From: Candidatus Saccharimonadales bacterium
Lineage (GTDB): Bacteria > Patescibacteriota > Saccharimonadia > Saccharimonadales > EFPC-124
Length of the DNA stretch: 64,000 nucleotides
Reading direction: 5' to 3'
NCBI GenBank assembly: GCA_035457485.1
Contig: DATIBO010000006.1
Location: 626,659 to 690,658 of the forward strand
Part shown: positions 1-64,000 of the stretch, piece after piece
How positions within the stretch are numbered: position 1 is the first letter of the stretch
Layout: every line of letters begins with the position of its first letter
The notes under the pieces: generated by a model
Databases searched by the model: none
Told to the model about the DNA's origin: nothing
What the model saw: only the letters and a program-made list of their open reading frames with translations
Program-made: the position numbers and the translations under genes

Positions 1-525
1 GATAAAGAGATTGCCGCTCAAACACACGACTGGAAGCACATCGTCAACCTAGGATTGGATCCAAAAGATCTACCTGAGTTTACAAGTCTGGCGTATAGAC
101 TGTGCAACGAACGAATTCCGCATGCACCGTTCCATAGGGGCGCAGAAGAAATGCTGTCCAATCTTAGATCTAAGGGCAAAATTTTAGGTATTTTCACTAC
201 AATGGATCGGCCTTTGCTTGAACCTGTTATTAAACAAAAACTTTTGGATGAAAAATTCGATGTAATTGTAGCCGGCACAGATGTAGAAAACCGCAAACCG
301 CAGCCAGATGGCGTCTTGTACGCACTTAAAAAACTTGGACACCAACCTAGCGAAAAAATAGTTTACATCGGCGACAAAGATACGGATATTTTATGCGGTC
401 GTAACGCCGGGGTTGAAACCATTCTATTTTTTCCGTCGCATCATGGTGAAGTTTACGATCGCGCGCCACTAGAGGCTAGTGAACCACACCACGAAATCAG
501 CGACTGGAATGAGCTATTGGTTTAA
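1..525 (+). CDS. HAD-superfamily hydrolase/phosphatase, 5' end outside window
   Basis: Frame 1 is open from nt 1. HAD C-terminal motifs are visible (..ENRKPQPDG.. and ..YIGDKDTDILCGRNAG..). Confidence 0.65.
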   Translation, partial: DKEIAAQTHDWKHIVNLGLDPKDLPEFTSLAYRLCNERIPHAPFHRGAEEMLSNLRSKGKILGIFTTMDRPLLEPVIKQKLLDEKFDVIVAGTDVENRKPQPDGVLYALKKLGHQPSEKIVYIGDKDTDILCGRNAGVETILFFPSHHGEVYDRAPLEASEPHHEISDWNELLV

Positions 526-1022
526 GCTTCGACTAGGTAATGTAGTTGAACCGTATCGTCTTTTAAAGTTGTGGCTTGCACAAGCCGTAACTTTTTAATG
601 TCAGCCATCTTAATAAACGGAATACCATCACCCAAAAAAGTTGGCATTACGTTTATAAAAATTTCATCAACCAAATTAAGCTCAATAAACTTACTATACA
701 CATACGAACCGCCGCAGATTGCTAGGGACTGTACGCCTTCGTTCTTAAGGCGTTCTACTAAATCTTCAAAGCCTGAGTTTACAAATTCAACCCCATCGAC
801 TGGCTCATGAGCTTCGTCGCTCAAAACAATTAATCGTCGGCCTTTAAGACCAACACCAAAAGTTTTAAAAGTATTTAAACCCATTACCAGCGTGCCGATT
901 TCTTTAGTTTTTTTGGTAAAAAACACTTTGTCGGCGTGGGTTGTCCATGCTGTAGCTAGGTGATTTTTATCGGCGCCAATCCTACCATCAGCAGACATTG
1001 CAACCAAAAGGCTTACCTTCAT
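522..1022 (-). CDS. Dihydrofolate-reductase-family protein (RibD C-terminal-domain type)
   Basis: 166 aa. MKVSLLVAMSADGRIG.. and ..LAICGGSYVYSKF.. fit the DHFR-like/RibD_C fold. ATGA start/stop overlap with dcd at 1019-1022. Confidence 0.55.
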   Translation of the reverse strand: MKVSLLVAMSADGRIGADKNHLATAWTTHADKVFFTKKTKEIGTLVMGLNTFKTFGVGLKGRRLIVLSDEAHEPVDGVEFVNSGFEDLVERLKNEGVQSLAICGGSYVYSKFIELNLVDEIFINVMPTFLGDGIPFIKMADIKKLRLVQATTLKDDTVQLHYLVEA

Positions 1023-1660
1023 ATCGCGTGCTCCTGCTTAAGCTGCATAATCTCGCCACGTTTAATCAAATCAATTTCAATTTCCTTCTCTTTTGGTAGC
1101 GCACCTATTAGCTCGCCGTCAATAATATCTTTTTTATGATAACGGCTTGGTCTAGGTTCAACTGGCGCCTCGAGCTCTTCGAGTGTAATTTGGCAAATTC
1201 GCTCACCAGGATAAAGGCGGATTGTTTGTGATTTTGTATTGTTGCGAATTGGAATAATCAACTGACCCTCGTAGCCAGCGTCAATCAAGCCGCTTAAATC
1301 AACTGCTAAACCACGGCGATTTGTGCTTGATCGCGGGTATAAAATCGCTAGTAAATCGTTAGGGATTTTGACAGATTCTAGTGTCGAGACCGTAACGTGT
1401 TCGCCTGGCAGCAGATCGAAAAACTGACCTTTCTCGAGCTCAATAACGTCAAATTTATTAGTCTCCTCGGCAAACGGATCCAAGCTTATAGATTCACGGC
1501 CACCAGGAGTGGCTTTCCAGGATTTTGGTACCAGAAATGTAAAACCTAAACGCAAATCGATCGAGTGCGGATGAAGCTGAAACTGATCTAAGCTTGGCGC
1601 GAACGACAAATCGCCGTCTTTTAATCTTTTCAAAATTGTGGGTTTGGTAAGTATGGCCAT
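1019..1660 (-). CDS. dcd: dCTP deaminase (dUTPase-fold)
   Basis: 213 aa. N-terminal ..ILKRLKDGDL.., ..HPHSIDLRLG.. and ..IDAGYEGQLIIPIRN.. are typical of dCTP deaminases. Confidence 0.8.
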   Translation of the reverse strand: MAILTKPTILKRLKDGDLSFAPSLDQFQLHPHSIDLRLGFTFLVPKSWKATPGGRESISLDPFAEETNKFDVIELEKGQFFDLLPGEHVTVSTLESVKIPNDLLAILYPRSSTNRRGLAVDLSGLIDAGYEGQLIIPIRNNTKSQTIRLYPGERICQITLEELEAPVEPRPSRYHKKDIIDGELIGALPKEKEIEIDLIKRGEIMQLKQEHAI

Positions 1661-1667
1661 GTTTCTC

Positions 1668-2504
1668 CTATAGAACTATCTTTAAACCTTTAATCGGCTC
1701 GTTTGGGGTATACTGCTTTTTAAAATCAGACATGATTTCATCAACTAACTTTACGTCCTTTTTTTCGGCGCGTTCAAAACTGTTTTTAGGTAATTTTACT
1801 ATGATATTTTTTTGTTTAACTTTTCGATTGATCATTTCTTTTGCTGCATCATAATGAATATCATAAACGTGCGCATTAGAAATTGAGTGAGTGTACACGC
1901 CAGGTTTTACCCCCAGGCGCTGCGCCAAAATAGCCAACAATAATGCAAATCCTGCCACGTCGTGAGGGAATCCTAAAATCATATCGTTTGACCGCACGAT
2001 ATTATGCAAATTGAGCCTACCACCAATTATGTTAACCGTAAAAGTATATGGGCAAGGTACATTACTTTTTTTGGCACCACCCAAGCCGTCATCACTTGGA
2101 TCCCAGGTTACAACCACGCCATGACGAGAGCTTGGATCTTTTTCGAGCAACTGAATTAATTTTCCTAGCTGATCACGGCCAAAGTGGCGACGCCATCTGT
2201 ATCCATAAGCTACGGTTACGACATCATTTGGATTCGTGAAATCGTCCCAGATCCCCGTAAAATCACGCAAAAAATCAGCGGGCTTGCGCGATCCCGAGAT
2301 AAACCAAACCTGTTCTGCGATGAATAGTTTTAATGGCACCGCCCGCACGGCCAAAATTGGAAAGCCTTGCTTTTGAACGTCAATAGAGAAAGAAACGCCC
2401 GGCAAAGACTTGGTTTTATGACCAGTACGCTGGTTAACCTCTTCTACGCCGTTATCGATAATTTCAGACAAGATATTTTTATAAATATCATCAAAAACTG
2501 CCAT
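1668..2504 (-). CDS. thyA: Thymidylate synthase (ThyA type)
   Basis: ..VPCPYTFT.. (catalytic Cys region) and ..RSNDMILGFPHDVAGFALL... Start trimmed to ATG 2504, which has GGAGGG 6 nt upstream. The 22 extra codons in the ORF track are rejected. Confidence 0.85.
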   Translation of the reverse strand: MAVFDDIYKNILSEIIDNGVEEVNQRTGHKTKSLPGVSFSIDVQKQGFPILAVRAVPLKLFIAEQVWFISGSRKPADFLRDFTGIWDDFTNPNDVVTVAYGYRWRRHFGRDQLGKLIQLLEKDPSSRHGVVVTWDPSDDGLGGAKKSNVPCPYTFTVNIIGGRLNLHNIVRSNDMILGFPHDVAGFALLLAILAQRLGVKPGVYTHSISNAHVYDIHYDAAKEMINRKVKQKNIIVKLPKNSFERAEKKDVKLVDEIMSDFKKQYTPNEPIKGLKIVL

Positions 2505-2521
2505 TGCTTTCCCTCCATTAC

Positions 2522-2537
2522 GTATATGGTAATATAC
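2522..2537. promoter_or_regulatory. Palindrome carrying face-to-face -10 elements of the divergent thyA / dCMP-deaminase promoters
   Basis: GTATATggtaATATAC. The + strand reads TGgTAATAT (2527-2535), 6 nt before ATG 2542. The - strand reads TATATT upstream of the thyA SD. Confidence 0.45.
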
Positions 2538-2541
2538 ATTC

Positions 2542-3036
2542 ATGAAACAAACTAGTGGCACGCTTGGCATAAATATGCCCTATATTCCCGATGGTCGAGA
2601 AATTATTTATCTGGAACATAACGAATATTTAGAAATGGCTAAAGATTTTGCCTTAAAAAATAGCAAAGACGACAGCTTAAAAAATGCCAGCGTCATAGTC
2701 AGGGATGGTGTGGTTTTGGGGATTGGAGCCAACGGATCGGATTATCATAAATTTAACGAGTGTATGCGCCGAAAACTCAACATCCCGACAGGCGAAGGTT
2801 ACGAGCTTTGCGAAGGGTGTCATCCTAAAAATCACGGAGAACCGCAGGCAATAAAAAATGCTATAGAAAACGGAAATAATTTAGCTGGTGCAGATTTATA
2901 TTTATGGGGCCATTGGTGGTGCTGCGAACCTTGCTGGAATGAAATGATTGCGGCTGGAATCAAAAACGTTTATCTTTTAAAGGACAGTCACGTATTTTTT
3001 AATAGAGAAGATCCTAATAACATTCTGGGGAAATAA
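2542..3036 (+). CDS. Deoxycytidylate (dCMP) deaminase
   Basis: Zinc-deaminase motifs ..NHGEPQAI.. and ..CCEPCWNEM... Stop overlaps the tmk start (TAATG). ATG 2542 lies 6 nt after an extended -10, so the mRNA is possibly leaderless. Confidence 0.75.
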   Translation: MKQTSGTLGINMPYIPDGREIIYLEHNEYLEMAKDFALKNSKDDSLKNASVIVRDGVVLGIGANGSDYHKFNECMRRKLNIPTGEGYELCEGCHPKNHGEPQAIKNAIENGNNLAGADLYLWGHWWCCEPCWNEMIAAGIKNVYLLKDSHVFFNREDPNNILGK

Positions 3037-3716
3037 TGGCAGGAAAATTTATCGTAATTGACGGCACAGACGGATCAGGCAAGGGTACACAGTTTGAGCT
3101 TTTGAAAGAGCGCATGGTAAAAGAAGGTTTGGACTTGGAAACTGTAGATTTTCCGCGTTATGACGAACCATCTTCTTATTTTGTGACTAGGTATTTAAAC
3201 GGAGCATACGGCAGCAAAGAAGACGTAGCTGCTAAAGAGGCTTCTCTTTTTTATGCGCTTGATCGCTACGAAGCCAAGGCAGGAATCAAAGAGGCGCTTA
3301 GTGTGGGCAAAACTGTTTTAGCGAATCGTTTTACCAGCTCAAACATGGGCTTGCAGGGCGCAAAAATAAAAGACGCTAGTGAGCGCATTAAGCTTTTTGA
3401 ATGGCTCGACGAGCTTGAGCACGAGATTTTAAAAATTCCGCGCCCCGATTGCGTAATTGTTCTAGATGTACCTGGTGCCGTTGCCCAAGCAAACGTAGAC
3501 AAAAAACAAGAACGCACATACACAAAAAAGAAACGCGACATTCACGAAGCAGATGCCACCTATCTACATACCGCAAACGAAACGTACAAACAACTTTGCG
3601 AACTTTATCCAAAACAATTTGTAAAAATTGACTGCATGAGGAACGACACGCAAATGAGATCTGAGAGCGAAATTCACAACTTGATTTGGCAAGTCTACCA
3701 ACAAAAAACCGCCTAA
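3036..3716 (+). CDS. tmk: Thymidylate kinase
   Basis: P-loop ..IVIDGTDGSGKGTQ.., ..DRY.. motif, length 226 aa. Confidence 0.85.
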   Translation: MAGKFIVIDGTDGSGKGTQFELLKERMVKEGLDLETVDFPRYDEPSSYFVTRYLNGAYGSKEDVAAKEASLFYALDRYEAKAGIKEALSVGKTVLANRFTSSNMGLQGAKIKDASERIKLFEWLDELEHEILKIPRPDCVIVLDVPGAVAQANVDKKQERTYTKKKRDIHEADATYLHTANETYKQLCELYPKQFVKIDCMRNDTQMRSESEIHNLIWQVYQQKTA

Positions 3717-4696
3717 CTTACGAGTGACTCTTTGCGCTCGCTTTCGCGAGCCTCGAGCCAAGCCTGAACCAGTTCTGGGTATTCCAATGTTTGCACCTCG
3801 TCATAGTAGCTACTTGTTCGCGTTCTTTTTAACGCCTCGGGCATTTGCGGCTCAGACGGTTCGTCGTGCCATTTCTCTCGGTAAACAAATAGATTCGAGT
3901 GAATAAGCTCGATCGCCTCAGGGCGCTCCTCGACCGTATCGTTTACAAACTTAAAGTAGCCTTCCTCAACCATATACGAGTTCCTCGAAATATGACCTTT
4001 GATTTTTCTTTTAATAAGCTCGCTGACTAGCGGATTTAATTTATTTAAATCGTAAATATACTCTGAGCGCTTTTTAATAAAAATTGTATCTTTAGTTAAA
4101 TTATCATAAATCTCAGCTTTTAAGGTGTTGCGAGTCATACAGATCAATCCAGCCTCAAGTGCCTCAGGACTAATTGCATGAAAGTACATTGTGCAATTTT
4201 CGGGTGCAAGATCGTACGTGTCGACATTAAACTGAAACTCTTCATCACTACTCATATGAAGATCTAAAACAGCAAGCAACTGTTCGAGCTCGGTTTGCAT
4301 ACTATCGGCCGCATCCCAATTACCACCTGGGTGGTTAGTTCGGTCAAGATCCAACGTTTTAAAATCGCGCTCTTCGAAAAAGCTAATAAAACGCTCAGCA
4401 ACCGAAGCGCCTTTTTCAATTGAAGGCAGCTTTGCTATTGCCGCGGCTCGCTTGGCGTCTAGTTCATCTATGAGCTCACGTGCAGCTAAATGATTCTCGA
4501 AAGCAGCCAGATTTTCTACATCATCCATACTAGGTCGTGAATAATACTGCGGGTCTGCCGCGATAAATCGCAAACGAATCTCAGTTGGAGAATCACGAAA
4601 ATAATTAACCTCGCGAAACTGCTCGCGTCTAATAGCGGTCGTTTCGACGATTGAGTCTCTGACTTGTTTTAATCTATCTGATCTAAAAAATTCCAT
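3713..4696 (-). CDS. Hypothetical acidic cytoplasmic protein (327 aa)
   Basis: ATG 4694-4696 is preceded by AGGAGA at 5-nt spacing. The 44-codon upstream extension in the ORF track runs into GC-rich islet A and is rejected. No family recognised. Its stop overlaps the tmk stop (convergent 4-nt overlap). Confidence 0.6.
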   Translation of the reverse strand: MEFFRSDRLKQVRDSIVETTAIRREQFREVNYFRDSPTEIRLRFIAADPQYYSRPSMDDVENLAAFENHLAARELIDELDAKRAAAIAKLPSIEKGASVAERFISFFEERDFKTLDLDRTNHPGGNWDAADSMQTELEQLLAVLDLHMSSDEEFQFNVDTYDLAPENCTMYFHAISPEALEAGLICMTRNTLKAEIYDNLTKDTIFIKKRSEYIYDLNKLNPLVSELIKRKIKGHISRNSYMVEEGYFKFVNDTVEERPEAIELIHSNLFVYREKWHDEPSEPQMPEALKRTRTSSYYDEVQTLEYPELVQAWLEARESERKESLVS

Positions 4697-4722
4697 ATCT
4701 TTCTCCTGGGTGTTGTAGGCCA

Positions 4723-4750
4723 CCGCCACTCTTGGATCGCAAGAGGGCGG
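4723..4750 (-). terminator. GC-rich hairpin between the islet-A ORF and the downstream gene (no U-tract)
   Basis: CCGCC(a)CTCTT ggatcgc AAGAGGGCGG: 10 bp with one bulge. Confidence 0.35.
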
Positions 4751-4794
4751 CAGCCAAATTGACTCAGTGCCGGGGTCGCCGGATGTGAGTCGGA

Positions 4795-5181
4795 CTACAG
4801 GTGACCATCCGCGCCCAACGCACGCCACGGATTGCCTCCGTAGGGCTTGCGAACCAGGGCAGCGTCTGGGGAGTCGGTGCTAGGCTTTTCGAGCTTGCTG
4901 GGGTTCGAGAAGCTGATGACCTGCTCAGCATTCGGCCGGTCCGACGTCTCATCAGGGGTCGGCGGCCGCGAGATCGTGTTGATCCGCTGGATCAGGCGAC
5001 CGATTGCAGCACGCTCGCGATTACTCGGCTCGTCCTGCAACAGGTAGCGCAGGCGCTCGAGCATGGTCGCCAGCTCGTTGATCACACCCAGCGACAGCAT
5101 CTTCTTAGGGTCGCGGTCGGCAGGTACGATCAGATCCAGGCGTGCGACAATCTCGTCGAGAGTAGCGTCGACGGTGTCCAA
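4795..5181 (-). CDS. GC-rich islet A ORF, hypothetical 128-aa protein
   Basis: TTG start with GAGGAG 5 nt upstream. Codon third positions are mostly G/C. The opposite-strand ORFs are Arg-rich shadows. No family recognised. Confidence 0.5.
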   Translation of the reverse strand: MDTVDATLDEIVARLDLIVPADRDPKKMLSLGVINELATMLERLRYLLQDEPSNRERAAIGRLIQRINTISRPPTPDETSDRPNAEQVISFSNPSKLEKPSTDSPDAALVRKPYGGNPWRALGADGHL

Positions 5182-5302
5182 CTTAACTCCTCAAGCACTT
5201 GTAGTTCGATGGCAGTTCAAGTTAGCCATCGCGGGTCACACAGACCCGCCTAAGGAGCAACATCGGCCAGTTGAGCTGCTCCTTAGGCCGGCCAACCAGA
5301 AT

Positions 5303-5329
5303 TAAAAAACCGAGCGATTGAGCTCGGTT
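5303..5329 (-). terminator. Rho-independent terminator on the minus strand, with no annotated upstream gene
   Basis: AACCGAGC gattga GCTCGGTT with an A6 run on + (a T-run on -). It lies upstream of the islet-A ORF. Confidence 0.55.
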
Positions 5330-5516
5330 CCGATAATCTGATTAACTAAAGTGAACGGCTCAACCACGAGGATACGCAAAAATGAGGCTAATAATCGCCA
5401 TCTGTCCGCGCACCACTGATTGATAAAATTTATTCACACTTTGTTTATACAGGTAAAGAATGTTTTTGTCAAAAGTCTACACACAACATACGTCTAAATC
5501 GCGGTGGTTAATATCG

Positions 5517-5545
5517 TTGACTTACACACAATATTCCTGTATATT
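5517..5545 (+). promoter_or_regulatory. Sigma-70-type promoter of the rplJL operon
   Basis: TTGACT (5517-5522), 17-nt spacer ending in TG, then TATATT (5540-5545). Confidence 0.55.
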
Positions 5546-5551
5546 TAAGAG

Positions 5552-5727
5552 GAACATTGCCACAGACAGTAGCTGCCCACAAAGCTTAATCCGCTACCGA
5601 GGAATGACACAAAAATCATTTTTACGTTTTAAAGTCTTTGGTAATGCGAGAATCAAAGACTTTTTTGTTTCTCAAGCATTTTAACAATCTGGCCGATCAC
5701 AAATAAAATAACAGGAGTTTAACGACT
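5552..5727 (+). promoter_or_regulatory. Candidate L10 leader with terminator-like attenuator
   Basis: About 175 nt of leader before rplJ. Hairpin AAAGTCTTTG (5631-5640) / CAAAGACTTT (5654-5663) runs into TTTTTTGTTT. Confidence 0.4.
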
Positions 5728-6261
5728 ATGGCGATTTCACGTCAGACAAAAGAAACTCAGGTAGCTGAACTTGCTGAACTTTTAGCTAGCGCTAAACTTA
5801 CAGCTTTTGCAGCTTACCAGGGTCTTTCTGTAAAAGAACTCCAAACTCTGCGTCGCTCGGCTCGCGAAGCTGGCGTTACAATTAAAGTTGTTAAAAACCG
5901 ACTTGTGCGCATCGCTCTTAGCCAAACCGAGAACCTAAAAAACGTTGAAGCAGGCGCCCTAAAAGGTCAATTGCTTTACGCCGTAAGCAGCGAAGACGAA
6001 GTTGCACCCGCACAGGTGTTAGCTAAATTTGCTAAAGACCACGAAGCCCTACAACTGTTAGGCGGTATCGATGCCACTGGTGTCGTACTCGACCAAGCAG
6101 ACGTAAAGGCTTTGGCGGATCTTCCGAGCAAAGATCAACTTCGCGGAATGCTTGTTGGCACATTGGCCGCACCACTCAGTGGTTTCGTCAATGTTTTGGC
6201 CGGCAACGTTCGTGGCGTGCTAAACGTTTTGAACGCTCGCGCAGAAGCTTTGGAAAATTAA
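5728..6261 (+). CDS. rplJ: 50S ribosomal protein L10
   Basis: 177 aa. ..KVVKNRL.. and position upstream of rplL. Confidence 0.95.
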   Translation: MAISRQTKETQVAELAELLASAKLTAFAAYQGLSVKELQTLRRSAREAGVTIKVVKNRLVRIALSQTENLKNVEAGALKGQLLYAVSSEDEVAPAQVLAKFAKDHEALQLLGGIDATGVVLDQADVKALADLPSKDQLRGMLVGTLAAPLSGFVNVLAGNVRGVLNVLNARAEALEN

Positions 6262-6270
6262 TCAGTAATT

Positions 6271-6520
6271 CGCAAAAGCTTTTGAATATTTTTTCCTCGG
6301 AACTGCGGTTCTTGAATGTGTTCTATAACACATTCTGCGCTTCCGATGTTCCTTGAAAATAAATATTCAGCGCTTTTGATCTACGACCAACCGAAGATCT
6401 AAAGGATTTTCACAAATGATAAGTCGAGAGATTTTAATTACTATTTTTAAAGCACCTCGGAAGCGAAAAATATGTTAAAAAACATATTTTTTGACCCGCA
6501 AGTGCTGCGAAAATATAATT
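6271..6520. repeat. Two related palindromic hairpin elements in the rplJ-rplL spacer
   Basis: GAATGTGTTctatAACACATTC (about 6314-6335), nested in a roughly 110-nt imperfect hairpin. AAAATATGTTaaaaAACATATTTT (about 6467-6490). Both are preceded by CCTCGGAA. Confidence 0.5.
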
Positions 6521-6575
6521 AAAGATCGCGCAAACTGAGACTTAAAATTCTCAAAATAACTAAGGAGACCATAAC

Positions 6576-6983
6576 ATGGCAGATGAAAACAAAGTGGTAG
6601 AAGTACCAAAAGAATTCGAAAAACTAGTTGCTGAACTAGACAAAATGAGCGCACTAGAAATTAGCAAATTTGTTAAATTCCTAGAAGAATACTGGGGTGT
6701 TAGCGCAGCTGCTCCAGCAGTAGCTATGGCTATGCCAGTTGCTGGCGAAGCTGCTGCCGCTGCAGACGAAAAAACCGAGTTCACTGTAACTCTTAAAGAT
6801 GCAGGCGCACAAAAAGTTGCTGTAATCAAAGCTGTTAAAGAACTAACAGGTCAAGGTTTAGGCGAAGCTAAAGGTCTAGTTGACGGCGCTCCAAGCGTTA
6901 TCAAAGACAAAGTTAGCAAAGACGAAGCTGACGCAGCTAAAAAAGCTCTAGAAGAAGCTGGTGCTACTGTAGAAGTAGCCTAA
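6576..6983 (+). CDS. rplL: 50S ribosomal protein L7/L12
   Basis: Ala-rich hinge, ..[27 protein letters not shown]... SD is TAAGGAGA. Confidence 0.95.
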
Positions 6984-7014
6984 GACTTTTAGGCAATCGG
7001 CCAGATGCAAAACG

Positions 7015-7036
7015 CAGCCCCAATGGGGCTGTTTTT
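7015..7036 (+). terminator. Rho-independent terminator after rplL
   Basis: CAGCCCC aat GGGGCTG followed by TTTTT. Confidence 0.8.
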
Positions 7037-7102
7037 GTATTTAAAATCAGTCGGCTCGGTTTTAGCACTTGCGAGGTTATTGATAAAACCCAAAAGCAAT
7101 AG

Positions 7103-7223
7103 TATAATAGGCTCGATGAAAAGCTGTTTCTTTGTTCTCGAAATTCGCATGCCTCGTAACGCGGCTACAGCTTAAAATATCCCTCAAAATTGTAAGCCAG
7201 CCGCAAATAGCGGCTATTTTTAT
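7103..7223 (+). promoter_or_regulatory. TATAAT promoter plus structured leader with terminator/antiterminator geometry
   Basis: TATAAT at 7103-7108. AGCCGC (7199-7204) can pair with GCGGCT at 7161-7166 or at 7210-7215. The latter is followed by ATTTTTA and the SD of the M20 gene. Confidence 0.35.
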
Positions 7224-7231
7224 GGAGCAAT

Positions 7232-8383
7232 ATGTCACAAGAAAAATTTGTTGAATTACTATCGCAGTTAGTTGCAATTGAATCAGTTGCCAGCAACAAG
7301 CAGGCGTTGCACAACGCCGTAGATTTTATAGGGGACCTCATTAAAGATGTGCCTAATGTAACAATCGAAAAACACCAAAGTAACGGTGTGCCGAGCTTGC
7401 TTGCCTACAAAGGCAATAGGACTGCAAAGTTTGATATTTTGCTAAACGCTCATGTCGATGTTGTTCCTGCTGATCCAAGTTCATTTAAAGTAGCTGTAAA
7501 AGACGGTCGAATTTACGGCCGCGGCGTTCTCGACATGAAAGGGACTGCAATTGCACTCGCACAAGTCTTTAAGCAAGCAGTAAACAATGTACCGTACAAC
7601 TTAGGTCTACAAATAGTAAGCGATGAGGAAGTTGGCGGTCAGGATGGCGTGAATTACTATCTAAAAAACGGTCTTGAAGCAGATTTCGTTATCCTTGGTG
7701 AATACAACAACACAAAAAACACAATTTACAACGCAGCGCGCGGCATTTGTTGGATTGAAGTTGGTTTTAAGGGTGAATCTGCTCATGGCGCCCACCTCTG
7801 GCACGGCAGCAATGCAATAGTAAAAGCAAGTGAATTTGTTACAGGCATTCTTAAATGTTACCCAACGCCAAAGGCTGAAACCTGGACAACCACAGCTAAC
7901 ATTGCGACGATTAGCACCGAAAATGAAACCTATAATAAAGTACCCGACAAAGCAAAAGTTAAAATCGACTTTAGATTCACACAAGAGGATCCAAATTTTA
8001 AAGACAAACAAAGTGTAAAAGATTTTGTCAAAAGCATCCACCCAGAGGCCGAACTATTACAGTTTGTGAATTTTGAGCCATCAGTGCATGTAGAAGAGTT
8101 GAATCCGTACGTACAGGGGTTAAGTAGTGCACTTCAGAAGGTAACTGGCAGCCCTGTGAGCTACAAAAGTAGACCGGGCGGCAGCGATGGGCGGCATTTT
8201 GCAGCCAAAAACATCGATGTCGTAGAATTTGGCTTGTACGGTGAAGGTTCACACAGTCCAAATGAGTACATAGAAACAAGTTCGTTTACGGAATATGTTT
8301 CGGTTTTAAACAATTTTTTACAAAATCCTAAGTCACAAGTAAAGGTTGAACAGAATGAACGAAGCTCAGTCGCTTCTAGATAA
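7232..8383 (+). CDS. M20-family metallopeptidase (ArgE/DapE-like)
   Basis: ..NAHVDVVPA.., ..GRGVLDMKG.., ..SDEEVGG... Confidence 0.75.
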   Translation: MSQEKFVELLSQLVAIESVASNKQALHNAVDFIGDLIKDVPNVTIEKHQSNGVPSLLAYKGNRTAKFDILLNAHVDVVPADPSSFKVAVKDGRIYGRGVLDMKGTAIALAQVFKQAVNNVPYNLGLQIVSDEEVGGQDGVNYYLKNGLEADFVILGEYNNTKNTIYNAARGICWIEVGFKGESAHGAHLWHGSNAIVKASEFVTGILKCYPTPKAETWTTTANIATISTENETYNKVPDKAKVKIDFRFTQEDPNFKDKQSVKDFVKSIHPEAELLQFVNFEPSVHVEELNPYVQGLSSALQKVTGSPVSYKSRPGGSDGRHFAAKNIDVVEFGLYGEGSHSPNEYIETSSFTEYVSVLNNFLQNPKSQVKVEQNERSSVASR

Positions 8384-9443
8384 ATTAGTAGGCGCTAAAT
8401 CAGTCACTGGCGACCGCGATGGCACAAAGCTGGCCATGGATGTTGTTGAAGAGCGCCTTAAAAAAATTGGTATGCAGATTTATCGCACTAGCTTCGACGG
8501 CTATGAGGCGTTGGTTGCCACTACTCAAAAAACGAAAACTCCAAAAGTTATGCTAGCGGGCCATATTGATGTAGTTCCGGCTAGCGACGATATGTTTAAA
8601 ATGCAGATTGCTGGCGACAAGATTATTGGCCGCGGCGTTTGGGACATGAAATCCGCCATTGCCGGATATATTTTGGCAGCCGAAAGCCTAAAAGATAATT
8701 TGCTGGACTACGATTTTGGAATAATGTTAAGCAGCGACGAAGAGGGGCCTGATAGAGGAATCGAAGACTTAATCGGAGAAGGTTATTTCCCAACAGATCA
8801 GGCGATCTTATTCGATGGCGCCGAAAATTGGCAGCTTGAGAAAGCCGCTAAAGGGATCACAGCTTACACAGTAAAGATCAAAGACAAAACTGGTCACGGA
8901 TCACGACCATGGCTAGTTAATAGTGCCTCGATGCGGCTGATTGAGCTCTTAAAAGAAGTTAAGGACCTATTTGCTGACGCTGGCAAGTTAACTAACACTT
9001 TAAACTTAAGCGGCCTAGAATCGGGTAAAATTGGTGTGGCCTACAATCAAATTCCGGCCGAAGCTACCGCGATGTTCGAGTTTAGAGCCGTAAGCGCCAC
9101 TGAGCGCGACAGATTAAAATCTGCAATCGAAAAAATCTGCCAAAAATACGACGCCCAATACGAAATATTTTTTAGCACCGAAGCGCTCTTCCATGACGAA
9201 AGCGATCCGCACTATATTCAATTTGCAAAAAGTGTTAAAAAAGTTACCGGGATAGAAAACAAAGGGTTTGTAAGCTCAGGAGGAAGTAGCGCCCGGTACT
9301 TTATTGACAAAGGAACTGGCTGCATAGTCACTTGGCCGGTCGGCGGGGGTCATCATAGTGAATCAGAGTGGATTGATGTCCAATCTCTAGACCACATCGC
9401 ACCCGTAATCACTGACTATCTACAAAAAATGGCCAAAGTTTAA
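8355..9443 (+). CDS. M20-family metallopeptidase (ArgE/DapE-like), second copy
   Basis: ..GHIDVVPA.., ..GRGVWDMKS.., ..SDEEGP... ATG 8355 is preferred over TTG 8346. Overlaps the upstream gene. Confidence 0.75.
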   Translation: MNEAQSLLDKLVGAKSVTGDRDGTKLAMDVVEERLKKIGMQIYRTSFDGYEALVATTQKTKTPKVMLAGHIDVVPASDDMFKMQIAGDKIIGRGVWDMKSAIAGYILAAESLKDNLLDYDFGIMLSSDEEGPDRGIEDLIGEGYFPTDQAILFDGAENWQLEKAAKGITAYTVKIKDKTGHGSRPWLVNSASMRLIELLKEVKDLFADAGKLTNTLNLSGLESGKIGVAYNQIPAEATAMFEFRAVSATERDRLKSAIEKICQKYDAQYEIFFSTEALFHDESDPHYIQFAKSVKKVTGIENKGFVSSGGSSARYFIDKGTGCIVTWPVGGGHHSESEWIDVQSLDHIAPVITDYLQKMAKV

Positions 9444-9537
9444 TCTGTTACTATTTTTGCGATTGACCAGATTACTGTATAATGTTATGCTGCCGTTAAG
9501 TGGTGTAAAAACTGAAACAAATAGGATTAGAAATTTT

Positions 9538-10047
9538 ATGACTGAGTTACCTGAAAAACAGATCAAAAGACTAAGATCTTTGATCCAGGACGCCGAAACA
9601 AATTTAGCAGCCGCTAAAGAACTTTTAGTAAGCTTAGTGGGTGAAGATCCAATTGCCCACACTGCGAACACGACCGAAGCAGCTGGTAAAATTATCGAAG
9701 GGGTCTTTGATGGCCAAACCATGCTTGATGCCGACGGTAAATCTTACCCAGTACCAGCAAACTACGCCAGCAAATCTAAGTTGGTTGAAGGCGATATATT
9801 AAAGCTCACAATCACCGAAGATGGTGGCTTTTTGTACAAACAGATCGGTCCAGTTGCGCGCAAACAAATCATCGGCACTCTACTCCAGCGCGATGGCGCT
9901 TTTGTAGTTGAAGCCGCGGGCCGCGACTACAAGGTTTTGCTAGCAAGCGTTACTTACTTTAAAGCCAAACAAGGCGACCAAGTTAGCATTATTGTACCAG
10001 AGGACAACCGCGAAGCTGAGTGGGCGGCGATTGAAGCAGCTCTGTAG
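9538..10047 (+). CDS. Hypothetical protein (170 aa)
   Basis: ATG 9538 is preferred. An upstream extended -10 (cTGTATAAT) lies inside the longer ORF-track version. No family recognised. Confidence 0.55.
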   Translation: MTELPEKQIKRLRSLIQDAETNLAAAKELLVSLVGEDPIAHTANTTEAAGKIIEGVFDGQTMLDADGKSYPVPANYASKSKLVEGDILKLTITEDGGFLYKQIGPVARKQIIGTLLQRDGAFVVEAAGRDYKVLLASVTYFKAKQGDQVSIIVPEDNREAEWAAIEAAL

Positions 10048-10188
10048 TACAGAGTCACCGATCATGACGGGTTTTGCTTGGTTAACACGATCTGTTTGCG
10101 TTGGAGCAACAAAACCGAGCAGACTTCAATAATAGCTGGCGTCGCATGCGCGGTTAGCTTATACTAAAAGCAATAAGATCGAGGGGAA

Positions 10189-11685
10189 ATGGGACAAGCG
10201 CTTTATCGTAAATACCGTTCGCGCTCACTAGCCGAAGTTATTGGCCAAGAGCACATTACCGAAACGCTAGGCAACGCCATAAAATCTGGCCGTATTAGTC
10301 ATGCTTATTTATTTACAGGCCCTCGTGGAACCGGCAAAACGAGCGTGGCGCGTATTTTGGCTCATGAAATTAACAAGTTGCCATACTCTGACAAAACTCA
10401 ACTAGATATTATTGAGATAGACGCCGCAAGTAACCGCCGAATTGACGACATACGTGAGCTACGCGAAAAAGTTCATATTGCACCTGTAAACGCTCCTTAC
10501 AAAGTTTACATAATTGACGAAGTCCACATGCTAACAGGGGAGAGTTTTAACGCCTTGCTAAAAACTCTTGAGGAACCCCCCGAACATGTGGTATTTATTT
10601 TAGCGACCACCGAATCCCACAAACTGCCTGCGACCATAATTAGCCGTACACAGCGCTTCGCGTTTAGGTTGGTAGACCGAGCAAAGGTTATTGGACACTT
10701 AAAAAACATAGCTCAAAAAGAAGGCATCAAGATCACAGACGATGCTCTTCAGATTATCGCCGAGCATGGCGGCGGATCTTTCCGTGATAGCATAAGTCTT
10801 CTTGATCAAATTTCAAACATTACAGATGACGACATTACGGCACAAAGTATCGAGCAGGCTCTGGGTCTGGCTGCGAACAGTGCGGTTCAATCTGTTTTAA
10901 ATTGCTTGCTAACAGGTGATCACTTGACTTTGGGACAGATCTTAGACGATATTGACGCGCAAGGAGTTGCTCCAGCGGCTTTCGTCAATCAGTTGTCGAA
11001 ACAGATCACCAACCAAGCAACAAGCCACCCGCAGCTTTATGATTTACTCGATAAACTACTCGACGTGCCACGAGCGTACAACCCGCGATTGAAAATGCTA
11101 GCGATTTTGCTAAGTTTCGCAGCTCAGGGCAAGCAAGGTAAGCCCGCAAAAACAATGGCAACGCAGGTTACGCCAGCTGTTTTGCAAACGATCGAAAAAA
11201 TTGAAAAGCCTAAAGCTAACGAGACACCGCAACCAGCACAAGCGGAACCAGATCAAAAACGACCAACTGCGCCACAGATAAAACTAACTTCAGACAAGAA
11301 TAACAACCAACGAGACGCTACCGCCAAAACCATAAAGCTAGATGACATTACCGCTGAGCAATGGCAGCAAATTACCGATGCCGTTAAAAAAGTTAACATA
11401 CCCCTGCACTCGGTTTTGAAACACGCGGTACCGCTTTTTGACGCGCAGAATCAAAAATTAACTCTAGCTTTTAAGTGGCAATTACATCGCAAAAAACTTG
11501 ATGACGTTAAACAAAAGATGGTAATTAGCCAAATTGTTACCGAGATTTTTAACGGCGACATAGAGGTAACGACATCACTCAACAAAGAAGCGTCTATGCC
11601 TATTACGAGTGATGACCCGACAGTTATGAGCGTGGCTGATATTATGGGTGGCGGTGAAATTGTAAATTTGGACGGGAACTCATAG
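10189..11685 (+). CDS. dnaX: DNA polymerase III gamma/tau subunit
   Basis: ..YLFTGPRGTGKTS.. Walker A, ..IIDEVHML.., ..SRTQRF... Confidence 0.9.
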   Translation: MGQALYRKYRSRSLAEVIGQEHITETLGNAIKSGRISHAYLFTGPRGTGKTSVARILAHEINKLPYSDKTQLDIIEIDAASNRRIDDIRELREKVHIAPVNAPYKVYIIDEVHMLTGESFNALLKTLEEPPEHVVFILATTESHKLPATIISRTQRFAFRLVDRAKVIGHLKNIAQKEGIKITDDALQIIAEHGGGSFRDSISLLDQISNITDDDITAQSIEQALGLAANSAVQSVLNCLLTGDHLTLGQILDDIDAQGVAPAAFVNQLSKQITNQATSHPQLYDLLDKLLDVPRAYNPRLKMLAILLSFAAQGKQGKPAKTMATQVTPAVLQTIEKIEKPKANETPQPAQAEPDQKRPTAPQIKLTSDKNNNQRDATAKTIKLDDITAEQWQQITDAVKKVNIPLHSVLKHAVPLFDAQNQKLTLAFKWQLHRKKLDDVKQKMVISQIVTEIFNGDIEVTTSLNKEASMPITSDDPTVMSVADIMGGGEIVNLDGNS

Positions 11686-13062
11686 ATGGCCGATTTTAAA
11701 AAACAGGATTTTAAGAACAAAAAACAACCGACACAGGGAAAGATTCAGCCTCAAAACCTCGATGCAGAGATTAGCTTGCTCGGCGCGGTTTTAATTGACG
11801 AAGAAGTTTTGACGCGCGTTAGTGATAAAATTCATGCTGACGATTTTTATGATCCACGCCATGAGCTGATTTTTGGGGCGATGATTGGTCTTTACGAACG
11901 CCACAAACCAGTGGATCTATTAACGCTTTCTAATGAACTCAAAAAGAAAGACGAACTTGAGAGTGCTGGTGGGACCGAGTATTTAACAGAACTCAGCAAC
12001 CAAGTACCAACAGCCGCACACGCCGAAAGTTATGCCGAAATTATCTCGCAGAATGCCATGCGCCGTAGATTGATCACTGCTTCGGGTGCAATCGCCGAAC
12101 TTGGTTTTGACGAAAGTAAAAACACTGGCGAGCTTTTAGAGCAAGCCGAGGCCGAGCTTTTTGCGGTTTCCGACAAGACTCTGCGTCAGGAATTAGCAAG
12201 TTTAGAGCAAATCTTAACTGAAAGCTTTGATCGAATCGAAGAGCTTCATAGTAACAAAGACGGACTGCGCGGCGTGCGAACTGGGTTTCGCGACCTTGAC
12301 AACCTGACCGCCGGCTTGCAGCGCAGCGATCTTGTAATTTTAGCCGCTCGACCAGCCATGGGTAAAACAACCCTCGTCACAAACTTAGCGTATAACGTTG
12401 CCACGATCGAAAAAAAGTCAGTTTTGTTCTTTAACCTCGAGATGAGTAAGGAACAGTTGGTTGACCGTATGTTGGCCGACGCAGCCGGGGTAGACGCCTG
12501 GAACATTCGCACTGGTAAGTTAACCGATGAAGATTTTGAAAAAATCAGTCACGCCATGGGAGAGATGGCCGAAGCGCCAATTTACATTGACGATACGCCA
12601 GGCTTGAGCGTTCTTGAGCTCCGTACCAAAGCTCGCCGAGCAGCGCATGAACATCCGCTTGGCTTGATTATTATCGACTACTTACAACTTATGTCGGGTA
12701 GCGGCCGCAGCGGCGATAACCGCGTGCAAGAGGTGAGCGAAATCTCGCGAGGCTTAAAATTGGTTGCCCGCGAACTTAACGTGCCGGTGATCGCACTAAG
12801 TCAGCTTTCGCGTTCTGTCGAAACCCGCACACCACCAGTGCCCCAGCTTAGCGACTTACGTGAATCTGGATCCATCGAGCAAGACGCTGACATCGTAGCC
12901 TTTATTTACCGCGAAGCCTATTACAACCCAGAGACTGAACGCCAAAACGTTACAGACCTGATTTTGGCTAAGCATCGTAATGGTCCCACTGGCAAAGTTG
13001 AGCTTTACTTCCACCCAGAACGTTTGCGATTTATGACGCTAGACAAACAACACCATCAATAA
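11686..13062 (+). CDS. dnaB: Replicative DNA helicase
   Basis: ..ILAARPAMGKTT.. Walker A, ..IIIDYLQLM.., ..SQLSRSVE... Confidence 0.95.
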   Translation: MADFKKQDFKNKKQPTQGKIQPQNLDAEISLLGAVLIDEEVLTRVSDKIHADDFYDPRHELIFGAMIGLYERHKPVDLLTLSNELKKKDELESAGGTEYLTELSNQVPTAAHAESYAEIISQNAMRRRLITASGAIAELGFDESKNTGELLEQAEAELFAVSDKTLRQELASLEQILTESFDRIEELHSNKDGLRGVRTGFRDLDNLTAGLQRSDLVILAARPAMGKTTLVTNLAYNVATIEKKSVLFFNLEMSKEQLVDRMLADAAGVDAWNIRTGKLTDEDFEKISHAMGEMAEAPIYIDDTPGLSVLELRTKARRAAHEHPLGLIIIDYLQLMSGSGRSGDNRVQEVSEISRGLKLVARELNVPVIALSQLSRSVETRTPPVPQLSDLRESGSIEQDADIVAFIYREAYYNPETERQNVTDLILAKHRNGPTGKVELYFHPERLRFMTLDKQHHQ

Positions 13063-13074
13063 ATTCTATAACGA

Positions 13075-13117
13075 AGCCCTCGTTCAGTTCGCCACTATCT
13101 GCGAATGAACGAGGGCT
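13075..13117. terminator. GC-rich hairpin between convergent dnaB and the islet-B ORF
   Basis: GCCCTCGTTCA (13076-13086) pairs with TGAACGAGGGC (13106-13116), 19-nt loop, no clear U-tract. Confidence 0.45.
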
Positions 13118-13129
13118 CACCACCTTCAA

Positions 13130-13567
13130 CTAAGAGTTTGAGAAATCGCCCAGCCGAGTACGCTGACCGCAGCACTCTCCGAGCGCCTCGGCGATCACGT
13201 CCTCGACGCGCGAGACCAGCAGCGATACCTGAGCGAAGCTGTACCGGTGGACTTTGCGAGCCTGGAAGTACATCGTCTCGGGCATCTCAACGCCCGCCTT
13301 GATCTCGATCCGAGAACCCTGGGCGATGACAGAGATGTGAAGCGTGCCACTGCCGAACGGGGCAGCTCCATGCATCTTCTGTAGCGTCAGCAGGATTCCA
13401 GCGTCGAACAGGTCGACCGGATAGTCTGCAGCGTCCGCCTGATTGATACTGGAGTACTCGTAGTTCGCGAAGAACTGCTGGAGCGCATTGATGATGCTCC
13501 GCCGCTGATCAGCGCTCAGCGATTGACCCCCTCGGACAAGCACGCTGCATTTTGGCCACACGTTCAC
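13130..13567 (-). CDS. GC-rich islet B ORF, hypothetical 145-aa protein
   Basis: GTG start with AAAAGGAGG 5 nt upstream. TGTTATAGT extended -10 (rc of 13599-13607). G/C-rich third codon positions. No family recognised. Confidence 0.55.
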   Translation of the reverse strand: MNVWPKCSVLVRGGQSLSADQRRSIINALQQFFANYEYSSINQADAADYPVDLFDAGILLTLQKMHGAAPFGSGTLHISVIAQGSRIEIKAGVEMPETMYFQARKVHRYSFAQVSLLVSRVEDVIAEALGECCGQRTRLGDFSNS

Positions 13568-13671
13568 GTGGTCCTCCTTTTGTAGGTGACTTAAACTAAC
13601 TATAACATAAAAACCAAAAAAATAAAGCTAACACCATACAGCAACGTACGCTATACTAAACCTAAAGCAAT

Positions 13672-15141
13672 ATGAAAATCCTTCCTGTTTCAGAATGGAC
13701 ATTCTACAAATACCGTTTTCAACTGGGGTATGGTTTTTTAGCCCTAGTTGTAGCGCTTTATATTTTACTTTTTAGCGGGTTGATTCCACCTGGCTTAAGT
13801 ACCACCGAAACTCAAAGCCTAATAACTTCTACAGATCTGAAACTTAACGAGCTGCCAACTGCAATCGTTGACCTACCTTATCATTTGCTGCAAAAAGCAA
13901 GCGTAGAACTCTTGGGAGTGACGCCATTCGGAGTCCGCTTGCCATCCATGTTGTTTGGAATTTTAACGGCTATATTTACAGCTTTGGTTTTACGTCGATG
14001 GATGCCGTCGAATGTTGCACTAATTAGCAGCTTACTAATGCTGACCTCTGGATGGTTTATTGGTACGGCACGTTTGGGCGCACCTTTTATTACGATTGCG
14101 TTTTTTTCAGCCCTAGTCCTGCTCTCAGCCACTTACATATCACAACAAACCAAACACTGGAAACGCTGGAAGGTTGTTTTAGCATTTACAGCCGCGCTTT
14201 CGCTTTACAGTCCGTTTATGATTTATCTGTTTGCCGCCGCAATTATTGCATCTTTTGCTCAACCGCATTTACGATACTTAATTAGGCGCAGCAGCAAGTT
14301 TCACCTAACGCTAGGAACACTTATTTTTGCATTAACACTCGTGCCTTTAGGATGGGGTTTGTACAGGGACATTTCCCAAATCTGGACTTTGGTAGCTATA
14401 CCGCAAGATTTACCTGGACCAGTTCAGTTCTTCCAAAATCTCGTCCAGGCGGCAAGCAATTTTGTAAATCCGTTTAATATTAGCTTTGGCGAATTTGTAA
14501 CACCATTAGTCAGCTTGGCGGCAGCACTATTCTTGGTTGCCGGAATCGTTCGAATTCTGCGCGATTTTCATGCGATCAGAACATATTTACTGTTAATTTG
14601 GGCTGCTTTGCTAATACCAATTATGGGCTTTAACCCCAACAATCTGACTGTTCTAATGATTCCATCATTCATCGTAATTGCAATTGGAGTCCAGCCTATA
14701 ATCAGTTATTGGTATAAGATCTTCCCGCTCAATCCATATGCCCGAGTTTTTGGGTTAATTCCTCTGTCTTTATTACTACTTACGGTTATACAATTTAACG
14801 ACCAACGTTACACTTTTGGAATGCTGTACAGCGAGAGCGCCCAACAAACATTCAATAGTGATCTGTTCCTGGCGCAAAACGAGTTGAGCAAGATGCCAGA
14901 AGATCAGCTTGTATTCGTGGTTGTACCCGAAATAGACAAAAAACTCTATCAAATTGAGGCATCAAACAGACCAAACACAACAGTGGTGAATCCTGCCGAG
15001 GTTAATCTACAAAACGGCAAGTGGATTATCGCCGAATCTCAGATAAATAGCGTGGCAACTTTACCGGCACCAGTTGCGACTTCGGTTCTGGTTAACGATA
15101 ATGCTACCGAGGCTTTGCGTTTTAGAGTATTTGATAGATAA
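13672..15141 (+). CDS. Polytopic membrane protein, GT-C-type (PMT/ArnT-like) glycosyltransferase candidate
   Basis: 489 aa with about 11-13 hydrophobic segments followed by a C-terminal soluble region. The family call rests on architecture only. Confidence 0.45.
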   Translation: MKILPVSEWTFYKYRFQLGYGFLALVVALYILLFSGLIPPGLSTTETQSLITSTDLKLNELPTAIVDLPYHLLQKASVELLGVTPFGVRLPSMLFGILTAIFTALVLRRWMPSNVALISSLLMLTSGWFIGTARLGAPFITIAFFSALVLLSATYISQQTKHWKRWKVVLAFTAALSLYSPFMIYLFAAAIIASFAQPHLRYLIRRSSKFHLTLGTLIFALTLVPLGWGLYRDISQIWTLVAIPQDLPGPVQFFQNLVQAASNFVNPFNISFGEFVTPLVSLAAALFLVAGIVRILRDFHAIRTYLLLIWAALLIPIMGFNPNNLTVLMIPSFIVIAIGVQPIISYWYKIFPLNPYARVFGLIPLSLLLLTVIQFNDQRYTFGMLYSESAQQTFNSDLFLAQNELSKMPEDQLVFVVVPEIDKKLYQIEASNRPNTTVVNPAEVNLQNGKWIIAESQINSVATLPAPVATSVLVNDNATEALRFRVFDR

Positions 15142-15177
15142 TATAACCTGATGAAAGCTGTTAATTAGGAGTTGTAA

Positions 15178-15465
15178 ATGTTTAACCAAGCTAAAGCAAT
15201 TATGAAAATCAAAAAAGCTCAAAAAGAGCTTGCAAACGAAGTTATCGAAGTCGAAGCAGGCGATGGAGCAGTTTTAGTCCGCATTACCGGTGAGCAAAAA
15301 ATTAAAGAAGTCAAAATCGACCCTGAGCGCGTCGATCTAGAAGACATTGCAGAGCTGGAACGATGGATAGCTACCGCAGTAAAAGAGGCAATTAGTCGAT
15401 CTCAGCAAGTTGCCGCCGAAAAAATGAAACCACTTATGGGAAGTTTGGGTAACTTGGGCCTTTAA
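15178..15465 (+). CDS. ybaB: Nucleoid-associated protein YbaB/EbfC
   Basis: 95 aa. ..GDGAVLVRITGEQKIKEVKIDP... Sits upstream of recR with a 1-nt overlap. Confidence 0.85.
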   Translation: MFNQAKAIMKIKKAQKELANEVIEVEAGDGAVLVRITGEQKIKEVKIDPERVDLEDIAELERWIATAVKEAISRSQQVAAEKMKPLMGSLGNLGL

Positions 15466-16070
15466 TGTCCGCGATCTTGCCAAAGGCCTTAACAAAACTA
15501 ATCGACGAGCTAGGTGCGCTACCAGGAGTGGGGCAGCGCACCGCAGAACGCTATGCCTATGCTTTGTTGCGGCGCGAACCGGGAGTTTCACAAAAACTAG
15601 CAGATGCAATGTCGGGTTTGCATAGCGGTGTTTCTTACTGCCCTAAGACTTTTGTGTTAATCGAAAAGGGGCAAGAGCTTTCACCTTTGTATAGTGATCC
15701 TGGCCGAGATAAAACCATTGTTGCGGTAGTCGAAGAGCCGCTAGACGTTGTGGCTTTAGAGCGAACTGGTCAGTTCAAAGGTACTTACCATGTTTTGGGC
15801 GGCGTTATTTCTCCGATTGACGGGGTTGGCCCTGAGCAATTAAAGATCCCGGAGCTATTAAAACGAATTGATGACGACGGCATAAGCGAGCTTATTTTAG
15901 CGATGAACGCCAGCGTAGAAGGTGAGTCGACGGCACTATATTTACAGCGACACATTGGCGATAAGGTCAGGATTACTCGGCTTGCACGCGGCCTACCGGT
16001 TGGAGTCGATCTTGAGTATGCAGACCAAATTACTTTAAGCCACGCCTTGGAAGGCAGGCAGAGTATGTAA
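15465..16070 (+). CDS. recR: Recombination protein RecR
   Basis: ..LPGVGQRTAERYA.. HhH motif, Toprim region ..VVEEPLDVVALE... Confidence 0.9.
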   Translation: MSAILPKALTKLIDELGALPGVGQRTAERYAYALLRREPGVSQKLADAMSGLHSGVSYCPKTFVLIEKGQELSPLYSDPGRDKTIVAVVEEPLDVVALERTGQFKGTYHVLGGVISPIDGVGPEQLKIPELLKRIDDDGISELILAMNASVEGESTALYLQRHIGDKVRITRLARGLPVGVDLEYADQITLSHALEGRQSM

Positions 16071-16076
16071 TGTAAA

Positions 16077-16103
16077 GTCCCCGCCGACATAGCCGACGGG
16101 GAC
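16077..16103. terminator. GC-rich hairpin between convergent recR and the islet-C ORF
   Basis: GTCCCCGCCG acatagc CGACGGGGAC (10 bp, one mismatch). Confidence 0.4.
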
Positions 16104-16122
16104 ATCTGCAGGGCCGTGCCCG

Positions 16123-16680
16123 TTACCAGCGATCGCGCCAGCGCTCGACCACGGTCGGGAAGACCTCTTCGAACCCACGACCGTCTTGAAGCCAGGCGAT
16201 TGCCTGTCCGATCAGCAGATCGGCGTGTTCTTGACGGTTGTTGGGTATGCCTTCGGGCACACGGATCTCATTGTAGAGACCCGTTTCCAGAAGACGCCGA
16301 GCGATGGCGCGGCTGTCCACAGTCGTGCCAACATGCCAGGCCTGACCGAATCTGACCAGCCAGTTCAGCAGAAGCTCGCGATCGATCAGGTGGAGTTTGT
16401 GGAACTCATCGAGAAGATCCGAGATCGCCAGAGCCTTAGGTATCGACTGGCGAACCCGCTGCTCCAGATCTCTGGTTTCTCGACCCTGGCGGTACTGAGC
16501 CATGGCCTCCTCGTGAGTCGAGTTCGGGTGGACGACGACATCGACACCATTGAAGTCCGAAACCACCGCGGTCCTGCGATTGCGAGCCTCGAGGAGTAAC
16601 TCCTCTATGTGCTCTTCAATCGGAATCCAGGGGGAAGTTTCGACCCTCGTGGGCCCTTGCTCTTTTCGTCTGAACCACAT
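16123..16680 (-). CDS. GC-rich islet C ORF, hypothetical 185-aa protein
   Basis: ATG with AAAGGAGAGG upstream. TGATAAAGT extended -10 (rc of 16708-16716). The antisense 137-aa ORF is a shadow. No family recognised. Confidence 0.55.
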   Translation of the reverse strand: MWFRRKEQGPTRVETSPWIPIEEHIEELLLEARNRRTAVVSDFNGVDVVVHPNSTHEEAMAQYRQGRETRDLEQRVRQSIPKALAISDLLDEFHKLHLIDRELLLNWLVRFGQAWHVGTTVDSRAIARRLLETGLYNEIRVPEGIPNNRQEHADLLIGQAIAWLQDGRGFEEVFPTVVERWRDRW

Positions 16681-16811
16681 GGTCCTCTCCTTTGAGACGA
16701 TACATATACTTTATCATAAAAACCCAAATTGTAAACTTTTGATAAAGAGGTTATGCTCACAAAAGGACCGCGCTACACTCTCGAGCTGGCGTGGCTGCCT
16801 AAGTGACAGTC

Positions 16812-16846
16812 GAGTGGCGCCTGGGGCACAACCCCGGGCGCCACTC
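16812..16846. other. ORF-less GC-rich hairpin stub
   Basis: GAGTGGCGCCTGGGG cacaa CCCCGGGCGCCACTC (15 bp including one G-U), extendable by GTCG/CGAC. Embedded in a roughly 95-nt GC-rich patch between two AT-rich promoters. Confidence 0.5.
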
Positions 16847-16882
16847 ACGACGAAAACGACATTATCTGTTAGAATAGTCTTG

Positions 16883-17890
16883 ATGAACCAAGAAGCCCTA
16901 AACAAAATCGATGATCATATTAAAAACTCGACCAGCGTGTTGGTTATTCAAGCTGAAAATCCAGACGGAGACAGTTTAGGCAGCTCACTTGCCCTAGAGG
17001 GAATCCTGAGCGAAATGGGCAAAAAAGTCCAAATGTACTGCCCAGTAGAAATTCCAAAGTATCTACGTTATGCAACTGGTTGGGACAGGGTAGTTAGCGA
17101 CTTTCCAACAAACTTTGACCTTAGCATAATCGTTGATACTAGCAGTGCAACCTTGCTTGAGCGCGCAATTGTCCCCGAAAATCTCGCGCAACTTACTAAA
17201 CATCCGATAGTTGTAATCGATCATCACCTGACTGAGAGTGATCTACCGTTTGACTTTACCGAAGTCAACAACTCTAAAGCTGTAGCTACTAGCGAAATTA
17301 TTTTTGACCTAGCCGAAAAGCTAAGCTGGCCGCTGCCATCTGATGCGTGCGAAAGTATGTTGGTCTCAATTATGTCTGATTCACTCGGCTTAGCCAGCGA
17401 AGGCACTACGGCGAATAGCGTTTTTACAGTTGCGAAGCTAATGGAAAAGGGCGCAAAGATCAGCGACATAGAAAACCGGCGTCGTGACTTTATGAAAAAG
17501 TCCCCAGAGATTTTAGAATACAAAGGCAAACTGATCCAACGGATTGAATACCACGCGAACGGCGCTCTGGCCTTGGTTCATATTCCATGGGACGAAATTG
17601 AAGAGTACAGCGATCAGTATAATCCATCTGTTTTGGTTTTAGACGAAATGAGATTAGTTGAAGGCGTGCGTTTGGCTGTGGCATTCAAAAGCTATCCTGA
17701 CGGTAAGATAACTGGTAAGCTTCGAGCAAATGCCGATGCCAAAATCGCCGAAACCGTAGCCAAATTTTTTGGTGGCGGTGGTCATCCTTATGCGGCCGGC
17801 TTTAGGGTTTACGGTAATTACGAAGAGATTAAAATTGAGCTAATTGGCGCAGTAGACAAGGCCTTAAAGGATCACGATGCCAACAAATAA
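16883..17890 (+). CDS. DHH-family phosphoesterase (NrnA-like oligoribonuclease/pAp phosphatase)
   Basis: ..NPDGDSLGSS.., ..VVIDHH.., ..GGGGHPYAAGF... ATG 16883 lies 7 nt after TGTTAGAAT. The 111-codon upstream extension in the ORF track is rejected. Confidence 0.8.
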   Translation: MNQEALNKIDDHIKNSTSVLVIQAENPDGDSLGSSLALEGILSEMGKKVQMYCPVEIPKYLRYATGWDRVVSDFPTNFDLSIIVDTSSATLLERAIVPENLAQLTKHPIVVIDHHLTESDLPFDFTEVNNSKAVATSEIIFDLAEKLSWPLPSDACESMLVSIMSDSLGLASEGTTANSVFTVAKLMEKGAKISDIENRRRDFMKKSPEILEYKGKLIQRIEYHANGALALVHIPWDEIEEYSDQYNPSVLVLDEMRLVEGVRLAVAFKSYPDGKITGKLRANADAKIAETVAKFFGGGGHPYAAGFRVYGNYEEIKIELIGAVDKALKDHDANK

Positions 17891-17951
17891 TCACTCGATG
17901 TCTAGGTGTTGCGTTGCTCAAATACTCTATAATTAATTTAAAGAGGTTAAG

Positions 17952-19355
17952 ATGCAACTTTATAACACACTCACAAAAAAACTCGAAGAATTTACTCCAC
18001 AAAGCCCCGAACAGGTTAGTTTATATACTTGTGGACCGACCGTTTACGATTATCCACAGATAGGCAACTGGATTGCTTACGTTCGATGGGACACGTTGCA
18101 GCGCGTACTAAAAGAAAACGGCTACAAAATTAACTGGGTAATGAATATCACCGATGTTGGCCACTTAGTTAGCGATGCCGACGAAGGCGAGGACAAACTA
18201 GAAAAAGGCGCTCGACGTGAAGGTAAGACCGCGTGGCAGATAGCTAAGTTCTACACCGAAGACTTTGAAAAAGGACTAAAAGAACTAAATATCGAGCAGC
18301 CAACTCACCTAGAGCCGGCAACAAGACATATTCAAGCTCAAATTGATCTCGTAAAGGCGCTACAAGAAAAGGGCTACACTTACGCGATTGATGATGGTGT
18401 ATATTTTGACACGAGCAAAGTTAACGATTATGGCAAACTAGCCCGACTAAACTTAGACAGCTTAAAAGAGGGGGCTCGCGTAGAGGCCAACCCGCAAAAG
18501 CGCCAACCTTCGGACTTTGCATTATGGAAGTTCACTCCAGAAGGCGTGAAGCGTGACATGGAATGGGATAGTCCTTGGGGGAAAGGGTTTCCGGGCTGGC
18601 ATATTGAATGCTCGGCAATTGCTATGGAATTTTTGGGTGACACTTTAGATATTCACGCTGGCGGAATAGATCATATTCCCGTTCATCACACAAACGAGAT
18701 CGCACAGTCCGAAGCCGCAACCGGCAAACCTTTTGCTAAATATTGGCTACACGGCAGTTTTTTAAATATTGATGGATCGAAAATATCCAAAAGCTTGGGC
18801 AATAGTATCACTCTGCAAGACATTATCCGACAAGGTTTTAGTCCGTTAGATCTTAGGATGCTTTACTTGCAGAGCCACTATCGCACTCACTCTAACTTTA
18901 CTTTGGGCGGACTAAAGGCAGCTCAACAACGCCGATTAGGCCTGCAAGCTTTTGCAGATCTGCGTTATCAACTTAAGGATGGCGGCAGCGTACAGGCGGC
19001 CGACTTTGATCAAGTAAGGCAGGTTGTGCTAGAGGAACTGAGCGACGATCTCCATACGCCGCAAGCCCTCGCGGCTTTGAGCGATCTACAAAATGGTGCA
19101 GACACGGGTCTTATTGATCCAAGCGCAGCAGAAAGTTTTGTTGATTTTTTGAAGTTTCTAGATCGTGTACTTGGGTTGAATCTGCTTGAAAGTGAAGACA
19201 TAACTGATGAGCAAAAACGGTTAATTAAAGATCGTGAACAAGCTAGAGCAAACAGAGATTTTGCTTCGAGTGATAAGTTGCGCGATAAACTCGAGAACCA
19301 GAACCTGACTGTTCGAGATACGCCGATGGGATCAATCTGGCAACGGGCTAGTTAG
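17952..19355 (+). CDS. cysS: Cysteine--tRNA ligase
   Basis: ..CGPTVYDY.., ..WHIECS.., ..KISKS.. (KMSKS-type). Confidence 0.9.
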   Translation: MQLYNTLTKKLEEFTPQSPEQVSLYTCGPTVYDYPQIGNWIAYVRWDTLQRVLKENGYKINWVMNITDVGHLVSDADEGEDKLEKGARREGKTAWQIAKFYTEDFEKGLKELNIEQPTHLEPATRHIQAQIDLVKALQEKGYTYAIDDGVYFDTSKVNDYGKLARLNLDSLKEGARVEANPQKRQPSDFALWKFTPEGVKRDMEWDSPWGKGFPGWHIECSAIAMEFLGDTLDIHAGGIDHIPVHHTNEIAQSEAATGKPFAKYWLHGSFLNIDGSKISKSLGNSITLQDIIRQGFSPLDLRMLYLQSHYRTHSNFTLGGLKAAQQRRLGLQAFADLRYQLKDGGSVQAADFDQVRQVVLEELSDDLHTPQALAALSDLQNGADTGLIDPSAAESFVDFLKFLDRVLGLNLLESEDITDEQKRLIKDREQARANRDFASSDKLRDKLENQNLTVRDTPMGSIWQRAS

Positions 19356-20544
19356 TAACCGGAAAGTAGCCGTCCTTTGCGGCCTCAGCGGCAGTGCAAT
19401 AGTAGCCTAAGTCACGGATCTGCGGCCCCTTATAATTCGCATTATCGGGAGTAATAAAAACTGGAGAAGAGTTACTTACCGTTGCAATTACCGGCAGACC
19501 GTCACACTCACTGATAGTTAATGCAAATGCACTGCCCCGACCAAAGATTGTATCGGGATCAGAAAGGTAACTCTTGGGGGTTTCAGCTTTGTTCACATCC
19601 GAGATTGTGATCTTAAAGATAAACTCATATTCTTCAGAAGGTGAAGCCGGAGCAGCAAACATTTTAAACGTAGCGCCGTCTGCACTTTCTTCCGTCACCT
19701 CAAATATCAGCTGAGTGCCAGCGAGATTCGCGTTATCAACGTTACTGGTTAAAATTTTGTCCAAGAACTCGTAGCAAGCTGGCGATTGGGTTTTAACTGC
19801 CAAATTTTTAAAGAGTTCGGTTGTATCCAAACTCCATTGATACGATTGGTATTTTTCATTGTAAACATAATTTGGTTTTAAGGTATTCAAATAGTTACCA
19901 GCTTTGCCGTAATAATTGTTAAGGTCCGCCTGGCAACCAACAAACTCTGGGGATTTCGTTGGTTCGCCGAGCTCAGTTAGTAGATCTTCTAAAAAATCTA
20001 AAACATTTTTGTCCATACCGTAACCTATCTGGTTGATTAAACCAAGGGTGTTGACTTGATATTCATTACCTGTATAGATTGGCGCGTGATTTGGAGCGAT
20101 TTCATCCAGCTGAGCTACAGAACTCTCTACCTCCTGAGCATTAACGTCAGCAACGGTGTAGAACTGACCTGAGGTGGTTTTTATAAAACTACCTTTTACA
20201 GTTGGTAAACCATGCCCACCCATAACTTCAAATCGTCCATTTTTCCAACTTTCACTGCCCTTAATCATACTAATGACAGATGGGGAGTATTCTTGAACAG
20301 CTGTCGCAGAAGGCTCGGCAGGTTTCATTATTTTAGATATAAAAAAGTAGGCAAGCACTCCAAGTAAAGCCACAATCAAAGCTACAGCCAATATAATTAG
20401 CCACGTTTTTCGTTTCTTTGGCTGATCAGATTTAGACTGACTCTGCGATACATCATTAATAATGGGCTGGTCAGGCATAGGGCCAAATCTTGGTGGCGGT
20501 GCCTGGCTAGGGGAATCCTGGTCGTTAAACTGCTGCGGAGGCAT
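19348..20544 (-). CDS. Membrane-anchored extracytoplasmic protein, unknown function
   Basis: Pro/Gln-rich N-terminus, one TM (..WLIILAVALIVALLGVLAYFFI..) and a large external domain ending ..YYCTAAEAAKDGYFPV. Overlaps the cysS 3' end by 8 nt (convergent). Confidence 0.6.
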   Translation of the reverse strand: MPPQQFNDQDSPSQAPPPRFGPMPDQPIINDVSQSQSKSDQPKKRKTWLIILAVALIVALLGVLAYFFISKIMKPAEPSATAVQEYSPSVISMIKGSESWKNGRFEVMGGHGLPTVKGSFIKTTSGQFYTVADVNAQEVESSVAQLDEIAPNHAPIYTGNEYQVNTLGLINQIGYGMDKNVLDFLEDLLTELGEPTKSPEFVGCQADLNNYYGKAGNYLNTLKPNYVYNEKYQSYQWSLDTTELFKNLAVKTQSPACYEFLDKILTSNVDNANLAGTQLIFEVTEESADGATFKMFAAPASPSEEYEFIFKITISDVNKAETPKSYLSDPDTIFGRGSAFALTISECDGLPVIATVSNSSPVFITPDNANYKGPQIRDLGYYCTAAEAAKDGYFPVTN

Positions 20545-20552
20545 ACAGCTCC

Positions 20553-21665
20553 TTAGTCTTTAAGTTTGAAATCCTCGGAAGAAATGGCGGCTTTATGTTT
20601 GTGTTTTAGGTAATGCAAAACTAAAATTCGTAAACAGCCTGCAAGCGGAATCGCCAGAATACCACCGAGTGGGCCAAGCAATGCAAATCCTAGGATAACC
20701 GCGACAAACACCCCAAGAGCACTTAAAGCGACTGTGCGCGACTGCACGATCGGCTGAATAAAGTTGTTCTCGATCTGCTGATAGACTACAAAGTAAACTA
20801 AAAAGCTGACAGCTGCACCCACGCTACCATTTAGAAGCAGGACAAGCAGAATGATGATTGATCCAACAGTGGCGCCAATCATCGGAATAAGACTCGTCAT
20901 GAACACCACGCCGGCCATCGGTAATGCGATTCCAGGCGACAAACCAAAGACTGTGACAATAATCACCAAAGCAACCAGCGAGAATACCCCGCTTATAAAC
21001 GCCACCAGGACCTGACCATTAACGTAACTGCCTACAACTTTGTACATGCTAGCAATAACTTCTTTGTGCATGGCAAGTTTTTGTTTGTCTACATAGAGAG
21101 ACCACGCTCGTTCAGCCCAGCGTGGAGCTTCGATTAACATCAAAAACGTAAGAACTAAAACTGTTACAAAAAGAGCTAAGCCACCAAATATACTGGTTAC
21201 CCCGGTTATAACCGAAACACCCAAACCGCCTGCTACGTTAAACACCTGACCTTTTAGGTTTTGCGCCAAGCTCGCAAGTTCATCCTGAAGCTCATACCTG
21301 GCTATGAGTTCGGCTACAGGACCTTGGTTTTGACTAATTGCCGAGACGTAGTTTGGCAAACTAGAAATAAAATTAGTCGTTTGCTCGATCATGGGTGGCA
21401 AAACGATATAAAAGAACAGCGAAATTATTCCAAGGAGCACCAAAAATACGATTGCAGTAGCATAAATTCGATTTTGTTTTGGCATGTATCTACTAAGGGC
21501 GTGCACAGATGGGTTAAGCGCCAACATCAGGACAAACGCAACTAAAATAATGGTTAATGCAGGTAGCAATTTGTATAGCAAAAACAGCCCCAATAAAAAG
21601 CCGGTAGCAATTACTAAAAAGCGAATAAAGGTAAGGTTGTCGATTTCAAGTTTAAGCTGCTTCAT
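20553..21665 (-). CDS. AI-2E family transporter (PerM-like)
   Basis: 370 aa, about 8 TM. C-terminal ..GPLGGILAIPLAG.. is typical of the family. Confidence 0.7.
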   Translation of the reverse strand: MKQLKLEIDNLTFIRFLVIATGFLLGLFLLYKLLPALTIILVAFVLMLALNPSVHALSRYMPKQNRIYATAIVFLVLLGIISLFFYIVLPPMIEQTTNFISSLPNYVSAISQNQGPVAELIARYELQDELASLAQNLKGQVFNVAGGLGVSVITGVTSIFGGLALFVTVLVLTFLMLIEAPRWAERAWSLYVDKQKLAMHKEVIASMYKVVGSYVNGQVLVAFISGVFSLVALVIIVTVFGLSPGIALPMAGVVFMTSLIPMIGATVGSIIILLVLLLNGSVGAAVSFLVYFVVYQQIENNFIQPIVQSRTVALSALGVFVAVILGFALLGPLGGILAIPLAGCLRILVLHYLKHKHKAAISSEDFKLKD

Positions 21666-21683
21666 ATCTTTATTATGACGGTA

Positions 21684-22280
21684 TTACTGCTGATTAACAA
21701 GCTCGGCGGACTGCTGTTTTAAAGATTTTTTAACAAAATAAAGTGCGAAACACATTACCCAAATCTGGACAGAAAAAACTGCGACTCTTTGCAGTACCCC
21801 CTTAAAACCTGGGTTAAAAATCACCGCAGGCAGGATACTTAAAAAAGTCACAAAGATTATGCCTAAACTAAAAAACTTCCATTTTTGAGATTTTATAAAC
21901 TTTAAAGATAAAATTATTAAGCCAAATAACGATATAAAAAGTGCGCCAGCAAAAAGTCTATGTAACATACCCGGCCAGAATTCTGTGCTAGTAGGGAAGA
22001 GTGCCGTTGCTACACCAGTTACGCCGGCCAAAAGTGTTACCATGCCAAGTCGTCTGTGCTTTGCGATTAAAGCTAGAGCAAAAATAATCACCAAAGCACT
22101 ACTTACTGTTTCGTTGAGTCGCTCCATCCATCCGTGGCTGCCAACTGTCATAAAGCTAATAAAGTCGCTACTGGCGCTATAACCGGGGATTGCTTGCCCA
22201 ATTATCAAGCAGGCCGTCATGAAAATGATTGGCCCGACAATTCCGCAACAAAGTAAAATAAAATTAGTATTAGTTTGCAT
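21684..22280 (-). CDS. Polytopic membrane protein (DUF998-like?)
   Basis: 198 aa, about 6 hydrophobic segments. The family guess is weak. Confidence 0.45.
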   Translation of the reverse strand: MQTNTNFILLCCGIVGPIIFMTACLIIGQAIPGYSASSDFISFMTVGSHGWMERLNETVSSALVIIFALALIAKHRRLGMVTLLAGVTGVATALFPTSTEFWPGMLHRLFAGALFISLFGLIILSLKFIKSQKWKFFSLGIIFVTFLSILPAVIFNPGFKGVLQRVAVFSVQIWVMCFALYFVKKSLKQQSAELVNQQ

Positions 22281-22321
22281 AGCCCTTATGCTATATTAAT
22301 TATATAAACAAGGATTTTACA

Positions 22322-22585
22322 ATGGAACCCGAAAATAAGCCAGATTCAAACACTCAGCCAACAACACCTCCGCCAGCGACACCGCCAACCGATCCAACTC
22401 CAGTTGAACCGCCCGTAACCCCTGTTGGACCAATGCCAATGTCGACAGGCAGTTCTAATACCCCGCTAAATCCAGATACAGCAACCGTTGGAACAGGCAA
22501 AAAATCGTCGGTCATGGTTTGGCTGTTGATAATCTTGGTTTTGGCGATTGCAGGCTTTTTGGTGTATTGGTTCCTTCTTCGATAG
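22322..22585 (+). CDS. Small Pro/Thr-rich protein with C-terminal TM anchor
   Basis: ..PTTPPPATPPTDPTPVEPPVTPVGP.. followed by ..VMVWLLIILVLAIAGFLVYWFLL... Confidence 0.45.
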   Translation: MEPENKPDSNTQPTTPPPATPPTDPTPVEPPVTPVGPMPMSTGSSNTPLNPDTATVGTGKKSSVMVWLLIILVLAIAGFLVYWFLLR

Positions 22586-22602
22586 GTGATAACATAGCCT
22601 AA

Positions 22603-23280
22603 ATGAGGCTAAAATTCGTTCACAAAAAATCTGAGACTAAGCGGGTTTATTCTTACTTTTTTGAGCCTGATACCCAGCAAGATTGGATCGCAGGACAATC
22701 TATTAAGTTAGAATTTCCACAAATCTTAGACTCCACAGAACGACGTTTTACGATATCCTCGGCGCCTAGCGAAGAGTCTATTCGAATAACTACAGCAAGC
22801 AGCGGTAGCGATTTTAAAAATGAGCTTCACAAATTAGATGCCGGCGACCAAGTTATCGCCAATAGCATAAACGGTGATTTTATTTGGCGCGAGACCAGTT
22901 TGCATACAGTGTTTTTAGCGGCCGGGATCGGCGTAACCCCATATCGAGCAATCCTAGCTGACCGTGTTTTAAGTGGTAAACAAATCCCATCAACCTTAAT
23001 ATATGCCAACCGCGACCCTGAGGAACTGGTTTTTAAACAAGAATTTGACGAGTGGCAAAGTTTGCACCCAGAATTCAAAGTTATCTACCAAATAGAAAAG
23101 CGACTCGATCTAGGATTTATCAGCCAACACTGCGACATGGCAAACAGCTTATTTTACGTTTCTGGCCCCGGAGGGATGGTAGACGACATTGTTGACGGTC
23201 TAAAATCGCACGGTATAACAGATGAGAACATCATAAAAGATTGGTTTGTGGGGTTGGACAGTAAATATCCTGTACATTGA
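22603..23280 (+). CDS. Ferredoxin-reductase-type FAD/NAD(P)-binding oxidoreductase
   Basis: ..RRFTISS.. (RxYS-like FAD motif) and ..AAGIGVTP.. (NAD motif). Confidence 0.6.
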   Translation: MRLKFVHKKSETKRVYSYFFEPDTQQDWIAGQSIKLEFPQILDSTERRFTISSAPSEESIRITTASSGSDFKNELHKLDAGDQVIANSINGDFIWRETSLHTVFLAAGIGVTPYRAILADRVLSGKQIPSTLIYANRDPEELVFKQEFDEWQSLHPEFKVIYQIEKRLDLGFISQHCDMANSLFYVSGPGGMVDDIVDGLKSHGITDENIIKDWFVGLDSKYPVH

Positions 23281-23403
23281 CCTTGGTCTATTTTTGTGCT
23301 AATATAGCAGTATTGTTTTAATGAATCCGGGTTAGTTGACCTTTTTACTCGATTTCATTGCAGCAATCGAAGTAAACAACTAAAACAATAAGGATTCATT
23401 TTA

Positions 23404-24633
23404 ATGTCTTATTTTAATTCTGGCCGAAGCCGTTTTAACGGTGGCCGCAGTAAATTTGGTGGTAATAGTGGTGGCCCGCGCCGTGGTGGTTATAGCCAAG
23501 GTGGCGGTCGTCGCAATGGCGCCAACAAACAATATATCGACCCAAGCAGGTTTATTAAAGCTGCTAAACAAGTCGAGGAAGAAGTTTATGTTCCAAAGCA
23601 CAGCTTTGCAGACTTTAATATTAACCCATTGATCAAAAAGAATATTGAGATCAAGGGTTTTACAACTCCTTCGAAAATTCAAGATCAGGCAATTCCGTTC
23701 GGCCTTGATGGCAAAGACGTTATTGGTATTGCTAACACTGGTACGGGTAAGACCACCGCTTTTGCGTTGCCTGTTATCAACCAGCTTATGGAGTACCCGC
23801 AAGCTAAGGCCTTGATCTTGGCTCCAACTCGTGAGCTTGCTATGCAGATCGAGGAAGAATGCCGTTCATTCGCTAAAGGCAGTGGCCTACGTGGGGCTTT
23901 GGTTATTGGTGGTGCTCCTATGTACCGCCAGACTCGCGACTTGCAAAACAACCCTAATATCGTAATTGGTACGCCGGGTCGGCTAAAAGACCACTTTAAC
24001 CGCGGCAACATTGACCTTTCTAAGTTCACTATTGTGGTGCTAGATGAGGTTGACCGTATGGTTGATATGGGTTTCATCAACGACATACGTATGTTGCTTG
24101 GTGAGGTTTCTGAAGTTCGTCAGTCGTTGTTCTTTTCGGCAACTATGGATGCGAAAATCGAAAGCCTAATTAACACCTTTATGACAGAGCCCGTTAAGGT
24201 ATCGGTTCGTACAAGTGCAACAAGTGATAACGTCGAGCAAAACGTCGTGCATCACACTAAAAACGACAAGTTAGAAAAGCTTCACGACATCTTGAGCAAA
24301 GAGCATGTTTCTAAAACTTTGGTGTTTGACGAGACTCAACGCAACGTGGAAAAGCTAAGCCAAGAACTTTACAACCGTGGATTCAGTGTTGAGTCATTGC
24401 ACGGTGGTAAAAGTCAAGGTCAACGCCTGCGTGCACTAAAACGCTTTAAAAACAACGAAGTTACAGTGCTTGTTGCAACCGACGTCGCTGCTCGTGGTAT
24501 TGACGTAGCCGACATCACACACGTGATCAACTACACAACTCCAAACAGTTACGACGATTATACACACCGTGTTGGTCGTGCTGGACGCGCCGGTCGTAAG
24601 GGTTACGCGCTGACTTTTGTTGAAAAATACTAA
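23404..24633 (+). CDS. DEAD-box RNA helicase with N-terminal RGG-rich tail
   Basis: ..ANTGTGKT.., ..VLDEVDRM.. (DEVD variant), ..FSATM.., ..HRVGRAGRAG... Confidence 0.85.
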   Translation: MSYFNSGRSRFNGGRSKFGGNSGGPRRGGYSQGGGRRNGANKQYIDPSRFIKAAKQVEEEVYVPKHSFADFNINPLIKKNIEIKGFTTPSKIQDQAIPFGLDGKDVIGIANTGTGKTTAFALPVINQLMEYPQAKALILAPTRELAMQIEEECRSFAKGSGLRGALVIGGAPMYRQTRDLQNNPNIVIGTPGRLKDHFNRGNIDLSKFTIVVLDEVDRMVDMGFINDIRMLLGEVSEVRQSLFFSATMDAKIESLINTFMTEPVKVSVRTSATSDNVEQNVVHHTKNDKLEKLHDILSKEHVSKTLVFDETQRNVEKLSQELYNRGFSVESLHGGKSQGQRLRALKRFKNNEVTVLVATDVAARGIDVADITHVINYTTPNSYDDYTHRVGRAGRAGRKGYALTFVEKY

Positions 24634-24658
24634 TTCGCGCGCGCTGAAACCTCCAATT

Positions 24659-24689
24659 AAAAAGAGCCTCGACTGTTGAGGCTCTTTTT
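24659..24689. terminator. Bidirectional rho-independent terminator (helicase / typA)
   Basis: AAAAAGAGCCTC gactgtt GAGGCTCTTTTT. Confidence 0.8.
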
Positions 24690-24695
24690 AATGAG

Positions 24696-26522
24696 TTATC
24701 TAGGCTGCCGCTTACGCATGTTCGGGTTAAGCTCTCGCTTGCGTAGGCGTAGGTTTTTAGGGGTAACTTCTAGCAGCTCATCGTTTTCGATGAAATCTAG
24801 GCATTGTTCTAGGCTTAGTTTTGTGAACGGCGTTAACTGAACTACGCCGTCGGACGAACTGCTGCGCATGTTGGTAAGGTGTTTGGTTTTACAAACGTTA
24901 ACTTCTAGGTCGTCGCCACGGTTGTTAAGACCTACTATTTGACCAGCGTATACTTTTTCGCCAGCGCCAACGTAGAGTTCGCCACGGGCCTCGGCCATTT
25001 CTAGCGCGTATGGTGTAGTGGTACCGTTTTCGTAAGCGATTAACGCACCGTTGCGCAATTGCTGCAGCGGAGCACCAAGCGGCTGATAGCCTACCATAAG
25101 GCTATTCATAACGATCGTACCCTTGGTTTGAGTAATTAAAATGTTACGAAGGCCCAAAAGCGCGCGCGTAGGTAGTTCGTAAACAAGCTTAGTTACACCT
25201 TTTGAGCTAGAACTAAACTGTTCTTTTAACGCAGCGCGTCGAGCACCAAGCTCCATCTGCACAGAACCCACATGTTCAGCAGGAACCTCGATAATTAGTT
25301 CTTCTACAGGCTCAAGGGTTTGGCCGTTTTCTTCTTTTGTCACAACTTGTGGGCGACCAACTTCAAATTCAAAGCCTTCGCGGCGCATGGTTTCTATAAG
25401 GACACTCACATGTAGCTCACCACGCCCTGCCACCTTAAAGCCAATTCCTGCATCTGTTACACGCAAACCTACGTTAGTTTCGAGCTCTTTGTTTAAGCGC
25501 TCACCAATCTGACGACTTGTGTTGAATTGACCTTCTAGGCCCTTAAACGGACTGGTGTTTGGTCCAAGAAATACCTCTAGAGTAGGAGCTTCAACCTCTA
25601 TAATCGGCAGAGCCTCAGGCGCTACAGCATCGGCAACGGTCTCGCCAATCTGCACATTTGGCATACCGGTAAGCTGCACAATGTCTCCAGCAACGCCTTC
25701 CGGTACTTCAAAGCGACTAACACCATGGCTCATGAATACGAGTTCTACTTTGCCCTTAACTTGGCTGCCGTCTTTTTTACAAACCACAACCTGATCGCCA
25801 GATTTTACATGACCACGAGTGATACGGCCAATAGCGTATTTACCCTTGTAGGTGTCCCACGCCAGTGCCGTAACAAGCATCTGAAATGGCTTGTTGGCAT
25901 CGATGACTGGGGCTGGGATTTTCTCTATGACAGCATCGAAAATCGGTTCTAGATCAGCATCTTCGTCTGGATTGGCAGGCATGGCACTCCAAGATTTGCC
26001 GGCGCGACCGATAGCATAGTAGATAGGGTAGTGAAGCTGGTCTTCGTGTACCGCGAGTTCCAAAAACAGATCAGCAAGTTCGTCTTCAACTTCGGCAACA
26101 CGGCTGCCTGGCTTGTCGATTTTGTTGATGATAACAATTGGTTTTAGGCCGCTCGCTAGTGCCTTGCCAAGTACAAACTTAGTTTGTGGCATTGGACCTT
26201 CTTGGGCGTCAACAATAAGCAAACAGCCGTCGGCCATATTAAGCGTACGTTCAACCTCACCGCTAAAGTCAGCGTGCCCGGGAGTATCAATGATGTTAAT
26301 GCGATAATCACCATGCTGCACGGCTGTAACTTTTGCCGTAATTGTAATGCCGCGCTCGCGTTCTTGATCGCCGCTATCCATGATAAGCTCTTGGCTCATC
26401 TCGGCTTGGTTGTCGCGGAAAGTTTTAGATTGTTTAAGTAACCCATCTACCAAGGTTGTTTTACCGTGGTCAACGTGGGCAATAATAGCAATATTTCGAA
26501 TTTTCGATTGATCTTGAGCCAT
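24696..26522 (-). CDS. typA: Translational GTPase TypA/BipA
   Basis: ..[17 protein letters not shown].., ..DTPGHADF.., ..NKIDK... 608 aa. Confidence 0.9.
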
Positions 26523-26624
26523 AAAAAACGCGCCTACCTTAGCGCCGAAAGTAATTTATAAAAATTATAACATACATCTGTTATTTTTACTAGCCCAAAT
26601 TGCTTATGCACAGTGATATTGTTG

Positions 26625-26653
26625 TTGACATGCCATATCAGTGTGAGTATATT
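26625..26653 (+). promoter_or_regulatory. Promoter placed for a leaderless transcript
   Basis: TTGACA, 17-nt spacer, TATATT, then 7 nt to ATG 26661. Confidence 0.5.
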
Positions 26654-26660
26654 GGATGGT

Positions 26661-27134
26661 ATGAGTAGTAGTACGAAGATTTCACGAGGAGCGGCGATTG
26701 AGATTTTAAAAGGTAAAGTTTTTGGCGAAAAGCCAACTACGGACACCGTCTATTTTGCTGACCTTATCACGCGGAATCATCGCGAAAATTTGTCTAAAGA
26801 TACAAACCGCAGCTGGACAAACAGTATTACACAAAAGCTGGTATACCATGAGTTCGTTACCAAAGTTTACGAAGATGCAGAAAACCCCAGAAGCAAGATT
26901 GTAGGCATAAAGTTGACGCAAAGAGGCAAAGCAGCCATAAGCGAATCGACAACACAGCAAATCCCTAATCCCTCGTCGTCAGGGCGCATAGTCAAAGATA
27001 AAGGCATTCTAAACATTGACGAAGCTGTTATAGCGATAGAGGAATGGCGCATTAAAAACCCTTGGGCAACGCGAATTGGACATGCGTCTGGCTGGGAAAT
27101 TATTTTCAACCAGAAAGGGGCAAGCGACCAGTGA
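26661..27134 (+). CDS. Hypothetical protein (157 aa)
   Basis: Start chosen at the ATG 7 nt after the -10. No family recognised. Confidence 0.5.
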   Translation: MSSSTKISRGAAIEILKGKVFGEKPTTDTVYFADLITRNHRENLSKDTNRSWTNSITQKLVYHEFVTKVYEDAENPRSKIVGIKLTQRGKAAISESTTQQIPNPSSSGRIVKDKGILNIDEAVIAIEEWRIKNPWATRIGHASGWEIIFNQKGASDQ

Positions 27135-27201
27135 TACTGATATCGTGCTGAGATCAGAGCATATAAGATATGCTGTGATCTCGGCGTGACGTCGAGTATA
27201 T

Positions 27202-27301
27202 GGAGGGGTACTCAAGTGGTTTACGAGGACAGACCGAGGATCTGTTAGAGAACAGCTTGCACAGCATACTCTCGAGGGTTCGAATCCCTCTCCCTCCGCC
27301 A
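27202..27301 (+). tRNA. Class-II (long variable arm) tRNA; my fold gives anticodon GAG (Leu), identity ambiguous
   Basis: Acceptor GGAGGGG/TCCCTCC, T-arm GAGGG-TTCGAAT-CCCTC, encoded G73-CCA. Anticodon arm ACAGA-CCGAGGA-TCTGT (C at position 33). About 28-nt variable region, 100 nt in total. Confidence 0.7.
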
Positions 27302-27508
27302 CTTTTCCTAACAAAAAAACGCCCTTACGGACGCTTTTTTGGCTTGCACAGCATACGAGCTTTTGGCTCGTTTAGCCGAATTGACGGCTATTACTACATT
27401 TTACCGCAGTGAATGCAATAATAACAGCTACTTCACAATTAATCAAAAATACTCGCTCGTGCCATAGACAATCTAAGCAACCTAGAGTAAACTCCGAGCA
27501 ACCCTATT

Positions 27509-27724
27509 ATGAAAACCAAAGTCATAAAATTTATTTTTGGTACGCTGCTGATTTTAATTGGCGCGACTTTAGTTTACGCGAGCCTTTGGGGTCGCATATT
27601 GCAAGGCGATTGGTCTTTAATCACATTGACTACATCTGGAATAATTATTGTAATTGCCGGTTTAATTTTAGCCAGCGGCAAAACTTTTAAAGAACTGATG
27701 GATTCGATAACTAACACCTTGTAG
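27509..27724 (+). CDS. Small two-TM membrane protein
   Basis: 71 aa with two hydrophobic helices. Confidence 0.4.
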   Translation: MKTKVIKFIFGTLLILIGATLVYASLWGRILQGDWSLITLTTSGIIIVIAGLILASGKTFKELMDSITNTL

Positions 27725-27828
27725 TCACTTAACGCACCCGAGGACTTGCATTCGCATACGCTGTTCAAAGCCAAGGCAGCGGTATACAATTTACTGTAGA
27801 CGGTAAAATAATTTTTGATTGGACATAA

Positions 27829-28431
27829 ATGGATAAAATAACATTAAAACAAATCCTAACTGGGATAGTCGTACTTTTGCTAGTAGGTAACCTTGGCTTT
27901 GGCTTGTTTTCGCTTATTCCACAAAAACAAGTCGCCTCAGACGACTATTCAATTAGCGTTGGTCCACAGTTTTTTGTAGCGATGAATCCAAAGAGTTTTA
28001 CTATCAACGTAGAGCAAGCCGGTAAACCAGTTGTAAATAAGCAACTACGTATCAGTTTCGAGGGTTTAAATCGTAAAACCAAACAAACAGGCCAACTTGC
28101 AAGCTTTTTGGCTACAACTGATCAAAACGGCAAGATAGTTACCGAAAGAATCACCGCAATTGCAGAATCGCGCAATTACGACGGACTTGTGTTCCACGAG
28201 ATGAAGATTTTTACTAGCGGATCAAGCTCGAGCCAACCAATTTTAGTTCAAGAATACAACGCAATTGGCACATTTCGTGCGCAGCTATTTTACGGACCAC
28301 AATTTTCGTGGACCGTAGGGTCTTTGGTGATTACTGCATTGGTTTGCTTGGTTGTTGTTCCGTGGCTTGGCTACATTAACGCCAAAGAAAAACTCGCTAA
28401 AAACAGTGGGCGTGTGGCTAGCAAAAAGTAG
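27829..28431 (+). CDS. Membrane-anchored protein with N- and C-terminal TM segments
   Basis: 200 aa. ..ILTGIVVLLLVGNLGFGLF.. and ..LVITALVCLVVVPWLGYI... Confidence 0.5.
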   Translation: MDKITLKQILTGIVVLLLVGNLGFGLFSLIPQKQVASDDYSISVGPQFFVAMNPKSFTINVEQAGKPVVNKQLRISFEGLNRKTKQTGQLASFLATTDQNGKIVTERITAIAESRNYDGLVFHEMKIFTSGSSSSQPILVQEYNAIGTFRAQLFYGPQFSWTVGSLVITALVCLVVVPWLGYINAKEKLAKNSGRVASKK

Positions 28432-28457
28432 CACCGTGATACTTCCACGAACTGCGT

Positions 28458-29235
28458 TTAGTCAGCGCTAAAAAAATTTCGCACTGCTTCGGCAATAAGA
28501 GCAGGCTCGCCTTTATTTATTCCGAAGTGATCCAGCCCTTTGAACTCTTTTAGATCCGAGTCGCTCATTACATTGCGTAACTTTTCAAGCGCTTGCTTTG
28601 TACTTTTAGGACTTTTGCCGCCAAAAAGTATCAACGCTTTCGCTTTGATCTGTTTATAATTAGAATGCGTACTGTCTAGTTTGGCAACTTCTTTGTGTTC
28701 CAATAGGTTAGCGGGTAACTGAGTAATGATCTCGCTTAGATCATCTTTCTGCATAATACGCGGTAATAACATCTTGAGCACCCAACTTGGGTTTAAGCGT
28801 GCCATCGGATCCATTGCCCTAATAAAAACAATAAACGCTTCGAGAGGCTTGTCTTGCTTAAGTTTTTGCTCGTATGCACCCATCCAGTCCATCGATATTG
28901 ATCCATCTACTGATACACCTGGTTCATACAATACGACTTTTTTAATATCACTGTTACTGCGCAAAAAATTCTAAACAAACTAGACCACCAAAACTATGAC
29001 CGACTAAGTACTGCTCATTAACAGCTTCCCTCACTGACGTAATAAAAACGTCAAGTCTATACGCTGCAAAAAGCTAGCGCTATAATTAGAGCAGTCATGT
29101 GTGTGCTGGTGGGGGATCATCTTCTTACATGCAGACTTTTACAAATTATGCCGCTACTAGGCGGTACTTTGCACCAAGGGTATACCGAACCTTTGGTTAC
29201 AAGTTTGACTCTGATTGGGATTGCGATCGAACGGT
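28458..29235 (-). pseudogene. Decayed alpha/beta-hydrolase gene (paralog of 60521-61306)
   Basis: The 168-aa ORF matches the C-terminal two thirds of the intact paralog (KVVLYEPGVS vs KLVVYEPPFS). The nucleophile elbow ..YLVGHSFGGLVCLEFFAQ* is encoded just upstream in another frame. The frame change falls in the A6 run 28963-28968. More stops lie further upstream. The upper boundary is approximate. Confidence 0.6.
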
Positions 29236-29338
29236 TTAAGCAATCTTTTACGGAGCGAGCATTAAAAAATAAAATCCGTTCGCTGAGGCTTCGGCCAAGG
29301 CTTGTTTTTACAAAACTATAAAGACAAGAGGTTGCATT

Positions 29339-29602
29339 ATGCAAAAGCGAACATTAAACGAAAAAGTTAATATAACCGGATGGTATTTCCGAAATCGCAA
29401 GGGCTTAAGCACTTACCCAAAGCGCATGGAGTACCAAGGTAGTACCTACACTTTCAATGAATCGGGTTTACAATACCTGATAAAAAAAGGGGAGAGGAGC
29501 TTGAGGATTTTCGATGTCACAGATGGTGCGTCGAAATTTCGGCTAATAAGTGACGAGGCTCAAATAGATTGGACCTTAGTTGCGATAAGCGAAAGTGTTT
29601 AA
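29339..29602 (+). CDS. Hypothetical small protein (87 aa)
   Basis: SD AAGAGG upstream and a terminator immediately downstream. No family recognised. Confidence 0.45.
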   Translation: MQKRTLNEKVNITGWYFRNRKGLSTYPKRMEYQGSTYTFNESGLQYLIKKGERSLRIFDVTDGASKFRLISDEAQIDWTLVAISESV

Positions 29603-29604
29603 AC

Positions 29605-29634
29605 AAAAGACCACTGAGTAATCGGTGGTCTTTT
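29605..29634. terminator. Bidirectional rho-independent terminator
   Basis: AAAAGACCAC tgagtaatcg GTGGTCTTTT. Confidence 0.75.
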
Positions 29635-29671
29635 TAATTAAAGGCTCTCTGGCAAACAGAGCGCTTCTTGT

Positions 29672-30097
29672 TTATCTTGCTATTTTTTTGTAGCTGGCTT
29701 TTCCAAATGCGATGATCGGGTAGCCGATGAAGCCGAATATTCCGATAAGGAAGAATCCAAAGGCGCCATCTTTGCCGAAGGCCTTTGCTACATCAATGGA
29801 GACGATGAAGTGGATAACGATGTTAACCAGTGGGATGAAATAAAGGATTAACCACCATCCTGGTCGATTGGCTACCTCAAGTAAAACCCAGATGTTATAA
29901 AAAGGAACGATCGAAGCCCAGCCAGGTTTGCCAGCTTTCACGAACACCTTCCATACTGAGACAATCATAAAGATAATGAACGCGAGGTAAAAAATCGTTC
30001 CCACTGGGCTGTAGCTTGGAGCTGCATAATACGAGCTATCAAGGTAGCCGTCGTTGTATAAAGTAGTGTCGTAAGTTGATGCTAAAAAGCTTTTCAT
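29672..30097 (-). CDS. Small polytopic membrane protein (DUF5684-like)
   Basis: Start trimmed to ATG 30097 (AAGGAAAATT upstream). ..WASIVPFYNIWVLLEVANRPGWW.. motif. Confidence 0.5.
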   Translation of the reverse strand: MKSFLASTYDTTLYNDGYLDSSYYAAPSYSPVGTIFYLAFIIFMIVSVWKVFVKAGKPGWASIVPFYNIWVLLEVANRPGWWLILYFIPLVNIVIHFIVSIDVAKAFGKDGAFGFFLIGIFGFIGYPIIAFGKASYKKIAR

Positions 30098-30186
30098 AAT
30101 TTTCCTTTTATTATGCTTATGTATTAATACTAAAAGATAAACTCTGCTTTGTAAATAAATTACAACGTTAACTCCTGCTATTTTAT

Positions 30187-30918
30187 TTGACAAACAACCC
30201 CAACTTAGTCAATCATGTGCTTGTGAAAGAAAAACAGCGTAGAACTTTTACCATAATTATTGCAGTTTTAGCTATTTGCCTGGGCCTGTTTTTCAGCAAT
30301 CAGCCTCCGCAAAGTAAGGTTGAGAGCGAACAAATATCAATAAATAGCGAGAATGCGCTGGTAGCTCTAGAAAAACTGCAAGTCAAAGGGCGCGCACCAA
30401 AAACTGATTACTCACGTGATCAGTTTGGTGATGGCTGGGACAGCTTAGATGGATGCGATGTCAGAAATCTAGTTTTAAAGCGTGATCTAACAGAATCTAA
30501 ATTTGATCAAGATGGATGTACTGTTTTGTCAGGGAAGTTACATGATCCGTACTCTGAAAAGCAGATAGACTTTACGAAAGGCGAGGCGACAAGTCAGCTC
30601 GTTCAGATAGACCACGTAGTAGCCTTATCTGATGCGTGGCAAAAAGGCGCCCAGGACTTAAGTGCTCAAAAACGCCAGGAACTTGCTAACGATTCGCTAA
30701 ATTTACTAGCGGTAGATGGTAAATTGAACCAGCAGAAAAGTGATAGCGACGCAGCTAGCTGGCTACCACCCAATAAAAATTATAGGTGCGCTTACGTTGC
30801 CAGGCAGATCGCAGTTAAGACTAAGTACTTACTCTGGGTTACGTCGGCCGAATACACAGCTTTGAAAAATGTTTTACAAGGATGTCCAGATCAGGTTTTG
30901 CCAGTCGAGTCAGGATGA
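30187..30918 (+). CDS. Membrane-anchored extracytoplasmic DUF1524 (His-Me finger/HNH-like) nuclease
   Basis: N-terminal TM. ..QIDHVVALSDAWQKGA.. ..NLLAVDGKLNQQKSDSD.. ..WLPPNKNYRCAYV... Start codon uncertain (TTG 30187). Confidence 0.7.
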   Translation: MTNNPNLVNHVLVKEKQRRTFTIIIAVLAICLGLFFSNQPPQSKVESEQISINSENALVALEKLQVKGRAPKTDYSRDQFGDGWDSLDGCDVRNLVLKRDLTESKFDQDGCTVLSGKLHDPYSEKQIDFTKGEATSQLVQIDHVVALSDAWQKGAQDLSAQKRQELANDSLNLLAVDGKLNQQKSDSDAASWLPPNKNYRCAYVARQIAVKTKYLLWVTSAEYTALKNVLQGCPDQVLPVESG

Positions 30919-32351
30919 AAACAACCACTCATGCTTCATGGCAAATTGCGGCCATGAGCTGGGGAGTAATTTGCGGCGCTGCGCTTTCGTGTTTTGTAAA
31001 CGTCGAAATTAATCTGTTGATCGTGGTTATTGGCATATTGGGTTGTATAGTATGTGTTGCGTTTAGGTTCGTCCTACTGTTGCCATTGGCTTTTGCTGGC
31101 GGCTTGCTTTTAGGAATGGCAGTGAACAACTTTCAATCTAATCAGATTGAAAAATATCAACCTATATACGGAAAACAGGTCTTAGTAACTGGCATTGTAT
31201 CCGAAGATGTTTCCAAGAACGAAAAAGATGAGCAACAGATTAAACTTACCCAAGTATCGGCAGCGGGTCAAAATTTAAGCGGTGTAATTTGGCTAAGTAC
31301 GCGCGATGGCAACTTAATAAAACGTGGTGATTTTATAGCAGCACAAGGCAAACTTGACCACGGATTTGGCAATATTCCGGCCTCAATCTTCAAAGCCAAA
31401 ATTATAAAGGTAGAGCAACCTGTGCCGGGTGACTTAGCGCGCATCGCCCGAGATTGGTTCGCGGATGCAGTTCGCATAGCGATACCATCGCCACAGGTAG
31501 ACCTTGGGTTGGGTTATCTGCTTGGGCAGCAGAATGAGCTTCCACACGACTTGAATGAAAAACTTAAGCTCCTCGGGTTAACACATGTCGTCGTAGCAAG
31601 TGGCTACAATCTTACAATTTTGGTAAGGTTTGCTCGCAAAAGTTTTTTAAATATCTCTAAACGATTGTCGGTGCTAGTAACCTCCGCTATGATAATCGGA
31701 TTTGTTTTAATGACCGGCTTTAGCCCAAGTATGAGTAGAGCTGCAATTGTGACAGGCCTGTGTTTAGCGGCCTGGTATTATGGACGCAATATTCATCCGC
31801 TAGTTTTGCTACCATTTGTAGCCGCAACAACCCTATTATTAAATCCCGGTTCAATTAACGGCGACTTAGGCTGGTACTTATCGTTTGGGTCATTTGCAGG
31901 GGTTATTATTTTAGCACCACTCGTCAATTCGTTCTTTTGGCGCAACAAAGATCCTGGCATTTTACGCGAAATTTTCGTTGGTACTCTGTGCGCCCAGATT
32001 GTAACGTTGCCAATTATCCTGCTTTATTTTGGCCAATATTCACCACTGGCACTTTTTGCGAATGTGATGATTCTACCTCTCATACCCCCCGCGATGCTGT
32101 TTATATTTTTGGCTGGGATCTCAGGAATATTGGTACCAAATTTTGCGGAGATTTTAGGCTTACCGGCATTCTGGATATTAAAATATATGACCAGTATCGT
32201 CGACTGGATAGCAAGCATACCATTCGCAAAAGGTGAGGTACACTTTAATGTCCTCTCGCTGATTTTTAGCTATACAGTTATCGTAATCTTAACTTTATTC
32301 TTATGGCGCGCTACAAAATTCAACTTTTACAAAAGTAGTGTCTTGGAATAG
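30915..32351 (+). CDS. comEC: Competence channel protein ComEC/Rec2, lacking the C-terminal metallo-beta-lactamase domain
   Basis: ..GLTHVVVASGYNLTIL.., N-terminal OB-like region, about 10 TM. The protein ends right after the TM core (478 aa from ATG 30915). ATGA overlap with the nuclease gene. Confidence 0.8.
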   Translation: MKTTTHASWQIAAMSWGVICGAALSCFVNVEINLLIVVIGILGCIVCVAFRFVLLLPLAFAGGLLLGMAVNNFQSNQIEKYQPIYGKQVLVTGIVSEDVSKNEKDEQQIKLTQVSAAGQNLSGVIWLSTRDGNLIKRGDFIAAQGKLDHGFGNIPASIFKAKIIKVEQPVPGDLARIARDWFADAVRIAIPSPQVDLGLGYLLGQQNELPHDLNEKLKLLGLTHVVVASGYNLTILVRFARKSFLNISKRLSVLVTSAMIIGFVLMTGFSPSMSRAAIVTGLCLAAWYYGRNIHPLVLLPFVAATTLLLNPGSINGDLGWYLSFGSFAGVIILAPLVNSFFWRNKDPGILREIFVGTLCAQIVTLPIILLYFGQYSPLALFANVMILPLIPPAMLFIFLAGISGILVPNFAEILGLPAFWILKYMTSIVDWIASIPFAKGEVHFNVLSLIFSYTVIVILTLFLWRATKFNFYKSSVLE

Positions 32352-32440
32352 TTTTCCACAATTTAAAAATTGGCATTGACAGCCGAGGCAACCTTTAACA
32401 AAATACGGCTATCACAAAACTAACCAAAAAGTTTAACGAC

Positions 32441-33919
32441 ATGACCAGAGCTGCCGTAGTATTTTTATTTGTATTTTTAAGTTTGGCTTTAACTGAACCA
32501 GCGACCGCACAATCAGAGCCCAGTCTTTTAATTAGCGAGTTTCAAACTGGTAGCGATAAAGTTGGTGAACGACCCGCGAGCTGCCTAGAAAGCGAATACG
32601 ACGCCGGCAAATTAGAGTTCGTGGAGCTTTATAATCCAAGCGATTACGCGCTTGATCTAACAGGAATAAAATTGGAATTCGTGACCGAGTCTGGTCTCAC
32701 AGTGCGCCACGTGGCTACCTTACAAGGCCAGGTCCAGGCGAAAAGTTTATTTTTAATAACCTACAAATGCTACCTGCAAGATTTGGCGGATATGTTTTTT
32801 AACGGGTCAACTCAAAAGGATATTTTTCCTAAAACCAGTGGTGGATATCTAAGGTTGGTTGATCAAAGTGGGTCACTAATAGATCAAGTTAGTTGGGCTA
32901 AAGCAACCGCAATTAGCGGATGGTGGCACGAGCCAAAAGCGATTAGCCACGACTACTCTATAAACAGGGTTTTTAGCAACAACTCTTTTAGCACCCAAAT
33001 CACACCCACCACACCAAAAGCTGCGTTCGCTCAAAATAATCCTCAGACCGAGCCAGAAGAAGAACCTGAGCCAGAACCATCCCCAGAAACTACAGAGCCG
33101 GAGACAGAAGCTAATAATCTTTGCGATGGTATAGTTTTGAGCGAGATCCTGCCCAACCCCACGGGTGAAGATTCGGGCGCAGAGTTCATTGAAATACACA
33201 ACCCAACAGACAAGCCAATCCATTTACTAGGCTGTGCTCTAAAACTCGAAAACAGCACAAAGCAGTTTAATTTGCCCGATCTTCAAATTGCTCCAGATCA
33301 GTATATAGCTTTTTATAACTCGGAGACAAAACTTTCGTTAACAAACTCAAATAGTGTAACTGTTTGGTTGGTTACACAAACCAGCGAACAATCAGTAAAG
33401 TATGCGGATAACTTGGGTTCGGACATCTCGTGGTCGTTTATTGACGGTGCTTGGAAACAAACGCAAACGCCGACGCCAAATCACCCGAACAAGCTACTAG
33501 TCCTAGCGGAAGCCACAGAGCAACATTTAGCCCAATGCGAACCCGGTAAAATACGTAACCCCGAGACCAATCGCTGCAAAAGCACTCAATCACAACCTGT
33601 AATTACGCCATGCGCTCCTGGACAAGAACGCAACTCGAACACTAACAGATGCAGAACAATTGCGGCCGCCAGCACGCAGCCAAAACCTTGCCCAGAAGGC
33701 CAGGAAAGAAACACGGATACAAACCGCTGTCGTAAGATTTTAGGAGCCAGCACAAACTTACCCAGCGTTAAAGACATTCCTTCGGTGCCATCACAAAATT
33801 CAACAGTGTTTTGGGTAATTGGTGCACTATTTGCCGCGGGCGTAGTTTACTGCATTTATGAGTGGAGGCAAACGGTTGCAAGAGCATTAAATAATCTTAA
33901 AACAAGGCTAAGTAAATAA
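32441..33919 (+). CDS. Secreted, C-terminally anchored protein with two lamin-tail (LTD) domains and three Cys-bracketed repeats
   Basis: Signal peptide. LTD signatures ..LLISEF..EFVELYNPSDYALDLTG.. and ..VLSEILPNP..AEFIEIHNPTDKPIHL... Three C-x2-G-x2-RN-x2-TNRC repeats, then a C-terminal TM. Confidence 0.75.
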   Translation: MTRAAVVFLFVFLSLALTEPATAQSEPSLLISEFQTGSDKVGERPASCLESEYDAGKLEFVELYNPSDYALDLTGIKLEFVTESGLTVRHVATLQGQVQAKSLFLITYKCYLQDLADMFFNGSTQKDIFPKTSGGYLRLVDQSGSLIDQVSWAKATAISGWWHEPKAISHDYSINRVFSNNSFSTQITPTTPKAAFAQNNPQTEPEEEPEPEPSPETTEPETEANNLCDGIVLSEILPNPTGEDSGAEFIEIHNPTDKPIHLLGCALKLENSTKQFNLPDLQIAPDQYIAFYNSETKLSLTNSNSVTVWLVTQTSEQSVKYADNLGSDISWSFIDGAWKQTQTPTPNHPNKLLVLAEATEQHLAQCEPGKIRNPETNRCKSTQSQPVITPCAPGQERNSNTNRCRTIAAASTQPKPCPEGQERNTDTNRCRKILGASTNLPSVKDIPSVPSQNSTVFWVIGALFAAGVVYCIYEWRQTVARALNNLKTRLSK

Positions 33920-33953
33920 TGTTGGTGGTAACCGGCAAGCCTCAGGTACCCAC

Positions 33954-35858
33954 TTAAGTAGCTCTAAAGGCCATAACTTTATAAACCTCAGATGGAGGAT
34001 CGCAACCCAAAATACCTAAAACATTCACCCACGAAATTGCCAAGGTGTTAGCTGCACTCACTCTGGCTCCAATCATTCCACAACCGTTAGTTAACGAGGG
34101 TTTGTTTACAATAACCGTGTCGTCTGTGGTCAATCCATTTACGGTAAATGTTTGCTCGCTAGTGGATGCTGCTGGAACGTTTGCAGGATTAATAGTCGGC
34201 GCATAGTACCTAATCTGTGTAATCGCAGTTCCCGAAGCACCCACAGTCAACCCAGAAGAGACTTCTGCGTTTGTCGTCTGTGTTCTATTGGCAGAAGTGT
34301 CTACATTAAACACGTTAGTGCTGGATGAGTTTTGAACAGTGAAAGCGTTGGTTCCGTTGGTATCGTTCCTGAAAATCGTATTATCACCAGTAAATACTTG
34401 AGAATCTCGACTAAGAAGCGCAACGTTACTACTCAGGCGTGCATCCGCTAAAGTTCCGCTAGAAATATTGCTCGCATTTAAGCTAGTTAATGCGGATCCA
34501 TTGAGGGCGGGGAGCAAACCAGATCCATCGAGCTGAACAAGTTGTCCGGCGGCGTTAAAGCTATTTCCCTGCAATGTCACATTAGTGCTCAACCTTGCGT
34601 CGCCAACAGTACCCGTTGCCAAACTAGAAGCATTAAGATTAGTAAGGTTCTCACCGGAGATTACAGGCAAAACCCCGCCCGCGGTGGTTTGAACCAATTG
34701 GCTCGTGCCGTTAAAAGTATTGCCCTGCGTAGTAACATTTGAGCTCAGCCTAGAATCATTCAAGGTACCACTGCTAATATTACTAGCATTCAATCCCGTT
34801 AGACTACTGCCAACCCCAACAAAATTACCGGCGATTACTGTTCCGCTAACATTTATGTGACCAGTTTGAGGGGTGCCGGGCGTAACGGCTTGCAGATCAA
34901 CACAGTCAGTACACCCAACAGGTAGGTTAGTAAGATTGGCGCCCGAAACCGCAGGTAATGCACCTGAGCCATCTAGCTGCACAAGCTGATTGACACCATT
35001 AAATGTGTTGCCTTGAACGGTCACGGTTGAGTTTAATCTTAAATTAGACAAAGTTCCTGTGGTGATCTGAGATGCATTAATACTGGTCAAGTTTGCGCCC
35101 GAAAGAACTGGCAATTCGCCGCTACCATTTGTTTGCACCAGCTGACTATTGCCGTTGAAGTTGTTGCCCTGTAATGTAACACTCGAACTAAGCAATCCAT
35201 TGGCGACAGTACCTACTAAATTACCCGCGCTCAAAGAAGTTAAGCTTGAACCGTTTCCTTGAAAGCTGCTAGCAACTACTCCATTTACATAAACATAGCC
35301 AGATTCCTGAGTGGTGGGCGAAACTTGGAGCGAGACACATGAGCCATTGGGACAAGAGGCTACGCCGTTTGTTCCATCTTGGCCAGCGGGTCCTTGCGCG
35401 CCAGCTACACCCTGAACACCTTGGATTCCTTGAGGTCCTTGAATTCCGGCAATTCCATCGGTTCCATCGGTTCCATCCAACCCGTCATCTCCATCCTCGC
35501 CATCTACTCCATTGATGCCATCCAGCCCTGGTACTCCCTGTGAACCCGCCGGGCCGATCGCTAAAGTTGCATCTTGATTACTGTTGCCCAGTTCCTGAAC
35601 TTGCAAAGTCGGATCATCCAACGTGGTCGTATCTAGCTGGGCAACCTGTTCGATACTTGCAGGATTGTTCGAGACTTGCTCTGCCAGATTTTTATAAACG
35701 CTAAAAAGCACATCCATACTGGTAGATTTGCGGTAAACATCAAACGTCAGTAGCAAAATTGCCACCACTACTGCCGCACTGAGCAAGCCAAAAAGAACGT
35801 TTTTACGCCTTTTTGCCGCTGATTTGCTACTGATATTGGATTCGCTCGTTGAGCGCAT
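33954..35858 (-). CDS. Membrane-anchored collagen-like fibre protein with tail-fibre-type repeats
   Basis: N-terminal TM. About 20 G-X-Y triplets (..GPAGSQGVPGLDGINGVDGEDGDDGLDGTDGTDG..). Four ..QGNxFNGxxQLVQ..SG.LP..SG.NLT.LNAS.. repeats and a C-terminal globular domain. Confidence 0.75.
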   Translation of the reverse strand: MRSTSESNISSKSAAKRRKNVLFGLLSAAVVVAILLLTFDVYRKSTSMDVLFSVYKNLAEQVSNNPASIEQVAQLDTTTLDDPTLQVQELGNSNQDATLAIGPAGSQGVPGLDGINGVDGEDGDDGLDGTDGTDGIAGIQGPQGIQGVQGVAGAQGPAGQDGTNGVASCPNGSCVSLQVSPTTQESGYVYVNGVVASSFQGNGSSLTSLSAGNLVGTVANGLLSSSVTLQGNNFNGNSQLVQTNGSGELPVLSGANLTSINASQITTGTLSNLRLNSTVTVQGNTFNGVNQLVQLDGSGALPAVSGANLTNLPVGCTDCVDLQAVTPGTPQTGHINVSGTVIAGNFVGVGSSLTGLNASNISSGTLNDSRLSSNVTTQGNTFNGTSQLVQTTAGGVLPVISGENLTNLNASSLATGTVGDARLSTNVTLQGNSFNAAGQLVQLDGSGLLPALNGSALTSLNASNISSGTLADARLSSNVALLSRDSQVFTGDNTIFRNDTNGTNAFTVQNSSSTNVFNVDTSANRTQTTNAEVSSGLTVGASGTAITQIRYYAPTINPANVPAASTSEQTFTVNGLTTDDTVIVNKPSLTNGCGMIGARVSAANTLAISWVNVLGILGCDPPSEVYKVMAFRAT

Positions 35859-35921
35859 GGTATTTGTTTTAGTTACTTAACTTACATATATAAGTTTAGT
35901 TAAGTTTTCTCAAAAATACCA

Positions 35922-36941
35922 CTATTTTTCGTCAGATTCTGGCTCTAAAATCTTTTTACTTTTAATCTCGTAACGCCTACCCGTCATACTAGACTCAACG
36001 TAGTCATCGTTTAATAGATTCACAAATTTATTAAGGTCTTTAACATCCATGATGATAATGGCGCCCGAATCATCAGTCATAAGCTCAACACCGAGTTCTT
36101 CGGCGTGATTCAAGAGATCTTCTTGCTTCACAGACTGCGGATCAATTTTTTGCAATTTGTTGATCAGCGTTTTACTAGCTTTAACCATGGTCTGAAGATC
36201 AAGCTCGTCTGCAAAGCTTAAAGTGAAGTTGGCGTTAATTTCATCGACTTTCTTTTCGGCAATCGCATTCTTTTTAGCATTATAATTAAATAAACGCTCA
36301 AGCTTGCTTTGATTAAAAACATAGACGTCCTGCTCGAGTAATAGAATCTGGTTATCAGCCGGAATCCGCAACGCGGCGCCCGGATCAAGTGCTTCAAAAG
36401 TTTGTGCACCGATAGTCCAACCGCCAATGCCTTTAACAACATTAGCCGCGGAGAGCGACTTAATTACGTAAAAAGATTTCTCCATTTCGGGATGACTGCA
36501 ACGTGCGATCAAGCCGCGCATACGACGCAAGTCGTGATCGTCTTCGTTGAACATTTCCATTTCATGTTCTTGGCCACCAAGCCAGCGCATCGCCTCAACC
36601 ATCTTTTCGATATTATCGAGCTGAGTTCTTTGTAAAACGTTATCTTCCTCTTCTGCCTCTTCGAAACCGCGCACGACTAAGCCTTCGCCTGCGCCAGTCA
36701 TAACAAACTCTAAAATATTGTCTAAGAGTAGGGGAATCAACTGTTTGCCTACCTCAGGTTTATGCTGAGTCCGATACAAAACATTGTTTTTACTAAGCAA
36801 GAACAACTCAATTTTTAGGTTGTCTTTGTACATAAAAAGGTTGTTAGCCCAGTTAAATATATCTGTCTGCTCACGCTCCACGGGTGCAGCATTTTCAGTA
36901 GTTTCGGTTGTCGCGCTCGGCGTGATAGATGTTTGTTCCAT
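35922..36941 (-). CDS. Hypothetical cytoplasmic protein (339 aa); possible DUF4868/KwaB-like, unverified
   Basis: Clean ORF with GAAGGG SD. The family suggestion rests only on length and overall pattern recalled from memory. No KwaA-like membrane partner is adjacent. Confidence 0.55.
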   Translation of the reverse strand: MEQTSITPSATTETTENAAPVEREQTDIFNWANNLFMYKDNLKIELFLLSKNNVLYRTQHKPEVGKQLIPLLLDNILEFVMTGAGEGLVVRGFEEAEEEDNVLQRTQLDNIEKMVEAMRWLGGQEHEMEMFNEDDHDLRRMRGLIARCSHPEMEKSFYVIKSLSAANVVKGIGGWTIGAQTFEALDPGAALRIPADNQILLLEQDVYVFNQSKLERLFNYNAKKNAIAEKKVDEINANFTLSFADELDLQTMVKASKTLINKLQKIDPQSVKQEDLLNHAEELGVELMTDDSGAIIIMDVKDLNKFVNLLNDDYVESSMTGRRYEIKSKKILEPESDEK

Positions 36942-37092
36942 TTATACCCTTCAAGTTAAAGCCGCCCGGATTCTGGCGGCGATTTGCATAAAACCATTTT
37001 ACATAAAATTTATGGTTATGCGACAGGTTTTGTAAAAATCGAACGAAAAATAGTATATAGTTAAGATATCAAAATAACTCTCAGGAGGGGCA

Positions 37093-38913
37093 ATGATTGT
37101 AAGGAACCTGCTAAAAAGAGTGGGCGTTATTGTGGTTGCAGTAACTATAGTGGCAAGCAATTTTGCCTTCGAGACTCCAGTCAGGGCGCTTGCAACTACT
37201 GATAGCGTAGACGAAATCCACTTTTCTTATGGCGAAAATGCAGGCGAAGTGATTTTTAACTGGCGCGGATCTGAAACCGCCTTTTTTTATGGTCTAGACT
37301 CCAACTACGGTCAACAAGCCACAGCCTATCAATCGGCAATTAGCCCATGGGACACAACCGGTCCATTCTACGAAGTTAAAATTAGCGGCCTAAATGACAA
37401 CACCGAGTATCATTATAAAATCGGCGAAAGCGGCCTAGACCACGCCTTTAAAACACGGTCAACTGGTGATTTTAGCTGGGTGGATGTGGGCGACACAGTG
37501 AGCTCTCACTGCTTTAGCTATATGCCAGCCATGCACCAACTAATTACTAATCAGCAACCAAATGTCGTTACGCATGGTGGTGATATATCGGTTCTGGATG
37601 GTTGTGGCGTAGAAGCAGTTAACTCATACTACACCGATCAAGAAGTTTGGTCGCATTTTGCGGCTTTTCAACCCGCTTGGGGTAACCATGAGTACGCCGA
37701 GGCCAAGCCCGAGGCACCTGCAGGAACTCCACGCGATAGCCTCGCAAACTACAAAGGCCGAAGTTACATAACAAACGCACAAACAGTACCTAACGACACC
37801 GAAACAAAGACTAGCAACCCGGGTTGTGGTGGCGATCAAGGTAGTGTCGTGAACACCTGTCTAGGCGAAGACTGGGGCTGGTTTGACAGTGGCAAGGTAA
37901 GATTTATTTCGTACCCCGAGCCGTGGCCGGGCGCGATCGAAGATTGGAAAGTCAAAGCCGATATACTAATGCAGCAAGCTCAAAGCGATGCAAACGTCGA
38001 CTTCATAATCACTTACGGGCACCGCCCTCCTTACACAAACTCAACCGAGGGCCCAAACCTAACAGTTTGTGCAGCCATTGATTACTTGGCCCAAAAATAC
38101 AGTCCGCGCGCCGACAATCAAGGCGGGAAATATATCTTAAATGTTGGGCACCATGCGCACGGCTTAGAAGCTTACGGCAAAGTTAACGGCCTAATGCACG
38201 TGTTGAGTGCAGCTGGCGGTCAAGGCTTTACACCAACCGCTAACACAACGCCTCCATCCGAATTCCGTGTGCGCAGGTTAGGAATTTTAGCCGGCAATTA
38301 TAACGCCCAAAATGGAACATTAGGAATTAGGTTTGTGTGCGGACCAGATTTTCTATGGATCAAGGATGTGTGCGAGTATGGCAGTACAATTTGGAGCATG
38401 CAATTCACGAAATCCACAGCCCCAGTACCAACCCCCACAGAATGGGTTAGCAATGTTGGCGTAGAAACCAACCTAACAGGCTGGACGGGTAAATACGGCA
38501 GTAGCAACTACGTAAATATTGACCGTTCCACTGAGCAAGCTCACAGCGGCAGCGCGTCCGTAAAAGTTTCGGCCAGCACTGGCGCAAACAATTTATCCAG
38601 TGGCTTTAACGACAGCCCTAAAATAATTGCCAGCACTACCGCAAACATCGGATACACTCAAAGCGTATGGATAAAACCCGGGTACGTTGGCCAAAAAATC
38701 ACATTACGTCTACGTGAGTGGCGACCAAACTGGGCCATGGCAGGTGAGGTGAGCCAAACTATTACTGCAAGTAGTACTGATTGGCAGCGGGTTAGCCAGA
38801 CATATACCACAAAAGAGTCCGGCAATAGCTTAGCTTACATTGTTTACGCCAACGCAATCTCTGCAGGGCAATACTTTTACGTCGACGATCTTTCCTTAAC
38901 TTCGCCAAATTAA
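37093..38913 (+). CDS. Secreted purple-acid-phosphatase-like metallophosphoesterase with C-terminal carbohydrate-binding (CBM4/9-like) module
   Basis: Signal/TM. ..GDTVSSH.., ..GGDIS.., ..GNHEY.., ..GHRPPY.., ..GHHAHG... C-terminal ..AHSGSASVKV.. ..YFYVDDLSL... Confidence 0.7.
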   Translation: MIVRNLLKRVGVIVVAVTIVASNFAFETPVRALATTDSVDEIHFSYGENAGEVIFNWRGSETAFFYGLDSNYGQQATAYQSAISPWDTTGPFYEVKISGLNDNTEYHYKIGESGLDHAFKTRSTGDFSWVDVGDTVSSHCFSYMPAMHQLITNQQPNVVTHGGDISVLDGCGVEAVNSYYTDQEVWSHFAAFQPAWGNHEYAEAKPEAPAGTPRDSLANYKGRSYITNAQTVPNDTETKTSNPGCGGDQGSVVNTCLGEDWGWFDSGKVRFISYPEPWPGAIEDWKVKADILMQQAQSDANVDFIITYGHRPPYTNSTEGPNLTVCAAIDYLAQKYSPRADNQGGKYILNVGHHAHGLEAYGKVNGLMHVLSAAGGQGFTPTANTTPPSEFRVRRLGILAGNYNAQNGTLGIRFVCGPDFLWIKDVCEYGSTIWSMQFTKSTAPVPTPTEWVSNVGVETNLTGWTGKYGSSNYVNIDRSTEQAHSGSASVKVSASTGANNLSSGFNDSPKIIASTTANIGYTQSVWIKPGYVGQKITLRLREWRPNWAMAGEVSQTITASSTDWQRVSQTYTTKESGNSLAYIVYANAISAGQYFYVDDLSLTSPN

Positions 38914-38944
38914 CAAGTTACGAACGGTGGGTTATAATTAGCTT

Positions 38945-40045
38945 ATGCTTATTGCTCAAGCTCAAGATTTGCGACTTTACTTGTTTGCAGCCATATTTGG
39001 TTCTATGGCGGTCGGCTCTGCTGCCGGTTTCTTGTTGGCGGATTACCGACCCGGATTTAGGTTTACAGTGAGTCTGGCTTTAGTAACCTCATTGCTAAGT
39101 GTGTTCGCAATCCCGTTTTTCGTACGCACCATAAAACTTTTTACAGATGAAGTTAAAAAAGCATACGTCATGTTGTGTGTTGGGCTCGGAATCTTTGCAG
39201 TCGCGCAAATTCAGATTCCAGTGGTTAATATTTTAAATGCAGTTTTCTGGCTAGAATCTGGTGGTGTTGCAACAATTTACGTTTTTAGCGCAGTCTTCGT
39301 GTTGCTGGCTATGCGAAAATTCGCAAAAATCCTTGGCGTAAAATCAGTTTGGTCATCTGTTACTTTAGGTGTTGCAGTGGCAATCTCAACTAGTCTTATG
39401 ATCTCATTTTTGCCACATGTAAGCACCGGCGCTAGCGAATTGGTGTTTGACGTTTTCCAGTCCGTTACTGTTTGTAACGTGGTTTTTGTATTTTTTGCTG
39501 GCATGCTGGGCTTGCAGATTCTGCCAAAAATGTCGGTTGCTTACAAAAGCGCGGTAGAGTGGCTAACAGTTGCATTTTATATTTTAGCTTTTGGCGGACT
39601 TCACTTTTTAATTGTTAGGTTGTTTTTAACCGAAGCCGATTGGTATTTAGATTTCAGTCTTACCATTATTCCGTTCACAGCTGGAGCTTTTGCGTTTTTA
39701 ATCGCCGGTTACAAAGCGAGTTTGCTAAATGTAATCAATCAGCCTCAACAAAGTAATCAAGTTTCAGAAATCGAAATGGTAACTTTTTTAGCCTCCTTCG
39801 CTTCGCAACCATCTAAGATCGAATCAGTTTTAGACGACATAAGCTCTGTGTCTGCTCAAGTCAAACCTGGAGAAAAATTGTCTGCAGCGCAGATCGCCGT
39901 GCTTAAAAATGCATACTTAAAACTGCAAAATTACTTAACCACAAGTGACCCCATACGTGTTTATTCAAAACAAGAATTGCAAGGCATAATTAAGGCTAAA
40001 TTCGGCAATAAAGCATTTGATAATTTTAATTTAGGAGCAGAGTAA
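38945..40045 (+). CDS. Polytopic membrane protein with C-terminal helical soluble domain (paralog of 44694-45770)
   Basis: About 8 TM followed by a roughly 90-aa soluble tail. See the permutation finding. Confidence 0.6.
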   Translation: MLIAQAQDLRLYLFAAIFGSMAVGSAAGFLLADYRPGFRFTVSLALVTSLLSVFAIPFFVRTIKLFTDEVKKAYVMLCVGLGIFAVAQIQIPVVNILNAVFWLESGGVATIYVFSAVFVLLAMRKFAKILGVKSVWSSVTLGVAVAISTSLMISFLPHVSTGASELVFDVFQSVTVCNVVFVFFAGMLGLQILPKMSVAYKSAVEWLTVAFYILAFGGLHFLIVRLFLTEADWYLDFSLTIIPFTAGAFAFLIAGYKASLLNVINQPQQSNQVSEIEMVTFLASFASQPSKIESVLDDISSVSAQVKPGEKLSAAQIAVLKNAYLKLQNYLTTSDPIRVYSKQELQGIIKAKFGNKAFDNFNLGAE

Positions 40046-40052
40046 CTACACA

Positions 40053-41300
40053 ATGAAAACTTTAAGTACTGCGAAACCATTCTGGAAAATTCTTATAAAA
40101 ATTGTTCTTGTAGTAATTGGCTTAGTTTTAGTTTTTGCAATCGGCGTGGCGATTTTTAAAAACGCAAAAATTGCTATTTTACAGGCTCAACTTGCACCGT
40201 TTTATAAAACCGATGGATTGCCGCTTCAAGGTGAATTAGGCGAGATCGTTAGGCAAGAACCAATGGATCTACAAATTTCGGGCGGGACGGCTACACGAGT
40301 CTTATATCGAACTCAGGATTCCAACGGCAACAATACCTTTAGCTCGGGTATGATTTTCGTTCCGAACAATCAAGGGCAGAATAGGCCGATTGTAGCCTGG
40401 GCTCACGGCACATTAGGAATGGGGGAGGCATGCGCTCCAACAAGATCGCAGGATCCGATGCAGAATATTTCCTGGGTCAACCAGATGCTTGAAAACGGCT
40501 GGATTGTAACGGCAACCGATTACGCAGGACTTGGCACAGATGGAATCGAGCAGTACCTAGTTGGCGCCGGTGAAGCTCACGATGTCTTAAATAGTGTGCG
40601 TGCAGCTCGTAATTTAAGTGGATCGAACGCGGGCAACACATTTGCCGTTTGGGGCCACTCGCAAGGTGGGCACTCGTCGTTGTTTACGGGCAGCATGGCA
40701 AAAAGTTACGCACCTGAACTTAATTTAGCGGGAACAGTTGCATCCGCACCAGCTGCCGAACTTTCGGTCATGTTAGATCAGCAAGACAATAACGTTTTAG
40801 ATTGGGTCATCGGGCCAGAAATCCTAACATCTTGGCCAACTGCCAATGATCAGCTATCGGCAGATCAGCTTACCACAAAAGTGGGCGACAAAAACTATCA
40901 AAAAATAGCCGATCAATGTATTGATGATGCAACTCTGGACGGATTAATTAGGAATAGCCTGAAGCAACAGTTCTTTGCCACAAGTCCCACAGATGTCCCA
41001 GCCTGGAGTGAAATGGCTCAAGCCCAAACTGCACCAACGCTAGAGCCAAGCCAGCCCTTAATGGTGGCTGAGAGCACGACAGATTTAGTGATCGAGCCGG
41101 GAGCCACAGCACTATACATTCAACGCGCCTGCAACGCCGGTGGAAACCTAAATTCATTATGGGTTGCAAATGTTCAACATATGCAAATTCCCGAAGTAAT
41201 TTATCCTAATGTAATCGCTTGGATCAACGACCGCTTCAACAACCGACCAAATAACAATACTTGTGATCAGCAACTACCGGTCCAACCTTTAAATAACTAG
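40053..41300 (+). CDS. Secreted lipase/esterase (LIP-family-like alpha/beta hydrolase)
   Basis: N-terminal TM/signal. ..VAWAHGTLGMGEACAPT.. and nucleophile elbow ..WGHSQGGHS... Confidence 0.6.
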   Translation: MKTLSTAKPFWKILIKIVLVVIGLVLVFAIGVAIFKNAKIAILQAQLAPFYKTDGLPLQGELGEIVRQEPMDLQISGGTATRVLYRTQDSNGNNTFSSGMIFVPNNQGQNRPIVAWAHGTLGMGEACAPTRSQDPMQNISWVNQMLENGWIVTATDYAGLGTDGIEQYLVGAGEAHDVLNSVRAARNLSGSNAGNTFAVWGHSQGGHSSLFTGSMAKSYAPELNLAGTVASAPAAELSVMLDQQDNNVLDWVIGPEILTSWPTANDQLSADQLTTKVGDKNYQKIADQCIDDATLDGLIRNSLKQQFFATSPTDVPAWSEMAQAQTAPTLEPSQPLMVAESTTDLVIEPGATALYIQRACNAGGNLNSLWVANVQHMQIPEVIYPNVIAWINDRFNNRPNNNTCDQQLPVQPLNN

Positions 41301-41406
41301 AGTTGCTTGCACAAAAATCAGCCTAAGTTCATAATAGTCAGGATGCAGTCGCAAAAAAGCTTCTATCAAGTTTTAATTAACGTAATAATCGCCAACATTC
41401 ACCAAC

Positions 41407-42669
41407 ATGACGGTTTGGTTTGCAGTGACGTTTTTTGCCTATCTAGAAACTCAGTCGGTTTTTGCAACCGCAATTGTATCAGGAATTTACCTTGTAGTTA
41501 CTGCGCTGTCAGGCTTTTGGCTTGGCAGCCTAGTTGACCACCACAAAAAGAAGCAAATTATGCTGGCATCGAGCTTGGTTTCGTTAGTTTTCTACATGAT
41601 AGCAACAGTTGTGTTCGCGCTTGCACCAGAAGGAACTTTTAAGCACATCGAAAGTTTTTGGTTGTGGGCGCTGATAATCTCACTTTTGCTTGGCGTAATG
41701 GCAGGCAACTTGCGAACAATAGCCTTGCCAACTTTGGTAACAATTTTAATTCCTGCAGATCGACGCGATAAAGCCAACGGATTAGTCGGCGCATCGACAG
41801 GCATTTCTTTTTTGGTAGTTTCGGTAATAAGCGGTTTTATGATTGGGTTTTGGGGTTTATGGTCGGTCTTGGCACTTTCGATCACCCTGACGATCGCCGC
41901 TTTTATTCATTTGCTAAGCGTTAAAATCCCCGAAAAAGGCGTTGCGCACCTAATTGGAGATGGTGAGTTGCCAAGCAAAAAGGTCGACATAAAAGGCACA
42001 TTTAGAGTAGTCGTTGCGATACCTGGCTTAATGGCACTTATCATTTTCAGCACTTTCAACAACTTTTTAGGCGGCGTATTCATGCCACTAATGGACGCTT
42101 ACGGACTTTCTATGGTTTCTGTTCAGGTTTGGGGATTATTATGGGGAGCGATTAGCGTGGCCTTTATCGCTGGCGGAATTTTAGTTGCTAAAAAGGGCCT
42201 AGGTAAAAATCCGCTGCGAACTTTACTTTTGGCAAACATAGCAATTTGGGCTATCTCGAGCGTGTTTACAATTCAGCCGTCTATTATTTTGCTTTCGGCA
42301 GGAATGTTTGTGTACTTGCTGTTAGCTCCGGTCATTGAAGCGTCGGAACAAACGCTCTTGCAACGTGTAGTTCCACTCGAACGCCAGGGTCGTGTATTTG
42401 GTTTCGCCCAAAGCATCGAACAATCGGCGTCACCATTAACCGCATTTTTAATCGGTCCGATCGCACAGTTCATTTTTATTCCGTTCATGACTGTCGGTGC
42501 CGGCGTAGAGCTCATTGGTGGATGGTTTGGATCTGGTCCAGCACGCGGAATAGCCTTAGTGTTTTGCGTAACTGGACTGATTGGTTTAGTGATTTCGCTT
42601 TTGGCGATGACGTCAAAGTACTACCGACAGTTGTCTAGTGCGTACGAAAAAGCCGGGGAAACTAAATAA
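41407..42669 (+). CDS. MFS transporter (EntS/MFS_3-like); the N-terminus appears frameshifted
   Basis: 12-TM-type profile. ..GSLVDHHKKKQIM.. matches the loop 2-3 motif. The likely true N-terminus MQSQKSFYQVLINVIIANI is encoded from ATG 41343 in another frame. Confidence 0.65.
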   Translation: MTVWFAVTFFAYLETQSVFATAIVSGIYLVVTALSGFWLGSLVDHHKKKQIMLASSLVSLVFYMIATVVFALAPEGTFKHIESFWLWALIISLLLGVMAGNLRTIALPTLVTILIPADRRDKANGLVGASTGISFLVVSVISGFMIGFWGLWSVLALSITLTIAAFIHLLSVKIPEKGVAHLIGDGELPSKKVDIKGTFRVVVAIPGLMALIIFSTFNNFLGGVFMPLMDAYGLSMVSVQVWGLLWGAISVAFIAGGILVAKKGLGKNPLRTLLLANIAIWAISSVFTIQPSIILLSAGMFVYLLLAPVIEASEQTLLQRVVPLERQGRVFGFAQSIEQSASPLTAFLIGPIAQFIFIPFMTVGAGVELIGGWFGSGPARGIALVFCVTGLIGLVISLLAMTSKYYRQLSSAYEKAGETK

Positions 42670-42670
42670 T

Positions 42671-43477
42671 TTAAGCTGGACGCAGAGCAAGCGTTGCGGT
42701 TGCCCAACGTCGAGCTTGAGTGGATGTTGCGGTAAAGGGACCTTGCGATCCAGTTCCCGGAGTTATCCTATCGTAACAAGCAATAGCCGCGTTGTTAGCA
42801 GAACCTGAAGCTGTACAAACCGTAACTTCGTCACCAAAGCCTGTGGGTTCAGTCCAGTCAGCCGCGGTTAAAGTTGTACCAGCAGTAGTTGGAAGTCCGT
42901 GCACTGTTACTAACATTGCCCCCGTTGTGGCAACAGTAATCGCGGGCGCTGTCACAGAAGTGCTCGTCGAGTCTAACTGAGAAAACACCGTGGTTGCGTC
43001 GAGTGGAGTAGTTTGGTTAACGCCACTATATGCTCTAACCTGACCCGAGTAGTTTGCAGACGAAACCGAGGTAGATGTCACATTAGTGCCAGCGTCGCCG
43101 ACCTGGGCGATACGTGTAAACACACCTATCGTAAACGCTGAAGTTCCAGCTCGCTGCTCACCAACTTTTGTCCAGCCAGTAATTGCATTAAATAAGGTTG
43201 CGGAGTTCGAGGTCTGCGAGACAACCAAAACCAAAAGATCGCCTGTTTGAACAGTTCCGGGAATCGGAACATCTAAGCTACTTACAGTGAGGGCGTTGTT
43301 ACTTCCGCTTGTTCTAAAGGCAATCACTGCTGCGCTGCCAAAAATCGTCACCCACGAGCTGCCGTTCCAATATTTAATATCACTGGGCTCTACCCAAGCA
43401 GACCCACTCCAATACGCAGTTTTGTTCTTAGTAAGCGCAACCCAACTCGTGCCGTTCCATACCTGAGGTGTTGCCAT
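42671..43477 (-). CDS. Phage minor-tail/fibre-like protein
   Basis: N-terminal ..VWNGTSWV.. ..YWSGSAWV.. ..YWNGSSWV.. repeats and a Thr/Ser/Ala-rich beta-type remainder. 3-nt gap to the upstream fibre-like gene. Confidence 0.5.
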   Translation of the reverse strand: MATPQVWNGTSWVALTKNKTAYWSGSAWVEPSDIKYWNGSSWVTIFGSAAVIAFRTSGSNNALTVSSLDVPIPGTVQTGDLLVLVVSQTSNSATLFNAITGWTKVGEQRAGTSAFTIGVFTRIAQVGDAGTNVTSTSVSSANYSGQVRAYSGVNQTTPLDATTVFSQLDSTSTSVTAPAITVATTGAMLVTVHGLPTTAGTTLTAADWTEPTGFGDEVTVCTASGSANNAAIACYDRITPGTGSQGPFTATSTQARRWATATLALRPA

Positions 43478-43480
43478 GAC

Positions 43481-44584
43481 TTAGGGTTGAATCCAGAGGT
43501 CGCCGGTAGTCGGATTTGATGGCTGAGACGCCCCATAGCTTACTTTGCGATCAACGTTTGGCGCCGAAATTACACCGCTAGCACTAACCGATGCTAAAAC
43601 CGTGTTATCAGACTGCGTCCATTCAGTAAGATTAGCGCTTTGAGTATTGGATCGTTGCTGTACTCTAAACGGAACTGAGTTATCTGCGGCTGCACGCGAC
43701 CTAAGTTCGCCCTTTTCGTTATGGTAACCCGTACGAATGCCGTTGTAATAAAAAGCCATAGAGTCAGGAGTTGAGCCCGATGCTGTGTAGTTAAGATCAA
43801 TACGCGCAAATCCATTAGTTGTAGCATTGCTTGTAACTGTTCCTGCGTTTTCGCCCGCAAGCAACATCACGCTTGAAGTATCAGCCTTTAGATTCAATGC
43901 TGTTTGGGTAGCGGTGCTAATCGGCTTATTGGCATCACTTGTGTTGTCGACATTTCCTAGTCCAACGTCGCTCTTAGTTAGAGCTAAGTCGGTCTTAAGT
44001 TGAGCAGGCGTGCGACTAGCCCAAGCGCCAGCCTTTCGCTGAATGACATCGTCGTTAGTCGGAGTAAGCGCCGCTATATCAGTAAGGTCAGAGTCGAGCG
44101 GTTGTTTTCCGGCAAGATCAGTTGTTAAGCTGGCGACCTTACTTTGAGCAATATTCGCACTACCCGAGATATTAGTATCTGTAATCGTAGAGTTGGCAAT
44201 TTTTGCGCCAGTTACAGCGCCCGCCGAGATGAGAGGAGCGGCTGCCGTCGTTCCTACTCCGCCCAAGTCGCCGGCTAGTCTAACCAGACCATTTGTACTG
44301 GTTGTGGCATCAGGAGCTCCGCTACTTGCAACGTTATCTACGTAGTCTTTGTTTGCGGCCTGAGTAGCGGTGGTTGGAGTTGGGACAATAGGGGACGAAG
44401 AAAAAGTTTTAACACCGGCGACAGTTTCGCTACCTGTATTATGAACAACTGCACTATCATCGGCCTTATTGGAGACTGCGGAAGGCCGCAAAGTTCCATC
44501 AGAATTGAGCGACACCAAAAGAAAGTCGTTTAAAACACTTCCCCACGTACCGTTATCTGAACCTGGAGTAGGTAGTCTACTCAT
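43481..44584 (-). CDS. Phage tail-fibre-like protein
   Basis: ..LPTPGSDNGTWGSVLNDFL.. and ..VAGVKTFSSSPIVPTPTTATQAANKDYVDN.. are tail-fibre-type motifs. ATG 44584 is preferred over TTG 44596. Confidence 0.6.
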   Translation of the reverse strand: MSRLPTPGSDNGTWGSVLNDFLLVSLNSDGTLRPSAVSNKADDSAVVHNTGSETVAGVKTFSSSPIVPTPTTATQAANKDYVDNVASSGAPDATTSTNGLVRLAGDLGGVGTTAAAPLISAGAVTGAKIANSTITDTNISGSANIAQSKVASLTTDLAGKQPLDSDLTDIAALTPTNDDVIQRKAGAWASRTPAQLKTDLALTKSDVGLGNVDNTSDANKPISTATQTALNLKADTSSVMLLAGENAGTVTSNATTNGFARIDLNYTASGSTPDSMAFYYNGIRTGYHNEKGELRSRAAADNSVPFRVQQRSNTQSANLTEWTQSDNTVLASVSASGVISAPNVDRKVSYGASQPSNPTTGDLWIQP

Positions 44585-44693
44585 TATTGAAACCAACTAA
44601 GCACATACCCCTATTCTACAGTACTAATGCTTATAAGTTAAAGCTTTTTTCAACTTTGGCGCATACAAAGTAATGCGTTAAACTAAACTTAGT

Positions 44694-45770
44694 ATGTATT
44701 CTGATGCAGTAGCGCCAAACCCGACCAAACAGCAAGTTGAGAGAATTTTACAGCTGGCAAAACTAGGCTCAAGCCCAGAGGCGGTCGATCAAATGCTGGA
44801 GTCTTTACGCGAAGTTACGGCGCAGTGGGATGGTCAGTCACCGCTTGATCCAAGTAATCAACTTCGCCTGCAATCACTCGAAAACGAACTGCGCGATTAC
44901 CTAATAACCAAGGATCCGCTGCGCAAACTCACACCCGAAACGATAGATAACTATTTAAAATCGCCTGAAAAAACCAGCACCGCAACGCTTACGCAAGTCA
45001 TTGTAATTGTTCTTTTGTCATTTTTTAATGCGGTCAGCGCCTTGATTTTGCCAGTGCTCGGGCTAGTTCCCTGGCAAAACGGCTTTTTACTAATGGTACC
45101 ACTATTTTTCGTAACTCTTCATATCGGCATCGCGTGGCTTTATTTTTCGGCGCTAAGCAATTTTAAGCAAGAATTTAAAAATGCTTTTGTACTTATTTGC
45201 ATGGGCATTTTGCTTTTGAGCGTAGTTTTTTCGCATTACGTGATAATTGAGCTGCTCGGCCTGGGTAATCTCTTGCTATTTAGATATGGCGGCATCCTTG
45301 CGCTTGTTACCGCCAGCTTTGGATTAATCTACTTTGGCTTACGCAAATACGCCGGCCTGCTTAAAATTAATAACTTTTTTACATCACTTAAATGGCTGGG
45401 CTTGGTTTCGGTTGCAGTTATTGCAGCCGCCGTTCTCGCTCCACATCCAGGTCAACAAAGTTTTGAACCCTTCTTTGACTTTGCGCTCGCAAGTATGTGG
45501 CTTTTTACAATGTTTGTTGGTTTCAGCGCAGGAGTCGCTCGACAAATTAGCAAAAATGTTACGATTGCTTATGCAAAATCCATGAAATGGCTATATATTT
45601 ACCTGATTCTGGGCTTCGTGGGCTCATTCGGCGGCACCATCGGCTTGCCTCTAGTGGGTGAGCTAAATGGCGGCTTTTTGTATGTTCTGATCGGAGTGAT
45701 GGGTGTAATTCCGCAGCTATTCCTTCTTTACACCGGCTACTTGTTTAAAAAAGAAACCAGTTTAACGTAA
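44694..45770 (+). CDS. Polytopic membrane protein with N-terminal helical soluble domain (paralog of 38945-40045)
   Basis: About 90-aa soluble head, then about 8 TM. The TM core aligns with 38945-40045. Confidence 0.6.
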   Translation: MYSDAVAPNPTKQQVERILQLAKLGSSPEAVDQMLESLREVTAQWDGQSPLDPSNQLRLQSLENELRDYLITKDPLRKLTPETIDNYLKSPEKTSTATLTQVIVIVLLSFFNAVSALILPVLGLVPWQNGFLLMVPLFFVTLHIGIAWLYFSALSNFKQEFKNAFVLICMGILLLSVVFSHYVIIELLGLGNLLLFRYGGILALVTASFGLIYFGLRKYAGLLKINNFFTSLKWLGLVSVAVIAAAVLAPHPGQQSFEPFFDFALASMWLFTMFVGFSAGVARQISKNVTIAYAKSMKWLYIYLILGFVGSFGGTIGLPLVGELNGGFLYVLIGVMGVIPQLFLLYTGYLFKKETSLT

Positions 45771-45777
45771 GGAGCCC

Positions 45778-46176
45778 ATGAACAGAGATATATTAGAGTT
45801 TAACAGAAATTTGCCAGCTGGTCGTCGAGAAATTTGCGACTTGCTTAGCACTGAAATCCAGAGCTTTTTTAAAGACTTGCCAGATGCTGAAAATAAATTA
45901 TGGCACGGAGCGCCGGTTTGGTTCTTAAACGGTAACCCTATTGTCGGTTATGATTCCCTAAAGAACTGCGTAAGACTTTTGTTTTGGAGCGGTCAGTCCT
46001 TTAACGAACCCAGTTTACAGCCCGAGGGCAGTTTTAAGGCGGCAGAAGTGCGTTATGAAAACTTAGACAAGATAAAAGTGGACGAGCTGGCAGCCTGGCT
46101 TAAAAAGGCAAAAGATATTCAATGGGACTATAAGAACATAGTTAAGCGCAGGGGAGTACTTGAGCGCCTCAGTTAA
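45778..46176 (+). CDS. DUF1801 (YdhG-like) domain protein
   Basis: 132 aa. ..KLWHGAPVWFLNGNPIVGY.. pattern. Confidence 0.45.
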   Translation: MNRDILEFNRNLPAGRREICDLLSTEIQSFFKDLPDAENKLWHGAPVWFLNGNPIVGYDSLKNCVRLLFWSGQSFNEPSLQPEGSFKAAEVRYENLDKIKVDELAAWLKKAKDIQWDYKNIVKRRGVLERLS

Positions 46177-46268
46177 CAACATTTACATTAAGTAAAATTA
46201 TGCTATAGTTAGTCGGTCATGGAGGAGCGCATGTTTTACGTGCGCCTGACAATCGAAATGGAGTGCAG

Positions 46269-47135
46269 ATGCCTCTCATCGAGGACATCGGGAACTGGAT
46301 CCAGGGAGCAGCGGCCACGTGCCTCGACTTCCTGGGCAAGATCCCGCGCGCTGTGTTCGGCGACGCCGTGGATTCGGAGTACGGCCGATGGGCTGCGACG
46401 CTCGTGTTCATCGCGATCGTCTCTTACGCCATCACCGGCATCCGATCGGTGTCGACGCTGTTCGTCGCCAAGTTCGACCTGGGGTTCAGCCAGGCGAAGA
46501 TCGACGACTACAACGACAAGCGCGGCGAGAACGACGAGAAGTACGTGTTCGACTGGGGCAAGGCGCGACGACAGCAGTCGCGCAGCCTGTCGTTCCTGTG
46601 GCCGGTCGGTCTGATCGCGCTGGGCAGCATGTACTACTGGGTGCGCTACGACCTCACCAGCAAGGGCTACTTCCTGCTGGCGATGGCGTGGTTCGCCTTC
46701 TACCTGCTGGTCATCAAGCCGTGGTGGATCAACACCAAGCTCCGCAGCGACCGCAACCTGGTCGACTCGGGCGTGATCACCCGCGACAAGGCGCCGTACT
46801 ACCACTTCAGCACCCGGCAGGGCATCCAGCACTACATGGGCTGGGGCCTTTACGGGCGCAAGAAGCAGCGCAGCCCGATCTTCATCGGCGGGCTCCGCTA
46901 CGTGCGATGGATCCTGGCGCCGTTCGCCTGGGTCCGCAAGCGCATGATCACGCCGTTCCTGTGGATCTGCGTCCTGGCAGCGGCCTGGATGATCACCGCT
47001 CCGCTCATCGTGTTCTGGCTGGGAACCCGTTTCGACCGGCGCCGCTACTGGCTCCGGCCGCCGTGGGCCCCGGACTACGCGATCGAACCGACGATCCACG
47101 AGTTCGTCGCCACAAGCGACAGCTCGAGCAGCTGA
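46269..47135 (+). CDS. GC-rich islet D ORF, hypothetical 4-TM membrane protein
   Basis: ATG 46269 with GGAG 5 nt upstream (the ORF track uses GTG 46263). Nearly all codons end in G/C. TM segments ..WAATLVFIAIVSYAITGI.., ..LSFLWPVGLIALGSMYYWV.., ..GYFLLAMAWFAFYLLVI.., ..FLWICVLAAAWMITAPLIVFWL... Three other long ORFs here are shadows. Confidence 0.6.
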   Translation: MPLIEDIGNWIQGAAATCLDFLGKIPRAVFGDAVDSEYGRWAATLVFIAIVSYAITGIRSVSTLFVAKFDLGFSQAKIDDYNDKRGENDEKYVFDWGKARRQQSRSLSFLWPVGLIALGSMYYWVRYDLTSKGYFLLAMAWFAFYLLVIKPWWINTKLRSDRNLVDSGVITRDKAPYYHFSTRQGIQHYMGWGLYGRKKQRSPIFIGGLRYVRWILAPFAWVRKRMITPFLWICVLAAAWMITAPLIVFWLGTRFDRRRYWLRPPWAPDYAIEPTIHEFVATSDSSSS

Positions 47136-47154
47136 TCACACTCCTCCAACAACC

Positions 47155-47190
47155 CGTGGCGGCCGAGGCACCAAGCCCTCGGCCGCCACG
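47155..47190 (+). terminator. GC-rich hairpin after the islet-D ORF (no U-tract)
   Basis: GTGGCGGCCGAGG caccaagc CCTCGGCCGCCAC: 13-14 bp, perfect. Confidence 0.5.
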
Positions 47191-47256
47191 CGGCTTCAAA
47201 GAAATTATCATTACACGCGTTTCTTTTTACGAAAGCCGATCTACTCGCTCTGCACT

Positions 47257-49767
47257 TTAATTTGAATAGCTCCGCCTAAGGTACGTTTGGTAGATTGGCG
47301 CAAATTGACACTCAGGAGTAGATTTTGCGCAAACCGAAGAATCAAAGGCAGAATATGATCTAAATATTGTAGATTTATCCGTTAACGTCTGGTCAATAAC
47401 GTTTTCGGGTTTTGATGCAACAGGGTAGCCGACATAGAACTGGGCGGCGGTCTCACCGTATTCTGATTTATACTTTTCAAAAGCTGTAGTGGCTATTTTT
47501 CCCGACTCAAGATGGTCGCTGTGATCAGGTGGCGTGGCATTTTTATCGGTTGATTGCAACCGAACAATCGAAGGAGAGTAGAATTGCATTAACCGACCAA
47601 GTGCATTCGTTAAATCATCCAGCGAGTAAACAGATTGTTTATCCACAGATTTAACAGTTGAGATGACCCCGCGATCAAGCTTAGCTAGACTTTGTTGCTC
47701 AGAAGACTTGAAACCCTGTCCATTGACATTACCATCTGGCAAGCGCATAAAAATCAAAGAAACATTCGGGTTATCTTTGCTTGTCGCGGCTCTAATAAAT
47801 TGTTGATCTCCCAGTTTTATAATATGCGTCGACCAAGATCTAGGACTCACGCCGAGCATAGTTGAATAAGCAGCTATTGCACCTTCTTCGCGCCGCAGCC
47901 AATAAAACTGGTCAGCGCCAGCATCCCCGGCGGTTAAATAAATAGTTCTTACGCAATGCCCAGATTTTATATCGTCGAACGTGGCCGGATTCATAAAAAG
48001 TAAATCATCATCTTGATGGGCTACCACTTGCAAAGTCGTTGATGCCGAGCAAAAAGCATCGTTAAAGTCACTCAATAAAATTGGCTTGATTGTAGCCGCG
48101 TCCTGTCCAACATGCGGGCCATTGGTAATTCCATTGTTATACAGCAACAGCAGCTCTTTAGGCTTATCGACCGTTCCATTAATTACCACACTTTTGCTCG
48201 GGCGACCATAAACTTCGGTAATCGTGTCGAGTCCACACGAAGGAGCGTCCGCGAGCGGGCTTTCTAACGACAGAATATACGCAAAAGAACTCTCTTTTAG
48301 ATCTTTTTGCCAATTTTTGCTCGATAGTAAATCACGCGGCTGAGTACAGTCCATAAGCGGTAAGATCGCCTGATTTTCATTGCTTAAAAGCCTGATCGGA
48401 ACAACACGCCAGTAATTGCCGACCAAAACGTCAACTTTATAAGATTTTAGTGCGCTGACAATTCTTTTATTATAAGTTGCTACTGGGTTTAACGCTTGTT
48501 GTTCACTGCGATAGGTTTTTACAGACGTAGGTAGAGCAATTATAATTCCGGCTAAGATTATAATTCCGGTTATAACTACAATTTTAGGGTTAAGCGTGCG
48601 CCGGCTCAAAACACTAGCAAGCGCCACAAAACCAGCAAAAAGAGCAATTCCTAAATATCTAAAGTCCACCGGGAAGTAGTGGTCACTTACAATATATGAT
48701 CCGATCGCTGCAACAAGCGTCCAGACTAAAATCACAGGCAATGCGTACGTTTTTGGGTCAATTTTAACTTTAAAACTACGCCAAAATACAACCGCCATTG
48801 CCCATATAGCCGCTATGAAAATTAAAAAGTTAACAATGTAACTTGCGATGTAGATCGACCCTGCGCTGCGCCAAACTTGCCCCATTATGTCAGCTAAAAT
48901 TCGTGGATCACTAGCAGGCAACACGCCAAAGTTAACAGATAAAGCCACAAAGACATAAATTACACCGCGCGCTAATTCCTTAAAGTCAGTTATAAACCCA
49001 TACGGGCTTATGCCGGTATGTGATATATCTGTAAACAACTGGAGAACCCATAAAATTATAGTGGCAACAACTATGGCCGCGACAGTTGCAAGCAGCCAGC
49101 GAATAGCGATTCGCATCATCGGCCTAGCGTGCATTACCCAGTAGCAAACCGTAGCCAAAAGCGCACCACCCAGACTTATACTTACAAAAAGACGATCACT
49201 TGCAAATAAAATTGATAGCAACACAACACCAAACCAAAAACTCGATTTTTTATAAGTTCCGCGCAAAATCAAAACAATTGACAAAATATATAGTACATAC
49301 TCAAGATTTCGGGTAGTGATCATAGCCATATTAACTGGCAAAAGTGCGCCATCGTAAGGTTGAGCAGGAACTAAAATTAGGGTAGATGCCAAGGCCAGAC
49401 AAAGCGTGCCAAAAACGAGCATGCGATTTTCGATCCTATATATAAGGTACGCCAACGCAATTACAGTTAAAAGCACACTCATTAGAGTAACCAGCAGGAA
49501 CGCAAGGTTTGTAAAACCTAAAATTTTAGCAAATAAAAACAATGGCCACTTAAATAAAAACGAATGTTGGTAAGGCACAAACGCCTCTTTAAAAGTATCT
49601 GGACTTTCAAACAGGTATGAATTAACTAGTTGATCAGCATTTTGACTATTAAGTTGCGCACCTAAACTTGCCCACAAAATTGTCGTACAAATAAGCACAG
49701 CTAAGCCACCGCCAGCATAAAGTGCTGGTAAAACAAAGTTCTTTAAAAAATTATACTTCTTGTTCAT
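47257..49767 (-). CDS. Fusion protein: polytopic GT-C-like membrane domain plus C-terminal PIG-L/LmbE-family deacetylase
   Basis: About 13 TM in the N-terminal 440 aa. C-terminal ..VVAHQDDDLLFMNP.., ..IYLTAGDAG.., ..PPDHSDH.. (PIG-L zinc motifs). Confidence 0.7.
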   Translation of the reverse strand: MNKKYNFLKNFVLPALYAGGGLAVLICTTILWASLGAQLNSQNADQLVNSYLFESPDTFKEAFVPYQHSFLFKWPLFLFAKILGFTNLAFLLVTLMSVLLTVIALAYLIYRIENRMLVFGTLCLALASTLILVPAQPYDGALLPVNMAMITTRNLEYVLYILSIVLILRGTYKKSSFWFGVVLLSILFASDRLFVSISLGGALLATVCYWVMHARPMMRIAIRWLLATVAAIVVATIILWVLQLFTDISHTGISPYGFITDFKELARGVIYVFVALSVNFGVLPASDPRILADIMGQVWRSAGSIYIASYIVNFLIFIAAIWAMAVVFWRSFKVKIDPKTYALPVILVWTLVAAIGSYIVSDHYFPVDFRYLGIALFAGFVALASVLSRRTLNPKIVVITGIIILAGIIIALPTSVKTYRSEQQALNPVATYNKRIVSALKSYKVDVLVGNYWRVVPIRLLSNENQAILPLMDCTQPRDLLSSKNWQKDLKESSFAYILSLESPLADAPSCGLDTITEVYGRPSKSVVINGTVDKPKELLLLYNNGITNGPHVGQDAATIKPILLSDFNDAFCSASTTLQVVAHQDDDLLFMNPATFDDIKSGHCVRTIYLTAGDAGADQFYWLRREEGAIAAYSTMLGVSPRSWSTHIIKLGDQQFIRAATSKDNPNVSLIFMRLPDGNVNGQGFKSSEQQSLAKLDRGVISTVKSVDKQSVYSLDDLTNALGRLMQFYSPSIVRLQSTDKNATPPDHSDHLESGKIATTAFEKYKSEYGETAAQFYVGYPVASKPENVIDQTLTDKSTIFRSYSAFDSSVCAKSTPECQFAPIYQTYLRRSYSN

Positions 49768-50179
49768 CGCTCTGGGTCTGCTTGAAAAGCTTGCGATAAA
49801 TTAAAAAATTCCAACAGGTTATCACTACAATACACAAAGTCCGGCTAACATATACCGGCAATCTGTCCCCGACAAAACCTACCACACTTAAAGTAAAAGC
49901 ATAGTTCCAGGCCACCAAGGCTCCGTAGCCAACAACTTGTCTAGCAAGCCCTTTAACGGTTTTGTCGTAATTATTAAAAGTCACGATCTTTTGCAGAGTG
50001 AAGGCAACTATAAAGCCAACCCAAAAGCTGATAGCCACCGCAATTACTGACGACAAGTCAAAAACAGTGGTTAAAAGCATTAGGCTAGCGATTTCGGTTA
50101 TATAAGCAGTGCCGCCAATTACTACGTAGCGCATAAAACTTTTAGCCCACAGACGCTGCAATGTCACTACACCAATCAT
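49751..50179 (-). CDS. GtrA-family membrane protein
   Basis: 142 aa, 4 TM. ..RYVVIGGTAYITEIASL... Overlaps the downstream fusion gene by 17 nt. Confidence 0.6.
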   Translation of the reverse strand: MIGVVTLQRLWAKSFMRYVVIGGTAYITEIASLMLLTTVFDLSSVIAVAISFWVGFIVAFTLQKIVTFNNYDKTVKGLARQVVGYGALVAWNYAFTLSVVGFVGDRLPVYVSRTLCIVVITCWNFLIYRKLFKQTQSDEQEV

Positions 50180-50391
50180 TTTTTATCCATAAAAGCTAAA
50201 GCTTCCTTTTTGGCTAGTATATCAATAATTAATTAGGCAAAACAATGGATGTCATTAATTGAGTATGTGTGGAATAATTGTTTTGTGCCCGTTAAGATTA
50301 TTGTTGGACATCCATATTCTGACAGCCGACATCGATCACCTGATATACTACTTAATAGACCAAGCTATAACCACACGAAAATTACAAAATC

Positions 50392-51210
50392 ATGAGTAGT
50401 CTGAATTTTAAAACTTTAAAACCGACGACTTCGTTAAGTAATTTTATAGACTGCATAAGAATTGCCGAGTTTACTGGCGATAATCCTAGCCCACAAATAA
50501 ATATTTGTCCTAACGGGCTACCTGGGATCGTATTTCATGCAAATTCGATCGAATCACTGCAGACCAGTCAAGGCGTACTAACTGACTTGCCAGAACTTTT
50601 TTTATACGGTCAAGTAACCGAGCTTAGCAAAATGACCTTTAAAACAAGTCACTTTACGACTTTTCAGGTTTTACTAAAACCATTTAGTCTAAAATCACTA
50701 TTTAAAATCAATGCCGCAAAGCTCACAAACAATTTTTTAGACTTAAAAAAGTTTAATAATTCACCGATTGTGCAATTGCAAAGTGCAAAAAATAATGATC
50801 AAGTTATAAAAATTTTGACTGATTTTTTGCAAAACCTCAGTCAAAGCGTTCAACAGGACAGCGAAATTTCGCAAATCACCGATTTTATCGATAGCAACTT
50901 AAGCCAAGTTTCAGTAGCGGATCTAACAGATACGTTTAATATTTCTGAGCGTCAACTACAAAAAAAGTTCCAACAGTTTATTGGATTGCCACCTGTTCAA
51001 TACATTAGGATTCGCAGGTTCAATAGAGCCATGCAAATGATGGACTCAGGAGAATATGAACTGTTGTCGGATATTGCCTTCGCTTTGGACTTTCATGATC
51101 AATCCCATTTTATTCGAGACATAAAAACCTTTTCGGGGAAAACGCCCAAAAGCATTACGCAAAAAACCACCGAGTTTTATCACGACCAAGTCGGCGCTAC
51201 ATTTTTATAG
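50392..51210 (+). CDS. AraC-family transcriptional regulator
   Basis: C-terminal double HTH ..ISERQLQKKFQQFIGLPPVQYIRIRRFNRA.. ..FHDQSHFIRDIKTFSGKTP... Confidence 0.8.
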   Translation: MSSLNFKTLKPTTSLSNFIDCIRIAEFTGDNPSPQINICPNGLPGIVFHANSIESLQTSQGVLTDLPELFLYGQVTELSKMTFKTSHFTTFQVLLKPFSLKSLFKINAAKLTNNFLDLKKFNNSPIVQLQSAKNNDQVIKILTDFLQNLSQSVQQDSEISQITDFIDSNLSQVSVADLTDTFNISERQLQKKFQQFIGLPPVQYIRIRRFNRAMQMMDSGEYELLSDIAFALDFHDQSHFIRDIKTFSGKTPKSITQKTTEFYHDQVGATFL

Positions 51211-51278
51211 GCGGGTTTTTACAATTATTTTTTACTTTGCAATGATATTATTTGTCTGTCAAATTAAGCAGGACACTT

Positions 51279-52241
51279 ATGATATTAGGGAAACTTAAAA
51301 AAATCAGCCTTAAAAAATGGCTATTGTTTAGCGGAATAGGTCTAGTCACTTTGTTTGTTCTTTTTATGTTTGCAGGAATCTGGGGTGCGTCTGGCCAGAT
51401 TTTGTCACCACAATTTTTAGGACTCAAAAAAGATCTAGCATTTTGTCCAACTGACGCTCAAGTAATTTGGGGTGAGAACTGCGGCAATCTGCGCCAAACA
51501 AAACAGTTTGCTTTTAGCGAAGTCAACATTGTGACCGGTGATTATAGCTTGCCTGGCTGGCTGATAAAAACCAACGACAACAGTAAAGGGCAGGCGAAAG
51601 GCGCAATCTTATTAGTTCACAGCGGCGGCAGCGATCGACGCGAAGACACGAAACATATTGGATTCTTTTTAAACCAAGGTTTGGATGTTTTAACATTTGA
51701 CATGAGCTGCCACGGCGAAGCACCCTGCCCAGGCCAAGGTTTAACCTACGGATACCGCGAATCGCAAGATATTGCAGCCGCATATAATCTTTTGGCCGAA
51801 AATCACGAAAAGGTCTACGTAATGGGATCGTCGATGGGCGCAACGTCCGTTTTGGCTGCATTGCCGCAACTTGACAACGTGAGCGGCGTAATCGCTGAAA
51901 ATCCAATGTTTAGTTTTGAGCGCTTAATTAGCGAGGCTCCAGAGGCGAAGTCAATGCCAAAGTGGTTTAGCCAGATGTTAATAAATTTGGTCAAGCTACG
52001 TGGAGGATTTGACGACAGCCGAACTCCAATCACGGGCTTATCGTCGCGATCAGATGTACCAATTTTGTTTATGCACAGCAAGCAGGATAAAATCGTAAAC
52101 TACACCCAAACCCAAGAGCTTGCCAACACTTACCAAGGACCAAAAACTATTTGGATCACCGAAACTGGTAACCATTCCGAACTTTGGAATGCTGATCAAA
52201 AAGCCTTTGAAAACACTTTAGAAAATTTTATAAAACTGTAG
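51279..52241 (+). CDS. Alpha/beta hydrolase with N-terminal TM anchor
   Basis: ..VMGSSMGA.. nucleophile elbow, ..LFMHSKQDKIV.., ..GNHSE... ATG 51279 is preferred over TTG 51252. Confidence 0.65.
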   Translation: MILGKLKKISLKKWLLFSGIGLVTLFVLFMFAGIWGASGQILSPQFLGLKKDLAFCPTDAQVIWGENCGNLRQTKQFAFSEVNIVTGDYSLPGWLIKTNDNSKGQAKGAILLVHSGGSDRREDTKHIGFFLNQGLDVLTFDMSCHGEAPCPGQGLTYGYRESQDIAAAYNLLAENHEKVYVMGSSMGATSVLAALPQLDNVSGVIAENPMFSFERLISEAPEAKSMPKWFSQMLINLVKLRGGFDDSRTPITGLSSRSDVPILFMHSKQDKIVNYTQTQELANTYQGPKTIWITETGNHSELWNADQKAFENTLENFIKL

Positions 52242-52262
52242 AATAAGCTTAAGGAGATTAAT

Positions 52263-52823
52263 ATGCGTAAAATTGTAATGTTCAACCGGGTAACCTTAGA
52301 TGGATTTTTTGCCGGGACCCACGACGAAATTGACTGGTTTGTTCAAGACCCAGAGGTAGACAAAACTCTGCACGACAAAATGAACCCCGACACAGTACTT
52401 TTTGGCGGTCGAACTTTTGAGATGTTTGAAGATTTTTGGCCGCATGTTGCAATGGACCCAAATGCTCACCCTGGCCAAAAAATGATGGCCGACGAACTAA
52501 CGAACATGACTAAAATTGTGTTTTCTAAAAGCTTAAAAAATACCGATTGGGCAAACACCGAGATTCATCACGACAATTTGATCGAAGAAATTAAAAAGCT
52601 TAAAAAAGGTGACGGTGCAGATATTGTGATCTTTGGAAGTGGAACAATCGTACAGCAACTTGCCGAGCAGGGCTTGATTGACGAATACTTTTTTGTAGTA
52701 ACCCTAGTAGTTTTAGGTGCTGGCAAACTTTTGTTCGACGGAGTAAAGAGGTCAGGTATGAAACTATTAGACACTAAAAGCTTTAATTCGGGCAACGTTT
52801 TGTTGCATTATAAAAAGGCCTAG
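52263..52823 (+). CDS. Dihydrofolate-reductase-family protein (RibD_C type)
   Basis: ..FNRVTLDGFFAG.., ..IVIFGSGTIVQQL... Confidence 0.6.
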   Translation: MRKIVMFNRVTLDGFFAGTHDEIDWFVQDPEVDKTLHDKMNPDTVLFGGRTFEMFEDFWPHVAMDPNAHPGQKMMADELTNMTKIVFSKSLKNTDWANTEIHHDNLIEEIKKLKKGDGADIVIFGSGTIVQQLAEQGLIDEYFFVVTLVVLGAGKLLFDGVKRSGMKLLDTKSFNSGNVLLHYKKA

Positions 52824-52824
52824 G

Positions 52825-53277
52825 ATGCGTAATGTTATAAAAACTCAGGTCGCAGTACCGCAAGCTCAATTGGCAAAATTATTGGCAGATCCGCAGAATA
52901 ACCCAAAATGGATGGTTGATTTAGCAAGCTTTAAGCCAGGTAGTGGAAAACCTGGCGAGATTGGATCCACGTACAAATTGGCTTTCAAAAGCGGTGATAG
53001 GATTATGGAATTTGACGCTAAAGTCACAAAACGAGACCTACCAAACGAGCTGAAGGTTGAAATGAAAAATCCGACAGTTGATCTTGATGCAGTTGCGCGT
53101 TTTACTAAAATCTCGGATTCAATCACCGAATATACATCGGACCAAACATTTACCTTCAAAGGCCTTATGGGTAAAATTTTCGGAATGCTCGGTAGCTCAT
53201 CTATAAAAGAGCAACAAAAACGCGACATGTTGGGTTTTAAAGAATTTGCCGAAAAAACCTACAAGAGGAGTCAATAG
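52825..53277 (+). CDS. SRPBCC-superfamily protein
   Basis: 150 aa. Size and pattern are typical of polyketide-cyclase/START-like proteins. Weak call. Confidence 0.45.
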   Translation: MRNVIKTQVAVPQAQLAKLLADPQNNPKWMVDLASFKPGSGKPGEIGSTYKLAFKSGDRIMEFDAKVTKRDLPNELKVEMKNPTVDLDAVARFTKISDSITEYTSDQTFTFKGLMGKIFGMLGSSSIKEQQKRDMLGFKEFAEKTYKRSQ

Positions 53278-53293
53278 CCCAAGGTTCGTGTGT

Positions 53294-53761
53294 TTATACG
53301 TAAATCAGCTTGATAAGAGTGGAAAATAAAATAACAAATACCGCAACCTCTACAATAACGCCCCATGGCCGCTCGCACCACTGAATTGCGCGATGAAACT
53401 TAACATGGAAAACACGTAAAATTCCATGAGCTTGCCTATCTTGTTTTTCGTAAGCGAGCCAGTTATAAATACCGACTGCATCTGGCGATGCAGCGATTAG
53501 CCCCGTTAGCAATGCGAACCACTCGGCGTTGGCGACAATTAGACCTACCACGATTAAGGTTGTAAGCAGTGTAAGTGTGGCCACCACGAACGACATTTTA
53601 TGTTTTAGCGCCTCGCCGTAACCCTTTTGGCCTGCGTAGCCAAAGTGGGGAAGAGCATCCATAAAAAAGTGCGAGGCGAAAGCCAGCACGACTGCGACAA
53701 AAGGGTTGGTGATGGTCAAGCCTATAATAGCACCAGCTAAAACGTGATTAGTAATTGTCAT
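53294..53761 (-). CDS. Membrane protein (YdjM/metal-dependent-hydrolase-like?)
   Basis: ..THVLAGAIIG.. and ..HFFMDALPHF.. in a 4-TM protein. Weak family call. Confidence 0.4.
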   Translation of the reverse strand: MTITNHVLAGAIIGLTITNPFVAVVLAFASHFFMDALPHFGYAGQKGYGEALKHKMSFVVATLTLLTTLIVVGLIVANAEWFALLTGLIAASPDAVGIYNWLAYEKQDRQAHGILRVFHVKFHRAIQWCERPWGVIVEVAVFVILFSTLIKLIYV

Positions 53762-53773
53762 AGATTAATAATA

Positions 53774-54247
53774 CTAGATCAGCGTTAAAAGTAGCACCGC
53801 AAGCGAAACTGGCATTCCAAAATCCCAAACTAAAATAAAGGTATTATTTGGAGCGAAGTTCTTTTTAGCAAAAATTTCACGCAAATGATTTAGACCAGCT
53901 AAAAACAAAAAGGTGATTATTGGGATGGAAACTGCGATCCACGCCTGCAAACCGTGATACGTAGCGTAAAAACAGGCCAAACCTAAACCCAGCGACACGA
54001 AAGAGATTTCGTATTGAAAGCCGTTAGTTTTCCAGCCAATTGAGCTAGCTGTACGTTTTGCAAAAAACGAGTGCATTACAAACGAACTTGCAAAAACAAA
54101 ACCAGCAAAATATAACATCCAGCGTATGTAGCCTTCGGCAATAGTTTCGTTTGCAATTGCTCCAGGAGCATCTGATCCGCTAAGCGCCATAATCCATGCC
54201 AGCACAAAAACGCCCGGCAGAATCAAACCAAAAATTTTATCACTCAT
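53774..54247 (-). CDS. Polytopic membrane protein, unknown function
   Basis: 157 aa, about 5 TM. Confidence 0.45.
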   Translation of the reverse strand: MSDKIFGLILPGVFVLAWIMALSGSDAPGAIANETIAEGYIRWMLYFAGFVFASSFVMHSFFAKRTASSIGWKTNGFQYEISFVSLGLGLACFYATYHGLQAWIAVSIPIITFLFLAGLNHLREIFAKKNFAPNNTFILVWDFGMPVSLAVLLLTLI

Positions 54248-54370
54248 ATTACCCCCTGTTTAAGCCTATTTTAACATAGTTAATAGAGCTTTCGCGTGAC
54301 TATAAAACTACACTTTACAATGATAGAATATGAATATTGAACATATGTTCAAAAACACAAGAAAGGTAAT

Positions 54371-54835
54371 ATGAAAAATACATCAACTAAATTTAATTTT
54401 GGTCGTGGCGCTTGGACATTCTTGGCTGCCTATATCGCAATAACAATTCTAGCCTTTGGACTGTACTTGATCTTAGCGGCTATTATGGGCGTGCCTACAT
54501 CCGATCCATTTGATATTCGCAATGACCCGGCCTACACATTGGCTGAAAAACTATATCCAATTCTTAACATTTTCGTTTGGGTTGGTTTTGCCTGGATTTA
54601 CTTTAAAAAAATTGTGAATCCAACAATCAAGCAAGCTTGGCAATTGGGGCTATTTTGGTTGGCAATTTCAGTACCACTAGACTTAATCTACTTCGTGCTG
54701 ATTCCAAACCCGCTCCAAGTTAGCGCGTACGGCTTTTACGTGGAACAATTCCCTTGGATTTACTTGACCTACATTGTGGTTGCAGGCTCACCTGCGCTTT
54801 ACGTTTGGCTCAAGCAAATCTGCTCTAAAAAATAG
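54371..54835 (+). CDS. Polytopic membrane protein, unknown function
   Basis: 154 aa, about 4 TM. Immediately upstream of tetR. Confidence 0.45.
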   Translation: MKNTSTKFNFGRGAWTFLAAYIAITILAFGLYLILAAIMGVPTSDPFDIRNDPAYTLAEKLYPILNIFVWVGFAWIYFKKIVNPTIKQAWQLGLFWLAISVPLDLIYFVLIPNPLQVSAYGFYVEQFPWIYLTYIVVAGSPALYVWLKQICSKK

Positions 54836-54837
54836 TG

Positions 54838-55392
54838 ATGAAGTCCGAACTAACTAAACAAAGAATAATTGAACACAGCCTAGAACTGTTTGTTAAAAAC
54901 GGATATGGAAGTACTACTATTCGCAGCTTGGCCAAAGAACTAAACATAAGTACTGGACTTTTGTTTCATTACTTTCCAAGCAAACAAGCACTGCTTGAAA
55001 CACATTTAAAAATTGCTATGGGCGGGCTCAGATCTGCACTAGAAATTCTGGAGCAAGAAAGTTCGCCAATTCAAGCTTTTGATTCTATTGCAAAATTAAC
55101 ACTCGAAGCTCTCGAAAAATCAATCCCACGAAATCTGTACGTCTTAATGAATCAGCCGATACGCAAAGAGTTTCTACCAAAGGACTTCATAAAAATCAGA
55201 CAGCAGCTTCTAACAAAAAGTGCTGATATGATTAAACTTGGCCAGGCAGATGGGCAGATCAAACAAGGCGATCCGTTAGAACTCGCTTTGATTTTTTGGG
55301 GAACAATTCAGGGTGCGGCTCAAATCTTGGCGTCGCAGCCTGAACTACCAGTTCCTAGTCGTGACTTGATAGTAAATATCTTAAAAGACTAG
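54838..55392 (+). CDS. TetR-family transcriptional regulator
   Basis: ..GYGSTTIRSLAKELNISTGLLFHYFPSKQAL.. HTH. Confidence 0.75.
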   Translation: MKSELTKQRIIEHSLELFVKNGYGSTTIRSLAKELNISTGLLFHYFPSKQALLETHLKIAMGGLRSALEILEQESSPIQAFDSIAKLTLEALEKSIPRNLYVLMNQPIRKEFLPKDFIKIRQQLLTKSADMIKLGQADGQIKQGDPLELALIFWGTIQGAAQILASQPELPVPSRDLIVNILKD

Positions 55393-55397
55393 CAATA

Positions 55398-56192
55398 TTA
55401 TTCTGTAACAAAACCGCCGCTCATGTTAATTGTTGTAGCGGTAATTGCTCGTGCGTTGTCAGACGCCAAAAAGGACACAGTTTCTGCAACTTCAGACAAA
55501 GTAGGCAAGTGGTTAACCAATGTACCTTGAGCCATTGAGTTCGCAAAAGCTTCGGGTGTCATTCCAGCCGAGTCAGCCATACCCTTAAACACTTCCTTAG
55601 TGTAAGAACCTGCCGCGATTGCATCGCTCATTGCGTGCGGACGAACACAAACCACGCGAATATTTTTTGGACCAAGTTCGGCCGCAAGAACACGCGTAAA
55701 CACTTCTTTGCCAGAGCTGGCAACTGCGTGACCTAAAATGCCCGCAAGCGCTAACTTGGAACCTGGTTCAGACATATTAATTATTACACCTTGCCGTTCG
55801 CCGCCCATGTGCGGAGCAGCAGCTTTACTGGTGTTAAATTGAGCTTTCAAAAAGCCGTCAACCGGACGAATAAACTCTTCCCAGCTTAGGTCTGCAAGTT
55901 GGGTGCCTTGATCATGCATAAGCCCAACTGCATTAAACATTATATCTATATGACCCGCTTTTTGAGCGATGCTTTTTGCGTGAACCGCAACCGCCTTTTC
56001 GTCTAAAACATCAACCACCGCAGTCTCGACTTTACCGCCCGCGGCAGTAATTTCACCTGCGACTTTATCTAGCTTCTCTTGACTATGATCTGCTAAAAAA
56101 ACTTGCGCACCTTCCCGTGCAAAAACTCGCGCAGCAGTGCTGCCAAGCGCGCCTGCGCCACCATATATAACTACAATTTTATCTTTGTGCAT
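55398..56192 (-). CDS. Short-chain dehydrogenase/reductase-family oxidoreductase
   Basis: Rossmann ..VVIYGGAGALGS.., ..NAVG.., ..IRVVCVRPHAM... Confidence 0.7.
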   Translation of the reverse strand: MHKDKIVVIYGGAGALGSTAARVFAREGAQVFLADHSQEKLDKVAGEITAAGGKVETAVVDVLDEKAVAVHAKSIAQKAGHIDIMFNAVGLMHDQGTQLADLSWEEFIRPVDGFLKAQFNTSKAAAPHMGGERQGVIINMSEPGSKLALAGILGHAVASSGKEVFTRVLAAELGPKNIRVVCVRPHAMSDAIAAGSYTKEVFKGMADSAGMTPEAFANSMAQGTLVNHLPTLSEVAETVSFLASDNARAITATTINMSGGFVTE

Positions 56193-56309
56193 CTTATCCC
56201 TCTTTACTACTTACAATTGCAGCATATATTACGCAAAAACAAAATGCAACTTTTTGGTTGCATATTTTTTATAAATGTAGTAATATAAGTTTAGGTAATA
56301 AAATTTAGG

Positions 56310-56753
56310 ATGAATATGAAGAACGAAATTGTTAAAGAAATTATTGTTAAAGCTAAGCGAGACAAAGTATACAACGCCATCGCAGATCCAAAACAAATCA
56401 TCAACTGGTTCCCAGACGCTGTAGAAGAAGCCGGATTTGAGCCAGGCGAGCGCCCGTTTTTGCGCTTTGGTGATTTTAAAACCCGGATTTACATTGAAGC
56501 CGCTAAACCTTTTGAGTATTTTGCATACCGTTGGGTTCCAGGTGGAGTGGCGGTAACTGGCGACGTTTTAAAACAGACCAACACTTTGGTAGAGTTTTTC
56601 ATTGATGAAACTACAGACGGCACGAAAGTTACATTAAAAGAATCCGGCTTTGCCAAATTGCCAGCCGAATCCGCAAAAGCTGCGCTCGATATGATGCAAG
56701 ATGGCTGGACGGGCATGATGGGCAAACTAGAAAACACCTTAAATCAAGGATAA
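56310..56753 (+). CDS. SRPBCC/AHSA1-domain protein
   Basis: 147 aa. ..WFPDAVE.. ..GWTGMMGKLE... Coupled to the downstream ArsR gene (1-nt overlap), a common pairing. Confidence 0.6.
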   Translation: MNMKNEIVKEIIVKAKRDKVYNAIADPKQIINWFPDAVEEAGFEPGERPFLRFGDFKTRIYIEAAKPFEYFAYRWVPGGVAVTGDVLKQTNTLVEFFIDETTDGTKVTLKESGFAKLPAESAKAALDMMQDGWTGMMGKLENTLNQG

Positions 56754-57067
56754 TGATGGTTGCCGCACAGGTATTTAATGCTTTGGGCGACCCGACCAGA
56801 CTCGAGATTGTTCAACGACTGTCGAATGGTACATCGTACACAATTACGTCAGTTTCCGAGGGACTTAAAATAAGTCGGCAAGCGATCCGCAAGCATCTGC
56901 AGGTTCTTGCCGACGCCAAGCTTATAAGGCTTAGCCACAAGGGTCGCGATACTCAAGTTGAACTCGAGAAGCAAACACTCGAACAAGCCGCTGCGTTTAT
57001 TGTGCAAATAGAGAAGCAGTGGGACGTACGACTAGACTCTCTACGCAATTATGTAGAGAAACAGTAA
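56753..57067 (+). CDS. ArsR/SmtB-family transcriptional regulator
   Basis: ..FNALGDPTRLEIVQRL.. ..ISRQAIRKHLQVL... Confidence 0.8.
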   Translation: MMVAAQVFNALGDPTRLEIVQRLSNGTSYTITSVSEGLKISRQAIRKHLQVLADAKLIRLSHKGRDTQVELEKQTLEQAAAFIVQIEKQWDVRLDSLRNYVEKQ

Positions 57068-57092
57068 ACGAGTCTGCGAGAACAACAAAACG

Positions 57093-57524
57093 TTAGCTAG
57101 AACTAGGTGGAGCTAGAGCTTTATCTAAAAGTCTTAAAAACTGTTCGCGTTCTTGAGCGGTCAAATTCGTCAAACCGCTCGGTTGCGCTAATGAAAGGTC
57201 ACGCAGAATTCGCTGCCGCAGAGTACGGCCTTTTGTAGTTACACTCAGCATTTTAATCCGCCTATCATTAGGATCATCTTTACGCTCCACTAACCCTTGA
57301 GCTTCGAGTCGATCGGCGATACCTGTAACATTAGAGGCGTCGCAAGACATTTGGCACGAAAGCACGTTCATGGGAATAGCGCTGTCAGCTGGCAACAAGC
57401 AAAGGGTTTGCATTTGAGCAGTAGTAAGACCATAGACACCCTCGCTAATACGCGCAAAATCATGACGTGCACGATTTGCTAGCTGTATTAAAAGCCAATA
57501 GATGTTGTCTTCGCCGTTATTCAT
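57093..57524 (-). CDS. MarR-family transcriptional regulator
   Basis: ..LTTAQMQTLCLL.. ..VTGIADRLEAQGLVERKDDPNDRRIKML... Confidence 0.8.
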   Translation of the reverse strand: MNNGEDNIYWLLIQLANRARHDFARISEGVYGLTTAQMQTLCLLPADSAIPMNVLSCQMSCDASNVTGIADRLEAQGLVERKDDPNDRRIKMLSVTTKGRTLRQRILRDLSLAQPSGLTNLTAQEREQFLRLLDKALAPPSSS

Positions 57525-57548
57525 GTCATTATTTTACTTCATAACCTA

Positions 57549-57583
57549 GATAGTTGACAACCTCAACTATCGACGTTTACAAT
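57549..57583. promoter_or_regulatory. Candidate MarR operator overlapping the MFS promoter
   Basis: GATAGTTGA caacc TCAACTATC (57549-57571), a perfect 9-bp inverted repeat. It contains TTGACA (57554-57559). TACAAT lies at 57578-57583. Confidence 0.5.
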
Positions 57584-57614
57584 AATCGTGATTACAAACT
57601 ATACGGGGACATAC

Positions 57615-59036
57615 ATGAAAGAAAAACCTAAGATGGTCTTACTACTACTTGCGTTGTCGCAGTTTTTAGTAGTTCTAGACAGTGCAATCATAAACGTAGC
57701 GCTGCCGGCAATAAAACAGGCGCTTAATTTTGACACTAGTTCGTTACAGTGGGTGATTACAGCCTACATTCTGACCTTTGGTGGCTTTTTGATGCTCGGC
57801 GGTCGAACTGCCGACTTATTTGGCCGCCGCAAAGTACTGGTAGGTGGAATGATCGGCTTTACAGCCTTATCCCTGCTACTCGGCTTAACTCAGGACTCAA
57901 CGACTCTAATTGTTCTGCGCGCTCTACAGGGTCTAACTGCAGCGTTTATGTCGCCGGCGGCCTTGTCGATCTTGCTGACAACTTTCGCCAAAGAAGAAGA
58001 GCGCAACAAAGCATTGAGCATTTGGAGCATAGTTGGATCGGGTGGCGCGGCAGTAGGCGTGTTTTTGGGCGGCCTAATCACACAAACCTTAGGCTGGGAA
58101 TGGTGCTTCTTTGTCAATGTTCCAGTTGGAATTATTACGATCTTGGGTATTTTAAAATATGTCCCAGTCGATCAAAAAGGCACAGCCAGCAAGCATTTGG
58201 ATTTACCAGGCGCAGTTTTAATTACGCTGGGTTTAATGACTTTGGTGTTTGGATTAACCCAGGCTCCAGAGTCAGGTTGGTTTAGCTCTGCCGTTATTAC
58301 TCCATTAGTTGCGAGCGCAGCAATGATAGCACTATTTATCTGGAACGAAACTCGCGCTAAACACCCTCTAATCCCACTGGCCATTTTTAAGCAGCGCAAC
58401 ATCACGGGCGCAAACCTGGTTATGCTGACTTTTGTAGCTGGCGGCCTTGGATTGTTCTTTTTTGCTTCGCTTTTTGTGCAGAACATTTTAAACTATTCGC
58501 CAATTTTAAGCGGTTTGTGCTTTTTGCCGATTCCTATATTAATTGGCGTTGTTTCGACTCATGCTCCAAAGCTAATCGGCCGATTTGGAATTAAACCCTT
58601 GTTAATTGTTGGGGCTGGCCTGGTTGCCCTTGCAATGTTTATTTTAAGCTTCTTAACTGCCGAATCTTCATACTGGCTACATTTACTACCAGCTTTCGTT
58701 CTTATGGGAGTAGGTATGGGCTTGTCGTTTGTGTCCATAACGATTTCGGCAACCGCAGGAGTTCCTCCTGAACAGGCTGGACTCGCATCAGGTTTGATTA
58801 ACACATCTAATCAGGTAGGCGCCGCCTTGGGCGTTGCGGTTTTGGCGGTTGTTGCGAGCGCCACGGCTAATGCAGGTTTAGCTGCTGGGCAAGCCCCAGT
58901 AATCGCCACGATGCACGGATACCAGCAAGCATTCTTTTGGGCCTCAATCTTTTTGATTATTGCTCTGATTATTGCTTCTCTGGTTATACAATCACCAAAG
59001 AATACAAAGTCTAGTGCGCCCATAAGCACTCACTAA
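57615..59036 (+). CDS. MFS transporter, DHA2 (EmrB/QacA, 14-TM) type
   Basis: ..LDSAIINVALPAI.., ..GGRTADLFGRRKV... ATG 57615 is preferred over GTG 57588. Confidence 0.8.
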   Translation: MKEKPKMVLLLLALSQFLVVLDSAIINVALPAIKQALNFDTSSLQWVITAYILTFGGFLMLGGRTADLFGRRKVLVGGMIGFTALSLLLGLTQDSTTLIVLRALQGLTAAFMSPAALSILLTTFAKEEERNKALSIWSIVGSGGAAVGVFLGGLITQTLGWEWCFFVNVPVGIITILGILKYVPVDQKGTASKHLDLPGAVLITLGLMTLVFGLTQAPESGWFSSAVITPLVASAAMIALFIWNETRAKHPLIPLAIFKQRNITGANLVMLTFVAGGLGLFFFASLFVQNILNYSPILSGLCFLPIPILIGVVSTHAPKLIGRFGIKPLLIVGAGLVALAMFILSFLTAESSYWLHLLPAFVLMGVGMGLSFVSITISATAGVPPEQAGLASGLINTSNQVGAALGVAVLAVVASATANAGLAAGQAPVIATMHGYQQAFFWASIFLIIALIIASLVIQSPKNTKSSAPISTH

Positions 59037-59096
59037 GCCGATAAGCGCCCTGACAAGGCGCTTATTTTTTAAAGCCTCATCTGCTAAAGTGGATCT

Positions 59097-59666
59097 ATGA
59101 GCAAAATTATTCTTGAAATTACAATGTCACTCGACGGATTCGTTGCTGGGCCAAGCATTAGCGCTGAACACCCATTAGGCAAAGGCGGCGAACGACTACA
59201 CGATTGGCTTTTTAGCGCCAAAACAGAAGTAGATGAAGCAGTACTTGCAACTATTCATAAAAATATGGGCGCGGTTGTAGTGGGCGGGAACACTTACGTG
59301 ACTGCGATCGATGACGCTTGGGGTGGCAAAACACCTTTTGAAATTCCCGCATTCGTAGCAACTAACAAACCGATTAACGAACAAAAAGATGGTTTTACCT
59401 ACGTTACTGATGGGCTTGAAGAAACTATTAAGCGGGCAGTAAAAGCTGCCAACGGCAAAGACGTTTGGGTTATGGGCGGCGGTGGAACAATCGCAGCCTG
59501 CATTGAAGGTGGCTGGTACGATGAATTTTATTTACACGTGGCGCCAGTTTTGTTAAAAAACGGTTTAAAGCTCTTTGATCACCTAAACGATCGGCAAGTA
59601 GATTTTAAAAATCTTGGGGTTAGCCAGAGTCCGCAGGCGACTCACATGGTTTTGGGTAAAATCTAG
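59097..59666 (+). CDS. Dihydrofolate-reductase-family protein (RibD_C type)
   Basis: ..ITMSLDGFVAGP.., ..VWVMGGGGTIAACI... Confidence 0.6.
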   Translation: MSKIILEITMSLDGFVAGPSISAEHPLGKGGERLHDWLFSAKTEVDEAVLATIHKNMGAVVVGGNTYVTAIDDAWGGKTPFEIPAFVATNKPINEQKDGFTYVTDGLEETIKRAVKAANGKDVWVMGGGGTIAACIEGGWYDEFYLHVAPVLLKNGLKLFDHLNDRQVDFKNLGVSQSPQATHMVLGKI

Positions 59667-59671
59667 CAAGC

Positions 59672-60070
59672 TTATTCGCTAGTTTTGCCGTCAAATTCTT
59701 CTTCGTTGGCTTCGGCAAGTGCTTTGGTTTGTCTTACTATTCCGTCTTTATGGTGTGGCGGTGAGTAAATCGTGTAAAGTTTAAGAGCGTTCGTGTCGGA
59801 GGTGTTTACAACATTATGTTTGGCGCCAGCTGGCACAATAACTGCAACACCGTCAGTGACATTGTACTCTGTGTCATCTATCATAACTTTGCCATCACCG
59901 GACTCAAACCTTAAGAACTGATCGTTGTCAGGGTGAACTTCGAAGCCGATTTCTTCGCTTGGACCCAAGCTCATAAGTACAAGCTGCATGTTTTTGCCTG
60001 TATATAAAACTCGACGAAAATCAGTGTTTTCTTGAGTTAGACTTTCAATATTTTGGGAAAATCCTTTCAT
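59672..60070 (-). CDS. Cupin-domain protein
   Basis: 132 aa. ..GFEVHPDNDQFLRFESGDG.. ..IVPAGAKHNV... Confidence 0.55.
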   Translation of the reverse strand: MKGFSQNIESLTQENTDFRRVLYTGKNMQLVLMSLGPSEEIGFEVHPDNDQFLRFESGDGKVMIDDTEYNVTDGVAVIVPAGAKHNVVNTSDTNALKLYTIYSPPHHKDGIVRQTKALAEANEEEFDGKTSE

Positions 60071-60105
60071 AAAGACTCCTTTGGATTATATTACAAATAC
60101 TGAAA

Positions 60106-60501
60106 CTACTGATTCACCACCATCCACAGATGACCGTCAAGATCTTTAAATTGGCCGGCGTAGCCCATAAACTGCTGACTCGGTTCAATTACAATCGTAG
60201 CGCCAGCTTTTTTAGCTTTTGCAATCATATCGTCAACGGTGGCCTTTTCATCCACCATAAAAGTTTGCATGACTTCGGACACACCGTTCGCTGCCACCTG
60301 ATTTCCATGGGTCACAAATGCAAATCCATCGCGCGGAACTAACATAAGAACTGTATTACTAGTCAATCTCAATTCAAGCGGCTCGGGAAGCTCGTTACTT
60401 TCTGGGTTGCGTGCCAACTTAAATCCTAGTGATTTATAAAACTCAAACGCCTTAGCGCGATCATCCGTGGGAAGAGCGACGATTAATTCTTTAATGCTCA
60501 T
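60106..60501 (-). CDS. VOC/glyoxalase-family protein
   Basis: 131 aa. beta-alpha-beta-beta-beta-type pattern ending ..DLDGHLWMVV... Confidence 0.55.
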   Translation of the reverse strand: MSIKELIVALPTDDRAKAFEFYKSLGFKLARNPESNELPEPLELRLTSNTVLMLVPRDGFAFVTHGNQVAANGVSEVMQTFMVDEKATVDDMIAKAKKAGATIVIEPSQQFMGYAGQFKDLDGHLWMVVNQ

Positions 60502-60520
60502 TATGTTCCTTTCGTTAACC

Positions 60521-61306
60521 TTATTTTAAACTGTTTGTTATCGCTAATGCTAGTGGCTTAGGGTTAACGTTGTGAGTTTGACCCAGCAAAGTTAAATACG
60601 CCGCTTGGGGTAAAATCTGCGCTAGTTTTTTTGCCGATTCACGCAAACTAACAGGGCTTTTACCGCCATCGATAACAGTTGTCGGAATATTAACCAGCCA
60701 ATCTTTTGTTGGCAAAACTCTATCCTTTACAATTTCAGCGTCATAGGCCAGAGTCGGAGCCAGCTTAACTACTTTTTTCCAAATTGGTGTTAATTTGATG
60801 ATCTTAACCATAAAGCTTGGCATCCCGGCAGTTTTCATAAATAAAGTAGCCGCCTCGGAGTATTGTCTCTTAGCTATATGCTTTTTAACATCTATAACAT
60901 AGCGCTTCCACTGATTTATTTCATCGCTTTGAGTACTGAATGGTGGCTCATAAACAACAAGTTTATTAACAGCAAGACCTGCAGCAATAGCTTTCATCGA
61001 CAAAAACCCGCCAGAAGACATTCCGTAAAGATATACTGGTTCACCGATCTTCGCAACAAGTGCTTTAAGATCGTCAATTTCACATTGCACCGAATAGGGC
61101 TCAGTATTGCCGCCGCCACTGTCACCACGGCCGCGCCTGTCATAGCAGTAAACCGTAAAATTTGAGGCTAGCAAAGCCGCTAACGGCGTACCGCATGAAC
61201 TTGTTTTTCGGTCACACAGCCCCCCGCCAACCAGAACAAGTGGCGAGCCCGACCCAACTTTTTCGTAGGCGATTTTTGTGCCATCTTTTGAGGTGACAAA
61301 ATTCAT
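60521..61306 (-). CDS. Alpha/beta hydrolase
   Basis: ..YLYGMSSGG.. nucleophile elbow, ..DRRGRGDS... Intact paralog of the pseudogene at 28458-29235. Confidence 0.7.
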   Translation of the reverse strand: MNFVTSKDGTKIAYEKVGSGSPLVLVGGGLCDRKTSSCGTPLAALLASNFTVYCYDRRGRGDSGGGNTEPYSVQCEIDDLKALVAKIGEPVYLYGMSSGGFLSMKAIAAGLAVNKLVVYEPPFSTQSDEINQWKRYVIDVKKHIAKRQYSEAATLFMKTAGMPSFMVKIIKLTPIWKKVVKLAPTLAYDAEIVKDRVLPTKDWLVNIPTTVIDGGKSPVSLRESAKKLAQILPQAAYLTLLGQTHNVNPKPLALAITNSLK

Positions 61307-61307
61307 A

Positions 61308-62768
61308 TTATTTCTCCTTGTTCTTATATATAAAATGTACTAGAACGGCGAGACCCGCAAATATCGCCGCTCCGATTGCAGCAACCGTGCTAAAACTTTT
61401 AGCAAAGGCGTTCTGAGCGGCAACTATAACATCATGCTGCGCGGAACTATTGATTATAGATATAGCATCCAGACCGGAGCCGCCCGGGACAGAAATTTGA
61501 TTGCTAAAAATCACTGCAGCTAAGCTACCTATAAGCGCCACACCAAGAGCCACACCCAGTTGGTTGCTCGTCTCTGAAATTGCCGCCGCCGAACCAGACT
61601 TCTCGGGGCTGACTGCGCTCAAAATGATGCCTGTGCCAAGAACTAGCGTCGGGGCAACACCTATCGTCGCTAGGACAAATCCAGCTATCGCCAAAGGAAA
61701 CCAACCAACAGGACTTATGAATATCAACATAAAGCCAAGCGCCGCGATTACCAAGCCGACTACTATTAAAGTCTCTTGCCTTATGCGTTGCGCCAAAATA
61801 GGAGTTATTATTGATGCAAAAAGCATTCCGACCGCTTGAGGCACTCCCCAGAGTCCCGTTATAAGGGGCGAGAAGCCCTGGACTAACTGCAAATACTGAT
61901 TCAAAAGAAGTGCAGTGCCACCCATAAGTACAGCGACTACAAGCATAACAAATACGACGGTACTAAATGTAAGGTTTTTAAATAGTGAAACGTCCAAAAG
62001 CGGGTGATCAATTATTTTTTGTCTGCGTACAAATGTAAAGCCAAAAATTATCCCAACAACTATCCCAAGAAGCGAGTACATTCCCAGTTCTTGAAAGGCG
62101 AGATTTTTTAAGCCAAAAACTAACGGCATGATTGTTAATAAGGAAAGCCCGACGCTAATAAGGTCTGTTGACTTACCTTTATGTGTCTTAAACTCAGGAA
62201 GTAAAAAAGGACCTGCAATTAGCAAAGTAATCATTGGTGGAATTGCCAATAAAAATACCGATCCCCAGTAAAATTTCTCAATAAAATAACCGCCCAGTAA
62301 CGGCCCTATGATCATGCCGACCATGAAGCAGCTCATCCATACCCCAATCGCCATCGAGCGCTGTTTTTTATCTGTAAATAAGTTACTAATTAGCGCTAAA
62401 GTCGATGGCATTAGCGTGGCGCCAGCGATTCCCATAAGCACCCTAGCGAAAATCAGCAATCCTACAGTGGGCGCAAAGGCTGCCAAGGCTGATGCCATTG
62501 CAAAAAACATAGCCCCAATCAGTAAAAGTTTGCGACGACCGATGCGATCACCCAGGTTGCCCATGGTAATAAGCAGACTGGCGAGCACGAAACCATAAAT
62601 GTCTACGATCCAAAGCTGTTCGATACCTGTAGCGTTCAAGTCTTTACTCAAATAGGGTAGTGCCAGGTAAGTGACACTTGTTTCGACAGCTAGCACCAAG
62701 GTAGGCAAAGCTAAGACAGCAAGCCCAAGCCACGTGCGCAAGTTATTTTCAGGCCGGTTTTTATCCAT
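61308..62768 (-). CDS. MFS transporter, DHA2 (14-TM) type
   Basis: ..VETSVTYLALPYL.., ..GNLGDRIGRRKLL... Confidence 0.8.
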   Translation of the reverse strand: MDKNRPENNLRTWLGLAVLALPTLVLAVETSVTYLALPYLSKDLNATGIEQLWIVDIYGFVLASLLITMGNLGDRIGRRKLLLIGAMFFAMASALAAFAPTVGLLIFARVLMGIAGATLMPSTLALISNLFTDKKQRSMAIGVWMSCFMVGMIIGPLLGGYFIEKFYWGSVFLLAIPPMITLLIAGPFLLPEFKTHKGKSTDLISVGLSLLTIMPLVFGLKNLAFQELGMYSLLGIVVGIIFGFTFVRRQKIIDHPLLDVSLFKNLTFSTVVFVMLVVAVLMGGTALLLNQYLQLVQGFSPLITGLWGVPQAVGMLFASIITPILAQRIRQETLIVVGLVIAALGFMLIFISPVGWFPLAIAGFVLATIGVAPTLVLGTGIILSAVSPEKSGSAAAISETSNQLGVALGVALIGSLAAVIFSNQISVPGGSGLDAISIINSSAQHDVIVAAQNAFAKSFSTVAAIGAAIFAGLAVLVHFIYKNKEK

Positions 62769-62785
62769 AGGGGCATACTAACATA

Positions 62786-62815
62786 CTTCCATAATGGAAG
62801 CAAATATGTTATACT
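62786..62815. promoter_or_regulatory. Palindrome plus extended -10 in the hxlR / MFS divergent region
   Basis: CTTCCATaATGGAAG (62786-62800). TGTTATACT (62807-62815) lies 6 nt before ATG 62822. Confidence 0.4.
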
Positions 62816-62821
62816 CAGAAC

Positions 62822-63253
62822 ATGAAACGATTGGATAGAAAATCTGACTGCGCAATCAACTACACACTCGAAGCCATCGGGGACCCTTGGTCGCTTCTAA
62901 TAGTGCGTGACATCGTTTATTTCGGCAAAAAAACATACGGCGAATTTTTAGCCTCAGAAGAAGCAATCGCAGAAGCACCTCTGGCTCGTCGTTTGGCGGC
63001 ATTGCAAGCCCACGGGATTCTGACAAAAAAACGCTCACAAACCGACAAGCGCAAAGAGGAGTACAGTTTAACTCAAAAAGGAATCGACCTAATTCCTTTA
63101 ATTATCGATTTTGCCATTTGGGGAGCAAAACACGACACGCATACTGGCGCTGATCAAGAATGGATTAACAAAAGTTCAACAAAACGCGAAGAAGCTTTGC
63201 AGGATTTACAGCTTGCCGTAAAAGACGGCCGCGCCTTTTTTAAAAATCAGTAA
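62822..63253 (+). CDS. HxlR-family transcriptional regulator
   Basis: ..CAINYTLEAIGDPWSLLIVRDI.. ..YSLTQKGIDLIPLI... Confidence 0.75.
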   Translation: MKRLDRKSDCAINYTLEAIGDPWSLLIVRDIVYFGKKTYGEFLASEEAIAEAPLARRLAALQAHGILTKKRSQTDKRKEEYSLTQKGIDLIPLIIDFAIWGAKHDTHTGADQEWINKSSTKREEALQDLQLAVKDGRAFFKNQ

Positions 63254-63276
63254 AAATTTTATGCTAAATTATTAAT

Positions 63277-63468
63277 ATGGTGAAACACCAGAAGGGAAAG
63301 GTGAGGGTTCAAAACGCTGGTCTACTCGATATGACCGGTGTGAGCCTCACCGAACTCGCTGCACTGGAGGAGCTCCCTCCGCAGCTGCGAGGCGCGGCGC
63401 AAAAGGCGATAGCCGATGTGGCTAACGCTAGCGAGGCGCTCTCGGCGTTCCAATCCTTCACGAGCTAA
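63277..63468 (+). CDS. GC-rich islet E small ORF (63 aa as listed; 55 aa from GTG 63301, 45 aa from ATG 63331)
   Basis: Ala/Leu/Glu-rich peptide with G/C-ending codons. The first 8 codons are AT-rich native leader. A 56-aa Arg-rich minus-strand ORF overlaps it and is judged a shadow. Confidence 0.35.
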   Translation: MVKHQKGKVRVQNAGLLDMTGVSLTELAALEELPPQLRGAAQKAIADVANASEALSAFQSFTS

Positions 63469-63497
63469 TCGCTCGCGACAACTGGTATCCATCTATA

Positions 63498-63528
63498 GGT
63501 GGGCTGCGCGGGAAACCTGCAGTCCACC
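63498..63528 (+). terminator. GC-rich hairpin after the islet-E ORF
   Basis: GGTGGGCTGC gcgggaaacct GCAGTCCACC (10 bp including one G-U). Confidence 0.45.
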
Positions 63529-63568
63529 GCCAACCATAGCAGCGATAAGAAAACTAGTAAGGGAATAA

Positions 63569-64000
63569 ATGCAAAAAATCATACCATGCCTATGGTTCAA
63601 TATGAACGCTGAAGAGGCTGTGAACTACTACCTAAGTGTATTTAAAAATTCCAAAATCATTCGCATGGACAAATATCCTGATGAATCCTTAGACGAGCAT
63701 TTTAAAGGTATGGCCGGCAAAGTGATCAACGGTGAGTTTGAATTAGACGGTATGCGTTTCACATGTTTAGATGGAGGTCCAGCCTTTAAAATTAGCGAGG
63801 CTGTGTCGTTTATCGTTACCTGCAAAGACCAAGCTGAAGTTGATTATTACTGGGAAAAACTATCTGCAGTACCCGAATCGGAACAATGCGGCTGGTGCAA
63901 AGACAAATTTGGCGTAAGCTGGCAAATTATACCAACTCGTTTAGGCGAGCTACTCAGTCATCCTGACAAGACCAAGGCAAACAAAGCCATGCAAGCAATG
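63569..64000 (+). CDS. VOC-superfamily protein (PhnB / 3-demethylubiquinone-9 3-methyltransferase-domain type), 3' end outside window
   Basis: Not in the ORF track because it has no stop inside the window. ATG 63569 with SD AAGGGA. MQKIIPCLWFN..AEEAVNYY.. ..CGWCKDKFGVSWQI.. Open to nt 64000 (144 codons). Confidence 0.65.
   Translation, partial: MQKIIPCLWFNMNAEEAVNYYLSVFKNSKIIRMDKYPDESLDEHFKGMAGKVINGEFELDGMRFTCLDGGPAFKISEAVSFIVTCKDQAEVDYYWEKLSAVPESEQCGWCKDKFGVSWQIIPTRLGELLSHPDKTKANKAMQAM

Follow-up and report, generated by a model that had tools for sequence, protein, structure and literature searches.

A GC-rich one-gene block in a Candidatus Saccharimonadales contig carries a candidate four-helix membrane-protein family and has features of a self-contained accessory cassette

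A GC-rich block of about 1 kb, islet D, lies within the stretch of Candidatus Saccharimonadales DNA analyzed here (64 kb, hereafter the window), and the reading we lean toward is that it is a self-contained one-gene accessory cassette belonging to the gene pool of the Saccharimonadales. Judged from its sequence, its 288-aa product is a candidate new four-helix membrane-protein family without relatives in curated libraries. The promoter, the leader, and a 3' hairpin recur with the gene at other family loci.

The window has 44.5% GC overall, compared with 63% in islet D (about 46212-47198, edges placed by eye). In a 150-nt profile, GC stays above 58% throughout 46202-47228 (62.7% GC), the largest of eight such blocks in the window; the GC-rich block of about 1 kb claimed by the sequence-only reading is thus a real compositional islet. 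It is bordered by convergent DUF1801 and GtrA-PIG-L genes, with the DUF1801 stop codon at 46174-46176, and the GC3 of the neighboring genes is 38-46% vs. 92.7% for the islet D ORF. The features of the region are listed below.

46182-46187, + strand: -35-like hexamer TTTACA, 6 nt past the DUF1801 stop codon (promoter scan)
46195-46201, + strand: left AAATTAT, within the promoter spacer/TRTG motif
46199-46209, + strand: extended -10 element TATGcTATAGT (TRTGn + TATAGT), where the composition shifts (promoter scan and family loci)
46208-46212, + strand: GTTAG, an instance of the conserved GTTRG motif, recognizable in 10 of 11 distinct family loci
46210-46268, + strand: GC-rich 5' leader of about 55 nt, containing a small stem-loop
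46227-46245, + strand: leader stem-loop GCGCAUGU/ACGUGCGC, at the same position as the GC stems of eight other loci
46260-46263, + strand: Shine-Dalgarno GGAG, 5 nt ahead of the ATG at 46269 (sequence)
46269-47135, + strand: 288-aa ORF, stop codon TGA, GC3 92.7%, a member of an unnamed family of about 290 aa
46389-46451, + strand: TM1, about residues 41-61 (family-averaged hydropathy; AF2 helix 37-71)
46584-46721, + strand: TM2-TM3 helical hairpin with a short connecting loop, about residues 106-127 and 131-151 (hydropathy, AF2)
46722-46952, + strand: long basic loop, residues 152-228 (hydropathy, family alignment)
46953-47018, + strand: TM4, about residues 229-250 (hydropathy, AF2, alignment)
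47153-47193, + strand: 3' GC hairpin with perfect 14-bp arms at 47155-47168 and 47177-47190
47202-47208, + strand: right AAATTAT, in the AT-rich spacer ahead of the PIG-L stop, a chance-level match

The frame at 46269-47135 has GC contents of 54, 46, and 93% at codon positions 1, 2, and 3 and one stop only. Three long overlapping ORFs (131, 287, and 313 aa) peak in GC at the first or second codon position and are thus shadows, as had been proposed, and the better coding statistics of the 46269 frame identify it as the genuine gene. Its codon choice is strongly skewed, with CCG at 12 of 13 Pro, ATC at all 23 Ile, and AAG at all 13 Lys codons, and with CTG, CGC, and GCG favored.

The AlphaFold (AF2) model of the 288-aa protein is all-helical (pLDDT 85.7, pTM 0.76), and family-averaged hydropathy gives four hydrophobic segments. 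The confident model and the four segments agree with the earlier proposal of a membrane protein with four TM helices. The basic loop at residues 152-228 has a family mean net charge of about +11 and contains the Y189-x3-G193 motif and R225; by the positive-inside rule it would be cytoplasmic. A conserved PxW tail (P264, W266) comes after TM4. Invariant residues in an alignment of 15 members are D70, P112, W152, Y189, G193, W240, P264, and W266.

Relatives were sought by an exhaustive HMMER search over 1.84 billion cluster representatives, which yielded 16 true related clusters of about 290 aa at 27-36% identity (E-values 5e-35 to 2e-4); a word-index protein search returned the query and one relative only. 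Family membership (P0001-P0018 without P0014) was assigned by full-length homology, shared length, and the motifs KAxD, IPFG, LRxWWI, YxxWG, and PxW, and P0014 (3818 aa) was discarded as a repeat-protein false positive. The family is patchy, with 16 clusters vs. more than 130 for the adjoining PIG-L gene. No family among the Pfam, NCBIfam, PHROGs, and PADLOC profiles matched the 288-aa protein or its relatives, and scanning all 15 members of the alignment (A1) at E ≤ 5 gave scattered single-member matches, the best being Reticulon (E = 0.022). Foldseek with the AF2 model found no match in PDB or BFVD, nor did a sequence profile against PDB chains. No family match was present in INPHARED phages or PLSDB plasmids (tblastn), and IMG/VR scans with the islet D protein, a sub-family alignment, and islets B and C found nothing. 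Islets A-C and the GC-rich neighbors at other loci also fell into no Pfam, NCBIfam, PHROGs, or PADLOC family.

The DNA context was readable at 11 distinct family loci, two of which carry a taxonomic label, both Saccharimonadales. Ten of the 11 have a common layout of AT-rich TRTGnTATAGT-type promoter, leader, ORF, and strong 3' GC hairpin; at the 11th, the contig begins within the leader. In islet D, the promoter-like site (TTTACA, 16 nt, TGcTATAGT at 46201-46209) has 10 of 12 matches plus the TG extension, and a promoter-like site of its own, the GGAG ribosome-binding site, and the 3' hairpin are all present as earlier described. At all family loci whose contigs extend into the upstream region, an AT-rich extended -10 element (TRTGnTATAGT/TATAAT type) lies at the leader or at most about 8 nt upstream of it. 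The window contains seven TRTGnTAnnnT sites, four at native genes and three at islets B, C, and D. The recurrence of promoter and leader at family loci indicates that the promoter is part of the unit and was not created by insertion; the suggestion of a junction-born promoter is set aside on this ground and because the same promoter type serves native genes and two other islets (B and C) of the window.

The leader parts shared across loci are GTTRG, a small GC stem-loop, and a ribosome-binding site. GTTRG overlaps the -10 box in islet D and lies 1-8 nt downstream of the -10 at the other family loci. The leader stems at the eight other loci are of 4-8 bp, GC in composition, and different in sequence from that of islet D; four of six pairs have changes in both partners (covariation score 0.32 vs. 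0.20 for shuffled sequences, with 12 of 500 shuffles attaining the observed value). Whole leaders fold not significantly better than shuffled sequences (z +0.4 to -2.4), and the support for leader structure is limited to the short stem. Rfam 15 covariance models gave no match in 46204-46268 even at E ≤ 10, and over the remainder of the islet D unit nothing beyond sub-threshold noise. A conserved small upstream ORF from the leader ATG was rejected, since its frame and length vary from locus to locus (by eye).

The arms of the islet D hairpin are 14 nt long and 100% complementary (predicted dG -35 kcal/mol, z = -6.7). A U-tract is absent downstream, and the terminator scan did not call the site. 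The 5' arm resembles in sequence the hairpins of other family loci (RTGGYRGCCGAR), and 14 of 15 pairs show compensatory changes when the hairpin is aligned over 10 loci, a count that is partly by construction as the hairpins were preselected. A separate small canonical terminator lies downstream of the big hairpin at three loci (L007, L009, and L015), so the conserved hairpin may be a 3'-end stabilizer or something else.

The family ORF is GC-rich at third codon positions wherever it occurs (GC3 80-95% at 11 of 11 loci) and stands well above the neighbor background of 38-74% at the nine loci with scorable neighbors. The check for homologs lacking a compositional jump thus had the opposite outcome: homologs exist, and the jump is found at those nine loci. 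The GC1 of family genes is 53-63%, which is 10-18 points under the GC3-based prediction. The excess extends to the amino acids, with R/(R+K) of 0.44-0.79 vs. 0.33-0.50 in neighbors and GC2 of 40-46% vs. 35-44%. The genomes themselves have 44-59% GC, and the family contigs to date are either labeled Saccharimonadales or of unknown origin, none being uniformly high-GC. Unrelated domain-less genes in the same genomes were also observed to carry a GC excess.

The flanking genes are not the same at any two family loci, and no conserved partner gene was found among them. The locus L015, from a Ca. Saccharimonadales MAG, is one of the labeled two; L009 and the window have an MFS-MarR gene pair in common (50% and 39% identity). 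When the same family member occurs on contigs from different samples, the gene sequence is identical. The nearest PIG-L ortholog is only 46% identical, and the gene downstream of PIG-L differs in each relative examined (KhpB/YidC, VanZ, or Ddl). A scan of genome contigs with PIG-L found no relative. Synteny is poor in this clade generally, so differing neighbors do not prove cassette mobility.

The AAATTAT repeat had been read as the mark of an insertion. The 7-mer occurs 32 times in the window (21 expected), and 10.8% of comparable AT-rich 40-nt flank pairs about 1 kb apart share a 7-mer; such a repeat is at chance level, and the left copy falls within the promoter conserved at homologous loci, so this claim is not supported. 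At ten family loci there was no consistent flanking repeat, the longest shared k-mers being 6-8 nt at inconsistent positions. A transposable element with target-site duplication finds no support, given the chance-level 7-mer, the inconsistent flank repeats, and the lack of a transposase ORF in the unit. Nor does a tRNA-linked or integrase-borne island: there is no tRNA gene within the 64-kb window, and the annotated neighbors of islet D are DUF1801, a membrane protein, a tail-fiber-like protein, and GtrA/PIG-L. An insertion between DUF1801 and PIG-L is suggested by composition and missing synteny only.

The site made up of TTTACA, 16 nt, and TATGcTATAGT is of the organism's own strong promoter type. 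If islet D is an accessory cassette, the whole block, promoter included, would be retained or exchanged within the Saccharimonadales flexible gene pool. The block would occupy a gap of about 90 nt between the convergent DUF1801 and GtrA-PIG-L genes. Entry would probably have been through DNA uptake and illegitimate recombination; neither a target-site duplication nor a recombinase signature is present at islet D, and Saccharibacteria are naturally competent (PMC10633639). More weakly, the 5' stem-loop, GC3-rich body, and 3' hairpin may give a long-lived monocistronic mRNA, and the protein might be oriented with both termini outside and the two large basic loops cytoplasmic. The absence of a conserved partner gene suggests, also weakly, that the 288-aa protein acts alone. 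Our best guess, and the least secure part of this reading, is a stand-alone accessory factor of an envelope, protective, or immunity type; no homology or fold match among the libraries searched supports any functional role. Mere circulation among genomes of 44-59% GC should not leave the GC of the cassette above all of them.

An alternative explanation is that a promoterless gene was recently imported from a high-GC donor, e.g., an actinobacterial host or its phage, and landed between DUF1801 and PIG-L, that its promoter arose by chance at the junction, and that AAATTAT is the target duplication. The codon usage is indeed classic high-GC (e.g., ATC at 23/23 Ile and AAG at 13/13 Lys), the compositional edges are sharp, and, as is frequent among Actinobacteria, no U-tract follows the hairpin. 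By the Muto-Osawa/Lawrence-Ochman regressions, the GC3 corresponds to a donor of 66-75% GC, values that soil Actinobacteria have. In culture, Saccharibacteria live on Actinobacteria, and they take up DNA (PMC10633639). However, of the family loci recovered by the search over 1.84 billion cluster representatives, none with readable flanks is on a uniformly high-GC contig, and INPHARED, PLSDB, and IMG/VR gave no match; gene transfer from an actinobacterial host finds no support in these searches. Promoter and leader are conserved at 27-36% protein identity, which independent junction promoters would not yield, and both the chance-level AAATTAT and the GC1 shortfall of 10-18 points speak against a recent arrival. 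With no visible donor and with conserved regulatory parts, recent import and amelioration do not explain the GC3 excess of the family, and we regard this explanation as unlikely.

We consider it about as unlikely that islet D is an old, vertically inherited gene, with nothing inserted, whose GC3 is held by a gene-specific force, e.g., selection for a very stable or structured mRNA or local biased repair/conversion. Such a force would agree with a GC-rich stretch that coincides with the transcribed region, from just past the -10 box to the hairpin end, with the native type of promoter, with conserved 5' and 3' stem-loops, and with a GC excess that is chiefly synonymous; poor clade synteny could account for the differing neighbors. 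Vertical descent is less easily reconciled with a family so much patchier than PIG-L (16 vs. more than 130 clusters) and with amino acids that are also GC-shifted, as in R/(R+K). The GC excess shared by other unrelated domain-less genes looks like a common origin rather than gene-specific selection, and no mechanism is known to produce a GC3 step of 50 points with edges this sharp. An assembly or binning artifact, in which high-GC DNA was misjoined into a Saccharimonadales contig, is conceivable for a short-read metagenome-assembled genome, yet the block is interior to an 889-kb contig and flanked left and right by host-like sequence, assemblies made independently (JGI, ENA, Logan, and NCBI) have the same architecture, and the supposed junction is spanned without a break by a conserved run of AT-rich promoter, leader, and ORF; we give an artifact almost no credence.

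Islet D shares with small acquired genomic islets the sharp compositional step around one accessory gene between convergent core-like genes, as well as a patchy family whose genomic surroundings change from locus to locus. As a rule, foreign and orphan genes are AT-richer than the host genome, whereas islet D and the other domain-less islet genes are GC-richer. Islet D further differs in having no visible donor, in a promoter and leader that travel with the gene, and in lacking an integrase, a tRNA site, and a target duplication. Like integron cassettes, it is compact, with one ORF followed by a terminal conserved hairpin of imperfectly conserved sequence, and its 5' GTTRG resembles the GTTRRRY core. 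The family units differ from them in being solitary rather than arrayed and in having their own promoter, and the GC stem of the islet D hairpin is perfect, with no extrahelical bases. By eye, only 4 of 10 hairpins have an inverse core (CYAAC) nearby. An integron gene cassette was rejected because of the perfect stem, own promoter, solitary units, and inconsistent inverse core, with no intI-like gene among the annotated neighbors. The strong GC stem-loop soon after the stop codon is reminiscent of intrinsic terminators, differing from the canonical type in the missing U-tract, and of the U-tract-less, "I-shaped" terminators that are common in Actinobacteria. Phage-exclusion and immunity membrane proteins are comparable as single small polytopic proteins with their own promoter, a patchy distribution, and no conserved partner, but the resemblance is circumstantial, without similarity in sequence or fold (PADLOC, PHROGs, Pfam, PDB, BFVD).

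A bolder idea, to which we assign a very low probability, is that soil Saccharimonadales carry a whole class of domain-less single-gene cassettes with a native AT-rich TRTG promoter, a structured leader, an ORF of GC3 80-95%, a conserved GC hairpin, and a coding composition like that of their hosts rather than of their own genomes. The presumed actinobacterial hosts of Saccharimonadales typically have 66-75% GC. On one reading, such cassettes would be part of an unsampled GC-rich mobile element shuttling at the epibiont-host interface; on a bolder one, they would be built for expression in, or exchange with, a high-GC host. The latter fits the host-like codons and U-less hairpins, and actinobacterial sigma-A could also read an extended -10 promoter. 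If so, the islet D product would be a membrane protein acting at, or within, the envelope of the host.

To date, the family is known from Saccharimonadales-type contigs only. Rather than random foreign scraps, the islets here are organized units in which the promoters are native and both the leaders and the 3' hairpins are conserved. If the composition stems from traffic with high-GC hosts or from a mobile element not yet sampled, it is relevant to the ways in which ultrasmall epibionts acquire and retain accessory genes. Saccharibacteria are transformable (PMC10633639), and this question is therefore experimentally accessible now.

In a window of 44.5% GC, taken from an 889-kb contig of a Candidatus Saccharimonadales metagenome-assembled genome, islet D (46202-47228) reaches 62.7% GC and remains above 58% throughout in a 150-nt GC profile. 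It is the largest of eight such blocks, in keeping with the sequence-only reading; judged by eye, GC-rich sequence extends between about 46212 and about 47198. It lies between two convergent genes, the second of which is preceded by a GtrA gene:

45778-46176, plus strand, DUF1801 gene, left neighbour of islet D
47257-49767, minus strand, 836-aa fusion protein with a C-terminal PIG-L domain, right neighbour of islet D

The islet holds one genuine gene, as had been proposed. Frame 46269-47135 has GC1/GC2/GC3 values of 54/46/93%, against a GC3 of 38-46% in the neighbouring genes, whereas the position of about 92% GC falls on codon position 1 or 2 in the overlapping 131-, 287- and 313-aa ORFs, which are shadows of this frame. 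The expected GGAG ribosome-binding site was found 5 nt upstream of the ATG at 46269, and the homologues align from the same methionine. An 8-nt perfect complement (AGTGCAGA / TCTGCACT) between the ribosome-binding site and start region (46262-46269) and the spacer before the PIG-L stop codon (47249-47256) is part of a 17-nt inverted repeat (76%) that is probably due to chance. At 43481-44596 (minus strand), 1.6 kb from islet D, a 371-aa protein matches BppL_N (phage lower-baseplate) and DUF5907 repeats and is therefore tail-fibre-like; no further phage genes were recognised among its annotated neighbours.

The islet D protein had no match in Pfam, NCBIfam, PHROGs or PADLOC, and a word-index protein search retrieved only the protein itself. 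HMMER, run exhaustively against 1.84 billion cluster representatives, returned 17 other proteins, one of which (P0014, a 3818-aa repeat protein) was rejected as a false positive. The remaining 16 are mostly 220-305 aa long, with two shorter fragments, at 27-36% identity. Invariant residues in a 15-sequence alignment are D70, P112, W152, Y189, G193, W240, P264 and W266, and AlphaFold2 run on this alignment gave an all-helical model (pLDDT 85.7, pTM 0.76). The four predicted transmembrane helices were recovered as hydrophobic segments in family-averaged hydropathy (approximately aa 41-58, 110-123, 136-151 and 229-246). Foldseek with the model detected nothing of similar fold in either PDB or BFVD, and a profile search of PDB sequences gave no significant match. 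The 151-228 loop carries a mean net charge of +11 in the family, and under the positive-inside rule the protein would adopt an N-out/C-out topology with both large loops cytoplasmic. One sub-family (P0003, P0007, P0008, P0012 and the protein of locus L021) shares a near-identical C-terminal tail, IP(D/R)DTPGDAAAA(x1-3), which may serve as a signal for sorting, processing or degradation; the window protein ends instead in ATSDSSSS.

DNA context could be read at 11 different loci (the window, L001, L004, L006-L009, L015, L016, L020 and L021), of which the window and L015, a second genome, are labelled Ca. Saccharimonadales; the other family contigs carry no taxonomic label. Several family contigs presumably come from soil or rhizosphere metagenomes. 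Each locus has different flanking genes, among them Alr/Ddl, AlkZ-like, acyltransferase, MFS/MFS, histidine kinase plus NUDIX, and metallo-beta-lactamase-fold genes. In L009 the family gene directly adjoins a divergent MarR-MFS (EmrB/QacA-type) pair (3045-5041) that matches a pair at 57.1-59.0 kb of the window (57093-59036; 39% identity for MarR, 50% for MFS), 10 kb from islet D. The 1.4-kb contig L021 (AACY023323203.1), which we take to derive from a marine shotgun survey, has the same promoter and leader, a canonical U-tract terminator as its sole 3' element, and an upstream gene fragment of 67% GC.

GC3 of the family gene and of its neighbours at each locus
Window: family gene 93%; neighbours 38-46%
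L001: family gene 89%; neighbours 57 and 64%
L006: family gene 83%; neighbours 46-54%
L007: family gene 87%; neighbours 63-74%
L008: family gene 81%; neighbours 41-56%
L009: family gene 95%; neighbours 67-70%
L015: family gene 93%; neighbours 58-74%
L016: family gene 90%; neighbours 50-52%
L020: family gene 85%; neighbours 62-66%
L004: family gene 83%; no scorable neighbour
L021: family gene 80%; no scorable neighbour

No scorable homologue lacked the compositional jump: the family gene exceeds the tabulated neighbours in GC3 at all nine scorable loci, the ranges excluding a few GC-rich neighbours that approach or exceed it and that, except for one acyltransferase, have no Pfam domain. Codons are chosen as in genomes of very high GC content (CCG 12/13, ATC 23/23, AAG 13/13). 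By the Muto-Osawa/Lawrence-Ochman regressions, the family GC3 values imply a genome of 66-75% GC and a GC1 of 68-73%. The observed GC1 is 53-63%, thus most of the GC excess is synonymous. At the amino-acid level the shift towards GC is only mild, with R/(R+K) at 0.44-0.79 in the family against 0.33-0.50 in neighbours.

The promoter scan of islet D identified TTTACA (46182-46187), a 16-nt spacer and TATAGT (46204-46209) with an upstream TG, at 10 of 12 matches. The extended -10 noticed from the sequence alone is therefore present, but its supposed birth at an insertion junction is not supported, because gene and promoter occur together even in relatives of about 30% identity. An AT-rich extended -10 of the TRTGnTATAGT/TATAAT type was found at every family locus with upstream DNA on the contig (the L004 contig begins inside the leader, and the promoter of the same gene was read from contig L005). 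If the promoter belongs to the unit, the left edge lies at or before 46182, 6 nt past the DUF1801 stop, and the unit then includes the left AAATTAT, in the spacer and TRTG motif of the promoter. Both copies of this 7-bp repeat exist (46195-46201 and 47202-47208), but as an insertion mark they fail: AAATTAT occurs 32 times in the window against 21 expected, and since 10.8% of comparable AT-rich flank pairs have some 7-mer in common, the repeat is no evidence of target duplication. Consistent flanking repeats were not seen at the other family loci. On these comparisons, the promoter appears to be part of the cassette and the repeat a product of chance. Furthermore, TRTGnTAnnnT occurs seven times in the window, four times ahead of native genes and three times ahead of GC-rich islet ORFs (B, C and D), and is the organism's own promoter type.

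Downstream of the -10 box, at it or within about 8 nt, a GTTRG motif is kept in the family loci. It is often followed by (A/T)TGGG, and then come a short GC stem-loop, a ribosome-binding site rich in purines and the start codon. The stem sequences vary by locus (GCGCA/UGCGC, GCGCUC/GAGCGC, GUGCUA/UAGCAC, GCACCCUA/UAGGGUGC). Four of six pairs are altered on both sides, with a score of 0.32 versus 0.20 in shuffles (reached by 12/500), which suggests modest covariation; single leaders fold no better than shuffled sequences, and no Rfam family matched. At the 3' end, the reported 13-14-bp hairpin has 14-nt perfectly complementary arms (47155-47168 / 47177-47190), a predicted dG of -35 kcal/mol (z = -6.7) and no U-tract after it. 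A strong GC hairpin lies 10-85 nt past the stop codon at 10 family loci, with 5' arms alike in sequence (RTGGYRGCCGAR) and compensatory changes at 14 of 15 consensus pairs, a covariation that arises partly by construction because the sequences were picked as hairpins. A separate small stem with a T-run, a canonical terminator, follows 20-45 nt after the big hairpin in L007, L009 and L015, which suggests that the conserved hairpin is not itself the terminator and may be a 3'-end protector. The L015 terminator could work in both directions, as an A-run precedes it.

Taken at the level of sequence, islet D is best described as an organised, conserved cassette for a new membrane-protein family. 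The 5' stem, the body of high GC3 and the 3' hairpin are features that would promote a stable monocistronic transcript. The product is a polytopic membrane protein that probably acts alone; its own promoter, the absence of a partner gene and a patchy, accessory occurrence are usual for protective or immunity-type factors, a role we offer as a low-confidence guess.

The window contains three smaller GC-rich single-gene islets:

4707-5290, minus strand, islet A, ORF 4795-5181 (128 aa)
13068-13578, minus strand, islet B, ORF 13130-13567 (145 aa)
16075-16690, minus strand, islet C, ORF 16123-16680 (185 aa)

With GC3 values of 67-78%, all three carry a ribosome-binding site of the GGAG type and, downstream, a GC hairpin; islets B and C have TRTGnTAnAGT promoters as well. 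None matched Pfam, NCBIfam, PHROG or PADLOC, and islets B and C had no phage or IMG/VR match. The promoters of islets B (13599-13609, minus) and D (46199-46218, plus) share TATGnTATAGTTAGT, then GTCA a few bases on, a stretch that exceeds the -10 consensus and includes the GTTAG kept in the islet D family. Further GC-rich genes at L001 (152-2987), L006 (3498-3938, 7093-8434) and L008 (1273-1515, 4204-5061), with 58-69% GC and GC3 of 66-91% amid neighbours of about 50% GC, have no Pfam domain; GC-rich orphan genes thus look like a general feature of family-carrying genomes. A related low-GC Saccharimonadales-type contig (L013) encodes at 13383-13631 a protein with DUF397, a domain otherwise typical of Streptomyces, in host-like composition (37% GC).

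Uniformly high-GC contigs yielded no family member, and neither did INPHARED phages, PLSDB plasmids or IMG/VR; we therefore favour islet D as a cassette of the Saccharimonadales flexible gene pool. Entry by DNA uptake is plausible, as Saccharibacteria have been shown to be naturally competent (PMC10633639). No tRNA gene occurs in the window, and the annotated genes around islet D include no integrase or transposase. Among PIG-L orthologues the nearest has 46% identity, and each relative examined carries a different gene downstream of PIG-L. A recent transfer straight from an actinobacterial host is possible, but its donor was not found and it leaves the conserved promoter and leader unexplained. 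It is also possible that the gene is native and its GC3 is held high by gene-specific maintenance, which agrees poorly with how patchily the family is distributed and with the presence of other, unrelated GC-rich orphans in these genomes. It is very unlikely that the assembly is chimeric, because independent assemblies show the same continuous architecture.

The sequence-only reading was thus largely right in observation and half right in interpretation, in that the organised islet with a real gene stands and the junction-born promoter and insertion repeat do not. The most interesting feature is the GC3 excess that extends across the family with no visible donor.

Follow-up and report, generated by a model that had tools for sequence, protein, structure and literature searches.

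An orphan FxsA-type peptide gene on probably foreign, GC-rich DNA between the hxlR and VOC genes of a Saccharimonadia genome

Introduction

FxSxx-COOH (FxsA) peptides, covered by the models TIGR04268 and PF27839, are the precursors of Fxs triceptides, RiPPs with a three-residue cyclophane. FxsB is one of the enzymes by which cyclophanes are formed on precursor peptides (PMC10114670), and the motifs cross-linked by triceptide synthases are of the aromatic-X-X type (PMC11499958). Excerpts of Kaur et al. (PMC7159879) present FxSxx-type peptides as parts of actinobacterial conflict systems, with a predicted role as signal or toxin, and describe the gene layout that we find in Hamadaea as the "peptide-processing system" of these systems. 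Passages of PMC10633639 and PMC10187176 describe Saccharibacteria as naturally competent and as epibionts on Actinobacteria.

Here we analyse a stretch of 64,000 nt of Saccharimonadales DNA (the window), and within it a short GC-rich block, islet E, that lies in the spacer between an hxlR-family regulator gene and a VOC/PhnB-like gene. The first-pass annotation had read this block chiefly as an insertion with a scar, the repeated heptamer AAGGGAA. That account is replaced here by a concrete identity, a foreign FxsA-type peptide gene with a hairpin in a TM7 genome. The locus adds a new member, outside its usual context, to a known peptide family, and it is an example of a gene acquired by a TM7 bacterium.

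Results

Host and neighbouring genes

Relatives of the hxlR product with 55-74% identity were found in MAGs of Candidatus Saccharibacteria, Saccharimonadia and Patescibacteria, and also in Chloroflexota. The divergent abhydrolase-hxlR pair is kept in four Saccharimonadia/Patescibacteria loci, and the order glyoxalase-abhydrolase-hxlR is conserved in one locus (L032). Because of these relatives and the abhydrolase-hxlR synteny in Saccharimonadia/Patescibacteria MAGs, the host is assigned to the Saccharimonadia (TM7); a soil or rhizosphere genome of this class, with a GC content of about 44.5%, is the best reading. The VOC gene is cut by the end of the window, and its full length of 160 aa was read from locus L001 (6748-7230). 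Its closest relatives (86-87% amino acid identity) sit on JGI metagenome contigs, where the leaders are 42 nt long or otherwise short, AT-rich and free of the islet E block. The Pfam lists around the peptide gene (L001, L051) hold transporters, regulators and hydrolases only, with no Radical_SAM and no phage genes. The window is identical to the Logan contig SRR25158331_177 over 7179 nt and 22,511 nt, islet E included, and runs about 27 kb past the end of that contig. The coordinates of all features are collected in Table 1.

Table 1. Features of the hxlR-VOC spacer and its flanks (positions in the window)
Feature	Position	Strand	Basis
hxlR-family regulator gene, native, 44% GC, left neighbour of islet E	62822..63253	+	Pfam PF01638, E = 2e-13
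TGCTAAATT, possible TG-extended -10 element, candidate for transcription of the peptide gene	63262..63270	+	inferred from reading of the sequence
Left AAGGGAA, Shine-Dalgarno of the peptide gene	63292..63298	+	GGG ends 4 nt before GTG 63301
GC-rich, probably foreign block (islet E)	63299..63543	.	composition; no second copy in the window
FxsA-like (FxSxx-COOH family) precursor peptide gene, 55 aa (P0001)	63301..63468	+	Logan gene call, homologue family
Core motif ALSAFQSFTS with two aromatic-X-X motifs, FQS and FTS	63436..63465	+	identical in P0004 and P0005
Structured 3' element, hairpin 63498-63528 inside an outer stem ATCGCTCGC / GCAGCGAT	63468..63546	+	predicted RNA fold
GATAAGAAAACTAGT, probably native VOC leader between insert and right copy	63544..63558	+	alignment with L059 leader
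Right AAGGGAA, native Shine-Dalgarno of the VOC gene	63559..63565	+	same position in closest relatives
VOC/PhnB-like gene (3-demethylubiquinone-9 3-methyltransferase family)	63569..64000, cut by window end	+	Pfam PF06983, E = 1.5e-45

Composition and limits of islet E

The GC content of the islet E block ranges from 55 to 75%, compared with roughly 33-47% in its flanks. In 100-nt windows it amounts to 64-67% over about 63300-63450 and to 55-56% on to about 63550, against the same 33-47% outside; in 40-nt windows it stays above 50% from about 63300 to 63520, and the block was delimited to about 63299-63543, with a fuzzy left edge (63290-63330) and a right edge at or before 63543. By codon position, the GC of the peptide ORF is 0.70/0.46/0.66, while the neighbour genes have about 0.5/0.37/0.43; at the third position alone, 0.66 compares with 0.42-0.44 in native genes. 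Both the coordinates and the composition given in the first pass for a GC-rich block with an ORF followed by a hairpin at 63498-63528 were verified.

No second copy of the block was detected within the 64-kb window, no terminal inverted repeats join its ends, and it has neither sequence nor termini in common with the other GC-rich islets of the window (A-D). The window contains no tRNA genes. Neither the PLSDB plasmids nor the INPHARED phages, searched for a donor at the DNA level, matched islet E; among all retrieved loci the best DNA match, 79% over 53 nt, fell in the conserved core-coding part of L050. Three kinds of integration product were considered and rejected: an integron attC site, as R''/R' motifs of the attC type were not seen by eye; tRNA-linked integration, as tRNA genes are missing from the window; and a MITE family, as the islet termini are not common and terminal inverted repeats are missing.

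The proposal that the block is DNA imported into the intergenic spacer holds: its composition is deviant, its peptide family is elsewhere known from Actinobacteria and high-GC phage contigs, and the block is missing upstream of the closest VOC relatives. The best reading of islet E is approximately 245 bp of horizontally acquired DNA of higher GC content within the hxlR-VOC spacer. Since no empty site was found, the case for an insertion is built on composition and phyletic pattern rather than on direct observation.

Across its 64 kb the window has no fewer than five GC-rich islets of one gene each, unrelated to one another, and a similar GC-rich islet mosaic was seen in an unrelated Saccharimonadales MAG. 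Comparison of the antisense ORFs and the islet A-D proteins with Pfam, PHROGs, PADLOC and NCBIfam returned no matches; nor did comparison of the islet C and D proteins with phages, or of islet D with IMG/VR. Such a mosaic suggests that soil Saccharimonadia may often acquire small pieces of high-GC DNA, which fits competence and a life on Actinobacteria.

The peptide gene and its expression signals

An in-frame GTG at 63301 and an ORF of 45-63 aa had been annotated before, and both were verified. The frame ends with TAA at 63466-68, and its product has 63, 55 or 45 aa when counted from ATG 63277, GTG 63301 or ATG 63331, respectively; the Logan gene caller chose the GTG, which gives the 55-aa peptide P0001 with the C-terminus ...ALSAFQSFTS. 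The core-coding DNA differs from that of the P0004 gene (L049) by 6 synonymous codons and from that of L052 by 7, with the amino acids unchanged. Protein-level conservation in unrelated genomic contexts therefore rules out an incidental ORF and a leader RNA. Judged by this conservation of sequence, the islet E ORF is a real protein-coding gene.

TGCTAAATT was confirmed at 63262-63270, 21 nt ahead of the left AAGGGAA, while a consensus scan reported no + strand promoter at 63262..63270. Because this TG-extended -10-like element is combined with an AAGGG Shine-Dalgarno at 4-nt spacing, the peptide gene is plausibly transcribed and translated. A sequence resembling TGCTAAATT, TGCTATAGT, stands upstream of the islet D ORF. 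Downstream of the stop codon, the 3' element (63468-63546) has a predicted folding energy of -36 kcal/mol (z = -3.7). The hairpin at 63498-63528 was missed by the terminator scan because the scan demands a T-run and the hairpin has no U-tract. U-less hairpin terminators are common in Actinobacteria.

P0001 is a member of the FxSxx-COOH family

The first-pass annotation had seen the small peptide ORF and had not recognised it as a member of the known FxSxx-COOH / FxsA family. A precomputed comparison gave P0001 a weak hit to PF27839 (FxSxx-COOH), and an F-x-S motif is present near its extreme C-terminus (55 aa, ...SAFQSFTS). Against TIGR04268 it scored 13.8 bits (E = 0.053) and did not reach the curated cutoff of 28 bits; in the alignment its FQS takes profile positions 40-42 of 44. 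The scores of its relatives were 15.9 (P0004), 18.7 (Hamadaea P0019), 27.4 (P0005) and 29.9 bits (P0015), and thus the bona fide Hamadaea FxsA, encoded beside FxsB, is also under the cutoff.

A word-indexed protein search with P0001 recovered only P0001 itself. By exhaustive phmmer search of 1.84 billion representatives we obtained P0004 (57 aa), which can be aligned with P0001 over the whole length at 45% identity and has the same last ten residues, ALSAFQSFTS; two other phmmer hits, P0002 and P0003, are repetitive, low-complexity false positives. Through profile searches the family grew to more than 30 peptides, 46-94 aa long, with the C-terminus [IL]SAFQSF[TA]S. In 28 aligned members SAFQSF is invariant, and the leader features LLD..G.SL.EL and L..AA.KAI..V are kept. 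Members from Catellatospora and Hamadaea are labelled "FXSXX-COOH protein" by their sources. The homology of P0001 to FxsA is transitive, because P0005 and P0015 are near or above the cutoff and Hamadaea P0019 is encoded directly before FxsB. On these sequence relationships, the islet E peptide belongs to a subgroup of the FxSxx-COOH (FxsA) family of cyclophane RiPP precursors. By analogy, FQS and FTS of its core may represent aromatic-X-X motifs of the triceptide type.

P0001 is an orphan precursor within 69 kb

In Hamadaea flava, the gene for P0019 is followed at once by two genes, one for a TIGR04269 FxsB radical-SAM/SPASM protein (454 bits, cutoff 370) and one for a TIGR04267 aKG-HExxH peptide beta-hydroxylase. 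These genes are flanked by genes for VMAP-M0/NB-ARC/TPR, AAA_16-TPR and caspase-WD40 proteins. Near the P0001 gene neither an FxsB (TIGR04269) maturase nor an HExxH hydroxylase is present. A scan for CxxxCxxC ORFs of at least 150 aa detected the Hamadaea locus (L138), used as the positive control, and gave none in the 64-kb window, in L001 or in the 5 kb past the window end. P0001 is an orphan precursor within 69 kb. With no maturase encoded nearby, the peptide therefore cannot be cyclised in cis.

Orphan relatives occur on phage contigs

P0001 is 37-44% identical to orphan peptides from phage contigs, versus 26-34% to the Micromonosporaceae chromosomal type. One of these orphans, P0027, lies on a contig of 63% GC (L052) that encodes a terminase, Mu_F, ThyX, dCTP deaminase, PrimPol/D5_N, DUF397 and a phage zinc-binding protein; the best matches to this terminase come from phages of Gordonia, Microbacterium, Arthrobacter and Mycobacterium (33-35% identity). 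P0012 (L056) is accompanied by a terminase large subunit (phrog_36964, 2e-33) and other PHROG families, and P0035 is found on a 54.7-kb contig (L140) with a terminase, Mu_F and a TROVE protein. P0015, present on L053, L054 and L055, adjoins DUF397 genes and a phage zinc-binding domain; its large neighbours gave no PHROG matches. No CxxxCxxC ORF of at least 150 aa was found in the phage-type loci of P0027, P0012, P0035 and P0015.

A tblastn search of INPHARED with P0001 and P0027 returned nothing meaningful, and scans of IMG/VR with two alignments and a back-translated core-plus-stop pattern yielded no confirmed family member. Since INPHARED and IMG/VR gave no family members, the phage link rests on the four metagenomic contig groups. 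Full-text literature searches found no paper on phage-borne FxSxx-COOH peptides. The recurrence of an actinobacterial radical-SAM/conflict-system peptide as an orphan gene on phage contigs is apparently undescribed in the literature searched. It leads to a testable hypothesis of phage interference with Fxs-type conflict systems, which is perhaps more useful than islet E itself.

The AAGGGAA copies and the question of an insertion scar

The positions of AAGGGAA (63292-63298 and 63559-63565) were verified, as was the claim that both genes keep a Shine-Dalgarno, with 4-5 nt spacing to each start codon. In VOC relatives, the place of the right copy is taken by TAAGGGGA (L059) and AAAGGGGG (L058). 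On both strands of the 64-kb window AAGGGAA occurs 3 times against 8.7 expected. Some 7-mer is common to 4.5% of 30-nt zone pairs that lie 267 nt apart and to 2.6% of upstream-of-start zone pairs; with five islets inspected and a chance rate of 2.6-4.5%, the repeat alone is not significant. Around the heptamers the similarity extends imperfectly to 17-18 nt (GAAACACCAG-AAGGGAA / GAAA-ACTAGTAAGGGAA, p ~0.05).

The VOC leader of L059, whose VOC product is 87% identical, served for comparison. This leader is 42 nt long and ends in ...GAGATAATGGAATCACTAGTATAAGGGGACTCT-ATG, where the window has ...GCGATAAGAAAACTAGTAAGGGAATAA-ATG. The local alignment of the two (GATAA--GAA-AACTAG--TAAGGG) has a score equalled by 17 of 5000 shuffles (p = 0.003) and by 2-3 of 73 other upstream regions (~0.04). 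If this homology is real, the right copy would be the ancestral VOC Shine-Dalgarno with about 15 nt of native leader before it, and such a native stretch between the block and the right copy does not allow a simple target-site duplication. The similarity of the left flank to the L059 leader is not significant (p = 0.13 by shuffles; 8 of 73 other upstream regions are as high), and a duplication of the leader is not claimed.

The first pass had rebuilt a native VOC leader by deleting the block together with one heptamer. Such a deletion would also remove GATAAGAAAACTAGT (63544-63558), which aligns with the L059 VOC leader. Among the 47 hxlR loci (GTDB genomes) and 80 VOC loci (JGI metagenomes) that we screened, none had hxlR and VOC side by side, and none contained an empty site (hxlR, short spacer, VOC). 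With no empty site in these 127 loci, and with native-like leader that parts the block from the right copy, a target-site duplication is not supported; it is not refuted either. The suggestion of a non-autonomous element fared no better: only one copy of the block exists in the window, terminal inverted repeats are missing, and it does not resemble islets A-D. The simplest reading of the AAGGGAA pair is that each copy is the ribosome-binding site of one of the neighbouring genes, not that the pair is an insertion scar.

Discussion

Origin of islet E and alternative readings

We put at roughly 0.7 the probability that islet E is a foreign FxsA-type mini-cassette, an orphan and probably a neutral passenger, with the AAGGGAA copies as two ribosome-binding sites. 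The donor would most likely have been an actinobacteriophage or an actinobacterium, in which the peptide would feed an FxsB radical-SAM/SPASM cyclophane synthase or exist as an orphan phage gene. Foreign DNA may have been taken up and joined to the hxlR-VOC spacer by illegitimate recombination, bringing a complete mini-cassette of a 55-aa FxsA-type gene and a GC-rich stem-loop with no U-tract. The -10-like element upstream and the Shine-Dalgarno of the peptide gene could then allow its expression, the VOC gene would retain its ancestral Shine-Dalgarno, and the peptide, lacking FxsB, would stay unmodified. Uptake and integration of this kind fit the competence of Saccharibacteria and their growth on Actinobacteria, as well as the U-less hairpins of Actinobacteria. 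By default we regard the cassette as a recent and probably largely functionless, neutral passenger. A purely neutral passenger is somewhat at odds with an ORF that is intact, a core without any change, a Shine-Dalgarno in good position and the compact genomes of TM7 bacteria.

According to the first-pass annotation, insertion at the VOC Shine-Dalgarno duplicated the target, as a 7-bp target-site duplication or as a copy of about 18 nt of leader, so that the left copy now serves the imported ORF while the VOC gene has kept the right one. It implies that the islet-free hxlR-VOC spacer read ...CACCAGAAGGGAATAAATG and that AGAAGGGAAAGGTG upstream of the peptide gene was not carried in the donor. 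The rarity of AAGGGAA (two of the 3 copies in 128 kb of both strands flank the block), the imperfect extension of the similarity to 17-18 nt (p ~0.05) and the position of both copies 4-5 nt ahead of a start codon are in its favour. We nevertheless hold it to be rather unlikely: 2.6-4.5% of comparable zone pairs share a 7-mer and five islets were inspected, some 15 nt resembling the L059 VOC leader lie between the block and the right copy so that the two copies do not both abut the insert, and an ORF lacking a ribosome-binding site would have had to be joined precisely 2 nt upstream of its start codon. A transposase, terminal inverted repeats, a second copy and similarity to islets A-D are all missing, and the empty site is not among the loci compared. 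Compatible with a horizontal origin, and in our view unlikely, is a functional orphan that mimics the FxsA of actinobacterial Fxs/VMAP-NB-ARC systems, as an FxsB decoy or as an agonist or antagonist of a sensor, and that the epibiont keeps in order to manipulate its actinobacterial host. The perfectly conserved core and retained leader features agree with it, as do the independent orphan copies on at least three terminase-bearing phage contig groups, the presence of a Shine-Dalgarno and promoter-like element in a compact genome, and the prediction, in the excerpts of PMC7159879, that FxSxx-type peptides of conflict systems act as signal or toxin. Against this, P0001 is known from one TM7 genome only, a singleton among the 5.8 and 1.84 billion proteins searched; it has no export signal or known route into the host cytoplasm, and the four other unrelated GC-rich single-gene islets of the window suggest indiscriminate uptake. 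That orphan FxsA peptides of actinophages, captured by a TM7 epibiont, jam or hijack the FxsB or the peptide sensor of the host is a more speculative and quite improbable form of this idea; if true, the epibiont would have received islet E from a phage as a gene for host manipulation or counter-defence.

In metagenomic data a chimeric join could have placed a 245-bp high-GC fragment inside a TM7 contig, and P0001 was found on one contig, the hxlR product and an 836-aa protein on two. We consider this very improbable, since the window equals Logan contig_177 across the overlaps of 7179 nt and 22,511 nt with the islet included, the islet is bordered left and right by TM7 sequence inside a single short intergenic spacer, the ORF has an intact start and stop and an intact hairpin behind it, and an unrelated Saccharimonadales MAG has a like mosaic of GC-rich islets. 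That the block is a native leader RNA (riboswitch or attenuator) which regulates the VOC gene in cis, with an incidental ORF, is hardly credible. The 314-nt region does fold more stably than its shuffles (z = -5.7), and its 3' part is likewise stably structured (z = -3.7), but a high z-score is expected for a GC-rich block amid AT-rich flanks. Rfam gave no match at the gathering threshold, with an irrelevant 11-bit hit at E = 10, the block is missing upstream of the closest VOC orthologues, the codon positions show periodicity of GC, and the protein is conserved through synonymous changes in unrelated contexts. The conserved leader RNA that the first pass had weighed against its own view was accordingly not encountered, with Rfam empty and the VOC orthologues free of the block.

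Comparison with known systems

A short insert with a direct repeat at its bounds recalls MITE-like elements with target-site duplications; unlike these, islet E is single-copy and coding and has no terminal inverted repeats, and its repeat probably does not abut the insert. With phage morons it has in common a single small gene with an RBS-like sequence, a terminal hairpin and a deviant composition, set between resident genes, and the nearest homologues of P0001 are small accessory genes on phage contigs; unlike morons, it lies in a non-prophage region of the chromosome, its own promoter was not identified and phage genes are not nearby. The VMAP-ternary and NB-ARC (AP-ATPase) conflict systems, as described in the excerpts of PMC7159879, use the same FxSxx-motif type of peptide, and the Hamadaea locus has the architecture outlined there, with peptide, rSAM-SPASM, HExxH and VMAP-M0/NB-ARC-TPR genes; the TM7 window differs in having the peptide gene alone, while enzymes, vWA/VMAP components and effectors are missing.

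The Fxs triceptide precursors have 45-65 aa, as P0001 does, and share with it a variable leader with the features L(V/L)D... and ...L..A..R(V/A)I... and a C-terminal aromatic-X-Ser core (FQS, FTS). P0001 differs from the FxSxx profile in having three residues, not two, after the profile-aligned Ser, and from FxsA systems in having neither FxsB nor an HExxH hydroxylase nearby and in its host, which is a member of the Saccharimonadia, not an actinobacterium.

Flanks and contig context of islet E

Alignment of the islet E flanks (63281-63298 vs. 63549-63565) extends beyond the AAGGGAA 7-mer, in the form GAAACACCAG-AAGGGAA / GAAA-ACTAGTAAGGGAA, with p of approximately 0.05. This similarity is not strong enough to claim a duplication of the kind that the first-pass annotation had proposed for the 7-mer. 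The hxlR gene (62822-63253) and the 836-aa protein (47257-49767) each occur on two Logan contigs, one of 50-200 kb and one of 0.2-1 Mb, and P0001, the FxsA-like peptide of islet E, occurs on a single contig in the Logan records. The second contig could represent an islet-free variant or merely a different gene call.

GC-rich islets in the window and in a second MAG

The four islets besides E have a GC content of 58-64%, and GC3 in their ORFs is 0.67-0.93 vs. 0.42-0.44 in native genes. These ORFs look like real proteins, and none has a match in Pfam, PHROG, PADLOC or NCBIfam; no DNA or termini common to one another or to islet E were found. In islet D the plus frame reaches a GC3 of 0.93, and the Logan gene call at 46236-47099 (-) is on the wrong strand. 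The -10-like elements preceding islets D and E are alike and both lie in AT-rich sequence; judged from sequence, an element of this type may be a recipient-type promoter driving imported genes.

Islet A lies just upstream of the L10 leader/rplJ-like region. In the window, rplJL seems to have lost its usual linkage to rpoBC, because the ORFs following the rplJ-like and rplL-like ORFs (7232-8383 and 8346-9443) are too short for rpoB.

The same mosaic, with 41-47% GC spacers between the GC-rich blocks, was observed in Saccharimonadales MAG SMAG_U8748 (L032), the synteny of which with the window is partial. GC-rich islets may be a common trait of soil Saccharimonadales in general.

Features in the window and retrieved loci
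Feature	Locus	Positions	Strand	Remark
L10 leader	window	5542-5676		RF00557, 67.7 bits
rplJ-like and rplL-like ORFs	window	5728-6983		preceded by the L10 leader
Single-gene islet, GC-rich	window	4795-5181	-	
Single-gene islet, GC-rich	window	13130-13567	-	
Single-gene islet, GC-rich	window	16123-16680	-	
Single-gene islet, GC-rich (D)	window	46263-47135	+	
TG-extended -10-like element	window	46200-46208		TGCTATAGT, just upstream of islet D ORF
TG-extended -10-like element	window	63262-63270		TGCTAAATT, just upstream of islet E ORF
GC-rich blocks	L032	7700-8900, 9800-11300, 11900-12330		64-67% GC
Methyltransferase-like ORF	L032	8172-9059		within a GC-rich block
Orphan FxsA-type (SAFQSF-core) gene	L052	10001-10147		
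Orphan FxsA-type (SAFQSF-core) gene	L056	2860-3006		
Orphan FxsA-type (SAFQSF-core) gene	L140	8001-8183		
Orphan FxsA-type (SAFQSF-core) gene	L053	10001-10162		

Two-core and phage-borne FxsA-type peptides

Some members of the SAFQSF-core family (P0006, P0008 and P0013; 86-94 aa) contain both a ..VAGFGSFTG.. and an ..ISAFQSFTS core within a single chain, and either core follows a leader-like segment of its own. The high-GC phage contigs with the orphan FxsA-type genes carry terminases, and the orphans have small accessory genes as neighbours; no radical-SAM gene was found at these four loci. P0015, encoded at L053, scores above the cutoff of TIGR04268, the FxsA precursor profile. The phage-borne peptides retain leader features of chromosomal FxsA (PLVDL..., KRVI.ALDDPDG).
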